Part shown: positions 1-43,852 of the stretch, in pieces
How positions within the stretch are numbered: position 1 is the first letter of the stretch
Layout of the letters: every line of letters begins with the position of its first letter
IMG/VR virus record: IMGVR_UViG_2563366881_000002
Location: 1 to 43,852 of that record
Strand: one strand, 5' to 3'
Source of the DNA: a virus
Lineage: Duplodnaviria > Heunggongvirae > Uroviricota > Caudoviricetes
DNA: 43,852 bases
Position numbers and translations under genes: made by a program
The notes under the pieces: model-generated
What the model saw: the letters and a program-made list of their open reading frames with translations, nothing else
Told to the model about the DNA's origin: nothing
Database searches by the model: none

Positions 1-1164
1 TTACGCCTTCTTTATATCCTCCATAATTCCACAGTGGGACATATTTGGGACATTATCACCAAAAATGTCGTCTATTTTCCTTGCATGCTCTGTCAAATGA
101 TTAGGCGCAAGGTGAGCATACCTACGAACCATTTCTATGGACTCCCATCCGCCCATTTCCTGAAGCACAGATAATGGGACGCCTGACTGGATCAGCCAGC
201 TTGCCCAGGTGTGTCTGAGGTCATGGAAACGGAAATCTTCAATTCCTGCACGACGACAAGCTGATAGCCATGATGTCTTGCTGTCGATGCGCATCTTCCT
301 GACCGCAGGCGTTGATGTTCCATCTGCTCGCTTAGCCGCCTTGGTATGTACAAACACCCATTTGTGATGCTTGCCTATTTGATCACGCAACACTTTACAG
401 GCGGTATCGTTCAGCGCCACACCAATGGCGCGGTTTGATTTGCTCTCTTCTGGATTCACCCAGGCAACTCGTCGCTGCATGTCGATTTGTTGCCATTCCA
501 GATTTATGATGTTCGACTTTCTCAGACCAGTTGCCAGCGCAAACTTGACGACAGATTTCAGTGGTTCGGGGCACTCATCAATAAGGCGTTTTGCTTCCTC
601 CTTTTCCAGCCATCTGACTCGCTTGTTTCTGACCGCTGGTATCTTGATGACAGGCGCTTTTTCCAGCCACTTCCAGTCGCGTTCTGCAGCACGGAGAATG
701 GCCTTTATCATGGCAAGATGCTTTGCCTTTGTCTGAGTTGATACTGGCTTTGGTTCATAAACAGGCGGTTCTTTACCTTTCCTGATGGCGGCCTGAACTT
801 TCTGTTTCCATATTTCTTTCGTCTTTCTGTTATGCATTCTGCTTACAGCAGAGTAAATCTTTGCCTCCGAGATATCTTTAAGCCTTATACCCTCAAAATG
901 TTCAAGCCAGAACTCAATCCGGCTTTTATCTGAATCGAGAGATTTTTTATCAGCTTTTTCCTCAAGCCATCTTAGGCAGGCCTCTTCAAAAGTGACATCA
1001 GGTAAATCCCCTAGCTTTTCTACTCGCCAGAGTTCTGCTTTTCGCTTGTCGTGCAACTCCTGAGCTTGCCGCTTGTCCTTTGTGCCAAGAGATTCCTTAA
1101 TTCGTTTCCCGCCCGGGAGCGAATACGAGGCATACCATATTTCATTTCTGCGGAAGAGTGACAT
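1..1164 (-). CDS. int: phage tyrosine integrase (site-specific recombinase)
   Basis: 387-aa ORF; C-terminal tyrosine-recombinase signature (..[20 protein letters not shown]..); SD AGAGGAAAG 5 nt before ATG; first gene of prophage followed by excisionase. Confidence 0.9.
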
Positions 1165-1391
1165 TTTCTTTCCTCTGTTATGCCATCACCTGCGCTCACC
1201 TGGACAGTATGCAGCGGAGACTGAAGCGCCGCAATGCAAGCTTGCCGTGTTGTGAGGTAAGGAGATTTTGGCTTGGTTGGATCTTTACGTGTTGCCTGTA
1301 GGCGGCCTGTTCGTATCCAGTTGGTGGCGGTTGGTCTGGATATCTTAAGAAACTGACAGGCCTCATCGAGTGTGAGGCTGTATGGCTCCAT
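1020..1391 (-). CDS. xis: excisionase-family DNA-binding protein (HTH_17-like), overlaps int start
   Basis: Internal ATG giving [31 protein letters not shown]..., a typical excisionase/AlpA-type HTH; immediately upstream of int on same strand. Exact extent uncertain. Confidence 0.55.
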
Positions 1392-1696
1392 TATTTCACC
1401 TCTTGCTGTGTCATTGTTGAAAAATGGATACCAGCTCGTTGCTGCCAGACGATCCAACCGAGAGTCATATCCCATGCCATGTATTCGTTATCGCCGTTTT
1501 TTACTCTCCGACGATCTACTAAGTCACCGAAACGCTTTTCCATGAATAATTCATAGGCTTCGCGTTCATCTGGCTCTACTTCCAGAGATACGAGTGCGAT
1601 TTCATAAGCACGGCGCTCAATATCGTCTCGAACCTCTAGGCTGCTGATTCGTTCTTTGATTTCTTTAATCAGTTCTTTATTGGTAAATGTGGTCAT
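1391..1696 (-). CDS. yfdT: hypothetical early protein (YfdT-like, 101 aa)
   Basis: Compact 101-aa ORF, start overlaps stop of upstream gene (ATAATG coupling); same length and position as yfdT in CPS-53-type early operon (recalled, not searched). Confidence 0.45.
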   Translation of the reverse strand: MTTFTNKELIKEIKERISSLEVRDDIERRAYEIALVSLEVEPDEREAYELFMEKRFGDLVDRRRVKNGDNEYMAWDMTLGWIVWQQRAGIHFSTMTQQEVK

Positions 1697-2058
1697 TATG
1701 CTCCAGCCTCCGGTGCTTTTGGCATTACTGCCCAGTGAGTGATATTGACGTTTTCAAGGTCCCCGACCTGAAATGTCCACTGCCATTCTCCGGTTTCTTT
1801 TTGTCCCCAGGTGTACCAGAGAGAACGCCAGCCAATCAGCCAGCCTTCTCCATTAGCATCAAATAACAGAACACTTTCATTTGCTGGTGGCAGTTCAGCT
1901 GACACTGGTATTATTTTGTTTTCCAGTGCCGCACATTTAGCTTCAAGCGCGTCGAATTTACGTAACAGGTACTCAGCATTTGTTTCATTCACTTTCAGAT
2001 CTCGCGGTACACATTTCCCGCGAAGAAACCCTTCCATTTCGAAAACATTCATGCGCAT
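1696..2058 (-). CDS. yfdS: hypothetical early protein (YfdS-like, 120 aa)
   Basis: 120-aa ORF translationally coupled to neighbours; length and position match yfdS of CPS-53-like prophages (recalled). Confidence 0.45.
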   Translation of the reverse strand: MRMNVFEMEGFLRGKCVPRDLKVNETNAEYLLRKFDALEAKCAALENKIIPVSAELPPANESVLLFDANGEGWLIGWRSLWYTWGQKETGEWQWTFQVGDLENVNITHWAVMPKAPEAGA

Positions 2059-2585
2059 TTGCGTAACTCCGATAAATCGTTAAAACGTTCCATAAACATC
2101 CCGTAGACATGACCCGGTGCCAGTGGAATCACGTTGAACATCTCTGTTGCCGGGATGCCTTCCAGTACAGGCCAGAAAGAGCCATCATCAAGCCCGAGAT
2201 CGCGGCGTTCGGTTGCCAGCATGATGAGATCGGCATATTTCACGGGTGTACTCATAACTGGGGGTAACCCGTATTTCTCACGGATTACGGCGTCTATTTT
2301 TTCTTCCATCCGTTTATAGTCAGGAAGAAGGCGTTTCAGCGGCGCGGGGATGTCCTGGCAATACGCTTCTGTTGCATCATGCATTAACGCTTCAAAAGCA
2401 AATTCCTGCGGCACCAGCTGGCTGCAAAGCACCGCATGTTGGGCGACACTGTAGAAGTGTGAAAGATGACCGGCAAAGCGACAGATATTTGAAAGGGAAA
2501 CCGCGATATCGTTAATCACGATGTCGTCTTTATTTATCCTGTCATAATAAAAATGCTTCCCGGAAAAAGTTTTAATAAATGACAT
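2049..2585 (-). CDS. yfdR: HD-domain phosphohydrolase (YfdR-like 5'-deoxynucleotidase), 178 aa
   Basis: Start MSFIKTF with SD GGAGAA; contains HD motif (..ALMHDATEAY..); 178 aa as in YfdR. Confidence 0.7.
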   Translation of the reverse strand: MSFIKTFSGKHFYYDRINKDDIVINDIAVSLSNICRFAGHLSHFYSVAQHAVLCSQLVPQEFAFEALMHDATEAYCQDIPAPLKRLLPDYKRMEEKIDAVIREKYGLPPVMSTPVKYADLIMLATERRDLGLDDGSFWPVLEGIPATEMFNVIPLAPGHVYGMFMERFNDLSELRKCA

Positions 2586-2712
2586 TTTGTTCTCCGCGTA
2601 TATGTGCTGCACCACGCTGAATTCTGGTAAAAGGAAGCCCTCACCATCCGGCGATTATTGAGTCAATTACGTTTCCATAAATGCCCCCGCAGGGGCATTT
2701 GCAGTAATGAAA

Positions 2713-3537
2713 TCAGGCGGTGAAAGTACCAATAAAGGTTTCTACTTTGCTGTCTTTGAATTTCTCAACAAGCAGATCACGAAATTCGTTAGCCATTTCT
2801 TCCTGCACCGCCTCCAGCTGAATAATGCGCAGAACCAGTACAGGACGATCGCCAGTGATAATGCTGAGGCGTAATTTAAATGGACGTTCTTTCAGACCTT
2901 CAAACGGAACGCATTTAAATTCAAATGCCACTGGCATAATATCTTTGGTTTTCGCTTCGACAGACTCCATCAGGGAGCGTTTGCCGCTGAAGTCATTATC
3001 TTCAAAATCAGCGGTCTGGTTTGCTTCAATCGTGATTTTACGGACAGCCGCAGCCGCTTTTGTTGCCTGAATAGCGTCACCATTAGCATCAAAGCCCACA
3101 AGGTAGTCGGCCCAGTCTTCAATCCATTCTGCCAGTGACTTCTGGGAATGACGCTCGCCATTAACAGACAACAGAGCAGAGAACGGTGCTGTCTTTTTCA
3201 GTTTGAGAGTGGAGGTGTTATCTGCGTGACCTGGTTCATCAATAGTACCCAGGTTAAGCACACTGACGGCACGCATATTATCGGCATCGATAAAGCAGCG
3301 GGTGCCTTCATCTGCAAGATCTTTAGAATAACGGGTAAAATCATCGATGCTGGCAGTGGAAAGTGCACCACGGAAACGGAAGCGATTTAAATTAAATTTT
3401 TCCAGATCATGAATGCGGAAATTCTCAGGCAATGCCACAGCATCGGCACCAATCTTACTGATAATTTCATTAACACCCTGAGCAGAAATAAGGGCATGGA
3501 TTTGATTAATTGCGGTTGCGTCTAAGTTCTGAGACAT
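2713..3537 (-). CDS. yfdQ: DUF2303-family phage protein (YfdQ-like), 274 aa
   Basis: 274-aa ORF with SD GAGGA 7 nt upstream; length and neighbourhood match YfdQ (recalled). Confidence 0.6.
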
Positions 3538-3602
3538 AATAAGTCCTCACTATATAAAGATATTCAGTGATGAGATAAATAATCAGTTTATTACGAACGA
3601 TA

Positions 3603-3965
3603 TTAACGACCTGCTGCGCGGAGTTTTCCGTCAGGTTCACCGGCAAGAGTCAGTAATTGTCCCTGGTCTTCCTGCAGAATAGTCAGGCGACCACCGCGAT
3701 TGACATACATCGGCGTTTCGGTGGTGTCTTCTTCGGAAATTTTCCCGCGGTTAGTTGGGCGAACATATGAGAGTTTGTGTTTGATTTTCACACGGTTCTC
3801 ATCAAACGGTTCGATTTCCAGATTGAGTGAGACCTTCCCTTTGGTTTTCGTGTTCATCACACCGGAAGCGACCTCACTGAGAACTGCGCCGATTTTGGTT
3901 TCAAATACGCCGCCGTCCAGCTCCCCGATAAATGCCTGCACATCAGTACTGCGTTCGCTAGCCAT
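3603..3965 (-). CDS. yfdP: hypothetical early protein (YfdP-like), 120 aa
   Basis: Internal ATG at 3965 (MASERSTDVQAF...) preceded by SD GAGGAGCAG; upstream part of the longer ORF-track frame has no coding character. Confidence 0.5.
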   Translation of the reverse strand: MASERSTDVQAFIGELDGGVFETKIGAVLSEVASGVMNTKTKGKVSLNLEIEPFDENRVKIKHKLSYVRPTNRGKISEEDTTETPMYVNRGGRLTILQEDQGQLLTLAGEPDGKLRAAGR

Positions 3966-4459
3966 TTTGCTGCTCCTCATCATATCGACCCTGCAAGGTC
4001 GGTTGGTTTCTCCACAAAACAGAGAAGAACACCTGCGGTGGCAGCCGCCCGGATGGATTGGGTTATGAGCCCGTCGTCCGGTGATGCTCTTCTCTGTTTT
4101 GCAAAAAAGGACGGTACCAGCCGGAAGCAAGGGTACAAACTGGTACCGCCAGGACTACACACAGCATAAAGTTGTGGTGCCGGGTGCCTCCCGGTGCCTG
4201 GCGAAGGTTGCACACCAGGCGGGTGGGTATCCACAGAAGGTCGACTGTCAGCCTCAACCTTAACCCGCGTGCGCTGAGCCGCATTCACCACAACGCTAAG
4301 GATTCTCTCTGGTTGAAAATACTTAGCTGTTATGTGCCTGCTTTTAGCCACATCAGGCGAGGTGGACCTGGTTATTCCCCAACAACAAGGATTCGGTTAA
4401 TCTGGATATCCCCAACAACAATAAGAGTATTCAATGTGATCGCTGAATTAACGGCAGCA

Positions 4460-4951
4460 ATGACGGCTATTCGTGAAACAGCCCAGATTGCAAAACTAAT
4501 GAACGAGGCAAAAACTCAAGCTGAAGTAAATGCGGCTATTGGTGAGCTGAACTCAAAGCTTGCGTCTATTCAGCGCGAATGCGTGTCTCTCGTTGAACTG
4601 GTGGGCTCTTATCAAGAAATAAATGCTTCTCTCAAAGCTAAAATTGCAGAATTCGAAAACTTTGAGGCTCAGACGGAAGGCTATATCCTTAACCAACTTG
4701 AGTCGGGTACTTTTGTATACTCGAAGGAGGTAATCGTGAACGGTGGCAGCATAACCATGCATCTTTGCCCAAAATGTTTTGGACAAAAGATAGTATCGAT
4801 ACTTCAACCATTCCCGGTTAGCGAAGATGAGCTTTTTCATAAAAGCAGGTGCCTCCACTGTGAAAATAAGTTTCTGATGAATAAAAATCCGGATTACGTA
4901 TCGCCTCCATCCATTGAGGAGTTGTCCAGAAAACTTAACGGCAATCTGTAG
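4460..4951 (+). CDS. hypothetical coiled-coil protein with C-terminal C4 zinc ribbon (AT-rich cargo gene)
   Basis: 163 aa from ATG 4460 (alternative GTG 4436); N-terminal heptad-like region, C-terminal CPKC...x34...CLHC; AT-rich codon usage unlike flanking genes; followed by intrinsic terminator. Confidence 0.5.
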   Translation: MTAIRETAQIAKLMNEAKTQAEVNAAIGELNSKLASIQRECVSLVELVGSYQEINASLKAKIAEFENFEAQTEGYILNQLESGTFVYSKEVIVNGGSITMHLCPKCFGQKIVSILQPFPVSEDELFHKSRCLHCENKFLMNKNPDYVSPPSIEELSRKLNGNL

Positions 4952-4984
4952 ATTACTACTGTTGTGGATATCCAGATTGTTAAA

Positions 4985-5016
4985 GAGCTAAGCGTCCTGT
5001 AGGGCGCTTTTTTGTT
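4985..5016 (+). terminator. rho-independent terminator downstream of zinc-ribbon ORF
   Basis: Stem AAGCG..CGCTT followed by TTTTTTGTTG. Confidence 0.4.
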
Positions 5017-5100
5017 GCTAACGAATCATCCGGTCATTCATACGCCACCGGCGGCTACTTCGTGGGCGTCCTGCCTGTCCGTGATAGCTTACATTATGTT

Positions 5101-5150
5101 GCTACTTAAAGTAGCAAAAATCAACAACAAAAAGTAGATATTTGTTGTTG
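5101..5150. promoter_or_regulatory. operator-like palindromes (candidate OL/pL region)
   Basis: Palindrome GCTACTT-A-AAGTAGC (5101-5115) shares half-site AAGTAG with the two repeats in the cI/cro intergenic region; second inverted repeat CAACAACAAA..TTTGTTGTTG (5122-5150). Confidence 0.4.
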
Positions 5151-5335
5151 TCTATGATTTTTCTATAATTAATTGAAAGTTAAATGTTTTTGCTGATTTA
5201 CTATGCTGTAAACTGAAAATATCGCACGAAGTTGGAGTAGGTATTGAGCATAGTGAATTATGAGGAGGGAGTTTTTTATGAGATTAATCAGGGAGAAAGA
5301 AGAGTAAAGCCCGGTTATGCGGCCGGGCACATGCA

Positions 5336-6412
5336 TTACTTTGTAAGTTCTAGAACTCGTTGAGCCAGCCCTTTAAATTGTTCGTTAAAGGCGTCTCTGC
5401 TTGATTTCATTGTATTTAAGGCATGCCCAAATTGCCCTGAATCGCGAATTTGCTGATCACTGATGGAGAAAACAGGTGTCGCTAGTTGTTGGCTTATTGC
5501 GATTAATGAGTTGAAATCGGAAATATGCGCAAGATCATAGGCTGATAAATCTCCACTGACTGTTGTTTTGTTAATTGCATGTTGCACTTTATCTCGTGGA
5601 ATTATGCAGGTAATTTTTTCTAGATTTGGCACTAAGATCGAATCAACAGCATCACGGATAGCTGCCATCCATTTTTCGAAAGATTTTACAGGTGCTCCTT
5701 TACGCGGCCTGTATCTCTGCTGAATCATACCTAGAAACTGCGGTGCATTTTTAATTGATTGTGAAGAGTTACCATCATTATTTTCTTTAAATAATGCTAA
5801 TTCTTTGTGCCAGCGAGGTATATTTTTTGAGAGAGAGCGAATTGCTTGCCAGCAAAAAAAGTCTGGAGCTACAGGTACGATAAAATAGTCACTTGACATG
5901 AGAACTACTTCATTTAAACCTCCAACATTAGGGCTGAGATCATAAAGAATGTAATCAATATTATTCTTCATGGCGATTAGCTGTAATATTTTTGGCAGGT
6001 TCCCTGGTATATTTCTTGTAGCAGGAATACCAGCAGCAATTTTTAGAGAAACACTTATCTGTGAATCTAAGTCCGAAACATCTAAATGTCCGGGAAGAAG
6101 CAGAAGGTTTTCATGCAGTGTAGGGTGTAATTTTCCCGTTTCTTTTTCAAGGTATGCTTCAGGTTGTCCGCCATTAATCAAATATTCTACAATAGGTCCA
6201 AGAGTTAAGTTATCTCTGCTAGAATAAAAAGAATCTAAACCCTCATCAATCTTTTCATAGCCAAGAACCATTCCTGTTAGATTACATTGCGAATCAAGGT
6301 CAACCATCAATACTTTCTTGCCTTCATCCGCAAGTGCCCATCCAAGATTGAAGGTTGTTGTGGTTTTACTTACCCCACCTTTATGATTAAAAAAACAAAT
6401 TGATTTTGTCAT
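5336..6412 (-). CDS. ParA/MinD-family P-loop ATPase with extended C-terminal region (358 aa), rex-position cargo
   Basis: Deviant Walker A ..NHKGGVSKTTTTFNLG.. and ParA-type motif ..VLMVDLDSQCN..; SD AGGA upstream; AT-rich; sits immediately downstream of cI on same strand with own AT-rich upstream region. Confidence 0.8.
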   Translation of the reverse strand: MTKSICFFNHKGGVSKTTTTFNLGWALADEGKKVLMVDLDSQCNLTGMVLGYEKIDEGLDSFYSSRDNLTLGPIVEYLINGGQPEAYLEKETGKLHPTLHENLLLLPGHLDVSDLDSQISVSLKIAAGIPATRNIPGNLPKILQLIAMKNNIDYILYDLSPNVGGLNEVVLMSSDYFIVPVAPDFFCWQAIRSLSKNIPRWHKELALFKENNDGNSSQSIKNAPQFLGMIQQRYRPRKGAPVKSFEKWMAAIRDAVDSILVPNLEKITCIIPRDKVQHAINKTTVSGDLSAYDLAHISDFNSLIAISQQLATPVFSISDQQIRDSGQFGHALNTMKSSRDAFNEQFKGLAQRVLELTK

Positions 6413-6582
6413 ATTTCTCTATCCTTTCGACCCCCAGCATATTGTAATTTACGCTGGGTGATTATTTTATATTGTTAATGATAATGTTTAATAAAAATAA
6501 GAGAGTAAAACAACTATTAGTAATAGCACTTGCTTGATAAATATTATTTTTTCACCTTTAGTTCTATAGTCTAAACGAAGAA

Positions 6583-7344
6583 CTAAAGCCGGTTGTATTT
6601 AATTGATTCGTGTATCAATGCTTTGCCCATAACATAAAGTTGATCTTGGGACTTCTCATCAATGTACCATTTCTCATAGGCTGGATTATCCGAAAGAACG
6701 GCGAGTTTGTTGCCTTGCATTTGTAGACGTTTAACGTGGAACGTCTTACCATAAACGAAAGAGTAAACACCATCAGTTTGGAAGTTGCGAACAGAAATGT
6801 CGACAAACAGTCGATCTCCGGAAACTAGAGTAGGGGACATGCTGTCGCCATTTACAGTCATAACTTTAATATCATCTTGAGAACGATTACCGAAAAGAGA
6901 ACGGGCATGCTCTGTTGTGAACTCAATGGCGTAGAGCACATCAACATAGTCTGAAAGCATATAGGTTCCAGGTCCTGCGCTAACGCTAAGATCCAAAACT
7001 TCTATCCTGTATACATCGGGTTTTGTTGGATTGGGGATGCTTGCCATTTCCTTACATCCTTCTCTCTCGCCAACACCATATTCTAAATATGAAGCTGATA
7101 CCCCCAGAGCCAATGCAAGTTTATTCATGACAGAGGCACGAGGCTTCGCAGCGCCGATTGTGTATCGCCGCGCCATTTCATATGTAACGCCCACAAGACT
7201 TTTGAGTTGGGTGACAGAAATTCCCTTGTTTGTCATTAGCTCGTTTAGTCTCTTGGCGAAATCTGGATACTTCTGTTCTTCTACCATAGGTAGAAGGTTA
7301 CTCGCATCACATACGCTAGTCATTTCTATTTTAAGTAGTTGCAT
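6583..7344 (-). CDS. cI: CI-like prophage repressor (N-terminal HTH_XRE, C-terminal S24 LexA-like peptidase domain)
   Basis: HTH (..ISVTQLKSLVGVTYEMARRY..), S24 catalytic Ser in ..NGDSMSPT.. and Lys in ..HVKRLQ..; divergent from cro-like gene. True start may be internal (ATG at 7323 or 7287); no SD at any candidate, so possibly leaderless. Confidence 0.85.
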   Translation of the reverse strand: MQLLKIEMTSVCDASNLLPMVEEQKYPDFAKRLNELMTNKGISVTQLKSLVGVTYEMARRYTIGAAKPRASVMNKLALALGVSASYLEYGVGEREGCKEMASIPNPTKPDVYRIEVLDLSVSAGPGTYMLSDYVDVLYAIEFTTEHARSLFGNRSQDDIKVMTVNGDSMSPTLVSGDRLFVDISVRNFQTDGVYSFVYGKTFHVKRLQMQGNKLAVLSDNPAYEKWYIDEKSQDQLYVMGKALIHESIKYNRL

Positions 7345-7361
7345 TCTGCTATTTTAAGTAG
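7326..7361. promoter_or_regulatory. OR-type operators: two direct copies of CTATTTTAAGTAG in cI/cro divergent promoter region
   Basis: Identical 13-mers at 7326-7338 and 7349-7361 (23-bp centre spacing), each an imperfect palindrome CTAyTT-N-AAGTAG; same motif at 5102-5114. Confidence 0.5.
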
Positions 7362-7393
7362 CATCATCCCTCTGAATTTCAGAGGAGAAAGGT

Positions 7394-7657
7394 ATGTCAT
7401 CTCAAAACTACACAGAGAAAGCAGTAAAAGCTGCGGGAAAATCTTTATCTGAAGTAGCCCGTCACTTTGGTTTTAAGTCCACTCAATCCGTCGCTAATTG
7501 GGTAATTAACAATCAAGTCCCGTCAGAACGGGTTTTACAACTTTGTGAGTTGGGAAACTGGTCCGTGACCCCTCATGAACTGCGTCCTGATATTTACCCC
7601 AATCCAAATGATGGATTACCTGAGTGCTATTCAAAAGTTAGCGGTTCAGCTGCGTAA
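7394..7657 (+). CDS. Cro-like / YdaS-family HTH regulator
   Basis: 87-aa ORF with SD GAGGAG; divergent from repressor; HTH-like segment ..LSEVARHFGFKSTQSVANWV.. Confidence 0.7.
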   Translation: MSSQNYTEKAVKAAGKSLSEVARHFGFKSTQSVANWVINNQVPSERVLQLCELGNWSVTPHELRPDIYPNPNDGLPECYSKVSGSAA

Positions 7658-7685
7658 ACGTAACCACAGAAACGAGGAGTTAACC

Positions 7686-8243
7686 GTGGGTAAGCATCAC
7701 TGGAAAATAGAAAAACAGCCTGAGTGGTACGTGAAAGCTGTCAGAAAAACTATCGCAGCGTTGCCGGGGGGGTACGCTGAAGCTGCTGACTGGCTGGACG
7801 TAACAGAGAACGCATTATTTAACCGCCTTCGTGCCGATGGCGATCAGATTTTCCCGCTGGGATGGGCAATGGTTTTACAGCGTGCTGGTGGCACTCACTT
7901 CATTGCTGATGCTGTGGCGCAGTCTGCAAATGGCGTATTTGTGTCTCTTCCTGACGTCGAGGATGTGGACAACGCCGATATTAACCAGCGTCTGCTGGAA
8001 GTCATTGAACAGATCGGCAGTTATTCAAAACAGATTCGTTCAGCAATCGAAGACGGTGTAGTGGAACCGCATGAGAAGACAGCAATTAACGACGAGCTGT
8101 ACCTCTCAATTTCGAAGCTGCAGGAGCATGCAGCACTGGTCTACAAAATCTTTTGTGTTTCAGAAAGTAATGACGCCCGCGAGTGTGCAGCTCCGGGCGT
8201 CGTGGCGTCGATTGCTTCTGGTTGTGGAGAAACTAACGCATGA
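7686..8243 (+). CDS. YdaT-like regulatory protein (CII-position)
   Basis: GTG start with SD GAGGAG 7 nt upstream, directly after cro-like gene; 185 aa. Family assignment from recall of ydaS/ydaT pairs in lambdoid prophages. Confidence 0.5.
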
Positions 8244-8578
8244 ACAGTTTAACAACACACTACCGTCGCTCGCAACTGATTGCGCTTCCTGTACCGGGTG
8301 GAAAAGCGAAGGTGGAATATTGCTATGCAGTGAATGTACCAGGTGACAGGGAAATTGTAACCCACAGCTTTGCTGAGTGGGCTGTGGGTGATTTCAACCG
8401 GCAGAAGGAGACAGTCCTTTGCGACAAGTTAACCGCTGGTTCAAAGATCACTACGGAGTGCCCGTCAGAGTCATTCGTTGGGAACCGGAAACACAACGTG
8501 TTATCTACCTCCGCGAAGGCTATGAGCATGAGTGCTTCAGCCCGCTCGAACAGTTTCGTCGTAAATTCAGGGAAATAG
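8240..8578 (+). CDS. hypothetical protein, possibly frameshifted (see findings)
   Basis: ATG overlaps YdaT-like stop (ATGA coupling); N-terminal ~60 aa look protein-like, the C-terminal part is low-complexity while the +2 frame (8419-8598) encodes a clean 59-aa peptide. Confidence 0.35.
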
Positions 8579-8587
8579 AGGTCGGTC

Positions 8588-9529
8588 ATGAGCACTAAAT
8601 TAACCGGCTATGTATGGGATGGTTGCGCTGCATCAGGCATGAAATTATCCAGCGTGGCAATTATGGCCCGCCTGGCTGATTTCAGTAATGACGAAGGTGT
8701 GTGCTGGCCATCAATTGAAACCATTGCCCGCCAGATTGGCGCGGGGATGAGTACCGTCAGAACGGCTATCGCACGGCTGGAAGCAGAAGGCTGGTTAACG
8801 CGTAGGGCGCGTCGCCAGGGTAACCGCAATGCGTCGAATGTTTATCAGCTTAACGTTGCGAAGCTTCAGGCAGCGGCATTTTCTCAACTGTCAGATTCTG
8901 ACCCGTCAAAATCTGACGCATCAAAATCTGACCCGTCAAAATTTGATGCGTCGAAATCTGGCAAAAAAGCGGGTTTTCACCCGTCAGAATCTGGTGGGGA
9001 TCCGTCAGTAAAATCAAAACATGATCCGTCAGATAAAAAAACTTCTCGTCCGGACGCTTCGCAACCGGACACGCAGACGGCTGAACAGGATTTTTTAACT
9101 CGCCATCCTGATGCGGTTGTATTCAGCCCTAAAAAGCGCCAGTGGGGGACGCAGGATGATTTGACCTGCGCACAGTGGCTCTGGAAAAAAATCATCGCCC
9201 TGTACGAGCATGCCGCCGAATGTGACGGCGAGGTGGTTCGTCCCAAAGAACCGAACTGGACAGCATGGGCAAACGAAATTCGCCTGATGTGTGTGCAGGA
9301 TGGTCGTACTCATAAACAAATCTGCGAGATGTACAGCCGCGTCAGTCGCGATCCGTTCTGGTGCCGTAACGTGCTCAGCCCGTCGAAGCTGCGGGAAAAA
9401 TGGGATGAGCTTTCCCTGCGCTTATCGCCGTCCGTCAGCACGTACACCGAAAAACGCGAAGACCCGTACTTCAAAGCCAGTTACGACAACGTGGACTACA
9501 GCCAGATCCCGGCAGGATTCAGGGGGTGA
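8588..9529 (+). CDS. replication initiation protein (lambda O-like; N-terminal HTH, internal iteron origin)
   Basis: N-terminal winged-helix (..SIETIARQIGAGMSTVRTAIARLEAEGWL..); tandem 15-bp repeats inside the gene encode an SDxSK linker, as in lambda O/ori. Confidence 0.7.
   Translation: MSTKLTGYVWDGCAASGMKLSSVAIMARLADFSNDEGVCWPSIETIARQIGAGMSTVRTAIARLEAEGWLTRRARRQGNRNASNVYQLNVAKLQAAAFSQLSDSDPSKSDASKSDPSKFDASKSGKKAGFHPSESGGDPSVKSKHDPSDKKTSRPDASQPDTQTAEQDFLTRHPDAVVFSPKKRQWGTQDDLTCAQWLWKKIIALYEHAAECDGEVVRPKEPNWTAWANEIRLMCVQDGRTHKQICEMYSRVSRDPFWCRNVLSPSKLREKWDELSLRLSPSVSTYTEKREDPYFKASYDNVDYSQIPAGFRG
8893..9038. repeat. iterons (candidate origin of replication) inside initiator gene
   Basis: At least five tandem ~15-bp units ACCCGTCAAAATCTG / ACGCATCAAAATCTG / ... 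plus degenerate copies and flanking A-tracts. Confidence 0.6.
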
Positions 9530-9531
9530 TC

Positions 9532-10020
9532 ATGAGTCTTTTGAATGACGTTCAGAAATTCATTGAAGCCCATCCGGGGTGTACTTCCGGAGACATTGCG
9601 GATGCTTTTGCAGGTTACTCACGACAGCGCGTTCTGCAGTCAGCAAGCAAGTTACGTCAGAGTGGGCGTGTGGCTCACCGTTGTGAAGGGGATACACGCA
9701 GACATTTCCCGCGGCTGACTGAGATACCGCAGGAGCCGGAACCGCAACCAGTTCGTGAATCCAGACCTGTGCGCAATTTCTATGTCGGCACTAACGATCC
9801 CCGGGTGATTTTGTGCCTGACCCGCCAGGCGGAAGAACTGGAGTCCAGGGGCTTATACCGTCGTGCTGCAACGGTGTGGATGGCGGCATTCCGTGAAAGC
9901 CACTCCCAGCAAGAGCGAAACAATTTTCTTGCGCGTCGTGAGCGGTGTTTACGGAAAAGCAGCAAGCGCGCTGTATCGGGTGAAGAGTGGTATCTGTCAG
10001 GGAATTACGTGGGGGCTTAA
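9532..10020 (+). CDS. hypothetical protein (replication/nin region; possible winged-helix regulator)
   Basis: ATG 9532 with SD AGGGGG 6 nt upstream; 162 aa; Arg-rich C-terminus. Confidence 0.5.
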   Translation: MSLLNDVQKFIEAHPGCTSGDIADAFAGYSRQRVLQSASKLRQSGRVAHRCEGDTRRHFPRLTEIPQEPEPQPVRESRPVRNFYVGTNDPRVILCLTRQAEELESRGLYRRAATVWMAAFRESHSQQERNNFLARRERCLRKSSKRAVSGEEWYLSGNYVGA

Positions 10021-10346
10021 TGACGACGTTAACTCAATGCCAGCAGCAGGTGCTGGATATGCTGATTTCTTACCAGAAAGAACGTGGCTTCCCGCCAACC
10101 AATCAGGAGGTGGCTACCATGCTGGGATACCGTTCAGTGAATGCAGCGGTGGAGCATCTTCGCGCACTGGAGAAAAAAGGCGTCATCACGATAAAGCGTG
10201 GCGTGGCCCGGGGCATCACGCTTCATACCGCGGTGAAGGACGACGACAGCGAGGTGGCCGGGATTATCCGCGCACTGCTTGCTGGTGAGGAAAACGCCAG
10301 GCTGCGTGCAGCCCACTGGTTACATGAGAGGGGGCTGAAAGTATGA
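10020..10346 (+). CDS. LexA N-terminal DNA-binding-domain-like protein, no S24 protease domain
   Basis: MTTLTQCQQQVLDMLISYQKERGFPPTNQEVATMLGYRSVNAAVEHLRALEKKGVI closely parallels E. coli LexA residues ~1-65 (recalled); ORF ends after ~108 aa. Confidence 0.55.
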   Translation: MTTLTQCQQQVLDMLISYQKERGFPPTNQEVATMLGYRSVNAAVEHLRALEKKGVITIKRGVARGITLHTAVKDDDSEVAGIIRALLAGEENARLRAAHWLHERGLKV

Positions 10347-10732
10347 AGCTGATTCTGCCTTTTCCACCCAGCGTGAACACCTACTGGCGACACCCCAACA
10401 AAGGGGCATTTGCTGGTAAGAGCCTGATAAGCGCGGCGGGGCGAAAATTCCAGAGTGCGGCGTGCACAGCAATAGTTGAGCAGTTACGTCGTCTGCCGAA
10501 ACCAACGTCGGCACCTGCTTCAGTGGAGATCGTGTTGTTTCCTCCGGATAACCGGATCCGCGATCTGGACAACTATAACAAGGCGCTGTTTGACGCCCTG
10601 ACCCACGCGGGTGTGTGGGAAGACGACAGCCAGGTGAAAAGAATGCTGGTGGAGTGGGGACCGGTTATCCCGGAAGGGAAGGTCGAGATCACTATCAGTA
10701 AGTACGAGAAAACGGCGGGTGCAGCCGCCTGA
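10343..10732 (+). CDS. rusA: RusA-family Holliday junction resolvase
   Basis: ..LPFPPSVNTYWRH....RDLDNYNKALFDALTHAGVWEDDSQV.. matches RusA catalytic core; ATGA-coupled to upstream gene. Confidence 0.85.
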   Translation: MKLILPFPPSVNTYWRHPNKGAFAGKSLISAAGRKFQSAACTAIVEQLRRLPKPTSAPASVEIVLFPPDNRIRDLDNYNKALFDALTHAGVWEDDSQVKRMLVEWGPVIPEGKVEITISKYEKTAGAAA

Positions 10733-10751
10733 TCAAGAGGAGAAACGAAGT

Positions 10752-11594
10752 ATGAATAATCTGATGGTCATTGATGGTATTGAAGTTCGTCGTGATGCTT
10801 ATGGGCGTTACAGCCTGAACGATCTGCATCGGGCTGCTGTTGCATCTGGTGCAAATGCCAGAACTAAGGAGCCGGGAAAGTTTCTTTCCAGCCAACAGAT
10901 TACTGAGCTGGTTCAAGAATTGATCGATACCCAAAATTTGGGTGTCGGTTCATTCAATGAAACTACCCAAAATTTGGGTAGTAAACCAGTAAGTAAAATA
11001 GAAGGGCGGAATGGAGGAACGTATGTCTGCAAGGAACTGGTGTATGCCTATGCAATGTGGATCAGCCCGTCATTCCATCTGAAGGTGATCCGTACTTTCG
11101 ATATGGTAACCAGCACACCGGAAAAATTATCCGGGCAGGCTGCTGACAAGATGCAGGCTGGCGTGATCCTGCTGGACTTTATGCGCAGGGAATTAAACCT
11201 GTCTAACTCATCAGTGCTTGGAGCCTGTCAGAAGCTTCAGGAGGCTGTTGGCTTACCGAATCTGGCACCGCGCTATGCCATTGATGCTCCTGCTGACGCG
11301 CCTGATGGCTCAAGTCGCCCCACGCTGTCGCTGAGTGCACTGCTGAAACAGTATGGTATCCGCCTGACGGCTAATCAGGCATATCACCAGATGGTGAAGC
11401 TGGGGATCGTTGAACAACGCGAACGATACAGCCGTACCGCGATTAACAACATCAAAAAATTCTGGTCGCTGACGGCGAAAGGCTGCATGTTCGGCAAGAA
11501 CATCACCAGTCCTGCAAATCCGCGCGAGACGCAGCCGCATTTCTTCGAATCCCGATTCCCTGAGCTGTTAAAGCTGCTCGATACCGTTCATTGA
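10752..11594 (+). CDS. KilA-N domain protein (antirepressor-like)
   Basis: Start MNNLMVIDGIEVRRDAYGRYSLNDLHRAA.. is a typical KilA-N N-terminus; SD GAGGAG upstream. Confidence 0.65.
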   Translation: MNNLMVIDGIEVRRDAYGRYSLNDLHRAAVASGANARTKEPGKFLSSQQITELVQELIDTQNLGVGSFNETTQNLGSKPVSKIEGRNGGTYVCKELVYAYAMWISPSFHLKVIRTFDMVTSTPEKLSGQAADKMQAGVILLDFMRRELNLSNSSVLGACQKLQEAVGLPNLAPRYAIDAPADAPDGSSRPTLSLSALLKQYGIRLTANQAYHQMVKLGIVEQRERYSRTAINNIKKFWSLTAKGCMFGKNITSPANPRETQPHFFESRFPELLKLLDTVH

Positions 11595-11595
11595 G

Positions 11596-12591
11596 GTGAC
11601 CGTGAGAGCACTACTGACCCCTGAAATTGCCCCGCGTATGGGGATCGTATTGTTCAGGCCAGGTTCAGAGCTGATGCCCCTGTTTATGCAGGGGCGTGTC
11701 CTGCTGGAGCCTGAGCCGGAACGTTATTCATCTTTCGCCAGTGGTGCCGTTCCGGCGGCATCACAACCGCTGGCGGATGATCCTGCCGTTCGGGCCGTGT
11801 TCCGCAATGAGGCAGTGATCCGTCGTGCTGGTGGCGTGGAATGTCTTGAAAGCTGGTTACTTCGTGAAAAGGGCTGTCAGTGGCCTCATTCCGACTGGCA
11901 CAGCGAGAACATGACCACAATGCGACACGCGCCGGGCGCAATCCGTCTGTGTTGGCACTGCGATAACCAGTTGCGTGATCAGTTCACGGAACGGCTGGAA
12001 TCAATGGCAACGGATAACTGTGCCCACTGGGTGTTATCTGTCGTGCGTCGGGATCTCGGTTTTGATGACAGTCACGTAGTGACAATGCCGGAACTGTGCT
12101 GGTGGCTGGTTCGTAATGACCTGGCGGATGCCTTACCGGAAAGTGCAGCCCGTAAGGCACTGAGATTACCGAAGCCGGTTGTGCCGTCTGTCACCCGGGA
12201 GAGTGACCTTGTTCCTTCGGTTCCTGCCACCAGCATTATCCAGGATAAAGCGAAAAAGGTGCTGGCGCTGAAAGTGGATCCAGAGTCGCCGGAGTCTTTT
12301 ATGTTACGCCCAAAACGTCGCCGCTGGGTTAATGAAAAGTACACGCGCTGGGTTAAGACACAGCCGTGTGCATGTTGTGGAAAGCCTGCTGATGATCCCC
12401 ACCACCTGATAGGCCATGGTCAGGGTGGAATGGGTACAAAAGCGCATGACCTCTTTGTGTTGCCTTTGTGCAGAAAGCATCACGACGAGCTGCATGCGGA
12501 TACCGTGGCATTTGAAGAGATGTATGGCTCCCAGCTGGAGCTGATATTTCGTTTTATCGATCATGCGCTGGCAATAGGCGTACTGGCGTAA
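11596..12591 (+). CDS. DUF968-family protein (YdfU-like) with C-terminal HNH-like Cys/His motif
   Basis: C-terminal ..CACCGKPADDPHHLIGHGQGGMGTKAHDLFVLPLCRKHHDELH..; sits immediately upstream of Q as ydfU does in Qin (recalled). Confidence 0.6.
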   Translation: MTVRALLTPEIAPRMGIVLFRPGSELMPLFMQGRVLLEPEPERYSSFASGAVPAASQPLADDPAVRAVFRNEAVIRRAGGVECLESWLLREKGCQWPHSDWHSENMTTMRHAPGAIRLCWHCDNQLRDQFTERLESMATDNCAHWVLSVVRRDLGFDDSHVVTMPELCWWLVRNDLADALPESAARKALRLPKPVVPSVTRESDLVPSVPATSIIQDKAKKVLALKVDPESPESFMLRPKRRRWVNEKYTRWVKTQPCACCGKPADDPHHLIGHGQGGMGTKAHDLFVLPLCRKHHDELHADTVAFEEMYGSQLELIFRFIDHALAIGVLA

Positions 12592-12604
12592 GTGGAGAAC
12601 GAGC

Positions 12605-13357
12605 ATGAACCTTGAAGCCTTACCAAAATATTACTCCCCAAAATCTCCAAAATTGAGCGATGACGCACCGGCGACAGGCTCAGGTGGTTTAACGATTACG
12701 GATGTGATGGCTGCGCAGGGGATGGTGCAGTCGAAAGCACCGCTTGGGTTTGCCTTATTCCTGGCAAAAGTTGGTGTTCAGGATCCTCAGTTTGCGATTG
12801 AAGGTCTGCTCAATTACGCGATGGCAATGGATAACCCGACATTGAACAAATTGAGTGAAGAAACCCGGTTACAGATCATCCCTTACCTTGTGAGTTTTGC
12901 CTTTGCTGATTATTCCAGGTCTGCGGCAAGTAAGGCTCGCTGTGAGCATTGTGCTGGTACTGGATTTCATAGTGTATTGCGCGAAGTGGTGAAACACTCC
13001 AGAAGCGGGGAATCTGTTATCAAGGAAGAGTGGGTGAAGGAATTATGTCAGCATTGCCATGGTAAGGGAGAAGTCAGCACGGCTTGCAGAGGGTGTAAGG
13101 GTAAAGGCATTGTCCTGGATGAAAAAAGAACCCGGCTTCATGGCACACCTGTTTATAAGATTTGTGGGCGTTGCAATGGAAACCGGTTTAGTCGTTTACC
13201 GACCACACTGGCACGACGTCATGTCCAGAAGCTGGTACCAGACCTGACTGATTATCAGTGGTACAAAGGATATGCAGACGTCATTGATAAACTGGTAACA
13301 AAGTGCTGGCAGGAAGAAGCATTCGCTGAAGCACAATTGAGAAAGGTGACGAGATAA
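12605..13357 (+). CDS. Q: late-gene antitermination protein Q (QuuQ/Q82-like, zinc-binding)
   Basis: 250 aa; CxxC pairs (CEHCAGTG, CQHCHGKG, CRGCKGKG, CGRCNG); followed by candidate pR' and terminator; position between nin-like genes and lysis cassette. Confidence 0.7.
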   Translation: MNLEALPKYYSPKSPKLSDDAPATGSGGLTITDVMAAQGMVQSKAPLGFALFLAKVGVQDPQFAIEGLLNYAMAMDNPTLNKLSEETRLQIIPYLVSFAFADYSRSAASKARCEHCAGTGFHSVLREVVKHSRSGESVIKEEWVKELCQHCHGKGEVSTACRGCKGKGIVLDEKRTRLHGTPVYKICGRCNGNRFSRLPTTLARRHVQKLVPDLTDYQWYKGYADVIDKLVTKCWQEEAFAEAQLRKVTR

Positions 13358-13388
13358 GTGATTTTCACCGAAGATGGCGACATGATGC

Positions 13389-13417
13389 TTGCATTTCTCA
13401 AAAAATATGGATAAGAT
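13389..13417 (+). promoter_or_regulatory. candidate late promoter pR' (TTGCAT-N17-TAAGAT)
   Basis: Sigma70-like -35 TTGCAT (13389-13394) and -10 TAAGAT (13412-13417) with 17-nt spacer, ~30 bp after Q stop. Confidence 0.35.
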
Positions 13418-13462
13418 TTTCCCAACGATGGGCTTTGTATGTCTACCGTTGATGAGTCCAAG

Positions 13463-13494
13463 AACCCGCCGCCGAGCGGGTTAAATTATTTTTT
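13463..13494 (+). terminator. intrinsic terminator (tR'-like) downstream of candidate pR'
   Basis: Stem AACCCGC/GCGGGTT with 6-nt loop followed by AAATTATTTTTTC. Confidence 0.4.
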
Positions 13495-13511
13495 CTTACA
13501 CGGGGATATGG

Positions 13512-14042
13512 ATGTTATACCGAGATCTTTTGCCTATTTTCTCAGAAAGACCCATATTTAAAGCTCCTGAGGCTGAAAGAATACTTCGTGAGCAATATTC
13601 TATCGCCGCCCCCACTCCTGTAATTCAGGAGATTTATTATGGATTGGCAGGTTATGACAGATTTCAGGAGCTTTATGGGGATCTTAATATTGACCAAATC
13701 GAATGGAAATTGATTGAACTTCCCACTAAAAATTTTTTAACTATCGGGGATAATGCTACTTACCCTGATTTTTTGCATGAGGTCGTTGAAGATTTCACAA
13801 CCCGTAAAGGCGATGTATTTATGGATGATGAAATAAAAGCGCATTGGTGTAATTTTGGCACATGGTGTGAACCTCCATTTTTTATAGATCGAGCTTTGCT
13901 GAAAAGTAATACAACAGGGCTTCATTTAATGGAAGGGCATACAAGAGTTGGAACCCTGTTAGGGGCAGTTAAGTATAACTTCGTTAAGCTTGCTAATACT
14001 CATAAAATTTATTATGCGCAAGCAAAAGAATGTATTAAATAA
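13512..14042 (+). CDS. hypothetical protein, AT-rich cargo (176 aa)
   Basis: Clean ORF followed by a strong intrinsic terminator; AT-rich codon usage; no family recognised by eye. Confidence 0.55.
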   Translation: MLYRDLLPIFSERPIFKAPEAERILREQYSIAAPTPVIQEIYYGLAGYDRFQELYGDLNIDQIEWKLIELPTKNFLTIGDNATYPDFLHEVVEDFTTRKGDVFMDDEIKAHWCNFGTWCEPPFFIDRALLKSNTTGLHLMEGHTRVGTLLGAVKYNFVKLANTHKIYYAQAKECIK

Positions 14043-14078
14043 GTTGAGTGAAATTACTGTTTTTTTTTAACAATACTT

Positions 14079-14101
14079 ACCGCGTTCTCGCGGTTTTTTT
14101 A
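14079..14101 (+). terminator. rho-independent terminator
   Basis: ACCGCG-TTCT-CGCGGT hairpin followed by T7. Confidence 0.6.
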
Positions 14102-14223
14102 TAAATTAAACATTGGTGCAGTACGGTAAACACGCTGGTGGTCGTGAATACTGACTTTTTATCTTGCTGGCTTTTTAGACAAGAGTTATTGGTATGTCAT
14201 GTTAACCATGAAGGTAAAAAGAC

Positions 14224-14418
14224 ATGCTAAAACAGCAAGATATGACAGAAACGGCGAAAGTTGTTTTTAATGAATTAAACGGCAAACCGGCAACAGTCGG
14301 GGAGATAGCACAAAACACATACCTTTCACGCGAACGCTGTCAGTTAATACTGACCCAGCTGGTTATGGCGGGGCTGGCAGATTACCAGTTCGGCTGTTAC
14401 AGACGCCTTCAGCAATGA
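14224..14418 (+). CDS. small hypothetical protein (64 aa), possible winged-helix DNA-binding protein
   Basis: Short ORF upstream of methyltransferase; helix-turn-helix-like ..ATVGEIAQNTYLSRERCQLILTQL.. Confidence 0.4.
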   Translation: MLKQQDMTETAKVVFNELNGKPATVGEIAQNTYLSRERCQLILTQLVMAGLADYQFGCYRRLQQ

Positions 14419-14567
14419 AGGGCTTTTAATTTGTGAAAATGGGCGGCTGGTGGGTGTTGGTAGCACCTGCCAGCCATTCGCTCATGCTTACTGGTCACAA
14501 GCGAACCATGGCCCACTGCTTTAGCGCAAAAGCAGAGTGAGCCTACCAGAGTTACGCTTACTGATCC

Positions 14568-15629
14568 ATGAAAAACACTGTAAAAATAAACAGTATTGAT
14601 TTAATCAACGCTGATTGCCTGCATTTTATTCAGTCCCTGCCTGATGATTCCATTGACCTGATTGTTACCGATCCGCCTTACTTCAAGGTGAAACCCAACG
14701 GTTGGGACAATCAGTGGAAAGGGGACGAAGATTACCTTAAGTGGCTGGACCACTGTCTGGCCCAGTTCTGGCGGGTGTTGAAACCTGCCGGAAGCCTTTA
14801 CCTGTTCTGTGGGCATCGCCTGGCATCTGATATTGAGATCATGATGCGTGAACGTTTCAACGTGCTTAACCATATCATCTGGGCGAAGCCGTCCGGACGT
14901 TGGAATGGGTGTAATAAAGAAAGTCTGCGCGCATATTTTCCTGCCACAGAGCGCGTTCTGTTTGCTGAACATTACCGGGGGCCATATCGCGGCAAAAGTG
15001 ACGGCTATGTGGCAAAAGAAAGGGAACTCAAACAGCACATAATGGCACCGCTGATATCGTATTTCAGGGATGCTCGTGCCGAACTGGGTATAACGGCAAA
15101 ACAAATTGCCGAAGCCACAGGTAAGAAAAATATGGTTTCCCACTGGTTTGGTGCCAGTCAGTGGCAGTTGCCGAATGAGGCTGACTACCGGAAGTTACAG
15201 GCACTGTTTTCCCGTATAGCGGCAGAGAAGTTTCAGGAACAACAACTGGAACAACCACACCACCAGTTGGTGGCATCTTATGATTCACTGAATCGCAAAT
15301 ATTCTGAATTGCTGGATGAGTTTAAATCTCTCCGGCGCTATTTCTCCGTATCAGTCTCCGTGCCTTATACCGATGTCTGGATGCATAAACCCGTTCAGTT
15401 CTACCCGGGTAAACATCCGTGTGAGAAACCGGCGGATATGCTCAGGCAAATAATCAATGCCAGTAGTCGACCCGGCGATCTGGTTGCTGATTTCTTTATG
15501 GGATCCGGTTCCACAATAAAAGCAGCAATGGCGCTGGGGCGTCGGGCGTTAGGTGTTGAGCTTGAGACAGAGCGGTTTAATCAGACCATCCAGGAAATCA
15601 GTATGTTATCAGCAAATACAATTTTGTGA
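14568..15629 (+). CDS. DNA methyltransferase, beta-class amino-MTase (N6-adenine or N4-cytosine), orphan
   Basis: Motif IV DPPY (..LIVTDPPYF..) near N-terminus and motif I FxGxG (..FFMGSGST..) near C-terminus; no adjacent restriction endonuclease recognised. Confidence 0.85.
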   Translation: MKNTVKINSIDLINADCLHFIQSLPDDSIDLIVTDPPYFKVKPNGWDNQWKGDEDYLKWLDHCLAQFWRVLKPAGSLYLFCGHRLASDIEIMMRERFNVLNHIIWAKPSGRWNGCNKESLRAYFPATERVLFAEHYRGPYRGKSDGYVAKERELKQHIMAPLISYFRDARAELGITAKQIAEATGKKNMVSHWFGASQWQLPNEADYRKLQALFSRIAAEKFQEQQLEQPHHQLVASYDSLNRKYSELLDEFKSLRRYFSVSVSVPYTDVWMHKPVQFYPGKHPCEKPADMLRQIINASSRPGDLVADFFMGSGSTIKAAMALGRRALGVELETERFNQTIQEISMLSANTIL

Positions 15630-15870
15630 ATTAATTCAATTATTGGTGGGATGTCTGTGCCGTATAATGATTACAGATACAGTGTATCCTGCAATGCAGC
15701 AGGGCTGATGTGGTGGGTTGTACATAGCCTGCAAAGGATTGGCTTCATTAATTCATCGTTGATACAAGCGAGTCACGGTTGACCACGCCAACGGCTCATC
15801 GGTAAAAATCCGACACCGTGTCTTCTTAACTCACTTATTGTTTCCACCCATGTTTTTGGATACCTGCTGT

Positions 15871-15910
15871 AGCTGTCAGATTAGCGCGATAATCTGACAG
15901 CTTTTTTTTT
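15871..15910 (+). terminator. rho-independent terminator
   Basis: 12-bp stem AGCTGTCAGATT...AATCTGACAGCT followed by T9. Confidence 0.55.
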
Positions 15911-16201
15911 ACAACGAATCCTTCTGATCTGCTTTTGCGGGGCTTTTTTGTATCCGCTCCATGCCCGGCGTATAAGCGGAGGTTGGTCAGTTTTCTAAAA
16001 ATTGAAATACCTCACAATTCAGCCAGTTAATGGTTGTTTGTCTGGCGAAGAGTTTGTAAATAAAAAAACGCATGGTGAATCCCCCTAAGCGGCGGGGCGA
16101 ATCAGCAGTCAGTTCTGGGATAATCGCGGGTTCGTATGCTGATGCCGGACTCACCGGGAGGCACCCGGCACCATGCATCATGGTCATCCCCTTGTATGAT
16201 A

Positions 16202-16226
16202 CCCCTCTCCGGAGGGGTATTTTTTG
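16202..16226 (+). terminator. rho-independent terminator
   Basis: CCCCTC-TCCG-GAGGGG hairpin followed by TATTTTTT. Confidence 0.55.
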
Positions 16227-16658
16227 GATAAAAAAGCCCGCGCTGGGAGGCACGGGCGGCAAGGAATAAAACGTGAAGAAATTTTCACAGGCGCATAATA
16301 ATCCGATGTTGCCAGATTTTGCAACTGCATCATCTGGTTATTATGTGAGCTGGAAAATCAGATTCTGTATGGACTGAAGCCATGCTGTTATTTAGGGCCA
16401 AAGAGCTGGCTTTTTCCCGCCTTCTCTCCAGTAACGATTAATGAGAAAAGAATGAAATGCTTTTCCTGGGGAGGAGGGCAGTAGAAAAAAGAACCCGCCA
16501 GCAAAAATATGGGGGATGAACAGCTTTTGCTACTCAGGTTGCTGGCGGGTATGGTTCTTCATGAAATAAGAATGTTACGCGGTATTTTTAATGAAAATGA
16601 TAATTATTGTCAATTGGTTGTGCGTATTTTTTCATACATGACTGGTAAAGGTGATTCA

Positions 16659-16692
16659 GGCCATCAGAGTTTTGCTGATGGCCTTTTTTCTT
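16659..16692 (+). terminator. rho-independent terminator immediately upstream of holin
   Basis: GGCCATCAG-AGTTTTG-CTGATGGCC followed by TTTTTTC. Confidence 0.55.
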
Positions 16693-16722
16693 TCCGGTAG
16701 CACAGGTCTGTTGGGGCGGGAT

Positions 16723-16938
16723 ATGTATCAGATGGAAAAAATATCAACAGGCATTGCCTACGGCACCTCCGCAGGCAGTGCTGGCTACTGGTTTTTACAA
16801 TGGCTTGATCAGGTTAGTCCGTCTCAGTGGGCTGCGATTGGTGTACTGGGAAGTCTGGTTCTGGGCTTTCTGACTTATCTGACGAATCTGTACTTCAAAA
16901 TCAGAGAAGACAGAAGAAAGGCTGCGAGAGGAGAGTAA
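16723..16938 (+). CDS. holin, phage-21 S21 / EssQ-type pinholin with dual start (71/68 aa)
   Basis: [71 protein letters not shown] closely matches recalled S21; two in-frame ATGs (16723, 16732) give the holin/antiholin dual-start motif. Confidence 0.85.
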
Positions 16939-16942
16939 TATA

Positions 16943-17287
16943 ATGGTCCAAAACTATGAAATGATTGTGAAAGGGATCCGCAATTTTGAGAATAAAGTTA
17001 CGGTAACTTTAGCATTACAGGACAAAGAACGCTTTGACGGTGAAATTTTTGACCTGGACATCTCGCTGGACCGTGTTGAAGGTGCCGCGCTGGAGTTTTA
17101 TGAGGCAGCAGCCAGAAGGAGCATCAGACAGGTCTTCCTGGATGTTGCTGCCGGGTTATGTGGAGGGGATGAGCAGTCGCCGGAAAAGCGCCCCATAATT
17201 TTAGAGGCGCAGAGTGTGTGGATAACCTACAAAGGAAAACTGCCGGGAAGAATTACTGGTTCACTGAAGACTCCGCCGAAATGGTAA
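16943..17287 (+). CDS. hypothetical protein between holin and endolysin (YdfR/DUF1327-like by position)
   Basis: 114-aa ORF starting 5 nt after holin stop; Qin has ydfR in the same slot (recalled, sequence not verified). Confidence 0.45.
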   Translation: MVQNYEMIVKGIRNFENKVTVTLALQDKERFDGEIFDLDISLDRVEGAALEFYEAAARRSIRQVFLDVAAGLCGGDEQSPEKRPIILEAQSVWITYKGKLPGRITGSLKTPPKW

Positions 17288-17525
17288 TTTCACCAGCATA
17301 TTTTTCTTCCAGTAATACCGCCAGCCACTTGAAAGAATTTTGTTGTTGCTGGGACCATTTGGGGTTGAGTGATTCAAGCTGGAGCGATGCCAGTGTTGGT
17401 TGCATTTGTTCCTTGGGAATTGAGAATGCCAGATATGAAAATGCGACAGTAAGGGCATTTACATCATCCCGAAGCCTGGAAATGCAGTCGAGCAACTCCT
17501 GTAGAGAAATGGTGCTATTGTCCAT
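17253..17525 (-). CDS. hypothetical small protein (90 aa) on opposite strand inside lysis cassette
   Basis: ATG at 17525 preceded by strong SD GAGAGGA (6-nt spacing); protein-like composition; 3' end overlaps the upstream plus-strand ORF by ~35 nt. Confidence 0.35.
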   Translation of the reverse strand: MDNSTISLQELLDCISRLRDDVNALTVAFSYLAFSIPKEQMQPTLASLQLESLNPKWSQQQQNSFKWLAVLLEEKYAGEITISAESSVNQ

Positions 17526-17630
17526 AAACAATCCTCTCTATTGTATTTAACTATTCCTTGCCTGATTCAACAGGCCGGGACAGATAAACATATCCAGGGT
17601 TCAGAAACCGATAAATCCTGATAAATATCC

Positions 17631-18164
17631 ATGAACGCAAAAATCAGATACAGCCTGTCGGCTACTGTACTAGTGCTGATTGGTGCAGGCGCGTCTGCTC
17701 CTCAAATACTTGACCAGTTTCTGGACGAAAAAGAAGGTAACCACACAACGGCATACCGTGATGGTTCCGGCATCTGGACCATCTGTCGGGGTGCCACGAT
17801 GGTGGATGGAAAACCCGTTTTTCCCGGTATGAAACTGTCGAAGGAAAAATGCGACCAGGTTAACGCCATCGAACGTGATAAGGCGCTGGCATGGGTGGAA
17901 CGTAATATTAAAGTACCACTGACCGAACCACAAAAAGCGGGTATCGCGTCATTTTGCCCCTATAACATTGGCCCCGGTAAGTGTTTCCCGTCGACGTTTT
18001 ATAAGCGGCTTAATGCCGGTGATCGTAAAGGTGCCTGTGAGTCGATTCGCTGGTGGATTAAGGACGGTGGGCGTGATTGCCGCACACGTTCAAATAACTG
18101 CTACGGACAGGTTATTCGTCGTGACCAGGAAAGCGCATTAGCCTGTTGGGGGATAGATCAGTGA
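17631..18164 (+). CDS. SAR endolysin (T4-lysozyme-like, RrrQ/R21-type)
   Basis: N-terminal Gly/Ala-rich weakly hydrophobic SAR segment (..[16 protein letters not shown]..); catalytic E-x8-D-x5-T (..[16 protein letters not shown]..); 177 aa. Confidence 0.85.
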
Positions 18165-18622
18165 GAAGAGTAGCCGCGATTATCTCCGCTCTGGTTATCT
18201 GCATCATCGTCTGCCTGTCTTGGGCTGTTAATCATTACCGTGATAACGCCATTACCTACAAAGCCCTGCGCGACAAAAATGCCAGAGAACTGAAGCTGGC
18301 GAACGCGGCAATTACTGACATGCAGATGCGTCAGCGTGATGTTGCTGCGCTCGATGCAAAATACACGAAGGAGTTAGCTGATGCGAAAGCTGAAAATGAT
18401 GCTCTGCGTGATGATGTTGCCGCTGGTCGTCGTCGGTTGCACATCAAAGCAGTCTGTCAGTCAGTGCGTGAAGCCACCACCGCCTCCGGCGTGGATAATG
18501 CAGCCTCCCCCCGACTGGCAGACACCGCTGAACGGGATTATTTCACCCTCAGAGAGAGGCTGATCACTATGCAAAAACAACTGGAAGGAACCCAGAAGTA
18601 TATTAATGAGCAGTGCAGATAG
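18161..18622 (+). CDS. Rz: Rz i-spanin
   Basis: 153 aa, N-terminal TM segment then coiled-coil; overlaps endolysin stop; start GTG 18161 with GGGGGA upstream; resembles lambda Rz. Confidence 0.75.
18381..18563 (+). CDS. Rz1: Rz1 o-spanin lipoprotein (embedded in Rz, +1 frame)
   Basis: 60 aa; lipobox ..VVVGC.., proline-rich (..[19 protein letters not shown]..); fully embedded in Rz. Confidence 0.8.
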
Positions 18623-18653
18623 AGTTGCTCATATCGATGGGCAACTCATGCAA

Positions 18654-18947
18654 TTATTTTGAGCAATACACCCGCGCTTCCAGCGGAGTATAAATGCCAA
18701 AAGTGATGAAACCGAGCAATCCATTTACGAATGTTTGCTGGGTTTCTGTTTTAACCACATTTTCTGCACCACCACAAATTTTTGCTGCATCGACAGTTTT
18801 CTTCTGCCCAATTCCCGAAACGAAGAAATGATGGGTGATGGTTTCCTTTGGTGTTACTGCTGTCGGTTTGTTTCCAACAGTAAACGTCTGTTGAGCACAT
18901 CCTGTAATAAGCATTGCCAGAGCGGCAGAAAACAACATTTTTTTCAT
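18654..18947 (-). CDS. bor: Bor lipoprotein (serum-resistance family)
   Basis: MKKMLFSAALAMLITGCAQQTFTV...TPLEARVYCSK near-identical to recalled lambda Bor; 97 aa; lipobox LITGC. Confidence 0.85.
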   Translation of the reverse strand: MKKMLFSAALAMLITGCAQQTFTVGNKPTAVTPKETITHHFFVSGIGQKKTVDAAKICGGAENVVKTETQQTFVNGLLGFITFGIYTPLEARVYCSK

Positions 18948-19427
18948 CTTATTATCCTGCATTGTTAAAAACGGCAGAATCCTATGTGACAACAATTAAA
19001 CGATAGTTAAATGGATTGATGAAAATTAAAACTACACAGGTGAGCTCAGACGATTGGAGGGAGTTGGGGACACTCAGAATCCTGTAGAATGAAATAAACC
19101 GGTCTATCCGTCCATTACCCTTTTAGCTGCGCTGTATCGTCGCCGTATTCCCGCATTAACCATGACCGTAGCCCGACGGGGAATTCCTTCTGCGTGAGTG
19201 TGCGGGAATAATTAAAAACGATGCACACCGGGTTTTTACCGCGTTAATGATTCGCGGATTTATCCCGGTGCGATGGTGGAAGAAACCGGAAGCTGTATTA
19301 CAGAAAGTGCTACTACTGTATCCCGATGCGATGTATGTAATGTGAGTCAGATAATGGCACAGGATGTGGTGATGTGGCAGTCTGGAACACAGGATATATT
19401 GTCAGAATAAGACCCGTAGGAATAAAA

Positions 19428-19754
19428 ATGAAAAGACGCCTTTTACTACTTTTTCTGTTATCTGTCCTAGCAGTGGGATGCTCGCAGCAAAAAGCTGATG
19501 AGCCCCGGCAATTAGTGACGGTGTATCCACGATATCCGGAATATGCTGCAGCAAATTATATCAAGGGGCTGGTTGAGGTTAAGTTCGATATTGGTGCTGA
19601 TGGGACTGTGACACGGATCGTTTTTCTCCGCTCAGAGCCTCATAATTTGTTTCGTGATGAAGTGGTGAAGGCCATGGCGAAATGGCGATTTGAAAAGAAT
19701 CGTCCCTGTCAGGGAGTGAAGAGACAATTTATCTTTACGCCGTCACGTCCCTGA
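19428..19754 (+). CDS. lipoprotein with TonB C-terminal-domain-like fold
   Basis: MKRRLLLLFLLSVLAVGC lipobox; ..YPRYPEYAAANYIKGLVEVKFDIGADGTV..AMAKWRFEK.. resembles the TonB C-terminal domain; SD AGGA upstream. Confidence 0.55.
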   Translation: MKRRLLLLFLLSVLAVGCSQQKADEPRQLVTVYPRYPEYAAANYIKGLVEVKFDIGADGTVTRIVFLRSEPHNLFRDEVVKAMAKWRFEKNRPCQGVKRQFIFTPSRP

Positions 19755-19876
19755 TGCTTCCAGGTAGAGAGGGGCTGGAAGCAGGAGAAAAATGAAAGAG
19801 CCAGCGGTTATATTTTTGTCATGGCTGACGAGGAATGATGGAAGAAGGCGTTGTATGCCACACAACGCCTCACTGT

Positions 19877-20056
19877 TCATTTCTTCTTTTTCTCTAGTGG
19901 AACCCGATGAATAAGAGTTGCACTGGTTTCCGATGAGATGGCGATATACTCGGGCAAAGTATGCTGGCAGTTTTCCAACTGGTCAAAAATACCTGCTCTC
20001 GTCTGTTGCAATGCCTGCAGCATGCGGCGGCAATGCGCCTTGCTTTTGCTAACCAT
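19877..20056 (-). CDS. small hypothetical protein (59 aa)
   Basis: ATG 20056 with strong SD GAGGAAGGA; short basic/helical peptide ending KKKK. Confidence 0.3.
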   Translation of the reverse strand: MVSKSKAHCRRMLQALQQTRAGIFDQLENCQHTLPEYIAISSETSATLIHRVPLEKKKK

Positions 20057-20117
20057 CTTTCCTTCCTCTATCAGTCGCTGCGTGAACTCATCATGGAATA
20101 CCAGGTAAATGCGGATG

Positions 20118-20369
20118 TTATCGGTTTTGGCTACGCAGCATAGTACAAAACGGACAGGTGCATCCCGGGACGGGGGAGGCGTCACATGTCCCTGTGATGG
20201 TTGTTCCGGGTAATGCACTGTGTGGGGCATAAAAATGTCCGATAATTTTACTTTCTACCGCAGTTAGTTGATTCGTTGGTCCTGGTAGCACATTGGGCGA
20301 GGATTTAAATGCCAGGCAACTGAAGGATGATGTTGCAAGGGAGATAGCGAGAATATTTCTGATTTTCAT
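20118..20369 (-). CDS. small secreted Cys-rich protein (83 aa)
   Basis: Signal-peptide-like MKIRNILAISLATSSFSCLA; SD GAGG upstream; Cys-rich C-terminus. Confidence 0.4.
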   Translation of the reverse strand: MKIRNILAISLATSSFSCLAFKSSPNVLPGPTNQLTAVESKIIGHFYAPHSALPGTTITGTCDASPVPGCTCPFCTMLRSQNR

Positions 20370-20518
20370 TTGATGATGCCTCTGTGTGAAATGACGGTAA
20401 ACGACGCACTTGTGCCGGCACATAATAGCAAGCACCATAATAGATCAGATTCGATTCTTGCTGTAAGTGATAATTATTCTCGTTTTTCGGGTCCTTTCCG
20501 GCGATCCAACAGGCTACG

Positions 20519-20530
20519 GGGCGGCGACCT
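20519..20530. other. cos: cosN cohesive-end site (lambda 12-nt overhang GGGCGGCGACCT), cosB follows toward Nu1
   Basis: Exact lambda left-end sequence GGGCGGCGACCTCGCGGGTTTTCGCTATTTATGAAAATTTTCCGG... ~190 bp upstream of Nu1. Confidence 0.85.
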
Positions 20531-20707
20531 CGCGGGTTTTCGCTATTTATGAAAATTTTCCGGTTTAAGGCGTTTCCGTTCTTCTTCGTCATAACTTAAT
20601 GTTTTTATTTAAAATACCCTCTGAAAAGAAAGGAAACGACAGGTGCTGAAAGCGAGCTTTTTGGCCTCTGTCGTTTCCTTTCTCTGTTTTTGTCCGTGGA
20701 ATGAACA

Positions 20708-21227
20708 ATGGAAGTCAACAAAAAGCAGCTGGCTGACATTTTCGGTGCGAGTATCCGTACCATTCAGAACTGGCAGGAACAGGGAATGCCCGTTCTGCGA
20801 GGCGGTGGCAAGGGTAATGAGGTGCTTTATGATTCTGCCGCCGTCATAAAATGGTATGCCGAAAGGGATGCTGAAATTGAGAACGAAAAGCTGCGCCGGG
20901 AAGTTGAAGAACTGCGGCAGGCCAGCGAGACAGATCTCCAGCCAGGGACTATTGAGTACGAACGCCATCGACTTACGCGTGCGCAGGCCGACGCACAGGA
21001 GCTGAAAAATGCCAGAGACTCCGCTGAAGTGGTGGAAACCGCATTCTGTACTTTCGTGCTGTCGCGGATCGCAGGTGAAATTGCCAGTATTCTCGACGGG
21101 ATCCCCCTGTCGGTGCAGCGGCGTTTTCCGGAACTGGAAAACCGACATGTTGATTTCCTGAAACGGGATATCATCAAAGCCATGAACAAAGCAGCCGCGC
21201 TGGATGAACTGATACCGGGGTTGCTGA

Positions 21228-21253
<26 letters not shown>
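20708..21253 (+). CDS. nu1: terminase small subunit Nu1
   Basis: MEVNKKQLADIFGASIRTIQNWQEQGMPVLRGGGKGNEVLYD... matches recalled lambda Nu1 over full length. Confidence 0.95.
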
Positions 21254-24934
<3,681 letters not shown>

Positions 24935-24954
<20 letters not shown>

Positions 24955-26254
24955 TCTCCCGCATATTGCCAGCATGGCCTTTAATGAGCCGCTGATGCTT
25001 GAACCCGCCTATGCGCGGGTTTTCTTTTGTGCGCTTGCAGGCCAGCTTGGGATCAGCCGCCTGACGGATGCGGTGTCCGGCGACAGCCTGACTGCCCAGG
25101 AGGCACTCGCGACGCTGGCATTATCCGGTGATGATGACGGACCACGACAGGCCCGCAGTTATCAGGTCATGAACGGCATCGCCGTGCTGCCGGTGTCCGG
25201 CACGCTGGTCAGCCGGACGCGGGCGCTGCAGCCGTACTCGGGGATGACCGGTTACAACGGCATTATCGCCCGTCTGCAACAGGCTGCCAGCGATCCGATG
25301 GTGGACGGCATTCTGCTCGATATGGACACGCCCGGCGGGATGGTGGCGGGGGCATTTGACTGCGCTGACATCATCGCCCGTGTGCGTGACATAAAACCGG
25401 TATGGGCGCTTGCCAACGACATGAACTGCAGTGCAGGTCAGTTGCTTGCCAGTGCCGCCTCCCGGCGTCTGGTCACGCAGACCGCCCGGACAGGCTCCAT
25501 CGGCGTCATGATGGCTCACAGTAATTACGGTGCTGCGCTGGAGAAACAGGGTGTGGAAATCACGCTGATTTACAGCGGCAGCCATAAGGTGGATGGCAAC
25601 CCCTACAGCCATCTTCCGGATGACGTCCGGGAGACACTGCAGTACCGGATGGACGCAATCCGCCAGATGTTTGCGCAGAAGGTGTCGGCATATACCGGCC
25701 TGTCCGTGCAGGCTGTGCTGGATACCGAGGCTGCAGTGTACAGCGGTCAGGAGGCCATTGATGCCGGACTGGCTGATGAACTTGTTAACAGCACCGATGC
25801 GATCACCGTCATGCGTGATGCACTGGATGCACGTAAATCCCGTCTCTCAGGAGGGCGAATGACCAAAGAGACTCAATCAACAACTGTTTCAGCCACTGCT
25901 TCGCAGGCTGACGTTACTGACGTGGTGCCAGCGACGGAGGGCGAAAACGCCAGTGCGGCGCAGCCGGACGTGAACGCGCAGATCACCGCAGCGGTTGCGG
26001 CAGAAAACAGCCGCATTATGGGGATCCTCAACTGTGAGGAGGCTCACGGACGCGAAGAACAGGCACGCGTGCTGGCAGAAACCCCCGGTATGACCGTGGA
26101 AACGGCCCGCCGCATTCTGGCCGCAGCACCACAGAGTGCACAGGCGCGCAGTGACACTGCGCTGGATCGTCTGATGCAGGGGGCACCGGCACCGCTGGCT
26201 GCAGGTAACCCGGCATCTGATGCCGTTAACGATTTGCTGAACACACCAGTGTAA
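24935..26254 (+). CDS. C: head maturation protease / scaffold C
   Basis: GTG start with SD GAGGAGGAG; product begins (M)TAELRNLPHIASMAFNEPLMLEP as lambda gpC; 439 aa. Confidence 0.9.
25649..26254 (+). CDS. nu3: scaffolding protein Nu3 (in-frame internal start within C)
   Basis: In-frame ATG at 25649 (MDAIRQMF..) corresponds to the lambda nu3 coordinates as recalled; another in-frame ATG at 25859 is an alternative. Confidence 0.55.
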   Translation: MDAIRQMFAQKVSAYTGLSVQAVLDTEAAVYSGQEAIDAGLADELVNSTDAITVMRDALDARKSRLSGGRMTKETQSTTVSATASQADVTDVVPATEGENASAAQPDVNAQITAAVAAENSRIMGILNCEEAHGREEQARVLAETPGMTVETARRILAAAPQSAQARSDTALDRLMQGAPAPLAAGNPASDAVNDLLNTPV

Positions 26255-26263
26255 GGGATGTTT

Positions 26264-26596
26264 ATGACGAGCAAAGAAACCTTTACCCATTACCAGCCGC
26301 TGGGCAACAGTGACCCGGCTCATACCGCAACCGCGCCCGGCGGATTGAGTGCGAAAGCGCCTGCAATGACCCCGCTGATGCTGGACACCTCCACCCGTAA
26401 GCTGGTTGCGTGGGATGGCACCACCGACGGTGCTGCCGTTGGCATTCTTGCGGTTGCTGCTGACCAGACCAGCACCACGCTGACGTTCTACAAGTCCGGC
26501 ACGTTCCGTTATGAGGATGTGCTCTGGCCGGAGGCTGCCAGCGATGAGACGAAAAAACGGACCGCGTTTGCCGGAACGGCAATCAGCATCGTTTAA
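26264..26596 (+). CDS. D: head decoration protein D
   Basis: [27 protein letters not shown]... = lambda gpD; 110 aa. Confidence 0.9.
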
Positions 26597-26651
26597 CCTT
26601 ACCCTTCATCACTAAAGGCCGCCTGTGCGGCTTTTTTTACGGGATTTTTTT

Positions 26652-27677
26652 ATGTCGATGTACACAACCGCCCAGCTGCTGGCGGCAAATGAGCAGAAAT
26701 TTAAGTTTGATCCGCTGTTTCTGCGTCTCTTTTTCCGTGAGAGCTATCCCTTCACCACGGAGAAAGTCTATCTCTCACAAATTCCGGGACTGGTAAACAT
26801 GGCGCTGTACGTTTCGCCGATTGTTTCCGGTGAGGTTATCCGTTCCCGTGGCGGATCCACCTCTGAATTTACACCGGGATATGTCAAGCCCAAGCATGAG
26901 GTGAATCCGCAGATGACCCTGCGTCGCCTGCCGGATGAAGATCCGCAGAATCTGGCGGACCCGGCTTACCGCCGCCGTCGCATCATCATGCAGAACATGC
27001 GTGACGAAGAGCTGGCCATTGCTCAGGTCGAAGAGATGCAGGCCGTTTCTGCCGTGCTCAAGGGCAAATACACCATGACCGGTGAAGCCTTCGATCCGGT
27101 TGAGGTGGATATGGGCCGCAGTGCGGCGAACAACATCACGCAGTCCGGCAGCACGGAGTGGAGCAAGCGTGACAAGTCCACGTATGACCCGACCGACGAT
27201 ATCGAAGCCTACGCGCTGAACGCCAGCGGCGTGGTGAATATCATCGTGTTTGATCCGAAAGGCTGGGCGCTGTTCCGTTCCTTCAAAGCCGTCAAGGAGA
27301 AGCTGGATACCCGTCGCGGCTCTAATTCCGAGCTGGAGACAGCGGTAAAAGACCTGGGCGAAGCGGTGTCCTATAAGGGGATGTATGGCGATACGGCGAT
27401 CGTCGTGTATTCCGGACAGTACGTGGAAAACGACGTCAAAAAGAACTTCCTGCCGGACAACACGATGGTGCTGGGGAACACTCAGGCACGCGGTCTGCGC
27501 ACCTATGGCTGCATTCAGGATGCGGACGCACAGCGCGAAGGTATTAACGCCTCTGCCCGCTACCCGAAAAACTGGGTGACCACCGGCGATCCGGCGCGTG
27601 AGTTCACCATGATTCAGTCAGCACCGCTGATGTTGCTGGCTGATCCTGATGCGTTCGTGTCCGTACAACTGGCGTAA
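26652..27677 (+). CDS. E: major capsid protein E
   Basis: MSMYTTAQLLAANEQKFKFDPLFLRLFFRESYPF... = lambda gpE; 341 aa. Confidence 0.95.
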   Translation: MSMYTTAQLLAANEQKFKFDPLFLRLFFRESYPFTTEKVYLSQIPGLVNMALYVSPIVSGEVIRSRGGSTSEFTPGYVKPKHEVNPQMTLRRLPDEDPQNLADPAYRRRRIIMQNMRDEELAIAQVEEMQAVSAVLKGKYTMTGEAFDPVEVDMGRSAANNITQSGSTEWSKRDKSTYDPTDDIEAYALNASGVVNIIVFDPKGWALFRSFKAVKEKLDTRRGSNSELETAVKDLGEAVSYKGMYGDTAIVVYSGQYVENDVKKNFLPDNTMVLGNTQARGLRTYGCIQDADAQREGINASARYPKNWVTTGDPAREFTMIQSAPLMLLADPDAFVSVQLA

Positions 27678-27718
27678 TCATGGCCCTTCGGGGCCATTTT
27701 CTCTCTGTGGAGGAGTCC

Positions 27719-28114
27719 ATGACGAAAGATGAACTGATTGCCCGTCTTCAGGTGCTGGGTGAGCAACTGAACCGTGATGTCAGCCTGACGGGGACGAAAG
27801 AAGAACTGGTGCTCCGTGTGGCAGAGCTGGAAGAGGAGCTTGATGACACGGATGACGCTGCCGGTCAGGACACATCTGTCAGCCCGGAAAATGCGCTGAC
27901 CGGACATGAAAATGAGGTGGTATCAGCGCAGCCGGATACCGTGATTGATACGGCTGCTCTGGTCACGGTCGTGGCACTGGTGACGCTGCATACTGATGCA
28001 CTTCACGCCACGCGGGATGAGCCTGTGGCATTTGTGCTGCCGGGAACGGCGTTTCGTGTCTCTGCCGGTGTGGCAGCCGAAATGACAGAACATGGCCTGG
28101 CCAGAATGCAATAA
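27719..28114 (+). CDS. FI: DNA-packaging/head assembly protein FI
   Basis: MTKDELIARLQVLGEQLNRDVSLTGTKEEL.. as lambda FI. Confidence 0.85.
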   Translation: MTKDELIARLQVLGEQLNRDVSLTGTKEELVLRVAELEEELDDTDDAAGQDTSVSPENALTGHENEVVSAQPDTVIDTAALVTVVALVTLHTDALHATRDEPVAFVLPGTAFRVSAGVAAEMTEHGLARMQ

Positions 28115-28125
28115 CGGGAGGCGCT

Positions 28126-28479
28126 GTGGCTGATTCCGATAACCTGTTCGATGCTGCCATTGCCCGCGCCGATGAAACGATACGCGGGTACATGGGAACG
28201 TCAGCCACCATGACATCCGGTGAGCTGTCCGGTGCTGTGATACGTGGTGTTTTTGATGACCCTGAAAATATCAGCTATGCCGGACAGGGGGTGCGCGTTG
28301 AAGGCTCCAGCCCGTCCCTGTTTGTCCGGACTGATGATGTGCGGCAGCTGCGGCGTGGAGACACACTGACCATCGGCGAGGAAAACTTCTGGGTGGACCG
28401 GATTTCGCCGGATGATGGCGGAAGCTGTCATCTCTGGCTTGGGCGGGGCGTACCGCCTGCCGTTAACCGTCGCCGCTGA
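28126..28479 (+). CDS. FII: head-tail connector FII
   Basis: GTG start; (M)ADSDNLFDAAIARADETIRGYMG.. as lambda FII. Confidence 0.9.
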   Translation: MADSDNLFDAAIARADETIRGYMGTSATMTSGELSGAVIRGVFDDPENISYAGQGVRVEGSSPSLFVRTDDVRQLRRGDTLTIGEENFWVDRISPDDGGSCHLWLGRGVPPAVNRRR

Positions 28480-28490
28480 AAGGGGGATGT

Positions 28491-29069
28491 ATGGCCATAA
28501 AAGGTCTTGAGCAGGCCGTTGAAAACCTCAGCCGTATCAGCAGAACGGCGGTGCCCGGTGCCGCCGCAATGGCCATTAACCGCGTTGCTTCATCCGCGAT
28601 ATCGCAGTCGGCGTCACAGGTTGCCCGTGAGACAAAGGTACGCCGGAAACTGGTAAAGGAAAGGGCCAGGCTGAAAAGGGCCACGGTCAAAAATCCGCAG
28701 GCCAGAATCAGGGTTAACCGGGGGGATTTGCCCGTAATAAAGCTGGGTAACGCGCGGATTGTCCTGTCCCGACGCAGGCGTCGTAAAAAGGGGCAGCGTT
28801 CAGCCCTGAAAGGTGGCGGCAGCGTGCTTGTGGTGGGAAACCGTCGTATTCCCGGCGCGTTTATTCAGCAACTGAAAAATGGCCGCTGGCATGTCATGCA
28901 GCGTGTGGCCGGGAAAAACCGTTACCCCATTGATGTGGTGAAAATCCCGATGGCGGTGCCGCTGACCACGGCGTTTAAACAGAATATTGAGCGGATACGG
29001 CGTGAGCGTCTTCCGAAAGAGCTGGGCTATGCGCTGCAGCATCAACTGAGGATGGTAATAAAGCGATGA
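28491..29069 (+). CDS. Z: tail completion protein Z
   Basis: 192 aa, lambda Z position and sequence. Confidence 0.9.
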   Translation: MAIKGLEQAVENLSRISRTAVPGAAAMAINRVASSAISQSASQVARETKVRRKLVKERARLKRATVKNPQARIRVNRGDLPVIKLGNARIVLSRRRRRKKGQRSALKGGGSVLVVGNRRIPGAFIQQLKNGRWHVMQRVAGKNRYPIDVVKIPMAVPLTTAFKQNIERIRRERLPKELGYALQHQLRMVIKR

Positions 29070-29461
29070 AACATACTGAACTCCGTGCAGCCGTACTGGA
29101 TGCACTGGCGAAGCATGACACCGGGGCGACGTTTTTTGATGGTCGCCCCGCTGTTTTTGATGAGGCGGATTTTCCGGCAGTTGCCGTTTATCTCACCGGC
29201 GCTGAATACACGGGCGAAGAGCTGGACAGCGATACCTGGCAGGCGGAGCTGCATATCGAAGTTTTCCTGCCTGCTCAGGTGCCGGATTCAGAGCTGGATG
29301 CGTGGATGGAGTCCCGGATTTATCCGGTGATGAGCGATATCCCGGCACTGTCAGATTTGATCACCAGTATGGTGGCCAGTGGCTATGACTACCGGCGCGA
29401 CGATGATGCGGGCCTGTGGAGTTCAGCCGATCTGACTTATGTCATTACCTATGAAATGTGA
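29066..29461 (+). CDS. U: tail terminator protein U
   Basis: 131 aa, lambda U position and sequence. Confidence 0.9.
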
Positions 29462-29468
29462 GGACGAT

Positions 29469-30209
29469 ATGCCTGTACCAAATCCAGCAATACCGGTGAA
29501 AGGTGCCGGAACCACCCTGTGGGTTTATAACGGGAGCGGCGACCCTTATGCGAACCCGCTTTCAGACGTTGACTGGTCGCGTCTGGCTAAAGTTAAAGAC
29601 CTGACGCCCGGCGAACTGACCGCTGAGTCCTATGACGACAGTTATCTCGATGATGAAGATGCGGACTGGACCGCGACCGGGCAGGGGCAGAAATCTGCCG
29701 GAGATACCAGCTTCACGCTGGCGTGGATGCCCGGAGAGCAGGGGCAGCAGGCGCTGCTGGCGTGGTTTAATGAAGGCGATACCCGTGCCTATAAAATCCG
29801 CTTCCCGAACGGCACGGTCGATGTGTTCCGTGGCTGGGTCAGCAGTATCGGTAAGGCGGTGACGGCGAAGGAAGTGATCACCCGCACGGTGAAAGTCACC
29901 AATGTGGGACGTCCGTCGATGGCAGAAGATCGCAGCACGGTAACAGCGGCAACCGGTATGACCGTGACGCCAGCCAGCGCTTCCGTAGTGAAAGGGAAGA
30001 GCACCACGCTGACCGTGGCATTCCAGCCGGAAGGCGCAACCGACAAGAGCTTCCGTGCGGTGTCAGCGGATAAAACAAAAGCCACCGTGTCGGTCAGTGG
30101 TATGACCATCACCGTGAATGGCGTTGCTGCAGGTAAGGTCAACATTCCGGTCGTATCCGGTAATGGTGAGTTTGCTGCGGTTGCAGAAATCACCGTCACC
30201 GCCAGTTAA
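29469..30209 (+). CDS. V: major tail tube protein V
   Basis: [36 protein letters not shown].. = lambda gpV incl. C-terminal Ig-like domain. Confidence 0.9.
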
Positions 30210-30224
30210 TCCGGAGAGTCAGAG

Positions 30225-30647
30225 ATGTTCCTGAAAACCGAATCATTTGAACATAACGGCGTGACCGTCACGCTTTCTGAACTGTCAGCCCTGCAGCGTA
30301 TTGAGCATCTCGCCCTGATGAAACGGCAGGCAGAACAGGCGGAGTCAGACAGCAACCGGCAGGTTACTGTGGAAGACGTCATCAGAACCGGTGCTTGTGT
30401 GGTGGCGATGTCCCTGTGGCATAACCATCCGAAGAAGACGCAGATGCCGTCCATGAATGAAGCCGTTAAACAGATTGAACAGGAAGTGCTTACCACCTGG
30501 CCCACAGAGGCAATTTCTCATGCTGAAAACGTGGTGTACCGGCTGTCCGGAATGTATGAGTTTGTTGTGAATAATACCCCTGAACAGACAGAGGACGCCG
30601 GGCCTGCAGAGCCTGTTTCTGCGGGAAAGTGTTCGACGGTGAGCTGA
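30225..30647 (+). CDS. G: tail assembly chaperone G
   Basis: 140 aa, lambda G; ends just after slippery heptamer. Confidence 0.9.
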   Translation: MFLKTESFEHNGVTVTLSELSALQRIEHLALMKRQAEQAESDSNRQVTVEDVIRTGACVVAMSLWHNHPKKTQMPSMNEAVKQIEQEVLTTWPTEAISHAENVVYRLSGMYEFVVNNTPEQTEDAGPAEPVSAGKCSTVS

Positions 30648-31063
30648 GTTTTGCCCTGAAACTGGCGCGTGAGATGGGGCGACCCGACTGGCGTGCCATG
30701 CTTGCCGGGATGTCATCCACGGAGTATGCCGACTGGCACCGCTTTTACAGTACCCATTATTTTCATGATGTTCTGCTGGATATGCACTTTTCCGGGCTGA
30801 CGTACACCGTGCTCAGCCTGTTTTTCAGCGATCCGGATATGCATCCGCTGGATTTCAGTTTGCTGAACCGGCGTGAGGCTGACGAAGAGCCTGAAGATGA
30901 TGTGCTGATGCAGAAAGCGGCAGGGCTTGCCGGAGGCGTCCGTTTTGGCCCGGACGGGAATGAAGTTATCCCCGCTTCCCCGGATGTGGCGGACATGACG
31001 GAGGATGACGTAATGCTGATGACAGTATCAGAAGGGATCGCAGGAGGAGTCCGGTATGGCTGA
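30225..31063 (+). CDS. T: tail assembly chaperone G-T fusion via -1 frameshift (T frame 30629-31063)
   Basis: T reading frame (..FDGELSFALKLAREMGRPDWRAMLAGMSSTEY..) continues in -1 frame from slippery site, as in lambda. Confidence 0.85.
30623..30629 (+). promoter_or_regulatory. -1 programmed ribosomal frameshift slippery site G GGA AAG (G to G-T)
   Basis: Heptamer GGGAAAG in X XXY YYZ register of G, 18 nt before G stop; T frame opens in -1 frame. Confidence 0.8.
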
Positions 31064-33635
31064 ACCGGTAGGCGATCTGGTCGTTGATTTAAGTCTGGAT
31101 GCGGCCAGATTTGACGAGCAGATGGCCAGAGTCAGGCGTCATTTTTCCGGTACGGAAACTGATGCGAAAAAAACAGCGGCAGTCGTTGAACAGTCGCTGA
31201 GCCGACAGGCGCTGGCTGCACAGAAAGCGGGGATTTCCGTCGGGCAGTATAAAGCCGCCATGCGTATGCTGCCTGCACAGTTCACCGACGTGGCCACGCA
31301 GCTTGCAGGCGGGCAAAGTCCGTGGCTGATCCTGCTGCAACAGGGTGGTCAGGTTAAGGACTCCTTCGGCGGGATGATCCCCATGTTCAGGGGGCTTGCC
31401 GGTGCGATCACCCTGCCGATGGTGGGGGCCACCTCGCTGGCGGTGGCGACCGGTGCGCTGGCGTATGCCTGGTATCAGGGCAACTCAACCCTGTCCGATT
31501 TCAACAAAACGCTGGTCCTTTCCGGCAATCAGGCGGGACTGACGGCAGATCGTATGCTGGTCCTGTCCAGAGCCGGGCAGGCGGCAGGGCTGACGTTTAA
31601 CCAGACCAGCGAGTCACTCAGCGCACTGGTTAAGGCGGGGGTAAGCGGTGAGGCTCAGATTGCGTCCATCAGCCAGAGTGTGGCGCGTTTCTCCTCTGCA
31701 TCCGGCGTGGAGGTGGACAAGGTCGCTGAAGCCTTCGGGAAGCTGACCACTGACCCGACGTCTGGGTTGACGGCGATGGCGCGCCAGTTCCATAACGTGA
31801 CGGCGGAGCAGATTGCGTATGTTGCTCAGTTGCAGCGTTCCGGAGATGAAGCCGGGGCATTGCAGGCGGCGAACGAGGCCGCAACGAAAGGGTTTGATGA
31901 CCAGACCCGCCGCCTGAAAGATAACATGGGCACGCTGGAGACCTGGGCAGACAGGACTGCACGGGCATTCAAATCCATGTGGGATGCGGTGCTGGATATT
32001 GGTCGCCCGGACTCCTCTGCAGATATGCTCGCCAAAGCTGAAAAGGCTTTTGATGAGGCGGACAAAAAATGGCAGTGGTATCAGAGCCGGAGCCACCGGC
32101 GCGGTAAAACGTCAGCATTTCTTGCCAATCTCCGGGGGGCATGGGAGGAGAGAGAGAATGCGCAACTTGGGCTTTCAGCCGCCACGTTGCAGGCCGATCT
32201 TGAAAAGGCCAGAGAGATGGCAGCAAAGGACTGGGCCGAGTCTGAGGCATCACGGCTGAAATATACCGAAGAGGCGCAGAAGGCTTACGAACGCCTGCAG
32301 ACGCCGCTGGAGAAATATACCGCCCGTCAGGAGGAACTGAATAAGGCACTGAAAGACGGAAAAATCCTGCAGGCAGATTACAACACGCTGATGGCGGCGG
32401 CGAAAAAGGACTATGAAGCGACGCTGAAAAAGCCGAAGCAGTCCGGCGTGAAAGTGTCTGCGGGCGATCGTCAGGAAGACAGTGCTCATGCTGCCCTGCT
32501 GACGCTTCAGGCTGAACTCCGGACGCTGGAGAAGCATGCCGGAGCAAATGAGAAAATCAGCCAGCAGCGCCGGGATTTGTGGAAGGCGGAGAGTCAGTTC
32601 GCGGTACTGGAGGAGGCGGCGCAACGTCGCCAGCTGTCCGCACAGGAGAAATCCCTGCTGGCGCATAAAGATGAGACGCTGGAGTACAAACGCCAGCTGG
32701 CTGCACTTGGCGACAAGGTTACGTATCAGGAGCGCCTGAACGCGCTGGCGCAGCAGGCGGATAAATTCGCACAGCAGCAACGGGCAAAACGGGCCGCCAT
32801 TGATGCGAAAAGCCGGGGGCTGACTGACCGGCAGGCAGCGCGGGAAGCCACGGAACAGCGCCTGAAGGAACAGTATGGCGATAATCCGCTGGCGCTGAAT
32901 AACGTCATGTCAGAGCAGAAAAAGACCTGGGCGGCTGAAGACCAGCTTCGCGGGAGCTGGATGGCAGGCCTGACGTCCGGCTGGAGTGAGTGGGAAGAGA
33001 GCGCCACGGACAGTATGTCGCAGGTAAAAAGTGCAGCCACGCAGACCTTTGATGGTATTGCACAGAATATGGCGGCGATGCTGACCGGCAGTGAGCAGAA
33101 CTGGCGCAGCTTCACCCGTTCCGTGCTGTCCATGATGACAGAAATTCTGCTTAAGCAGGCAATGGTGGGGATTGTCGGGAGTATCGGCAGCGCCATTGGC
33201 GGGGCTGTTGGTGGCGGCGCATCCGCGTCAGGCGGTACAGCCATTCAGGCCGCTGCGGCGAAATTCCATTTTGCAACCGGAGGATTTACGGGAACCGGCG
33301 GCAAATATGAGCCAGCGGGGATTGTTCACCGTGGTGAATTTGTCTTCACAAAGGAGGCAACCAGCCGGATTGGCGTGGGGAATCTCTACCGGCTGATGCG
33401 CGGCTATGCCACCGGTGGTTATGTCGGTACACCGGGCAGTCTGGCTGACAGCCGATCGCAGGCGTCCGGGACGTTTGAGCAGAATAACCATGTGGTGATT
33501 AACAACGACGGCACGAACGGGCAGATAGGTCCGGCTGCTCTGAAGGCGGTGTATGACATGGCCCGCAAGGGTGCCCGTGATGAAATTCAGACACAGATGC
33601 GTGATGGTGGACTGTTCTCCGGAGGTGGACGATGA
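31056..33635 (+). CDS. H: tail tape measure protein H
   Basis: 859 aa, lambda gpH-like (6 aa longer than lambda H by recalled length). Confidence 0.95.
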   Translation: MAEPVGDLVVDLSLDAARFDEQMARVRRHFSGTETDAKKTAAVVEQSLSRQALAAQKAGISVGQYKAAMRMLPAQFTDVATQLAGGQSPWLILLQQGGQVKDSFGGMIPMFRGLAGAITLPMVGATSLAVATGALAYAWYQGNSTLSDFNKTLVLSGNQAGLTADRMLVLSRAGQAAGLTFNQTSESLSALVKAGVSGEAQIASISQSVARFSSASGVEVDKVAEAFGKLTTDPTSGLTAMARQFHNVTAEQIAYVAQLQRSGDEAGALQAANEAATKGFDDQTRRLKDNMGTLETWADRTARAFKSMWDAVLDIGRPDSSADMLAKAEKAFDEADKKWQWYQSRSHRRGKTSAFLANLRGAWEERENAQLGLSAATLQADLEKAREMAAKDWAESEASRLKYTEEAQKAYERLQTPLEKYTARQEELNKALKDGKILQADYNTLMAAAKKDYEATLKKPKQSGVKVSAGDRQEDSAHAALLTLQAELRTLEKHAGANEKISQQRRDLWKAESQFAVLEEAAQRRQLSAQEKSLLAHKDETLEYKRQLAALGDKVTYQERLNALAQQADKFAQQQRAKRAAIDAKSRGLTDRQAAREATEQRLKEQYGDNPLALNNVMSEQKKTWAAEDQLRGSWMAGLTSGWSEWEESATDSMSQVKSAATQTFDGIAQNMAAMLTGSEQNWRSFTRSVLSMMTEILLKQAMVGIVGSIGSAIGGAVGGGASASGGTAIQAAAAKFHFATGGFTGTGGKYEPAGIVHRGEFVFTKEATSRIGVGNLYRLMRGYATGGYVGTPGSLADSRSQASGTFEQNNHVVINNDGTNGQIGPAALKAVYDMARKGARDEIQTQMRDGGLFSGGGR

Positions 33636-33961
33636 AAACCTTCCGCTGGAAAGTGAAACCCGGTATGGATGTGGCTTCGGCCCCTTCTGTAAGAAAGGTG
33701 CGCTTTGGTGATGGCTATTCCCAGCGAGCGCCTGCCGGGCTGAATGCCAACCTGAAAACGTACAGCGTGACGCTTTCTGTCCCCCGTTGGGAGGCCACGG
33801 CGCTGGAGTCGTTTCTGGAAGAGCACGGGGGCTGGAAAGCCTTTCTGTGGACGCCGCCTTATGAGTGGCGGCAGATAAAGGTGACTTGCGCAAAATGGTC
33901 GTCGCGGGTCAGTATGCTGCGTGTTGAGTTCAGCGCAGAGTTTGAACAGGTGGTGAACTGA
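33632..33961 (+). CDS. M: tail tip protein M
   Basis: 109 aa, lambda M. Confidence 0.9.
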   Translation: MKTFRWKVKPGMDVASAPSVRKVRFGDGYSQRAPAGLNANLKTYSVTLSVPRWEATALESFLEEHGGWKAFLWTPPYEWRQIKVTCAKWSSRVSMLRVEFSAEFEQVVN

Positions 33962-34659
33962 TGCAGGATATCCGACAGGAAACACTGAATGAATGCACCC
34001 GTGCGGAGCAGTCGGCCAGCGTGGTGCTCTGGGAAATCGACCTGACAGAGGTCGGTGGAGAACGTTATTTTTTCTGTAATGAGCAGAACGATAAAGGTGA
34101 GCCGGTCACCTGGCAGGGGCGACAGTATCAGGCGTATCCCATTCAGGGGACGGGATTTGAACTGAACGGCAAAGGCAGTGCTGCCCGTCCGACACTGACG
34201 GTTTCTAACCTGCACGGCATGGTCACCGGGATGGCGGAAGATCTGCAGAGTCTGGTCGGCGGAACGGTGGTCCGGCGTAAGGTTTACGCCCGTTTTCTGG
34301 ATGCGGTGAACTTCGTCAACGGAAACAGTGACGCCGATCCGGAGCAGGAGGTGATCAGCCGCTGGCGCATTGAGCAGTGCAGCGAACTGAGCGCGGTGAG
34401 TGCCTCTTTTGTACTGTCCACGCCGACGGAAACGGACGGCGCTGTTTTTCCGGGACGTATCATGCTGGCCAACACCTGCACCTGGACCTATCGCGGCGAT
34501 GAGTGCGGTTATCACGGTCCGGCGGTCGCGGATGAATATGACCAGCCAACGTTCGATATCACGAAGGATAAATGCAGCAAATGCCTGAGTGGCTGTAAGT
34601 TTCGCAATAACGTCGGCAACTTTGGCGGCTTCCTTTCCATTAACAAACTTTCGCAGTAA
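33961..34659 (+). CDS. L: tail tip protein L
   Basis: 232 aa, lambda L (C-terminal Cys cluster CSKCLSGC). Confidence 0.9.
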   Translation: MQDIRQETLNECTRAEQSASVVLWEIDLTEVGGERYFFCNEQNDKGEPVTWQGRQYQAYPIQGTGFELNGKGSAARPTLTVSNLHGMVTGMAEDLQSLVGGTVVRRKVYARFLDAVNFVNGNSDADPEQEVISRWRIEQCSELSAVSASFVLSTPTETDGAVFPGRIMLANTCTWTYRGDECGYHGPAVADEYDQPTFDITKDKCSKCLSGCKFRNNVGNFGGFLSINKLSQ

Positions 34660-34807
34660 TCCCATGACAGAGACAGAATCAGCGATTCTGGCGCACGCCC
34701 GGCGATGTGCGCCAGCGGAGTCGTGCGGCTTCGTGGTGAGAACGCCGGAGGGGGAAAGATATTTTCCCTGCGTGAATATTTCCGGTGAGCCGGAGGATTA
34801 TTTCCGG

Positions 34808-35407
34808 ATGGCTCCGGAGGACTGGCTGCAGGCAGAAATGCAGGGTGAGATTGTGGCGCTGGTCCACAGCCACCCCGGTGGTCTGCCCTGGCTGAGTGAG
34901 GCCGACCGGCGGCTGCAGGTGCAGAGTGATTTGCCGTGGTGGCTGGTCTGCCGGGGGACGATTCATAAGTTCCGCTGTGTGCCGCATCTCACCGGGCGGC
35001 GCTTTGAGCACGGGGTGACGGACTGTTACACGCTGTTCCGGGATGCTTATCATCTGGCGGGGATTGAGATGCCGGACTTTCATCGTGAGGATGACTGGTG
35101 GCGTAACGGCCAGAATCTCTATCTGGATAATCTGGAGGCCACAGGGCTGTATCAGGTGCCGTTGTCATCAGCACAACCGGGCGATGTGCTGCTGTGCTGT
35201 TTTGGTTCATCGGTGCCGAATCATGCCGCCATTTACTGTGGTGATGGCGAGCTGCTGCACCATATTCCTGAACAACTGAGCAAACGAGAGAGGTATACCG
35301 ACAAATGGCAGCGACGCACACACTCCCTCTGGCGTCACCGGGCATGGCGCGCATCTGCCTTTACGGGGATTTGCAACGATTTGGCCGCCGCATCGACCTT
35401 CGTGTGA
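34808..35407 (+). CDS. K: tail tip assembly protein K (JAB/MPN + NlpC/P60-like)
   Basis: Start chosen to match lambda K (199 aa; SD GGAGGA); HSHPGG...S..D JAMM-like motif. The ORF is open in frame upstream to an ATG at 34664 (MTETES...), so true start may be earlier. Confidence 0.85.
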   Translation: MAPEDWLQAEMQGEIVALVHSHPGGLPWLSEADRRLQVQSDLPWWLVCRGTIHKFRCVPHLTGRRFEHGVTDCYTLFRDAYHLAGIEMPDFHREDDWWRNGQNLYLDNLEATGLYQVPLSSAQPGDVLLCCFGSSVPNHAAIYCGDGELLHHIPEQLSKRERYTDKWQRRTHSLWRHRAWRASAFTGICNDLAAASTFV

Positions 35408-35976
35408 AAACGGGGGCTGAAGCCATCCGCGCACTGGCCACACAGCTCCCGGCGTTTCGTCAGAAACTGAGCGACGGCTGGTATCAGGTACGGATTGCCG
35501 GGCGGGACGTCAGCACGTCCGGGTTAACGGCGCAGTTACATGAGACTCTGCCTGATGGCGCTGTGATTCATATTGTTCCCAGAGTCGCCGGGGCCAAGTC
35601 AGGTGGCGTATTCCAGATTGTCCTGGGGGCTGCCGCCATTGCCGGATCATTCTTTACCGCCGGAGCCACCCTTGCAGCATGGGGGGCAGCCATTGGGGCC
35701 GGTGGTATGACCGGCATCCTGTTTTCTCTCGGTGCCAGTATGGTGCTCGGTGGTGTGGCGCAGATGCTGGCACCGAAAGCCAGAACTCCCCGTACACAGA
35801 CAACGGATAACGGCAAACAGAACACCTATTTCTCCTCACTGGATAACATGGTTGCCCAGGGCAATGTTCTGCCGGTTCTGTACGGTGAAATGCGCGTGGG
35901 GTCACGCGTGGTTTCTCAGGAAATCAGCACGGCAGACGAAGGGGATGGTGGGCAGGTTGTGGTGATTGGTCGCTGA
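35305..35976 (+). CDS. I: tail tip assembly protein I
   Basis: 223 aa, overlaps K 3' end as in lambda. Confidence 0.9.
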   Translation: MAATHTLPLASPGMARICLYGDLQRFGRRIDLRVKTGAEAIRALATQLPAFRQKLSDGWYQVRIAGRDVSTSGLTAQLHETLPDGAVIHIVPRVAGAKSGGVFQIVLGAAAIAGSFFTAGATLAAWGAAIGAGGMTGILFSLGASMVLGGVAQMLAPKARTPRTQTTDNGKQNTYFSSLDNMVAQGNVLPVLYGEMRVGSRVVSQEISTADEGDGGQVVVIGR

Positions 35977-36036
35977 TGCAAAATGTTTTATGTGAAACCG
36001 CCTCCGGGCGGTTTTATCGTTTATGGAGCATGACGA

Positions 36037-39000
36037 ATGGGTAAAGGCAGCAGTAAGGGGCATACCCCGCGCGAAGCGAAGGACAACCTGAAATCATCCC
36101 AGATGCTGAGCGTGATAGACGCCATCAGTGAAGGGCCGGTTGAAGGTCCGGTGGACGGATTAAAAAGTGTGCTGCTGAACAGTACGCCGGTGCTGGACAG
36201 TGAGGGGAATACCAATATCTCCGGTGTCACGGTGGTTTTCCGGGCAGGTGAGCAGGAGCAGACACCGCCGGAGGGATTTGAATCCTCCGGCTCCGAGACG
36301 GTGCTGGGTACGGAAGTGAAGTACGACACGCCGATTACCCGGACCATCACGTCGGCAAACATCGACCGTCTGCGCTTTACCTTCGGTGTGCAGGCACTGG
36401 TGGAAACCACCTCAAAGGGTGACCGGAATCCGTCGGAAGTCCGCCTGCTGGTTCAGATACAGCGTAATGGTGGCTGGGTGACGGAAAAAGATATCACCAT
36501 TAAAGGCAAAACCACCTCGCAGTATCTGGCCTCGGTGGTGGTGGATAACCTGCCGCCGCGCCCGTTTAATATCCGGATGCGCAGGATGACGCCGGACAGC
36601 ACCACAGACCAGCTGCAGAACAAAACGCTCTGGTCGTCATACACCGAAATCATCGATGTGAAACAGTGCTACCCGAACACGGCACTGGTCGGCGTGCAGG
36701 TGGATTCGGAGCAGTTCGGCAGCCAGCAGGTGAGCCGTAATTATCATCTGCGCGGGCGTATTCTGCAGGTGCCGTCGAATTATAACCCGCAGACGCGGCA
36801 ATACAGCGGTATCTGGGACGGAACGTTTAAACCGGCATACAGCAACAACATGGCCTGGTGTCTGTGGGATATGCTGACCCACCCGCGCTACGGCATGGGG
36901 AAACGTCTTGGTGCGGCAGATGTGGATAAATGGGCGCTGTATGTCATCGGCCAGAATTGCGACCAGTCGGTGCCGGACGGCTTTGGCGGCACGGAGCCGC
37001 GCATCGCCTGTAATGCGTACCTGACCACACAGCGCAAGGCCTGGGATGTGCTCAGTGATTTCTGCTCGGCGATGCGCTGTATGCCGGTATGGAACGGGCA
37101 GACGCTGACGTTCGTGCAGGACCGACCGTCGGATAAGGTGTGGACCTATAACCGCAGTAATGTGGTGATGCCGGATGATGGCGCGCCGTTCCGCTACAGC
37201 TTCAGCGCCCTGAAGGACCGCCATAATGCCGTTGAGGTGAACTGGATTGACCCGGATAACGGCTGGGAGACGGCGACAGAGCTTGTGGAGGACACGCAGG
37301 CCATTGCCCGTTACGGTCGTAACGTCACGAAGATGGATGCCTTTGGCTGTACCAGTCGGGGGCAGGCACACCGCGCCGGGCTGTGGCTGATTAAAACAGA
37401 ACTGCTGGAAACGCAGACCGTGGATTTCAGCGTCGGCGCAGAAGGGCTTCGCCATGTACCGGGCGATGTCATTGAAATCTGCGATGATGACTATGCCGGT
37501 ATCAGCACCGGCGGGCGCGTGCTGGCGGTAAACAGCCAGACCCGGACGCTGACGCTCGACCGTGAAATCACGCTGCCATCCTCCGGTACCACGCTGATAA
37601 GCCTGGTTGACGGAAGTGGCAATCCGGTCAGCGTGGAGGTTCAGTCCGTCACCGACGGCGTGAAGGTGAAAGTGAGCCGTGTTCCTGACGGTGTTGCTGA
37701 ATACAGCGTGTGGGGGCTGAAGCTGCCGACGTTGCGCCAGCGCCTGTTCCGCTGCGTGAGTATCCGTGAGAACGACGGCGGCACGTATGCCATCACCGCC
37801 GTGCAGCATGTACCGGAAAAAGAAGCCATCGTGGATAACGGGGCGCACTTTGACGGCGACCTGAGCGGCACGGTGAATGGCGTCACGCCGCCCGCGGTGC
37901 AGCACCTGACCGCAGAAGTCACCGCAGACAGTGGGGAGTATCAGGTACTGGCGCGCTGGGACACGCCGAAGGTGGTGAAGGGGGTGAGCTTTATGCTTCG
38001 CCTGACCGTGGCAGCGGATGACGGCAGTGAGCGGCTGGTCAGCACGGCCCGGACGACGGAAACCACATACCGCTTCACGCAACTGGCGCTGGGGCGGTAC
38101 ACGCTGACAGTCCGGGCGGTAAATGCGTGGGGACAGCAGGGCGATCCGGCGTCGGTATCGTTCCGGATTGCCGCACCGGTAGCACCGTCGCGGATTGAGC
38201 TGACGCCGGGGTATTTTCAGATAACCGCCACGCCGCATCTTGCCGTTTATGACCCGACGGTACAGTTTGAGTTCTGGTTTTCGGAAAAGCGGATTACCGA
38301 TATCAGGCAGGTTGAAACCACAGCGCGCTACCTTGGCACGGGGCTGTACTGGATAGCCGCCAGTATCAATATCAAACCGGGCCATGATTATTACTTTTAT
38401 ATCCGCAGTGTGAACACCGTTGGCAAATCGGCATTCGTGGAGGCCGTCGGTCGGGCGAGCGATGATGCGGAAGGTTACCTGGATTTTTTCAAAGGCGAGA
38501 TAGGGAAAACCCATCTGGCTCAGGAGCTGTGGACGCAGATTGATAACGGTCAGCTTGCGCCTGACCTGGCTGAAATCAGGACGTCCATTACGAATGTCAG
38601 CAATGAAATCACGCAGACCGTCAATAAAAAACTGGAAGACCAGAGTGCGGCAATCCAGCAGATACAGAAAGTTCAGGTTGATACAAATAATAACCTGAAC
38701 AGCATGTGGGCCGTGAAACTGCAGCAGATGAAGGACGGACGCCTTTATATTGCGGGTATCGGAGCCGGTATTGAGAATACGCCAGCAGGTATGCAGAGTC
38801 AGGTGCTTCTGGCTGCTGACCGGATTGCGATGATTAATCCTGCGAATGGCAACACAAAGCCGATGTTTGTTGGTCAGGGCGATCAGATATTCATGAACGA
38901 CGTGTTCCTGAAACGCCTGACGGCTCCGACCATTACCAGCGGCGGTAATCCTCCGGCATTTTCCCTGACACCGGACGGGCGGCTGACGGCGAAAAATGCC

Positions 39001-39516
39001 GATATCAGCGGTAACGTGAATGCGAACTCCGGGACGCTCAACAACGTCACGATTAACGAGAACTGTCGGGTTCTGGGAAAATTGTCCGCCAACCAGATTG
39101 AAGGCGATCTCGTTAAAACAGTGGGCAAAGCTTTCCCCCGGGACTCCCGTGCACCGGAACGGTGGCCATCAGGGACCATCACCGTCAGGGTTTATGACGA
39201 TCAGCCGTTTGACCGGCAGATTGTTATTCCGGCGGTGGCATTCAGCGGCGCTAAACATGAGCGGGAGAATAACGATATTTATTCGTCATGCCGCCTGATA
39301 GTACGGAAAAACGGTGCTGAAATTTATAACCGTACCGCGCTGGATAATACGCTGATTTACAGTGGTGTTATTGATATGCCAGCTGGTCGCGGCCACATGA
39401 CGCTGGAGTTTTCGGTGTCATCATGGCTGGTAAATGACTGGTATCCCACAGCAAGTATCAGCGATTTGCTGGTTGTGGTGATGAAGAAAGCCACCGCAGG
39501 CATCAGTATTCGTTGA
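36037..39516 (+). CDS. J: central tail fibre / host specificity protein J
   Basis: 1159 aa, lambda gpJ-like throughout (27 aa longer than recalled lambda J). Confidence 0.95.
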
Positions 39517-39536
39517 AATTGTTATAACCCATATAA

Positions 39537-39562
39537 GGGCGCCAGAAATGGCGCCTTTTTTA
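39537..39562 (+). terminator. rho-independent terminator after J
   Basis: GGGCGCC-AGAAAT-GGCGCC hairpin followed by TTTTTTATT. Confidence 0.6.
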
Positions 39563-39585
39563 TTGCAGAAAAGCGAGAGGTAATT

Positions 39586-40185
39586 ATGCGTAAAGTTTGT
39601 GCAGCCATTTTGTCCGCAGCCATCTGTCTGGCCGTATCCGGTGCGCCTGCATGGGCGTCTGAGCAGCAGGCCACGCTGAGCGCAGGGTATCTTCATGCCC
39701 GTACGAACGCTTCCGGCAGCGATAATCTGAACGGGATTAACGTGAAATACCGTTATGAGTTTACGGACACGCTGGGGCTGATTACGTCATTCAGTTATGC
39801 CAACGCTGAAGATGAGCAAAAAACGCATTACAGCGATACCCGCTGGCATGAGGATTCCGTGCGTAATCGCTGGTTCAGCGTGATGGCGGGGCCGTCTGTG
39901 CGCGTGAATGAATGGTTCAGCGCGTATGCGATGGCGGGTATGGCTTACAGCCGTGTTTCGACTTTCTCCGGGGATTATATCCGCGTAACTGACAACAAGG
40001 GGAAAACGCACGATGTGCTGACCGGAAGTGATGACGGTCGCCACAGCAACACGTCTCTGGCGTGGGGAGCTGGCGTGCAGTTTAACCCGACCGAATCCGT
40101 GGCCGTTGACGTCGCTTATGAAGGCTCCGGCAGCGGTGACTGGCGTACCAACAGTTTCATCGTGGGTGTCGGTTATAAATTCTGA
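39586..40185 (+). CDS. lom: Lom outer-membrane protein (Ail/Lom family beta-barrel)
   Basis: Signal peptide MRKVCAAILSAAICLAVSGAPAWA; C-terminal ..FIVGVGYKF; lambda lom position. Confidence 0.9.
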   Translation: MRKVCAAILSAAICLAVSGAPAWASEQQATLSAGYLHARTNASGSDNLNGINVKYRYEFTDTLGLITSFSYANAEDEQKTHYSDTRWHEDSVRNRWFSVMAGPSVRVNEWFSAYAMAGMAYSRVSTFSGDYIRVTDNKGKTHDVLTGSDDGRHSNTSLAWGAGVQFNPTESVAVDVAYEGSGSGDWRTNSFIVGVGYKF

Positions 40186-40211
40186 TTAGCCAGGTAACAC
40201 AGTGTTATGAC

Positions 40212-40238
40212 AGCCCGCCGGTTCAGGCGGGCTTTTTT
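40212..40238 (+). terminator. rho-independent terminator after lom
   Basis: AGCCCGCC-GGTTCA-GGCGGGCT hairpin followed by TTTTTTG. Confidence 0.6.
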
Positions 40239-40249
40239 GTGGGGTGAAT

Positions 40250-43200
40250 ATGGCAGTAAAGATTTCAGGTGTACTGAAAGACGGCACAGGAAAACCGGTA
40301 CAGAACTGCACAATCCAGCTGAAAGCAAAACGTAACAGCACCACGGTGGTGGTGAACACGGTGGCATCTGAAAATCCGGATGAAGCAGGGCGTTACAGCA
40401 TGGACGTTGAGCACGGCCAGTACAGCGTTATTCTGTTGGTGGAGGGATTCCCGCCGTCACATGCCGGGACCATCACCGTGTATGAAGATTCTCAACCCGG
40501 TACGCTGAATGATTTTCTCGGTGTCATGACGGAGGATGATGCCCGTCCGGAGGCACTGCGCCGTTTTGAACTGATGGTGGAAGAGGTGGCGCGTAACGCG
40601 TCCGCAGTGGCACAGGACACGGCAGCCGCGAAGAAGTCAGCCGGCGATGCCAGCACATCAGCCCGTGAGGCGGCAACCCATGCGACTGATGCTGCAGGCT
40701 CAGCACGCGCAGCCAGCACGTCAGCCGGACAGGCCGCGTCGTCGGCTCAGTCAGCGTCTTCCAGCGCAGGAACGGCATCAACAAAGGCCACTGAAGCATT
40801 AAAAAGTGCTGCCGCAGCAGAGTCCTCAAAAAGCGCGGCAGCCACCAGTGCCGGTGCGGCGAAAACGTCAGAAACGAATGCTGCAGCATCACAACAATCA
40901 GCAGCCACTTCTGCATCCACCGCGACCACGAAAGCGTCAGAAGCTGCCACCTCAGCCCGGGATGCGTCGGCTTCAAAAGAGGCGGCAAAATCATCAGAAA
41001 CGAGCGCTGCCTCGAGCGCCAGCAGTGCCGCTTCCTCGGCAACGGCGGCAGGAAATTCCGCGAAGGCCGCAAAAACGTCTGAGACGAATGCGGATAACAG
41101 CGCACAGGCGGCAGCAGACTCACAAACTGCATCGGCAAACTCCGCGACAGCAGCCAAAAAATCAGAAACCAACGCGAAAAATAGCGAGGCAGCAGCAAAG
41201 AGCAGCGAAACCAACGCTAAAGCCAGCGAAACTAATGCTAAATCCAGTGAAACAAACGCGGCGAAATCTGCGGCGGACGCACTTAATTATCGCAACCAGG
41301 CCCAGGGTATTGTTGGTACTAACATCGGTTTGGGATCATCACCGCGTGGTTGCTCTGACATCTCAGGAAATCCATCAGGTTATATTGGCTTTATGCGCAT
41401 CATGGCTGATGCAACAGGTTTCCCGTCTATTGCATCCGGTGAAAGCAGTCTTACGGGGTTTATTAGTCAGGTAGATGGAACTCCAGCGTATACAGGTGTA
41501 TTTCAGGGATGGACTACTCGCTCGCTTTATACCTATCGCTGGAGTCCGACAACAGGCCCGCAATGGACACGCCACGCTCGCAAAAATGAAGTGGACCGTC
41601 TTGACCAATGGAATAGCGAAACATGGTTATATAACCATGATAAATCCATGCGCCTGGGGTTAACCGGATCAACATGGGGGTGTTACAGCGACACACAAAA
41701 AAAATGGATACCACTTGATGTTTCTCATGGTGGCACTGGCGCAAATAGCCTTGATGACGCCAAAACTAATTTGCAAATCCCTGAGGGTGGATTAACAAAA
41801 GCGATGACCCTTAATGCCCCTGGTGGTGCAGTGGATGGCAAATACTACCCTGTCATAATAGACACATCCGCAATGAATGGGAGCGGTGCCATGTTATGTC
41901 CTGTTGAAATAAAAACAGCAGGAGGTCCGGCATCAAATCCGCTTAATAGTAACTCATTTTTTGGGTTCATTCGATGTGGTGGCTGGAGTGACGTTCGCGA
42001 TGTGGCTTACGGGTCATTTGTTTGCTATGAAAAAAATGAACTCGGGATACTTTGCATTAAAGCGTCGCAAAGAGATTATGCGCAGCATGTAGCTTTCTAC
42101 ATCCATAAAAGCGCTTTTCCTGTCGTTGTGCAAACTGGCTACAAGGCAAAAGTTAAGGTTCCAACAGAAGACTACGTAATTGGTGACAACGGGGTTAGAT
42201 ATAAGTTTGGTGTATCAACGTCAACGGAGGATAACGACAAGAACTTTGTTAAAAATGTTCTTGACTTCACTGGCGGTGAACATGGCTTCTACAGCAACCT
42301 TCCGTTCAGACAAGGGGTGTCAGAAAGGATTGCATTAACAAATGGCCTGAGTTTTGACAAAAATTTTACCGTCACTATTCCTATATTTGTAAACAATGGT
42401 CAGATTAAAGCAACACAATCTTTCACCGCGTACGGTACGGACGCTTCAAACAGAACATTTGTTTCTCAAAGATTACAATCCGAAGGAGGTCCGGTTGTCG
42501 ATCAAACTGAACTAAGGGCCGCTAACGCTTCTGGTGAAATTGTTGTCAGGGACATAAATAATTCAGGGAACAGTAAGTTCTTTAATTTTAACCTTGATGG
42601 TACCTTCAGTTCTTATCAGGGATTGGTTGTTCACACAGGGCAAAACTGGAGCACTCAACATACAGAGAATGTAAATAAGTTTAAGCCAATAGCAGGGAGC
42701 GCAGGCGGTCCTGACGGAACAATGGTTGTTGGCGGATTCCATGCTCAATTTAGCGGTAATTACGTCACACAATTCGCCGGTCGCAACTCCAAATTTTGGG
42801 CAAGAAGCTTTGAGGCTGGGGTTGATAAGGGATGGAAACGACTATTAACAGTAGACGATCTCAATTCATCTACCGATCTTGCTGTCAGGTCATTAACCAC
42901 ATCTAACCCGGTAAAATCTGGCGGAGGGCGGATTGATGTCCTTGGAAGCACGTCAGACTATAGCAAAATGGATTGCTTTGTACGTGGGTTTGATAGCACC
43001 GGTAATTCTCTCGCGTGGGCGTTGGGTTCATCAGTCGGCGTAAGTAAGATGCTGTCGCTAAAAAATTTCTTTAGCGGAGCTGAGATACTGTTAAATGGTA
43101 ATGACGGCGCGGTTCAACTCAAAACAGGTGCTGTTAACGGGGCTAAAGCGCAGGCGCTCACTATCAACAAGGATGAGGTTAACTCAACTGTTGATTTAAC

Positions 43201-43852
43201 TCTTACAAAACAAACAGGGACTGGCAATCGTTTTGTTTTACAGAACTTAGGTAATACAGAACTATCATTTGCCGCAAAAGTATGGGGATCAAGTGATCGA
43301 CAAAACGTTTTTGAGGTTGGAACGTCTGCTGCGTATCTGTTTTATGCGCAAAAAACGTCAGCAGGCCAGTTGTTTGATGTAAATGGCGCTATTAATTGCA
43401 CAACGCTGAATCAGTCATCAGACCGCGACCTTAAAGACGATATTCTCGTTATCAGCGACGCGACGAAAGCAATCCGTAAAATGAACGGATACACCTACAC
43501 GCTCAGGGAAAACGGGATGCCTTATGCTGGCGTTATTGCACAGGAAGTAATGGAGGCGATACCAGAAGCTGTGGGATCGTTTACTCATTATGGTGAAGAG
43601 TTGCAAGGTCCGACCGTTGACGGCAACGAGCTACGCGAAGAAACGCGCTATCTTAATGTTGACTACGCCGCCGTGACGGGCTTACTTGTTCAGTTCGCCC
43701 GTGAAACAGATGATCGCGTTACCGCGCTGGAAGAGGAAAACACAACGCTACGTCAAAATCTGGCAACAGCAGACACCCGGATCAGCACTCTGGAAAATCA
43801 GGTAAGCGAACTGGTTGCACTTGTCCGGCAGTTAACAGGAAGCGAACATTGA
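40250..43852 (+). CDS. stf: side tail fibre Stf, long variant with Ala/Ser-rich repeat shaft and C-terminal S74 intramolecular-chaperone domain
   Basis: N-terminus MAVKISGVLKDGTGKPVQNCTIQLKA.. as lambda Stf; long ..SAAATSAGAAKTSETNA.. repeats; C-terminal ..SDRDLKDDILVISDATKAIRKMNGYTYTLRENGMPYAGVIAQEV.. typical of S74-type auto-cleaving chaperone domains. Confidence 0.85.
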   Translation: MAVKISGVLKDGTGKPVQNCTIQLKAKRNSTTVVVNTVASENPDEAGRYSMDVEHGQYSVILLVEGFPPSHAGTITVYEDSQPGTLNDFLGVMTEDDARPEALRRFELMVEEVARNASAVAQDTAAAKKSAGDASTSAREAATHATDAAGSARAASTSAGQAASSAQSASSSAGTASTKATEALKSAAAAESSKSAAATSAGAAKTSETNAAASQQSAATSASTATTKASEAATSARDASASKEAAKSSETSAASSASSAASSATAAGNSAKAAKTSETNADNSAQAAADSQTASANSATAAKKSETNAKNSEAAAKSSETNAKASETNAKSSETNAAKSAADALNYRNQAQGIVGTNIGLGSSPRGCSDISGNPSGYIGFMRIMADATGFPSIASGESSLTGFISQVDGTPAYTGVFQGWTTRSLYTYRWSPTTGPQWTRHARKNEVDRLDQWNSETWLYNHDKSMRLGLTGSTWGCYSDTQKKWIPLDVSHGGTGANSLDDAKTNLQIPEGGLTKAMTLNAPGGAVDGKYYPVIIDTSAMNGSGAMLCPVEIKTAGGPASNPLNSNSFFGFIRCGGWSDVRDVAYGSFVCYEKNELGILCIKASQRDYAQHVAFYIHKSAFPVVVQTGYKAKVKVPTEDYVIGDNGVRYKFGVSTSTEDNDKNFVKNVLDFTGGEHGFYSNLPFRQGVSERIALTNGLSFDKNFTVTIPIFVNNGQIKATQSFTAYGTDASNRTFVSQRLQSEGGPVVDQTELRAANASGEIVVRDINNSGNSKFFNFNLDGTFSSYQGLVVHTGQNWSTQHTENVNKFKPIAGSAGGPDGTMVVGGFHAQFSGNYVTQFAGRNSKFWARSFEAGVDKGWKRLLTVDDLNSSTDLAVRSLTTSNPVKSGGGRIDVLGSTSDYSKMDCFVRGFDSTGNSLAWALGSSVGVSKMLSLKNFFSGAEILLNGNDGAVQLKTGAVNGAKAQALTINKDEVNSTVDLTLTKQTGTGNRFVLQNLGNTELSFAAKVWGSSDRQNVFEVGTSAAYLFYAQKTSAGQLFDVNGAINCTTLNQSSDRDLKDDILVISDATKAIRKMNGYTYTLRENGMPYAGVIAQEVMEAIPEAVGSFTHYGEELQGPTVDGNELREETRYLNVDYAAVTGLLVQFARETDDRVTALEEENTTLRQNLATADTRISTLENQVSELVALVRQLTGSEH

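Follow-up and report, generated by a model that had tools for sequence, protein, structure and literature searches.

The window analysed here, 43,852 nucleotides from a virus of the class Caudoviricetes (IMG/VR record IMGVR_UViG_2563366881_000002), is an E. coli prophage and carries a phage-21-type lysis cassette in which two converging genes lie between those for the holin and the lysozyme (Table 1). The plus-strand gene belongs to the ydfR family; the minus-strand gene is referred to below as X. The holin, labelled 'class II holin family protein' by PGAP in identical genomes, is preceded by a hairpin that, judged from its position, is probably the tR' terminator of a lambdoid late operon. 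An Rfam scan of positions 16300-18700 gave a weak, below-threshold match to SgrS over this hairpin and no match in the region of X. The lysozyme has a hydrophobic N-terminus rich in Gly and Ala which, along with its pairing with a P21-type holin, suggests that it is of the SAR type. Beyond the spanin genes comes iss/bor, the second antisense accessory gene of the cassette, 1.1 kb downstream of X.

Table 1. Features of the lysis cassette, in window positions
Feature	Position	Strand	Basis or remark
Terminator-like hairpin	16658..16684	+	10-bp stem, then T run; just 5' of holin gene
Class II (phage 21 S-type) holin, 71 aa	16723..16938	+	PF04971, 2.6e-35
ydfR-family gene, 114 aa, DUF1327	16943..17287	+	PF07041, 1.9e-42; phrog_406, full length
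Gene X, 90 aa	17253..17525	-	phrog_2411, 3.1e-59, full length
Convergent 3' overlap of ydfR and X, 35 nt	17253..17287	.	Read directly in sequence
Segment of ~285 bp absent from otherwise near-identical phages	17283..17568	.	Alignment with vB_EcoS-611R1
Shine-Dalgarno GAGAGGA of X	17532..17538	-	6 nt 5' of X ATG
Conserved upstream elements of X	17540..17575	-	Kept across alleles; putative promoter role
Lysozyme (endolysin)	17631..18164	+	PF00959, 2e-24; phrog_7
Rz spanin	18161..18622	+	PF03245, 7.8e-54; PGAP name rzpD
Rz1, embedded in Rz	18381-18563	+	Lipobox-like LVVVGC
iss/bor lipoprotein gene	18654..18947	-	PGAP 'increased serum survival lipoprotein Iss', identical genome

The plus-strand gene starts with ATG. 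Its product matches PF07041 over residues 1-112 with 143.9 bits, against a gathering cut-off of 25, and bears the RefSeq/PGAP name 'YdfR family protein' in identical E. coli genomes. A reading of the sequence alone had placed this gene in the position that ydfR occupies in the Qin prophage and this is borne out by comparison with essQ-ydfR-rrrQ of K-12, where ydfR fills the same slot between class II holin and lysozyme. There are nevertheless two differences. In K-12, ydfR and rrrQ are contiguous, overlapping by 4 nt with no gene in antisense, whereas X intervenes here; and the two YdfR proteins share only residues 1-70, the C-terminal 44 residues being different and ending here in the tail ITGSLKTPPKW. 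By sequence comparison, the shared part falls inside the fragment of K-12 YdfR, residues 1-72, reported to bind the N-terminal (catalytic) half of RNase E, with RNA binding a further possibility (PMC13232886). The YdfR encoded here is not hydrophobic, with a maximum 19-residue hydropathy of 0.69, and matches no toxin or defence model of Pfam, NCBIfam or PADLOC. For its gene as a whole dN/dS is 0.45, and for the final 11 codons 0.19.

Gene X also starts with ATG; an in-frame TTG at 17531 would extend its product to 92 residues. The coordinates and the strong Shine-Dalgarno sequence that the sequence-only reading gave for it are confirmed. In identical E. coli genomes it is a RefSeq/PGAP 'hypothetical protein' (WP_000370551.1), and its 90 residues match positions 1-90 of the 90 in the phrog_2411 profile. 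The 90-residue frame is intact in 248 of 254 related loci, and among 38 distinct full-length alleles the variable sites at codon positions 1, 2 and 3 number 21/18/46. For the same alleles dN/dS is 0.30, or 0.26 over codons 1-79, against values of 1.1-1.3 in four of the five other frames of the region. Comparisons with deep paralogues (those of the iha island, an IncF plasmid and others) give 0.17-0.35 with dS near 1. Conservation as coding sequence in related lysis cassettes, where a lack of synonymous bias was to count against a gene, thus holds up.

The fifth of these other frames requires comment. A plus-strand frame of 110 codons (17218-17550) spans X, shares its wobble positions and has a similarly low dN/dS of 0.245, so that X might be an accidental open frame or a mere shadow of coding on the opposite strand. 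Certain database entries, frameshifted to 94 residues or truncated, would fit such a view. Since dN/dS alone could not separate the two frames (0.30 versus 0.245), the openness of the frames decided the matter: of 240 loci in which X is intact, about 100 have a stop in the plus-strand frame after 13, 27 or 44 codons. Furthermore, the ATG and Shine-Dalgarno sequence of X are invariant, its length of 90 residues holds at 70-98% identity, remote homologues retain a conserved core at 26-62% identity, and AF2 yields a confident helical model. Frame openness, the remote homologues and the paralogue dN/dS together effectively refute the shadow reading, which we regard as scarcely credible. X is a genuine protein-coding gene under purifying selection.

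The protein encoded by X is acidic (pI 4.4) and soluble, with no transmembrane segment and a maximum 19-residue hydropathy of 0.88. Its polar, acidic N-terminus (MDNSTISLQELLD) is without hydrophobic leader, signal peptide or lipobox. Three helices are predicted by AF2, at residues 8-35, 38-52 and 59-77, with a mean pLDDT of 81, while the tail, residues 80-90, is predicted to be disordered (pLDDT 42) and differs in every homologue. On this model the structured part ends at around residue 77, before the overlap with ydfR. The wider family retrieved by profile search, at the identities given above, is likewise conserved in its core, E-L-L..I..L...V..L.VAFSYLAFS....TL.SL.FES.N, and not in its tails. 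The remote homologues P0068, P0069, P0075 and P0097 also match phrog_2411; scans of IMG/VR with the first of these found no loci and with the second only two. Scans of X and seven remote homologues against Pfam, NCBIfam and PADLOC gave nothing above noise, X matches no solved structure and has no recognisable fold, and literature searches, by accession, phrog_2411, DUF1327 and ydfR with holin, found nothing on X.

The overlap of the two genes, earlier put at about 35 nt, is exactly that. It encodes the YdfR tail already given and the X tail ISAESSVNQ, and the dN/dS values there, 0.19 in the ydfR frame but 1.09 in that of X, indicate that selection in the overlap acts on ydfR and not on X. Both the overlap and the 106 nt that separate the pair from the lysozyme start are constant in every related IMG/VR locus with both flanks.

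When set against sister phages, X does behave like an insert, as had been proposed for the pair between holin and endolysin: it is an indel between these phages. In vB_EcoS-611R1 there is no X; ydfR, of 116 aa, follows the holin and is parted from lysozyme by a spacer of 63 nt. In alignment the homology extends to about codon 113 of ydfR, then fails until ~60 nt short of the lysozyme ATG. Many other phages share the flanks at >90% identity without the segment, which carries X codons 1-81 together with the upstream signals of the gene. Its composition is not distinct: GC shows no step, being 0.41-0.48 across X and 0.37-0.57 in the flanks. The overlap is apparently a by-product, best explained by where the segment joins ydfR: past residue ~77, the X frame would simply continue, antisense to the final codons of ydfR, as far as the first stop that it met.

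Upstream of X, the string GAGGATT-N-TTTATG is invariant in 28 distinct alleles. Beyond it lie a -10-like hexamer, TACAAT (17545-17540), 14 nt from the ATG, and a hairpin, GCCTG-TTGAAT-CAGGC (17575-17560). The loop of this hairpin is a -35-like hexamer, separated from TACAAT by 19 nt on the upstream side. ACAAT and CCTGTTG are kept across the alleles; a second upstream allele has a longer hairpin stem and the loop TTGCCT, and the iha-island copy of X has TATAAT at the position aligned to TACAAT. Two upstream hairpins of X have the loops GGATGGCTGATTAA and GTGGGA, and the 5' region of the gene folds with z = -2.6. The two hexamers may constitute the promoter of X, albeit an atypical one with its 19-nt spacer and very short leader; a consensus scan called neither a sigma-70 promoter nor a terminator for the gene.

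The arrangement had been considered unusual, a view that is not supported. X is present in 1221 of 5426 complete E. coli genomes (22%), at 1355 places, among them CFT073 (1345087-1345359) and ST131 strains, and it also occurs in the inducible or isolated phages Chlobot, vB_EcoS-783R2 and phiSTEC1575-Stx2k. Other lambdoid phages have antisense ORFs of the families phrog_2572 and phrog_1853 in the same slot. Elsewhere among late genes, CFT073 and phiSTEC1575-Stx2k have antisense iraM-like genes ahead of the holin, and the iss/bor gene of the present cassette is antisense after Rz.

Homologues of X occur in a variety of further contexts. One sits in antisense orientation with tail genes M and L on either side, a second precedes a terminase cluster and a third precedes the holin of a Citrobacter prophage; others are found on an IncF plasmid and beside an autotransporter. 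Lysis genes adjoin X in two of the four phage contexts outside E. coli. Chromosomal homologues are found in Serratia, in the order dinI-X-bssS, in Sodalis and in others; stress-associated genes (dinI, bssS, DUF892) are among their neighbours. In a phage remnant of the iha island the X ORF is intact and no ydfR or lysozyme ORF is left. This copy was rejected as an independent context, since alignment shows it to be a decayed fragment of the ydfR-X-lysozyme arrangement. For its part, ydfR is present in 4349 of the 5426 genomes, at 8605 places, and about 16% of its copies are accompanied by X. Given these contexts and the unequal counts, X is not specific to lysis, nor is its partnership with ydfR obligate; the family as a whole is bound to neither ydfR nor lysis genes.

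These results bear on the two functions suggested by the sequence-only reading, neither of which they favour. The first was lysis-timing regulation, against which stand the homologues at tail, terminase, plasmid, iha-remnant and Serratia or Sodalis sites as well as the lack of a membrane segment in X. The second was a toxin-antitoxin-like pair. The ydfR/X pair does resemble type I loci of the txpA/ratA type in prophages, being convergent with overlapping 3' ends inside a prophage. However, type I toxins are short hydrophobic peptides, the antitoxin being a non-coding RNA, whereas ydfR and X both encode soluble proteins under purifying selection. Their co-occurrence is not obligate, as the numbers of places and the copies of X without ydfR show, and neither protein is hydrophobic or matches a toxin or defence model in the three collections.

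A role in lysis could also be exerted at the level of RNA. Transcription of X would run antisense into ydfR and the holin gene, and interference or duplex formation might then damp leaky holin and endolysin expression in the lysogen, or uncouple the two, and so tune lysis. The 3' end of ydfR, over 35 nt or more, and the stretch of late mRNA from there to R are necessarily the complement of any X transcript. No minus-strand terminator was found by the scan before the holin gene, the one weak candidate (16761-16747) lying inside it. Unrelated antisense ORFs in the identical slot of several lambdoid phages would also be expected if orientation mattered more than protein. We consider this possibility improbable all the same: the selection on X is clearly at the protein level, the family persists in contexts without lysis genes, X is missing from most phages with the same set of holin, ydfR and lysozyme, and plus-strand RNA across the insert shows no excess of structure (z = 0.08).

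The explanation that we favour, with moderate confidence, is that X is a moron, an accessory gene placed backwards in the late operon of a phage-21-type cassette and encoding a protein that is small, acidic and soluble, with three predicted helices. Like a moron, X sits in a segment that sister phages lack and, since relatives also occur far from lysis genes, it is most likely an ordinary prophage add-on rather than a lysis timer, probably with no role in lysis timing at all. Similar extra genes, present or absent among close relatives and antisense between late genes, are bor/iss, which follows Rz, and lom, which belongs to the tail region. These differ from X in that bor and lom encode exported envelope proteins with signal sequences and have documented promoters of their own, whereas the product of X is acidic, without signal peptide and presumably cytoplasmic. 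Also comparable are the IraM-like anti-adaptor genes, which encode small soluble proteins, are antisense to late genes and adjoin the holin in the same prophage family; chromosomal X homologues, for their part, have the stress-associated neighbours listed above. Here the likeness is one of architecture only, as X was not found to resemble IraM or any other known connector protein in sequence or in fold.

The moron explanation would have X made in the lysogen, independently of late transcription, from a weak or regulated promoter of its own, in the manner of bor/iss, lom and the prophage iraM-like genes, all in the same orientation. The protein would then be active in the cytoplasm, where it would bind some partner from host or phage. 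Expression of morons in lysogens is established, and a review treats it with transcriptomics (PMC7067206).

It is conceivable instead that X is expressed in lytic growth or early infection and serves the phage, for instance as an inhibitor of host defence or of an enzyme. Many phage-encoded inhibitors are, like X, small, acidic and helical with no enzyme-like fold, and the three inducible or isolated phages named above carry the gene. On the other hand, X opposes strong late transcription, which would collide with its expression; the core-chromosomal orthologues of Serratia and Sodalis argue for a cellular rather than an anti-host role; the ORF has remained intact in a dead prophage remnant; and there is no match in PADLOC or among solved structures. 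On balance we think such a lytic function improbable too.

As a moron, X moves from the candidate lysis regulators to the prophage accessory genes. It is one carried by about a fifth of sequenced E. coli, with a related family that is core-chromosomal in Serratia and relatives. For those annotating or deleting lysis cassettes it is useful that X is real and selected and that its predicted functional part ends before the ydfR overlap.

One set of observations fits the moron explanation less well. In all five phage contexts X overlaps a small convergent non-core ORF, by 35, 14, 20, 7 and 17 nt, and four of these five partners end in a similar tail, [IL][TF]G[SD][LI]xxPxx (the tails being RITGSLKTPPKW, KITGSLRAPIKL, RLTGDILIPLES and QIFGDLKKPPSY). 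Some partners show clear kinship with YdfR modules; the Citrobacter one matches both the C-terminal extension of the long PhiR5_1 YdfR (BLASTP, 4e-8) and the partner at locus L264 (4e-6). Across the X/partner junction, E. coli and Citrobacter share homologous DNA. Recurrent overlap and similar partner tails are not predicted by purely random insertion and so count against our preferred explanation, which does not account for the conserved link between X and the YdfR-like tails of its partners.

Such a link could mean that X and a YdfR-type partner form a conserved convergent module, mobile among sites in late operons, in which X opposes or controls the partner, through its protein or its antisense transcript, much as an immunity protein or antitoxin would. 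Convergent small partners in all five independent phage contexts, and none such beside the chromosomal homologues, would accord with this, as would the tail similarities, the relationships of the Citrobacter partner, the homologous junctions and the purifying selection on the YdfR tail within the overlap. RNase E binding by K-12 YdfR (PMC13232886) lends the partner a plausible regulatory activity. Yet X is found with only a small minority of ydfR copies and persists partnerless in the iha island, on the IncF plasmid and in Serratia and Sodalis. The tail motif is short, and two of the partners do not resemble YdfR significantly. Neither X nor YdfR is hydrophobic or matches a known toxin-antitoxin or defence model. 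Finally, an antisense insert in a tightly packed phage genome is automatically convergent with its upstream neighbour. A module of this type is, in our view, unlikely.

The recurrent use of the ydfR-lysozyme junction by antisense genes that are unrelated and the tail link between X and its YdfR-like partners are the only parts of this analysis that could lead to novelty, and interest in them is raised by the reported binding of YdfR to RNase E (PMC13232886). A more elaborate and distinctly speculative scheme, which we hold to be quite unlikely, would combine them: a late YdfR-type partner with an ITGSLxxPxx tail would act on RNase E or RNA, and X made in the lysogen would counteract it, as a protein or through an antisense duplex, setting the processing of the lysis mRNA, with phrog_2572 and phrog_1853 filling the same role elsewhere. 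The slot ORFs of those two families, from PhiR5_1 (phrog_2572, 86 aa) and the Stx2 phage 86 (phrog_1853, gp06, 104 aa), are like X in lying after a YdfR-family gene and before lysozyme R, in orientation and in approximate size, but their YdfR partners are long forms of 211 and 268 aa, respectively. Homology of X to these ORFs, which had seemed possible from a motif picked out by eye, was rejected, as BLASTP found none and the hhalign probability was below 1%. The 'DUF1823' label in the PhiR5_1 record was likewise discarded, the match being below the Pfam threshold (E = 0.023). The PhiR5_1 antisense ORF is nonetheless acidic, as X is, and overlaps its own ydfR by 53 nt.

A complete lambdoid E. 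coli prophage makes up the window; X, the minus-strand 90-aa ORF, lies with ydfR at the start of the prophage's late operon (see Table). The sequence-only reading described the two as a convergent, overlapping pair, and this is confirmed as written: the coordinates hold, the overlap is exactly 35 nt, and X starts at the ATG at 17525 with GAGAGGA upstream at the right spacing. At least 10 RefSeq E. coli chromosomes contain the 1.1-kb stretch at 100% identity, and PGAP annotates both genes in them. An in-frame TTG at 17531 was rejected as the start of X, being too close to the Shine-Dalgarno sequence.

Table. Features of the lysis region and of compared loci (L-numbers); positions without a prefix refer to the window
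Feature	Position	Strand	Remark
DNA methyltransferase gene	14568-15629	+	accessory cargo, 353 aa; upstream of late promoter region
Rfam SgrS match	16593-16689	+	24.8 bits, below gathering score of 37
tR'-like terminator hairpin	16658-16684
Holin gene	16723-16938		class II, phage-21-type
Holin N-terminus	16723-16734	+	MYQMEK
ydfR	16943-17287	+	114 aa
Shadow ORF	17218-17550	+	110 codons
X	17253-17525	-	90 aa
-10-like TACAAT	17545-17540		14 nt from ATG of X
Hairpin GCCTG-TTGAAT-CAGGC	17575-17560		upstream of X
Lysozyme gene	17631-18164
Rz with embedded Rz1			after lysozyme
iss/bor gene		antisense	after Rz
TonB-family protein gene	19374-19754	+	accessory cargo; downstream of iss
phrog_2572 gene, PhiR5_1	L256:1609-1869	-	86 aa, acidic; overlaps 211-aa YdfR by 53 nt
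phrog_1853 gene, Stx2 phage 86	L257:1843-2157	-	104 aa; after 268-aa YdfR
holin-ydfR-X block and second lysis set, phiSTEC1575-Stx2k	L255:2639-3676
X copy, iha island (E. coli GF60 and 59 other genomes)	L283:2446-2718		90 codons; 75% nucleotide identity to window copy
Hairpins upstream of remote X homologues	L259:3955-3985, L264:3950-3985, L267:775-805		also L259, L264, L276, ~50-75 nt before ATG

Beneath the SgrS match lies a strong terminator hairpin that immediately precedes the holin gene; rather than an SgrS relative, it is most probably tR', the terminator of the transcript from the late promoter. The holin N-terminus resembles the Met1/Met4 dual-start arrangement of phage 21 S; there is no basic residue between its two Met codons, so that antiholin and holin would lack their usual difference in charge.

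X is a genuine protein-coding gene under selection. Its product matches phrog_2411 end to end (3e-59), with no match in Pfam or NCBIfam searches, while its neighbour is a member of the YdfR family (144 bits on Pfam DUF1327, phrog_406 matched over its full length). Of 254 related loci, drawn from IMG/VR and from publicly available phages, 248 keep the X frame intact at 90 codons. The 38 distinct full-length alleles contain 85 variable sites, 21, 18 and 46 of them at codon positions 1, 2 and 3, respectively; the Nei-Gojobori dN/dS of the X frame is 0.30, against 1.1-1.3 for four of the five remaining frames. Comparison of codons 1-77 with deeper paralogues from other contexts gives values of 0.17-0.35, with dS near 1, and the Shine-Dalgarno sequence and ATG are invariant across 28 distinct upstream alleles. 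The sequence-only reading named a lack of synonymous bias in homologues as the pattern that would refute it; such bias is evident.

A plus-strand shadow ORF, spanning the whole of X, has a dN/dS of 0.245. Because its third codon positions coincide with those of X, it gives an equally low ratio, mimicking purifying selection, but it is ruled out as the selected frame by stops, which cut it after 13, 27 or 44 codons in around 100 of 240 loci where X is untouched. It is a clean example of an ORF that could mislead gene callers. Several entries in protein clusters P0045-P0064 are 94-aa variants of X, shifted after residues ~40-62 into the overlapping frame (…NNKILSSGWR…); these are either pseudogenised copies or the result of homopolymer sequencing errors in the CAACAACAAAA run.

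Within the 35-nt overlap, dN/dS is 0.19 in the ydfR frame versus 1.09 in that of X. An AlphaFold2 model of X, built with a diverse alignment of 50 sequences, has three helices (residues 8-35, 38-52 and 59-77) and a mean pLDDT of 81, falling to 42 for residues 80-90, and remote homologues conserve the core to around residue 77 but have unrelated tails. Taken together, these observations indicate that X has completed its functional part before it reaches ydfR. Its frame simply continues antisense to the final ydfR codons, and the most fitting reading of the overlap is a by-product of the position of the joint between two pieces, not dual-coding sequence. In vB_EcoS-611R1, a sister phage, and in many others, X is absent and holin, a 116-aa ydfR, a 63-nt spacer and lysozyme follow one another, with flanks more than 90% identical. 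Aligned with vB_EcoS-611R1, homology to the window stops after ydfR codon ~113 (~17283) and returns at ~17568, about 60 nt before the lysozyme ATG. Complete E. coli genomes carry ydfR-like DNA at 8605 places (4349 genomes) and X at 1355 places (1221 genomes).

An antisense gene inside a lysis cassette had been thought unusual, a view that does not survive comparison. The ydfR-lysozyme junction also houses two unnamed families of antisense small proteins, phrog_2572 and phrog_1853, whose representatives in PhiR5_1 and phage 86 have no detectable relation to X. Since unrelated antisense ORFs occupy this slot, an antisense gene at such a point is common, not exceptional; elsewhere the cassette also has antisense iss/bor after Rz, and related prophages have an antisense iraM-like gene before the holin. 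The 'DUF1823' label in the PhiR5_1 record was discarded as below the Pfam threshold. In phiSTEC1575-Stx2k, the lysozyme does not follow the holin-ydfR-X block; its place is taken by a second, different lysis set of two holin-like genes and an M15 peptidase, so that this phage has two tandem holin systems.

The X family, as recovered by profile search of 1.84 billion representative proteins and then by a second such search, is small and has no name anywhere. Phage homologues lie in a tail cluster, antisense to the genes M and L on either side; antisense upstream of a terminase cluster; and, at 62% identity, antisense upstream of the holin in a Citrobacter freundii prophage. Others, on an IncF plasmid and a contig, have an autotransporter gene and an AraC-type regulator as neighbours; others again, in 60 E. 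coli genomes, adjoin IS remnants and iha, an adhesin/siderophore receptor gene. The iha-island copies, mutually at least 99% identical, belong to a decayed fragment of the ydfR-X-lysozyme arrangement in which only X is still an open frame. Chromosomal homologues include a 92-aa gene in many Serratia species, situated between dinI and bssS in one examined locus (a metagenome contig of the Serratia cluster), with others in Sodalis, Acerihabitans, Chania, Gibbsiella and Chimaeribacter and, adjoining DUF892/HxlR genes, in additional genomes. This distribution is as expected of an accessory gene acting on the cell, not of a lysis-timing factor or an obligate half of a ydfR pair. By its sequence, the protein is predicted to be acidic (pI 4.4) and soluble, with neither membrane segment nor signal peptide; comparison with PDB folds found no specific resemblance, and defence-system models no match. 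The earlier proposals of a lysis-timing regulator or a toxin-antitoxin-like pair therefore find no support in distribution, co-occurrence or protein properties. The evidence best supports reading X as an ordinary prophage moron, a small cytoplasmic protein gene placed backwards between ydfR and the endolysin gene, and its overlap with ydfR as incidental. It is already known as an annotated 'hypothetical' gene and a PHROG family.

Whether X and YdfR-type modules are functionally linked must nevertheless be weighed. Each of the five phage contexts has X overlapping, by 7-35 nt, a small convergent ORF that is not a core gene; beside chromosomal copies there is no such ORF. Similar C-terminal tails are shared by four of these five partners: RITGSLKTPPKW in the window YdfR, KITGSLRAPIKL in a Citrobacter 63-aa ORF, and RLTGDILIPLES and QIFGDLKKPPSY in ORFs of 62 and 71 aa at loci L264 and L259. 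Homology links the Citrobacter partner both with the C-terminal extension of long YdfR forms (4e-8) and with the L264 partner (4e-6); similarity searches with the other two convergent partners gave nothing significant. The E. coli and Citrobacter DNA is homologous across the X/partner junction. YdfR itself is modular, its forms of 103, 114, 116, 183, 211 and 268 aa having only the N-terminal domain in common, and the window YdfR shares only residues 1-70 with that of K-12. A 2026 study (PMC13232886) reports binding of K-12 YdfR, through residues 1-72, to the catalytic half of RNase E and the presence of RNA in YdfR preparations. Such observations make a link conceivable, but we consider it unlikely. 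The unexplained association with YdfR-like tails, and the wide spread of an unnamed family, are most of what lends X its interest.

X is oriented against the late genes in every phage context. Convergent transcription might affect holin or endolysin expression at the RNA level, although we think this improbable. A consensus promoter scan for X was negative. The -10-like TACAAT upstream is conserved, becoming TATAAT in the iha copy, and 19 nt upstream of it a -35-like hexamer forms the loop of the hairpin, likewise conserved. From its orientation, and by analogy with the bor, lom and iraM-like morons, we infer that X may be expressed in the lysogen. The stress-associated neighbours of chromosomal homologues (dinI, bssS and DUF892) hint weakly at a regulatory or 'connector' role for this small protein.

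Remote homologues of X carried by phages are preceded by two hairpins, whose loops are conserved and whose stems differ. In the first, stems AGAGG/GCGGAG/ACCGAAG and CCTCT/CTCTGC/CTTCGGT enclose G(G/A)ATGGCTGATTA(A); in the second, CAGCG/CGACTGTG/CGCCAGTG and CGCTG/CACAGTCG/CACTGGCG enclose GT(G/A)GGA. Both are candidate covarying regulatory elements, acting as RNA or as DNA.

Follow-up and report, generated by a model that had tools for sequence, protein, structure and literature searches.

The lambdoid prophage contained in the window (the whole stretch of 43,852 nucleotides analysed here, positions 1 to 43,852 of IMG/VR virus record IMGVR_UViG_2563366881_000002) carries a gene whose product is predicted to be a secreted lipoprotein of the outer membrane, made up of a tether and a TonB C-terminal domain. 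This architecture is a new variant within the known TonB_C domain family, and sequence comparison identifies the gene as a conserved and selected member of an old clade of TonB_C-only envelope proteins of the Enterobacterales. Our proposal for its function, which we hold to be somewhat short of probable, is that a motor-less TonB head tethered to the outer membrane blocks TonB boxes and hence the colicins, microcins, and phages that depend on TonB.

Reading frame and protein architecture

The sequence-only reading of this stretch had described a 108-aa lipoprotein with the lipobox LAVGC, a description that holds in full, as the open reading frame coincides exactly with positions 19428-19754 of the + strand and its N-terminus fits the PROSITE-type lipobox pattern. 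The gene and its parts are the following:

19428..19754, + strand: TonB_C-only lipoprotein ORF, complete, 108 codons plus stop, ATG start (ORF list and sequence)
19418..19421, + strand: ribosome-binding site AGGA, 6 nt 5' of the ATG (read in the sequence)
19428..19481, + strand: lipoprotein signal peptide, residues 1-18, with lipobox LAVGC, Cys18 predicted to be lipidated, and Ser at +2 (PROSITE-type lipobox regular expression)
19482..19502, + strand: short tether, residues 19-25 (SQQKADE), of low AF2 confidence
19503..19736, + strand: TonB C-terminal domain, residues 26-103 (sequence matches in Pfam, NCBIfam, and the PDB; AF2 and Foldseek)

A ribosome-binding site is annotated at the matching place in the record of phage 21. 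The N-terminus (MKRRLLLLFLLSVLAVGC, followed by SQQ) comprises a basic n-region, then a hydrophobic core, and then the lipobox, with Cys18 and a Ser at the +2 position. According to the established +2 rule, a lipoprotein that does not carry Asp at +2 is sorted to the outer membrane; since the residue is Ser and not Asp, outer-membrane sorting is predicted for the TonB_C lipoprotein. The mature lipoprotein has 91 aa, composed of the 7-residue tether and a single TonB C-terminal domain. The N-terminus is thus a cleavable lipoprotein signal peptide, a membrane anchor of the TonB type being absent, and in both the sequence and the model only 7 residues lie between Cys18 and the domain, with no proline-rich spacer like that of TonB.

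Relationship to the TonB C-terminal domain

The likeness to the TonB C-terminal domain claimed by the earlier reading is confirmed by PF03544, TIGR01352, and the PDB matches alike. The Pfam model PF03544 (TonB_C) matched with 49.2 bits (E=7e-13, cutoff 24.6) and TIGR01352 with 47.4 bits (cutoff 27.1), whereas the full-length TonB equivalog models reached 45-69 bits against cutoffs of 265-448 and matched with their C-terminal parts alone. In a phmmer search against PDB sequences, E. coli TonB (1u07, 1xx3, 2gsk, and 2grx) was retrieved at E values of about 1e-14, with residues 24-103 of the query corresponding to TonB 151-230. Identity was approximately 40% to E. coli TonB 153-233 and 40-41% to true enterobacterial TonB domains. 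Residues P34, Y36, P37, F53, F75, W86, and F103 align with P161, Y163, P164, F180, F202, W213, and F230 of TonB, respectively; the PxYP motif and the aromatic core of TonB are kept, the equivalent of Y215 is F, and the beta3 strand is intact.

The AF2 model used here was built on an alignment of 36 sequences, an earlier alignment of 8 close relatives having given a pLDDT of 62 and weak Foldseek scores. With 36 sequences the mean pLDDT was 86.7, with values above 96 across residues 30-100 and below 50 at residues 16-21, and order begins at about residue 26. The model runs through a strand (28-30), a helix (38-42), two strands (47-55 and 61-70), a second helix (76-83), and a last strand (94-103), which corresponds to beta3 of TonB, through which TonB pairs with TonB boxes. 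Foldseek superposed the model on 2gsk_B (TonB on BtuB) with a TM-score of 0.92 and an rmsd of 1.0 Å, on 2grx_C (TonB on FhuA) with 0.92 and 0.9 Å, and on 1u07 with a TM-score of 0.90, the rmsd across the three ranging from 0.9 to 1.6 Å, and each of the best eleven PDB matches (11/11) was a C-terminal domain of TonB or of the TonB homologue FusB. Structural comparison with the TonB C-terminal domain had been set earlier as a check, with dissimilarity as the first result that would speak against the idea; what was found is a TonB C-terminal fold (TM 0.92) behind a lipoprotein signal, and no such dissimilarity was seen.

Family and fold, the PxYP motif, the aromatic core, and the beta3 edge are therefore common to the phage lipoprotein and the TonB C-terminal domain (E. 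coli TonB 153-233; 2GSK, 2GRX, 1U07, and 1XX3). Unlike TonB, the phage protein has neither an N-terminal membrane anchor nor a proline-rich spacer, and so no link to ExbB/ExbD; it is predicted to be lipid-anchored in the opposite membrane, and it stops five residues past beta3 (TPSRP). In the alignment, Q160, R158, and R166 of TonB, to which specific contacts have been attributed in crystal and cross-linking work, are replaced by Y33, T31, and Y39. The helix-1 face of the TonB_C-only family has conserved residues of its own (Y39 and N43), and since this face is conserved within the family a different partner is conceivable; the family-specific residues could reflect one.

Family, selection, and conserved position

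Variants of the protein in other E. coli phages are 85%, approximately 70%, and 67% identical to it, and all of them bear the lipobox. When compared to the 72%-identical JLK-2012 variant, nucleotide identity was 73%, with a pS of 0.65, a pN of 0.16, and a dN/dS of 0.12, synonymous sites being almost saturated. An exhaustive HMMER search retrieved short proteins of 107-133 aa with 31-46% identity, aligned from the signal peptide to the end, in Salmonella, Klebsiella, Gibbsiella, Pantoea, Erwinia, Rahnella, and Serratia, and each phage-borne homologue checked had kept the lipobox, the +2 residue being S, T, or A. Domain identity between genera within this TonB_C-only family is 33-63%, and the family is 30-46% identical to true enterobacterial TonB domains, which show 57-83% mutual identity and form a separate cluster. 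Among complete E. coli genomes, 1225 of 5426 (~23%) carry the gene, annotated as 'TonB family protein', and the full-length ORF reaches an identity of 99% or higher in 1190 of these carriers.

Database labels such as 'Partial tonB-like membrane protein' and 'TonB fragment', together with the shortened form of some copies, would suit a decaying, functionless fragment of a captured tonB. Such a fragment would not be expected to show a dN/dS this low with synonymous sites near saturation, nor a full-length frame preserved in so many genomes, nor a lipoprotein signal peptide that was acquired and then conserved, nor a clade separate from the true TonB domains. The comparisons point to purifying selection on the TonB_C gene and not to a broken tonB; the selection and phylogenetic data effectively rule out a dead fragment, to which we attach almost no probability.

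The position of the gene is conserved as well. The lysis genes are followed by the TonB_C gene and then by the terminase at every phage locus inspected, be it from E. coli, Salmonella, Klebsiella, or Rahnella or from an unassigned viral contig, so that the same slot is occupied in at least four genera at 32-72% identity. Rahnella prophages, for example, have two holin genes, a GH19 endolysin gene, Rz, and a 74-aa ORF, in this order, ahead of TonB_C, which is followed by the small and then the large terminase. Klebsiella phage ST13-OXA48phi12.4, JLK-2012, and another E. coli variant have the gene on the same strand as the lysis genes, after these and before the terminase, and the endolysin and terminase types vary among the three. 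In IMG/VR, Salmonella-type relatives were found on 15 contigs (nine at 81-97% identity) and Klebsiella-type relatives on 24, and 7/7 of the IMG/VR contigs inspected showed the lysis-TonB_C-terminase order.

Relatives are also found on chromosomes. Those of Erwinia and Serratia have ordinary signal peptides and, together with a relative in Pantoea, lie in non-phage contexts. These chromosomal TonB_C-only proteins share with the phage members a signal peptide and one TonB_C domain, at 32-40% identity, and are likewise uncharacterised; several of them differ from the phage members, which have a lipobox, in being devoid of one. The existence of such non-phage relatives implies that the TonB_C-only domain has uses beyond phage competition. 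In one Serratia genome, the TonB_C-only gene is arranged head-to-tail with a colicin immunity gene and adjoins a pore-forming colicin with an N-terminal DSMTV, which is TonB-box-like. At the same site in other Serratia genomes, the colicin is replaced by a SIR2 gene or other DNA; because the DNA downstream of the Serratia gene is variable, the site is regarded as a variable island and not an operon, and the colicin association was dropped as evidence for a decoy.

Prophage context and the insertion

The sequence-only reading had also placed the gene in a prophage and near cos. Both placements are borne out by the surroundings of the gene, in which the lambdoid endolysin, Rz/Rz1, Bor, Nu1, large terminase, J, and Lom were recognised, as well as the cohesive end:

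17631-18164: endolysin
18146..18622, + strand: Rz i-spanin (ORFs and sequence; annotation in phage 21, whose module is 98.7% identical)
18381-18563: Rz1 o-spanin inside Rz, 60 aa, with a PPPPP motif
18654..18995, - strand: bor/iss lipoprotein gene, a divergent neighbour (Pfam Lambda_Bor, E=1e-30; 'Iss' in RefSeq)
19128..19266, + strand: lambdoid backbone block 5' of the insertion, ~95% identical to lambda-like phages devoid of the TonB_C gene (4C10, 4A7, and mEp460)
19267..20487: 1.2-kb moron-like insertion bearing the TonB_C gene (window compared by blastn with the Lambda_4C10 right end)
20519..20530, + strand: cosN cohesive end GGGCGGCGACCT, lambda-type (the phage 21 genome has its right end at window position 20518)
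20708-21253: Nu1
21228-23153: large terminase
36037-39516: J, 16 kb away from the TonB_C gene
39586-40185: lom

Since the phage 21 genome ends at window position 20518 and the cohesive end occupies 20519-20530, cosN begins 765 nt past the stop codon of the TonB_C gene. Window positions 18167-20518 share 98.7% identity with the phage 21 right end, whereas the J tip of the window is just 71% identical to that of the same phage. This difference indicates that the gene belongs to a mosaic module and is not bound to one tail specificity, and a tie between the TonB_C gene and a particular receptor or tail specificity was ruled out on these grounds.

Lambda_4C10 does not carry the insertion. In this phage, the upstream block is followed, ~95 nt on, by cos-proximal sequence matching window 20488-20522; given this short distance between the flanks, window 19267-20487 is taken as an insertion of 1.2 kb. 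The 300 nt 5' of the gene were considered as a regulatory region of its own, since conservation is higher in the block at 19128-19266 than in the coding sequence. This block, however, is present in 432 phage records, compared with 15 records for the TonB_C gene, and as most of its carriers lack the gene it represents lambdoid backbone and not a TonB_C-specific element. Homology with the JLK-2012 variant ends exactly at the TonB_C stop codon. The small flanking ORFs (45, 40, 60, 117, and 106 aa) gave zero Pfam matches, and an Rfam search over 18900-20800 found no RNA family. The 45-aa upstream ORF is apparently not conserved among the variants, as judged from indels in the nucleotide alignments.

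In PHROGs, the protein matches phrog_1267 over its full length (E=5e-43), a group with the label 'Rz-like spanin' in the category 'lysis'. An outer-membrane spanin subunit would be compatible with this match and with a predicted outer-membrane lipoprotein encoded 3' of Rz. A typical proline-rich Rz1 is already present within Rz, however, and a globular TonB_C domain of 91 aa is unlike o-spanins, two observations that contradict an o-spanin identity and leave it hardly credible. Given the canonical Rz/Rz1 pair and the globular domain, the PHROG label is probably wrong.

Like the Bor/Iss and Lom morons of lambda, the TonB_C gene encodes an envelope protein as a dispensable lambdoid addition; it adjoins bor and lies in the 1.2-kb insertion. 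Roles in serum resistance and adhesion have been shown or proposed for Bor and Lom. The gene might accordingly be viewed as a host-fitness or virulence moron outside TonB competition, for instance an envelope-stabilising or host-interaction lipoprotein that reuses the TonB_C fold. The proximity of bor/iss and the presence of lom in the same prophage, the frequency of clinical and avian pathogenic strains among the matches, the non-phage chromosomal relatives in Erwinia, Serratia, and Pantoea, and the family-specific helix-1 residues all agree with such a role. Surface exposure, on the other hand, is unsupported, and the fold has no documented activity that we know of besides binding, in the periplasm, to TonB boxes or to partner proteins. 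We consider a virulence moron of this kind improbable.

Expression

The defining mark of a classical moron is a promoter of its own. The TonB_C gene resembles a classical moron in being an insertion relative to related phages. The consensus scan 5' of the gene found no + strand sigma-70 promoter (at least 9/12 bases). In a four-way upstream alignment, GATAAT is conserved at 19350-19355, where a usable -35 element is absent, and inspection by eye for Fur-box or CRP-like sites upstream yielded nothing convincing. A hairpin is located at 19756-19782, just past the stop codon, and has no U tract. Because the gene lies on the strand of the late transcript, it should, by analogy with lambdoid biology, be transcribed at least late, after Q antitermination. 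With no sigma-70 promoter found upstream, production of the protein may be confined to the late lytic phase, a time at which exclusion brings less benefit.

Late expression of this kind would also suit an accessory of the late lysis module, made from the Q-antiterminated late transcript alone and acting on the envelope around lysis and not in lysogenic conversion. Such a protein might bind peptidoglycan or transporters and thereby aid the disruption of the outer membrane, or it might stop TonB-dependent traffic in the dying cell. The inspected phage loci, in which the gene follows the endolysin and Rz/Rz1 directly and on the same strand, with gaps often below 250 nt, are consistent with this role, as are the upstream region devoid of a detected promoter and the 'lysis' category assigned by PHROGs. 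Nevertheless, the phage is already equipped with holin, endolysin, and a full Rz/Rz1 pair, a TonB domain is not required at any known step of lysis, and related phages in which the insertion is missing lyse normally. Moreover, the space after the lysis cassette also houses bor, both here and in lambda, and in the window the oppositely oriented bor separates Rz from the TonB_C gene. Overall, a lysis accessory appears rather unlikely.

A possible TonB-box decoy

In the decoy that we propose, the exposed beta3 edge strand would pair with the TonB boxes of transporters in the manner of TonB, and the lipoprotein, uncoupled from ExbB/ExbD, would be unable to pull the plug. As force transmission is impossible where the ExbB/ExbD link is absent, binding would compete with the scarce real TonB, and the transporters would be kept non-energised. 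The predicted outcome is tolerance to group B colicins (B, D, Ia, Ib, and M), TonB-dependent microcins, and albomycin, and resistance to TonB-requiring phages (T1 and phi80), at the predicted cost of some loss of siderophore and B12 uptake. TonB-independent phages (T5, BF23, and lambda) and Tol-dependent colicins would be unaffected. The panel of test phages suggested earlier had counted T5 among the TonB-dependent ones, which was mistaken, as T5 is TonB-independent and a pure TonB decoy should spare it. The broader proposition that temperate phages of the Enterobacterales carry outer-membrane-tethered motor-less TonB heads whose generic, dominant-negative decoy action extends to every TonB box in the cell is put forward with greater caution, and we would not call it probable.

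The decoy is plausible in view of the binding mode of TonB beta3, of the inhibition exerted by periplasmic TonB domains, and of the precedent of Llp. The sequence and fold shared with TonB, the lipobox kept in the phage-borne members checked, the purifying selection, the conserved slot, and the frequency among E. coli genomes also speak in its favour. TonB grips its transporters by beta-augmentation between beta3 and the TonB box (PMC11658791). As recounted in PMC9841981, an overproduced periplasmic TonB domain inhibited TonB-dependent iron import (Howard, Herrmann, Stratilo, and Braun, 2001), and, according to the same source, a TonB-box pentapeptide lowered colicin killing and phi80 infection (Tuckman, 1992). 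Llp of phage T5 is a periplasmic outer-membrane lipoprotein that inactivates FhuA by binding its periplasmic face (PMC9586334). In the engineered periplasmic fragments of Howard (2001), as these are described in PMC9841981, the TonB domain is uncoupled from the motor, just as in the phage protein; the fragments were soluble, overproduced laboratory constructs, whereas the phage lipoprotein is the product of a natural gene and has a lipid anchor and a sequence family of its own.

T5 Llp and Cor are likewise small phage lipoproteins that act, or are predicted to act, periplasmically on TonB-dependent transporters (PMC9586334; bioRxiv 10.64898/2026.03.26.714494). They are specific for FhuA, are encoded beside receptor-binding or tail genes, and jam the plug and refold the outer loops instead of acting through the TonB box, whereas the phage TonB_C lipoprotein would be generic for all TonB boxes and its gene sits by lysis genes, between these and cos, and not beside the tail-tip gene as with Cor and Llp. 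In the Pfam search at E values up to 1, TonB_C was the sole match and no sequence relation to Cor or Llp was found; no Llp or Cor structure was among the 50 Foldseek matches listed. Against the decoy stand the changed equivalents of Q160, R158, and R166, the helix-1 face peculiar to the family, the upstream region in which no promoter was found, the iron starvation that a constitutive blockade would impose on the host, and the existence of chromosomal relatives.

A similar outcome, the loss of TonB-dependent uptake, would be reached by another route if the protein poisoned the Ton machine (TonB or ExbD) and not the receptors. The ~40% identity to the host TonB domain, with the aromatic core residues kept, is compatible with this target, and C-terminal fragments of TonB crystallise as dimers, PDB 1u07 comprising two chains. 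The physiological role of such dimers is, however, disputed in the literature, and a 7-residue tether to the outer membrane would leave the domain far from ExbD. Poisoning of the Ton machine is, therefore, decidedly improbable in our estimation.

Iron, vitamin B12, many bacteriocins, several phages, and siderophore-conjugated antibiotics of the cefiderocol type all enter by way of the Ton system, on which drug development is also directed. If the decoy reading is true, the gene would represent a new class of lysogenic-conversion or exclusion factor, in which one protein gives the host tolerance to every TonB-dependent colicin, microcin, sideromycin antibiotic, and phage. A natural inhibitor of the Ton system would then reside in ~23% of complete E. 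coli genomes and in prophages of Salmonella and Klebsiella. Competition between gut strains would be affected via colicin and microcin tolerance, as would the choice of phages usable against carrier strains, and susceptibility to Trojan-horse antibiotics might change. The TonB field would also gain an evolved tool that separates TonB-box binding from energy transduction. Should the protein have a role in lysis or another role instead, this would still be the first function for the widespread TonB_C-only small proteins.

Annotation in public records

The protein is already annotated by name in public records, including those of phage 21 and of E. coli genomes, and no function has been assigned to it there. 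PADLOC gave no match and holds no model for a TonB_C lipoprotein, and a full-text literature search found no paper on the function of such a protein. The names given in phage records include 'Partial tonB-like membrane protein encoded within prophage CP-933N' and 'TonB fragment'. In phage 21 the protein, there named CPT_21_73, is identical and bears the label 'TonB C-terminal domain protein'; phages 21, ev017, Perceval, PhiR47_2, PhiR57_1, and PhiR63_2 share the DNA at 98.8-99.1% identity.

Genomic setting of the TonB_C gene

The Rz-bor-TonB_C-cos module of the prophage (18167-20518) exhibited 98.7% identity to phage 21, whereas the tip of J (gene at 36037-39516) shared only 71% identity with its phage 21 counterpart and 96% with 'PPompW' prophages. 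Judged by these identities, there is a clear mosaic joint between the module and J inside one prophage. Around the TonB_C gene, which encodes a 108-aa predicted lipoprotein (19428-19754), the following features were identified:

Features in the vicinity of the TonB_C gene
19128-19266, plus strand: non-coding lambdoid backbone block, about 95% identity to lambda-like phages
19756-19782, plus strand: perfect inverted repeat of 8 bp, GCTTCCAG...CTGGAAGC, with an 11-nt loop
19877-20230, minus strand: ORF of 117 aa, within the 1.2-kb insertion that carries the TonB_C gene
20118-20438, minus strand: ORF of 106 aa, within the same insertion

The block at 19128-19266, positioned after the lysis/bor region and ahead of cos, belongs to the lambdoid backbone. 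The block was present in 432 phage records and, when the window was compared to the E. coli phage JLK-2012, was more conserved than the neighbouring coding sequence. Folding prediction placed two hairpins in it (z = -2.3), and no match was found in Rfam. The inverted repeat begins 2 nt past the TonB_C stop codon and is not a standard intrinsic terminator, since no U tract follows it. The two minus-strand ORFs overlap (joint span 19877-20438), had no match in Pfam, and are not annotated in phage 21 or RefSeq; a signal-peptide-like stretch, MKIRNILAISLATSSFSCLAF, is internal to the 106-aa ORF.

Family assignment and relatives of the TonB_C protein

In PHROGs, the product of 19428-19754 falls within phrog_1267, which is named 'Rz-like spanin' and placed in the lysis category. 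This name is disfavoured, as the protein consists of a TonB_C domain and an Rz/Rz1 pair is already encoded by the phage; the label was probably transferred from gene position.

Many of the best distant matches were long proteins (approximately 350-1300 aa), including P0036, P0043, and P0047, which, among others, gave 3-6 separate matches each to the TonB_C domain and appear to be tandem-repeat TonB_C proteins. Several short TonB_C-only proteins (P0085, P0120, P0041, P0071) share a C-terminal extension with a G-(V/L)-P-(F/Y)-R-like end, which the E. coli phage-borne protein lacks.

In Serratia ureilytica (L006/L007, 6001-8510), a periplasmic TonB_C-only gene and a gene for colicin E1-type immunity are arranged head-to-tail; the TonB_C-only gene faces one for a 575-aa pore-forming colicin, whose N-terminus contains the TonB-box-like DSMTV. 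Because in other Serratia genomes this position holds a SIR2 gene or different DNA, the colicin region is a variable island adjoining a fixed TonB_C gene.

What the first reader, a model, noticed from the sequence alone, without database searches (positions are those of the whole stretch)
34664..34807. In-frame open reading frame upstream of the lambda-annotated K start
The K reading frame is open from an ATG at 34664 (MTETESAILAHARRCAPAESCGFVV...), 48 codons before the start that corresponds to the recalled lambda K coordinate (199 aa). The extension is protein-like and could supply N-terminal residues of the JAB/MPN domain, so the true K start may be upstream.
Basis: partly seen in the sequence, partly recalled or inferred. 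Interest (0 to 1): 0.2.

Follow-up and report, generated by a model that had tools for sequence, protein, structure and literature searches.

The report
True start of tail gene K
The phage tail-assembly gene K in this window really begins 48 codons upstream of the start copied from the classic lambda annotation; this is ordinary and already how most databases call it, and the short lambda version traces to one missing base in the 1982 reference sequence.

Summary
The K frame is open from ATG 34664, 4 nt after the stop of L, to TGA 35405-35407, giving 247 aa. ATG 34808, the counterpart of lambda's annotated start, is codon 49.

The 48 extra residues are the N-terminal half of a JAB/MPN metalloprotease domain.
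- They carry Glu19, the catalytic residue of the JAMM motif, and two invariant residues, G22 and N38.
- They evolve under purifying selection in the K frame.
- They fold with high confidence as helix 1 and strands 1-2 of the domain.
- Homologues of 32-60% identity align with them, and those genes also abut L.
- Met49 is Ile in most homologues.

The short call has two causes. A strong GGAGG sits 11 nt before ATG 34808, while ATG 34664 has no Shine-Dalgarno sequence. Lambda J02459/NC_001416 also lacks one G after position 14266, which breaks the upstream frame. Independent lambda-derived sequences (DE3, imm434, KT232076, LC730321, PV340536) have that G and encode a 247-aa K.

The 247-aa JAB + NlpC/P60 architecture is already the usual annotation, so this is correct but not new. 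The practical point is that the 199-aa RefSeq K is a truncated fragment that is still in use.

The parts
33961..34659 (+). Gene L (tail tip protein, 232 aa). Its TAA stop at 34657-34659 lies 4 nt before the K start.
   Evidence: ORF list; annotated as L in lambda, phage 21, PhiR70_1 and ev207.
34664..35407 (+). Gene K, full length: 247 aa plus stop. JAB/MPN domain followed by an NlpC/P60 domain.
   Evidence: Translation; Pfam; the same 744-nt CDS is annotated in OL657228, PV340577, NC_049949, LR595861 and PV340536.
34664..34807 (+). The finding itself: 48 codons upstream of the lambda-style start. They encode helix 3-15 and strands 21-27 and 30-36 of the JAB fold.
   Evidence: On its own this segment hits Prok-JAB profile positions 3-51 (24.3 bits, E 3e-5). 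pN/pS is 0.23 in the K frame against 1.56 and 2.22 in the other frames. AF2 pLDDT is 97-98.
34718..34720 (+). Codon for Glu19, the upstream glutamate of the JAMM motif (E...HxH-x7-S-xx-D).
   Evidence: Conserved in 53 of 54 homologues. Aligns with the NEACG motif of JAB protein 2kks. The motif definition is from PMC300881 (abstract).
34865..34906 (+). The rest of the JAMM motif, H68-S-H70-x7-S78-xx-D81. It lies downstream of the lambda-style start.
   Evidence: Read directly from the sequence. H68, H70 and D81 are invariant; S78 is S in 50 and T in 4 of 54.
34792..34796 (+). GGAGG Shine-Dalgarno-like motif 11 nt before ATG 34808. It is formed by the codons for E42-P43-E44 and lies within a predicted hairpin at 34779-34796.
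   Evidence: Duplex energy with the anti-SD is -9.5 kcal/mol, against +0.7 for ATG 34664. Hairpin. Annotated as the K ribosome-binding site in lambda imm434.
34808..34810 (+). Internal ATG (Met49), the start that corresponds to lambda's annotated 199-aa K.
   Evidence: Met in only 10 of 54 homologues and Ile in 36.
34994..35335 (+). NlpC/P60 (C40) papain-like peptidase domain, residues 111-224, with C121, H187 and H199.
   Evidence: Pfam PF00877, 49.2 bits against a cutoff of 23. C121 is conserved in 53 of 54; H187 and H199 are invariant.
35305..35976 (+). Gene I (223-aa form). It overlaps the 3' end of K by 103 nt in another frame.
   Evidence: ORF list; lambda annotation; strong SD at -9.3 kcal/mol.

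Best explanation
Gene K of this lambdoid phage starts at ATG 34664 and encodes a 247-aa, two-domain protein. Residues about 4-104 form a JAB/MPN (JAMM-type) metalloprotease domain and residues 111-224 form an NlpC/P60 cysteine peptidase domain. The 48 codons of the finding are an integral part of the gene. They encode the first helix and first two strands of the JAB fold and its catalytic glutamate, Glu19.

No Shine-Dalgarno sequence precedes ATG 34664, and it lies 4 nt after the stop codon of L. Initiation is therefore most likely by translational coupling, that is re-initiation by ribosomes terminating on L. This step is inferred, not shown.

The 199-aa K of the lambda reference is an annotation artefact with two causes.
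- J02459/NC_001416 lacks one G between positions 14266 and 14267 (GGAGGC^TATTTCC). This throws the upstream 45 codons out of frame.
- A fortuitous GGAGG 11 nt before Met49 makes the internal ATG look like a good start.

Other lambda sequences carry the G and encode a 247-aa K.
For: Shown by tool results:
1. The ORF and its coordinates.
2. Domain completeness only with the extension. The PDB JAB protein 2kks aligns from residue 7, including the PAESCG/PNEACG motif.
3. A search of 1.84 billion representatives found 2786 hits. Full-length relatives of 35-60% identity and 230-260 aa align from query residues about 2-12 to their own residues about 2-15.
4. In a 54-sequence alignment G22 and N38 are invariant; E19, C21 and F47 are each conserved in 53 of 54 and P17 in 50 of 54; Met49 is present in only 10 of 54.
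5. Among 77 distinct close relatives, variable sites in the extension fall 5/2/15 by codon position. pN/pS is 0.23 in frame against 1.56 and 2.22 out of frame.
6. The AF2 model has mean pLDDT 96.9, with the extension at 97-98 forming helix 3-15 and strands 21-27 and 30-36. Foldseek matches Pyrococcus JAMM1 5ld9 over 110 columns, TM 0.65 on the target, rmsd 2.8 A.
7. In four distant loci the K homologue overlaps or abuts the upstream gene by -4, -4, -1 or +1 nt. That gene is a called L homologue (PF05100) in three of them and a contig-end fragment in the fourth.
8. Over about 860 nt, KT232076, DE3, DN1 and HK630 are identical to J02459 except for the extra G.
9. Only J02459, its RefSeq copy, one UNVERIFIED engineered record and one record with RefSeq-identical coordinates carry the deletion form, 4 of 32 records at 99% identity or more. 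There are 0 matches in IMG/VR. No 100% match heads the ranking over 5426 complete E. coli genomes.
10. The G is present both in a lambda carrying the extra stf base (LC730321) and in lambdas whose stf site matches J02459 (DE3, imm434).
11. The corrected lambda K is 247 aa.
Against: - There is no direct protein-level evidence for the N-terminus. gpK was not detected in virions by mass spectrometry (PMC10721106).
- ATG 34664 has no SD (+0.7 kcal/mol), while ATG 34808 has a strong one (-9.5 kcal/mol). Some internal initiation therefore cannot be excluded.
- About a fifth of automated calls among close relatives use the 199-aa form. The 199-aa clusters P0059, P0061, P0062 and P0069 have about 11,000 members.
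- That the missing G in J02459 is a sequencing error rather than a private mutation of the DNA sequenced in 1982 is an inference. I could not examine an independent sequence of exactly lambda cI857 ind1 Sam7.
Confidence: 0.93

Rival explanations
1. Two products. Full-length 247-aa K starts at ATG 34664, and a 199-aa K' is initiated internally at ATG 34808 from the GGAGG site, as with nested in-frame pairs such as lambda C/Nu3.
For: A strong SD-like GGAGG lies 11 nt upstream of ATG 34808 (-9.5 kcal/mol). Met49 is kept in nearly all close lambda-like relatives. Curated records mark this site as the ribosome-binding site.
Against: - Met49 is Ile, Leu or Val in 43 of 54 diverse homologues and Leu in one close relative, L076, so an internal start is not a family feature.
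- The GGAGG is made of codons for E42-P43-E44 and sits in a predicted hairpin.
- The 11-nt spacing is longer than optimal (established knowledge).
- The product would begin in the middle of the JAB fold, lacking helix 1, strands 1-2 and Glu19, so it would probably be misfolded.
Confidence: 0.1
2. The lambda annotation is right. K starts at ATG 34808 (199 aa), and the upstream 144 nt is an untranslated spacer, or a separate small ORF, that is open by chance.
For: The legacy annotation in J02459/NC_001416 and records that copied it. The SD at the internal start. A 48-codon open stretch has roughly a 10% chance expectation by my own estimate.
Against: All of the conservation, selection, domain and structure evidence. 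In J02459 the gap arises only from a one-base omission that other lambda sequences do not share.
Confidence: 0.02
3. K starts still further upstream, at the in-frame GTG 34589 inside L, giving 272 aa.
For: The frame is open from 34589.
Against: There is no SD (+0.6 kcal/mol). The 25 extra codons overlap the conserved C-terminus of L in another frame. Homologues have only 0-13 residues, with one at 22, before the position of residue 7, and they start at or next to the upstream gene's stop. All curated records use the ATG.
Confidence: 0.01

Closest known systems
Lambda tail tip assembly protein K (gpK; TAPK of Iyer et al. 2006, PMC1779556)
   Same: The gene order M-L-K-I-J is the same. The window is 96.6% identical in DNA to lambda over 1201 nt. 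The C-terminal 199 aa are nearly identical, and the two-peptidase architecture of JAB plus NlpC/P60 matches that described for TAPK.
   Different: The reference records (AAA96551, NP_040598) give 199 aa because of the missing G at 14266. The window, and corrected lambda, give 247 aa. The L-K spacer is 4 nt here and 5 nt in lambda.
Prokaryotic JAB/JAMM deubiquitinase-like metalloproteases (Pfam PF14464; for example Pyrococcus furiosus JAMM1 5ld9 and DSY2949 2kks)
   Same: The full JAMM motif is present: E19, H68-x-H70, S78, D81. The MPN fold is predicted with TM 0.65 on 5ld9. The neighbouring gene I encodes a ubiquitin-like beta-grasp protein according to PMC1779556.
   Different: The domain is fused to a C-terminal NlpC/P60 domain and acts in phage tail assembly. 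Its substrate is unknown. Cleavage of gpI is a published prediction, not a demonstrated activity.
NlpC/P60 (C40) peptidases such as E. coli MepS (8xup)
   Same: Residues 111-224 match PF00877, and C121, H187 and H199 are conserved.
   Different: This domain lies outside the finding. Only this domain is recognised when the 199-aa form is analysed, as in PMC7291167.

Membership tests
Prok-JAB / JAMM metalloprotease (PF14464) | Profile HMM match above Pfam's gathering score, covering the whole domain | tested here: met
   The 247-aa form scores 53.5 bits (cutoff 25) over residues 4-104 and profile positions 4-112 of 114. The 199-aa form scores 23.3 bits, below the cutoff, and covers only the C-terminal half of the profile.
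Prok-JAB / JAMM metalloprotease (PF14464) | JAMM motif E-x(n)-H-x-H-x7-S-x2-D | tested here: met
   E19, H68-S-H70, S78 and D81 are read from the sequence. In 54 homologues E19 is conserved in 53, H68, H70 and D81 in all 54, and S78 is S or T in all 54. E19 lies inside the 48-codon extension.
Prok-JAB / JAMM metalloprotease (PF14464) | MPN fold | tested here: met
   The AF2 model has pLDDT 96.9. Foldseek hits 5ld9 (E 8.6e-5, TM on target 0.65, rmsd 2.8 A), 2kks, AMSH, Rpn11 and CSN5. This is a predicted structure, not a solved one.
Prok-JAB / JAMM metalloprotease (PF14464) | Zinc binding and (iso)peptidase activity | not testable with these tools
   This needs biochemistry. No report of K activity was found in the papers I could read.
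NlpC/P60 (PF00877) | HMM above cutoff and conserved Cys-His-His catalytic residues | tested here: met
   49.2 bits against a cutoff of 23. C121 is conserved in 53 of 54, and H187 and H199 in all 54.
Lambda-type tail tip assembly protein K | Position in the M-L-K-I-J tail tip gene block and close similarity to lambda K | tested here: met
   The window ORFs are M 33632-33961, L 33961-34659, K 34664-35407, I 35305-35976 and J 36037-39516. There is 96.6% DNA identity to lambda. The M-L-K(-I-J) order recurs in three of the four distant loci, as far as each contig extends.
Lambda-type tail tip assembly protein K | Required for tail assembly but absent from the virion | not testable with these tools
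   This comes from the literature only: PMC10721106 and PMC12617516.

The most novel reading that the evidence does not exclude
The most novel reading that the evidence does not exclude is that the lambda clade makes two K proteins from one frame. One is the full-length JAB + NlpC/P60 enzyme, coupled to L. The other is an internally initiated 199-aa form driven by the GGAGG at 34792-34796, with the shorter form having a separate role. A more sober variant, and I think a more likely one, is that K's JAB domain is an active JAMM protease whose activity needs Glu19 in the extension. That would finally make the 2006 prediction that K processes the ubiquitin-like gpI testable with a correct construct.
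Probability: 0.08. Interest if true: 0.4.

Novelty: already known. Interest (0 to 1): 0.2.

Why it matters
For this window it simply fixes the gene model. K is 247 aa, and there is no 148-nt gap between L and K.

The wider value is practical. The most widely used lambda reference records (J02459, NC_001416, NP_040598/AAA96551) still give a 199-aa K that lacks half of its JAB domain, including the catalytic glutamate. Recent work still analyses or expresses that fragment.
- PMC7291167 found only the peptidase domain in '199 residues'.
- PMC12236752 lists NP_040598 as the lambda gpK it used.

Anyone testing K's function, its proposed processing of the ubiquitin-like gpI, or its recognition by defence systems should use the 247-aa form.

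Tried and rejected
- Scanning genome contigs with the 54-sequence alignment failed because no stretch was conserved enough. I used exact look-ups of four distant homologues instead.
- A viral-contig scan with the single protein returned only relatives of 96-100% identity. These were useful for the substitution analysis but not for deep conservation.
- I found no paper that states the J02459 discrepancy. Searches for 'J02459 + 14266', 'NC_001416 + sequencing error + frameshift', 'LC730321' and '14266 + bacteriophage lambda' gave nothing relevant. PMC3945230 did not mention it.
- Casjens & Hendrix 2015 and the lambda ribosome-profiling paper (Liu et al. 2013) are not held. I therefore could not check for ribosome density upstream of the annotated start.
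- From memory only, unverified: a commercial supplier's lambda sequence notes list changes at positions 138 and 14266. This fits the two indels I found against LC730321.
- I considered a programmed frameshift in lambda to join the two J02459 frames. I rejected it because other lambda sequences simply have the extra G.
- I considered the GTG 34589 start and rejected it (see rivals).

Full report
**Observation**

The window carries a lambda-type tail tip block:
- M at 33632-33961
- L at 33961-34659
- K
- I at 35305-35976
- J at 36037-39516

The K frame contains an ATG at 34664, 4 nt after the TAA of L, and runs to TGA 35405-35407, giving 247 aa. The ATG that corresponds to lambda's annotated start (J02459 CDS 14276-14875, 199 aa) is at 34808, exactly 48 codons downstream. 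An open stretch of 48 codons is not in itself remarkable, so I tested whether it is coding.

**The extension is part of the gene**

- Domain completeness. Pfam places a complete Prok-JAB domain on residues 4-104 of the 247-aa form (profile positions 4-112 of 114, 53.5 bits, cutoff 25), followed by NlpC/P60 on residues 111-224. The 199-aa form keeps NlpC/P60 but only the C-terminal half of JAB, at 23.3 bits and below the cutoff. The 48 residues alone hit the N-terminal half of the profile (24.3 bits, E 3e-5).
- Catalytic motif. The solved JAB protein 2kks aligns from residue 7, matching PAESCG to PNEACG. The JAMM motif as defined in PMC300881 is E...HxH-x7-S-xx-D. Here it is E19, H68-S-H70, S78 and D81, and the glutamate lies inside the extension.
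- Deep conservation. A HMMER search of 1.84 billion representatives found 2786 relatives. The full-length ones of 35-60% identity and 230-260 aa align from query residues about 2-12 to their own residues about 2-15. In an alignment of 54 homologues of 32-81% identity, G22 and N38 are invariant. E19, C21 and F47 are each conserved in 53 of 54 and P17 in 50 of 54. Mean conservation of residues 7-48 (0.46) equals that of the rest of the JAB domain (0.47).
- The internal Met is not conserved. Met49 is present in only 10 of 54 homologues, and Ile in 36.
- Selection. Among 77 distinct close relatives, variable sites in the extension fall 5/2/15 on codon positions 1/2/3. Pooled pN/pS is 0.23 in the K frame and 1.56 and 2.22 in the other two frames.
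- Structure. An AlphaFold2 model built on the alignment has mean pLDDT 96.9. The extension, at 97-98, forms helix 3-15 and strands 21-27 and 30-36. Foldseek matches the N-terminal domain to Pyrococcus JAMM1 (5ld9; 110 columns, TM on target 0.65, rmsd 2.8 A), to 2kks, and to AMSH, Rpn11 and CSN5.
- Gene context. In four distant loci the K homologue overlaps or abuts the preceding gene by -4, -4, -1 or +1 nt. That gene is a called L homologue in three of the loci and a contig-end fragment in the fourth. No locus shows an L-K gap like the one annotated in lambda.

**Why lambda says 199 aa**

An ungapped comparison showed the upstream ORF out of frame in J02459. The alignment locates a single missing base, GGAGGC^TATTTCC, between 14266 and 14267 and 9 nt before the annotated ATG.

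Over about 860 nt spanning the end of L, K and the start of I, four other sequences are identical to J02459 except that they carry this G: lambda from K-12 CV601 (KT232076), DE3 (EU078592), DN1 and HK630. In J02459 the upstream ATG opens an ORF that reads 45 correct K codons and then shifts. With the G, lambda K is 247 aa, beginning MTQTESAILAHARRCAPAESCGFVVSTPEGERYFPCVNISGEPEAYFRMSPEDW....

The deletion form is almost confined to the reference record.
- Of 32 phage records at 99% identity or more to a 141-nt probe, only four match it 100%. These are J02459, its RefSeq copy NC_001416, an UNVERIFIED engineered record (OR474059) and OR974322. The last has RefSeq-identical coordinates and is from a chicken swab, so I infer a reference-guided assembly.
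- The deletion form has no exact match in IMG/VR.
- In 5426 complete E. coli genomes (8153 matching places), the top of the ranking is 99.3% over 142 nt, so no hit is 100%.

A whole-genome comparison of J02459 with LC730321 shows three indels: a G lost at 138, a G gained at 14266 and a C gained at 20832. From my own knowledge, the last is the known stf frameshift site and LC730321 has the Ur-lambda state. DE3 and lambda imm434 match J02459 at that stf site yet have the G at 14266. The G is therefore present in lambdas of both stf types. Its absence is private to the 1982 record, most likely a sequencing error. I could not find a paper that states this. The inference 'error rather than private mutation' remains unproven.

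The second cause is the translation signal. ATG 34664 has no Shine-Dalgarno complementarity (+0.7 kcal/mol). ATG 34808 is preceded at 11 nt by GGAGG (-9.5 kcal/mol). That motif is built from the codons for E42-P43-E44 and lies in a predicted hairpin at 34779-34796. This explains three things:
- why the original annotators chose that start once the upstream frame looked closed;
- why curated records with the G still copy the 199-aa call;
- why a minority of automated calls are 199 aa, with clusters totalling about 11,000 members against several tens of thousands at 247 aa.

**Mechanism**

Shown: K is a 247-aa JAB + NlpC/P60 protein whose JAB domain needs the extension.

Inferred:
- Initiation at ATG 34664 is by coupling to termination of L. 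The spacer is 4 nt, there is no SD, and the tight junction is conserved.
- The JAB domain is catalytically competent, since all motif residues are conserved.
- As predicted by Iyer et al. (PMC1779556), K may process the ubiquitin-like N-terminal domain of gpI. That last step is a published hypothesis and is untested here.
- Internal initiation at Met49 cannot be excluded, but it is unlikely to be functional.

**Comparison and novelty**

The 247-aa call and the two-domain architecture are already the norm.
- PGAP annotates it as 'C40 family peptidase'.
- The phage 21, PhiR70_1, ev207, Lambda_4C10 and PV340536 records use it.
- Precomputed Pfam architectures show both domains.
- Iyer et al. 2006 described this architecture.

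For this window the finding is therefore a correct but ordinary gene-start call. The by-product worth keeping is that lambda's reference K is truncated by a one-base omission. This still affects published analyses and constructs.

Noticed in passing
L101 (J02459) 14266/14267; the equivalent site in the window is 34797-34799: The lambda reference J02459/NC_001416 lacks one G that is present in other lambda-derived sequences and in all relatives. This splits K into a 45-codon orphan ORF and the annotated 199-aa CDS.
   Followed up: yes
L101 vs L100 (J02459 vs LC730321), whole genome: Besides the G at 14266, LC730321 differs from J02459 by loss of a G at 138, gain of a C at 20832 (the stf frameshift site; Ur-lambda type by my own knowledge) and 12 substitutions. 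Lambda imm434 also has its left-arm coordinates shifted by -1 before L, which is consistent with the same change at 138. Position 138 may be a second error in the reference.
   Followed up: partly
window 35305-35407 (K/I overlap): The start of gene I is annotated inconsistently between records: 223 aa (ATG, overlapping K by 103 nt), 201 aa (TTG) or 190 aa (GTG overlapping the K stop). In the window ATG 35305 has a strong SD (-9.3 kcal/mol), while the alternative starts ATG 35344 (a fourth in-frame candidate, not one of the annotated starts) and GTG 35404 have weak ones. The N-terminal ubiquitin-like fold described by Iyer et al. would need the upstream residues. The 223-aa form looks right, but I did not test it further.
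   Followed up: partly
window 34779-34796: A predicted hairpin, TTTCCGG-TGAG-CCGGAGG, contains the GGAGG that precedes the internal ATG 34808. It was flagged by the terminator-like scan but lies inside the coding sequence.
   Followed up: no
window 34657-34666: The L-K junction is TAATCCCATG here (4-nt spacer) and TAAATCCCATG in lambda and most close relatives (5-nt spacer). This is a 1-nt indel polymorphism in the coupling spacer (19 versus 60 of the loci compared).
   Followed up: partly
proteins P0022, P0029, P0042, P0047 (L-K) and P0016, P0034, P0078, P0092 (K-I): Database entries fuse K with L (PF05100) or with I (PF06805) in single predicted proteins. Most are single-member clusters, so they are probably frameshifted assemblies. 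Iyer et al. 2006 also mention K-I and I-J fusions in prophages.
   Followed up: no
window 31056-33635 and 36037-39516: The tape measure H is 859 aa (853 in lambda) and J is 1159 aa (1132 in lambda). The window is not lambda itself. The closest record for the K region is Escherichia phage PhiR70_1, at 99.3% identity.
   Followed up: no

Follow-up and report, generated by a model that had tools for sequence, protein, structure and literature searches.

Two ways of folding a tail fibre have been described in phages related to the locus considered here. The side tail fibre (Stf) of phage lambda, for which the limits of the collar and of the proximal coiled-coil stalk have been defined (PMC12617516), lacks an S74 domain and needs a separate chaperone, Tfa. 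In the fibre protein pb1 of phage T5, a C-terminal S74 chaperone is released by a Ser/Lys dyad, for which the role of the lysine has been described and in which the S1264A mutation stops cleavage (PMC4690869). It has been reported that related phages use either an intramolecular chaperone (IMC) at the C-terminus or a downstream Tfa (PMC11990801). Furthermore, functional particles are obtained when lambda Stf is joined by engineering to K1F gp17, an S74-bearing protein (PMC11338833).

The window analysed here, a stretch of 43,852 nucleotides, carries the full gene complement of a prophage-like element, integrase through J, and several genomes are identical to it over the first 20 kb. The uninterrupted plus-strand ORF that closes the window is the stf gene of an intD-type lambdoid E. 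coli prophage. It occupies the canonical J-lom-stf position of the lambdoid late operon, with J (36037-39516, GpJ domains) and lom (Ail/Lom, 39586-40185) upstream in an order identical to that of lambda, and the hairpin and T-run between lom and stf have a counterpart in phage mEp460 that is annotated as a rho-independent terminator. Over its entire length the product matches PHROG 6578 ('tail fiber protein'); a search of the protein against NCBIfam and a PADLOC search gave no match. The length of 1202 aa in the original prediction applies to the GTG start at 40244, which is also the start taken in the deposited mEp460 annotation, but not to the ATG at 40250 from which that prediction counted, where the product has 1200 aa. 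The ATG agrees with the start of lambda Stf (MAVKISG) and with the RefSeq annotation of a 99.9%-identical copy, and is preceded by GGGGTG; residues are numbered from it below.

We propose, with good confidence, that this protein joins a lambda-type Stf N-terminus to a non-lambda distal part and an S74 chaperone that would make a separate tfa dispensable, and that the combination arose through recombination. The collar, stalk, distal module and S74 domain (Table 1) were assigned by homology, whereas T5 pb1 and the K1F endosialidase serve as models for the mechanism outlined below.

Table 1. Positions of the stf gene, the adjacent hairpin and the domains and residues assigned in the encoded fibre.
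Feature	Residues	Nucleotides	Strand	Remarks
Terminator-like hairpin plus T-run, between lom and stf		40212..40233	+	
stf, side tail fibre gene		40250..43852	+	1200 codons plus TGA; alternative GTG start 40244
Collar (tail-attachment) domain, lambda StfN type	1-91	40250..40522	+	PF08400, cryo-EM chain match
Segment homologous to lambda Stf	1-284	40250..41101	+	87% aa identity
Ala/Ser-rich heptad-repeat shaft, predicted trimeric coiled coil	102-345	40553..41284	+	
Left recombination zone (putative), SETNAK heptads	285-345	41102..41284	+	resemble T5-like pb1 rather than lambda
Distal, presumed receptor-binding region of mature fibre	346-1056	41285..43417	+	
T4 gp34-like / S16 gp37-like motif directly before the predicted cleavage site	~1014-1056	43289..43417	+	
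S74 intramolecular chaperone (144 aa), release predicted	1057-1200	43418..43849	+	PF13884
Ser1057 codon, predicted nucleophile; scissile bond Ser1056|Ser1057	1057	43418..43420	+	Pfam S74 profile position 1
Codon of Lys1062, the dyad's predicted general base	1062	43433..43435	+	
Long C-terminal helix, probable trimeric coiled coil within the chaperone	1139-1196	43664..43837	+	AF2

[quoted passage not shown] The profile PF08400 (phage_tail_N) is matched at all of its 134 positions by residues 1-134 (E 7e-71), and residues 1-94 match the StfN collar of Ur-lambda in the cryo-EM chain 9e7m_Ta (PDB 9e7m; E 3e-51). The similarity to lambda Stf, originally thought to cover about 130 residues, is real but extends to residue 284, so that collar, linker and the first ~180 stalk residues are held in common with Ur-lambda Stf; in megablast searches, the matches to most lambdoid phages end at nt 836-842 of the gene. 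Within this segment, shaft residues 102-284 are 87% identical to the lambda proximal coiled coil. The long Ala/Ser-rich repeats that had been pointed out are borne out, with Ala and Ser making up 56% of the shaft, an unbroken heptad register and a lag-7 autocorrelation of 0.43 vs 0.19 in shuffles (z = 10.5). However, the shaft is not a foreign insertion, because both lambda Stf and T5 pb1 carry such a shaft; most of it is, judged by homology, ordinary lambda Stf coiled coil. The shaft is also homologous to the N-terminal repeats of T5 pb1, in which heptads of the SETNAK type show about 55% identity to residues 166-358 of this protein. The mosaic junction thus falls inside the shaft, at about residues 285-345 and not at ~130, and a 21-nt tandem repeat is found at 41203-41259 within the same zone.

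Beyond the junction, the resemblance to lambda ceases: the hinge, the distal coiled coil and the OmpC-binding tip of lambda Stf are missing, and no similarity was found between this protein and lambda orf-314 (distal Stf), in agreement with the expectation of a different receptor-binding tip. As far as sequence similarity goes, the closest relatives of the distal module outside the lambdoid phages are the lateral tail fibres of Nonagvirus FritzHoffmann (Bas20, QXV79286.1), with 74% aa identity over residues 240-1173 and 83% nt identity over 2.4 kb, and of Tequintavirus slur09, with about 52% aa and 74% nt identity; more generally, the module is shared with the lateral or L-shaped fibres found in virulent coliphages of the Nonagvirus, T5-like and rV5-like groups. 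Both fibres possess the dyad motif SSDR.LK, as does the protein analysed here, and the FritzHoffmann fibre also begins with an Stf-like N-terminal domain. Their N-terminal anchors are nevertheless divergent or different, and their chaperone tails are shorter (125 and 131 aa, respectively).

Directly before the predicted cleavage site, the motif at residues ~1014-1056 matches 4uxe (E 1.4e-8) and 6f45 (E 5.7e-8) in the PDB-sequence profile search. The distal region as a whole is large (residues 346-1056, about 710 aa) and unannotated, with no Pfam match to residues 345-860, and this size, together with the fact that S74 chaperones were first described on endosialidase tailspikes (in K1F the chaperone follows the catalytic domain), could suggest an enzymatic tailspike, with depolymerase or deacetylase activity on glycans, instead of a fibre that binds passively. 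We regard this as improbable, marginally more so than the relic reading of the S74 domain discussed below: the Pfam, NCBIfam and PDB sequence searches yielded no glycosidase, lyase or esterase match, annotations of the nearest relatives name lateral or L-shaped tail fibres, and the endosialidase beta-propeller of K1F gp17 has no counterpart in this fibre. In addition, close homologues are named 'pyocin knob domain-containing' by NCBI, which points to lectin-like knobs, and no enzymatic activity is known for T5 pb1, with the same type of chaperone (PMC4690869). For residues 345-890, a segment of what is an obligate intertwined trimer, the AlphaFold2 monomer model (24 sequences) has a mean pLDDT of 38 with only ~366-445 confident, and its Foldseek matches to R2-pyocin fibres (E 0.04-0.18) are not significant.

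For the fibre read as a binding protein, a change of host range, as suggested in the original prediction, is plausible, because the tip is unrelated to the OmpC-binding tip of lambda. A surface glycan, either O-antigen or LPS core, is the most likely receptor, which is the least firm of our assignments; that fibres of this kind bind O-antigen has itself only been inferred in published work (PMC8594841).

The C-terminus was correctly recognised as being of the S74 type. The domain search places PF13884 (Peptidase_S74) at residues 1057-1108 of 1200, with 47.3 bits vs a cut-off of 22, and the Ser/Lys dyad is intact: Ser1057 and Lys1062 align with Ser1264 and Lys1269 of T5 pb1 and with Ser911 and Lys916 of K1F in a three-sequence MAFFT alignment and in the same Pfam register. 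The link to T5 pb1 and K1F rests on this register and alignment, given that a profile search of the PDB with the family profile reached S16 gp37 (S74 region, E 5.7e-8) and T4 gp34 but not the T5 and K1F proteins. In T5 pb1 the released chaperone has 133 aa, compared with the 144 aa predicted here; the receptor-binding parts of the two proteins show no detectable similarity and the N-terminal anchors differ, with BLASTP finding only the heptad repeats shared and no counterpart of the bullet-shaped receptor-binding domain of pb1 (residues 970-1263). The 144-aa module is also found in the cultured lambdoid phages mEp460, Ayreon and PhiR70_1.

The main alternative to an active autoprotease is that the S74 domain is a non-cleaving relic, kept as a C-terminal cap or knob, with folding dependent on Tfa supplied in trans by other prophages. 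Most E. coli genomes hold several stf/tfa loci, so that tfa genes could act in this way, and the sensor residues that T5 and K1F have upstream cannot be recognised here. Specifically, the three-sequence alignment contains no alignable Asp/Arg pair for the T5 folding sensor, formed by Asp1239 and by Arg1250 of the neighbouring chain, which would be explained by the pre-cleavage segment being of the T4 gp34 / S16 gp37 type; Arg1017 and Glu1022 are invariant in the homologues, but at a spacing different from that of the T5 sensor. Structural comparison likewise gave no match to the solved S74 chaperones, although the models are monomers with low pLDDT: for residues 861-1200 (28-sequence alignment), the mean pLDDT is 57 and the S74 region lies below 50, and Foldseek against the PDB returned nothing at E <= 0.001, the best match being T4 gp34 (0.019). 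Even so, the order of elements in this model is as expected, with helices, a hairpin at 1108-1137 and the long C-terminal helix (helix 279-336 of the modelled segment), which can be compared with the T5 chaperone architecture (PMC4690869); this helix has a pLDDT of 64-85, whereas most of the domain is below 50, and its coiled-coil Pfam matches are sub-threshold. Several observations render the relic explanation unlikely. Across 28 homologues, with identities as low as 54%, neither Ser1057 and Lys1062 nor the SSDRDLKD motif around them varies, which would be unexpected in a relic, and the Pfam score is well above the threshold. Moreover, PhiR70_1, Ayreon and mEp460 propagate as plaque-forming phages with an equal arrangement, and a chaperone of the lambda tfa type fits a fibre tip that is missing here.

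Decay of stf in a defective prophage to a gene that yields no functional fibre, comparable to the frameshifted stf of laboratory lambda, is hardly credible: plaque formation by lambda does not require stf, and some host loci are indeed degraded (TUM1887 has pseudogenes in place of its tape-measure and J genes), but the 1200-codon frame is intact, the catalytic residues are conserved, the gene set of the window is complete and the gene is 97% identical to that of the viable phage mEp460.

The conclusion that no functional tfa follows the gene holds, although not on the argument originally given. The TGA of stf is the final three bases of the window, so the absence of tfa inside it is empty evidence. 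Seven related loci, namely four prophages and the three cultured lambdoid phages named above, support the conclusion that no functional tfa follows: in all seven, a 3' remnant of tfa of 42-45 codons, devoid of a start codon, begins 46 nt 3' of the stf stop. Thus, while lambda tfa is intact at 194 codons, these loci keep only the last ~43, and neither a canonical tfa downstream nor a missing dyad, the two observations named in advance as speaking against the original prediction, was found. The stub should be read as a recombination scar, neither a missing nor a broken chaperone. The FritzHoffmann and slur09 genomes lack a tfa remnant 3' of the fibre gene, and an origin of the post-stop spacer from the side of either phage was checked and ruled out. 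At each of the seven loci, one TGA precedes the stub, which is in frame with stf, and translational readthrough into it was considered and set aside, the loci sharing one junction by descent and the spacer carrying non-synonymous differences; that rare readthrough could append a Tfa C-terminal peptide is a more speculative idea.

The collar is the domain that fixes lambda-type side fibres to the tail tip. By analogy with T5 pb1 and K1F endosialidase, we propose that three chains would join through the C-terminal chaperone, which would template folding of the intertwined distal domain. After correct folding, Lys1062 would activate Ser1057, the Ser1056-Ser1057 bond would be cut and the 144-residue chaperone would depart, leaving residues 1-1056 as the mature fibre. 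The separate Tfa needed by lambda Stf would be dispensable because folding help is built in, and tfa would then have decayed to the start-less remnant. On the left, recombination would have taken place within the heptad-repeat DNA that lambda Stf shares with T5-type fibres; on the right, it would have taken place inside tfa. In infection, a glycan receptor would serve the reversible first contact, with gpJ still supplying the terminal receptor.

This gene is a natural counterpart of the lambda-K1F STF design, except that the engineered fusion point is at lambda residue 528, whereas the natural junction lies at ~285-345. The natural lambda-Stf/S74 family shows that the junction is placed in the heptad stalk, at about residues 285-345. 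It also provides three or more receptor-binding inserts that can be interchanged, of the mEp460, Ayreon and PhiR70_1 types. When delivery particles based on lambda are to be retargeted, fibres that bring their own chaperone are convenient parts, since a matching Tfa does not have to be transferred with them.

More tentatively, the locus might reflect a fairly recent exchange between temperate and virulent coliphages, in which the heptad stalk DNA, present alike in lambda Stf, T5 pb1 and Nonagvirus fibres, and the tfa stub acted as left and right homology arms moving a self-folding receptor-binding cassette, a scenario that we consider possible but rather less likely than a different history. 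It draws on the 2.4 kb that are 83% identical to the virulent FritzHoffmann. The fibre cassette is present at three or more chromosomal sites, the tfa alleles matched by the 3' ends of the stubs differ, and Ayreon and PhiR70_1 show exchanged central segments. If the scenario is true, the cassette could move between otherwise unrelated phages and between prophage sites, and the statement that E. coli phages show no temperate-virulent mosaics of recent origin (PMC3945230) would have to be qualified.

The predicted tail-fibre mosaic is thereby confirmed, but it is not unusual. The gene is already catalogued and present in cultured phages and is ordinary, not new: RefSeq holds a 99.9% nt identical copy, WP_086722883.1, named 'prophage tail fiber N-terminal domain and S74 family endopeptidase-containing protein', and mEp460 gp20 (AFM76057.1) shows 96.8% nt and 97.4% aa identity over the full length. 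Both copies have the same J-lom-stf context and downstream tfa remnant, with only point substitutions differing. A literature search found no paper characterising this particular fibre experimentally. To an annotator of genomes, this is a routine prophage gene that already has a name. It is present in nearly full length in 85 of 5426 complete E. coli genomes, and the places that match stf in an E. coli genome number two in the median and up to 14.

The side tail fibre gene (stf) of this lambdoid prophage encodes a mosaic in which, as the original prediction held, a lambda-type N-terminus is joined to a different distal part with an S74-type chaperone; the distal half and chaperone are of a type shared with virulent coliphages. 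The gene is a single long ORF on the plus strand with two possible starts, GTG 40244 (1202 aa) and ATG 40250 (1200 aa), and its TGA stop codon forms the final three bases of the window. ATG 40250 is the likelier start: translation from it gives the lambda Stf N-terminus MAVKISG, GGGGTG precedes it, and RefSeq uses it for a 99.9%-identical copy. The previously claimed length of 1202 aa thus holds for the GTG start but not for the likelier one. PHROG 6578 ("tail fiber protein") matches the protein end to end.

The integrase gene, the order of J and lom, and the ~100% identity of the first 20 kb to intD-type prophages of several E. coli genomes indicate that the window is a lambdoid prophage trimmed at gene boundaries, with the ORF where stf canonically lies. 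Between the integrase end and the stf stop there are 46,449 bp in EC1722-1 (NZ_CP081192.1) versus 43,852 bp here, and therefore this prophage differs by ~2.6 kb from the otherwise near-identical one of EC1722-1, somewhere within 20000-40250. The terminator-like hairpins around lom form a moron-like arrangement. A search of 39400-40400 yielded no sigma-70-like promoter; stf is presumably expressed via antiterminated late transcription. The long ORF antisense to J is very likely spurious given that the gene it overlaps has six confident GpJ Pfam domains.

Features around stf in the window
Feature	Position	Strand	Remark
Tyrosine integrase gene	start of window	-	
J	36037-39516		upstream of stf; all GpJ domains present
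625-codon ORF	36637-38514	-	antisense to J
Terminator-like hairpin	39535-39558		flanks lom
Ail/Lom gene (lom)	39586-40185		upstream of stf
Terminator-like hairpin	40212-40233		flanks lom
stf	40250-43852	+	side tail fibre
ORF over shaft	40524-41198	-	
ORF over shaft	40747-41214	-	
ORF over shaft	40806-41474	+	

The predicted S74-type C-terminal domain was borne out: PF13884 (Peptidase_S74, "chaperone of endosialidase") scores 47.3 bits over residues 1057-1108 (gathering score 22), and the Ser/Lys dyad is present. In a MAFFT alignment of C-termini with those of T5 pb1 and K1F gp17, both taken from their own genome records, Ser1057 and Lys1062 (motif NQS-SDRDLKDD) share columns with T5 Ser1264/Lys1269 and K1F Ser911/Lys916. 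The register of the Pfam profile is concordant, position 1 corresponding to Ser1057 and to T5 Ser1264, and position 6 to K1F Lys916. Furthermore, Ser1057, Asp1058, Leu1061 and Lys1062 are invariant among 28 aligned homologues (54-95% identity). In T5 pb1, Lys1269 activates the serine, the Thr1263-Ser1264 bond is cut and the chaperone is then freed, and S1264A blocks autoproteolysis (Garcia-Doval et al., PMC4690869). The analogy predicts a mature fibre ending at Ser1056 and release of a 144-residue fragment; very probably the fibre would mature by autocleavage through the Ser1057/Lys1062 dyad and need no Tfa. The T5 sensor residues Asp1239 and Arg1250, however, have no clear equivalent here. 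Ahead of the predicted cleavage site, ~45 residues are similar to a motif found in T4 gp34 (E 1.4e-8) and S16 gp37. An AlphaFold2 monomer of residues 861-1200 was poor (pLDDT 57) and had no significant Foldseek match; at this low confidence, the order modelled after Ser1057 (short helices, a long beta-hairpin and a 58-residue terminal helix) would fit the T5 chaperone, described as a coiled coil and a flanking alpha/beta part with long beta-hairpin tentacles (PMC4690869). Related phages have either a C-terminal intramolecular chaperone or a downstream Tfa (PMC11990801), and lambda Stf has been fused by engineering to K1F gp17, which bears an S74 domain, giving a working construct (PMC11338833).

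At the other end, PF08400 (phage_tail_N) covers residues 1-134 (E 7e-71), and residues 1-94 match the Ur-lambda Stf collar domain (cryo-EM chain 9e7m, E 3e-51). The long Ala/Ser-rich repeat of the original prediction occupies residues 102-345 (35% Ala, 21% Ser), comprising ~35 heptads in unbroken register, with a lag-7 autocorrelation of 0.43 versus 0.19 in shuffles (z = 10.5) and comparable figures for lags 14, 21 and 28. In Ur-lambda Stf, the collar (1-91) and linker (92-101) are followed by a proximal coiled coil at 102-393 (PMC12617516), and thus the greater part of the repeat shaft is ordinary lambda Stf. SETNAK-type heptads, found near the N-termini of T5 pb1 and its relatives, run from ~residue 285 onward, and non-lambdoid fibres begin to resemble the gene at the nucleotide level from nt 1075-1108; this places the left junction within the heptad-repeat stalk, roughly at residues 285-345. 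Accordingly, the N-terminus is lambda-type, as claimed, but the boundary at ~130 residues was misplaced; homology to lambda Stf extends as far as residue 284, at 87% identity. The DNA encoding residues ~285-345 is of low complexity and common to lambda-type and T5-type fibres, and residues 166-358 are ~55% identical to pb1 32-228. Lambda orf-314, the distal part of the lambda fibre, has no significant match in the query. The ORFs overlapping the shaft, analogous to the annotated "orf206b" of lambda (L003 5148-5768), are most likely a by-product of GC-rich repetitive codons rather than genes.

The distal half and chaperone derive from a common pool of self-folding lateral fibres on which virulent coliphages also draw. 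The virulent Nonagvirus FritzHoffmann has a lateral tail fibre gene with 83% nucleotide identity to nt 1108-3490 of the gene, and its counterpart in the T5-like slur09 has 74% identity to nt 1476-3483; for residues 240-1173, the amino acid identities are 74% and ~52%, respectively. Weaker relatives detected by tblastn are spread over 449 phage records, among them those of T5-like, rV5-like and Drexlerviridae phages. In FritzHoffmann, too, the fibre has an Stf-like domain at its N-terminus and the same dyad motif at its end, so the complete architecture is present in virulent siphophages as well. Pfam has no match for residues 345-860. NCBIfam and PADLOC gave no match, and an AlphaFold2 monomer of residues 345-890 was poor (pLDDT 38), with no significant Foldseek match. 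Close homologues are named "pyocin knob domain-containing S74 family peptidase" by NCBI. According to a proposal by the BASEL authors, made without direct proof, lateral fibres of this kind bind O-antigen glycans, which act as primary receptors but are dispensable (PMC8594841).

Given that the window ends on the stf stop codon, it cannot answer whether tfa is present, and the argument that none follows within it was empty; the absence of a separate tfa is nevertheless supported by the seven related loci, all of which carry a remnant instead of a gene. In EC1722-1, the closest genome (99.9%), a pseudogene without its N-terminus, annotated by RefSeq as "tail fiber assembly protein", starts 49 nt past the stf stop, with a second such fragment 1 kb further and ompT and envY next. 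The first fragment has counterparts at other chromosomal sites in TUM1887, AH04 and 47-1826, two of which adjoin an orphan pinQ invertase, and, unannotated, in the cultured lambdoid phages mEp460, Ayreon and PhiR70_1. It is the counterpart of the C-terminal ~43 residues of lambda Tfa (…LEIATEEE..LL..WKKYRVLLNRV.TS..PDIEW…). Without any in-frame ATG, GTG or TTG, it is a scar rather than a gene in all seven. Judging from these sequences, the right-hand recombination junction is inside tfa, in agreement with experiments in which lambda recombined with defective prophages inside stf and tfa (PMC3945230). The 3' ends of the stubs vary among loci and match different tfa alleles, suggesting ongoing recombination there.

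In all seven loci, the remnant lies in the stf reading frame with one TGA between (…GSEH*YPSS.EGGCS.YVQTVVELEIATEEE…; locus L001 9604-9786, also L002 and L006-L010), and the spacer contains a Shine-Dalgarno-like run, GAAGGAGG, without a start codon. This shared arrangement was probably inherited from a single ancestral junction and not selected. In the Qin-site copies of TUM1887 and AH04 (L006 and L007, both 6375-6965), pinQ directly follows the stub; it appears orphaned because the S74-type fibre end replaced the usual invertible stf-C/tfa segment.

The lambda-Stf/S74 fibre is already known, being catalogued and present in cultured phages; literature searches found no experimental study of this particular fibre. 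Part of the gene is matched in 4965 of 5426 complete E. coli genomes, chiefly through the lambda-type N-terminus, and in 85 of these 4965 one site spans at least 80% of it, with identity reaching 99.9%. RefSeq names the near-full-length copies [quoted passage not shown], and mEp460 carries the gene at 96.8% nucleotide identity, annotated as side tail fibre. Ayreon Stf (1252 aa) equals the query at residues 1-331 (94%) and 876-1200 (84%) and differs in the middle, and PhiR70_1 Stf (828 aa) equals it at 1-508 (94%) and 1015-1200 (77%); the SDRDLK dyad and 144-residue chaperone occur in all of these. Thus, receptor-binding segments are exchanged between conserved ends.

The fibre gene is found in prophages at three or more chromosomal sites (L001, L006, L008: the ompT-envY/DLP12 site, the Qin pinQ-ydfK site and near yodB); this and the differing stub 3' ends point to homologous recombination as the means by which the cassette moves. 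The heptad stalk and tfa stub may serve as homology arms by which a self-sufficient receptor-binding cassette passes between temperate and virulent phages. The resemblance of the cassette to a virulent phage is fairly high, and the evolutionary angle is the only mildly interesting one. A large set of ~853-residue proteins (P0151-P0202; e.g., P0194, phage mEp044 gene 112), encoded on ~54-kb phage-sized contigs, combines the distal module and S74 chaperone (56-61% identity) but lacks PF08400, pointing to another phage group whose fibre is attached differently or made of two proteins.
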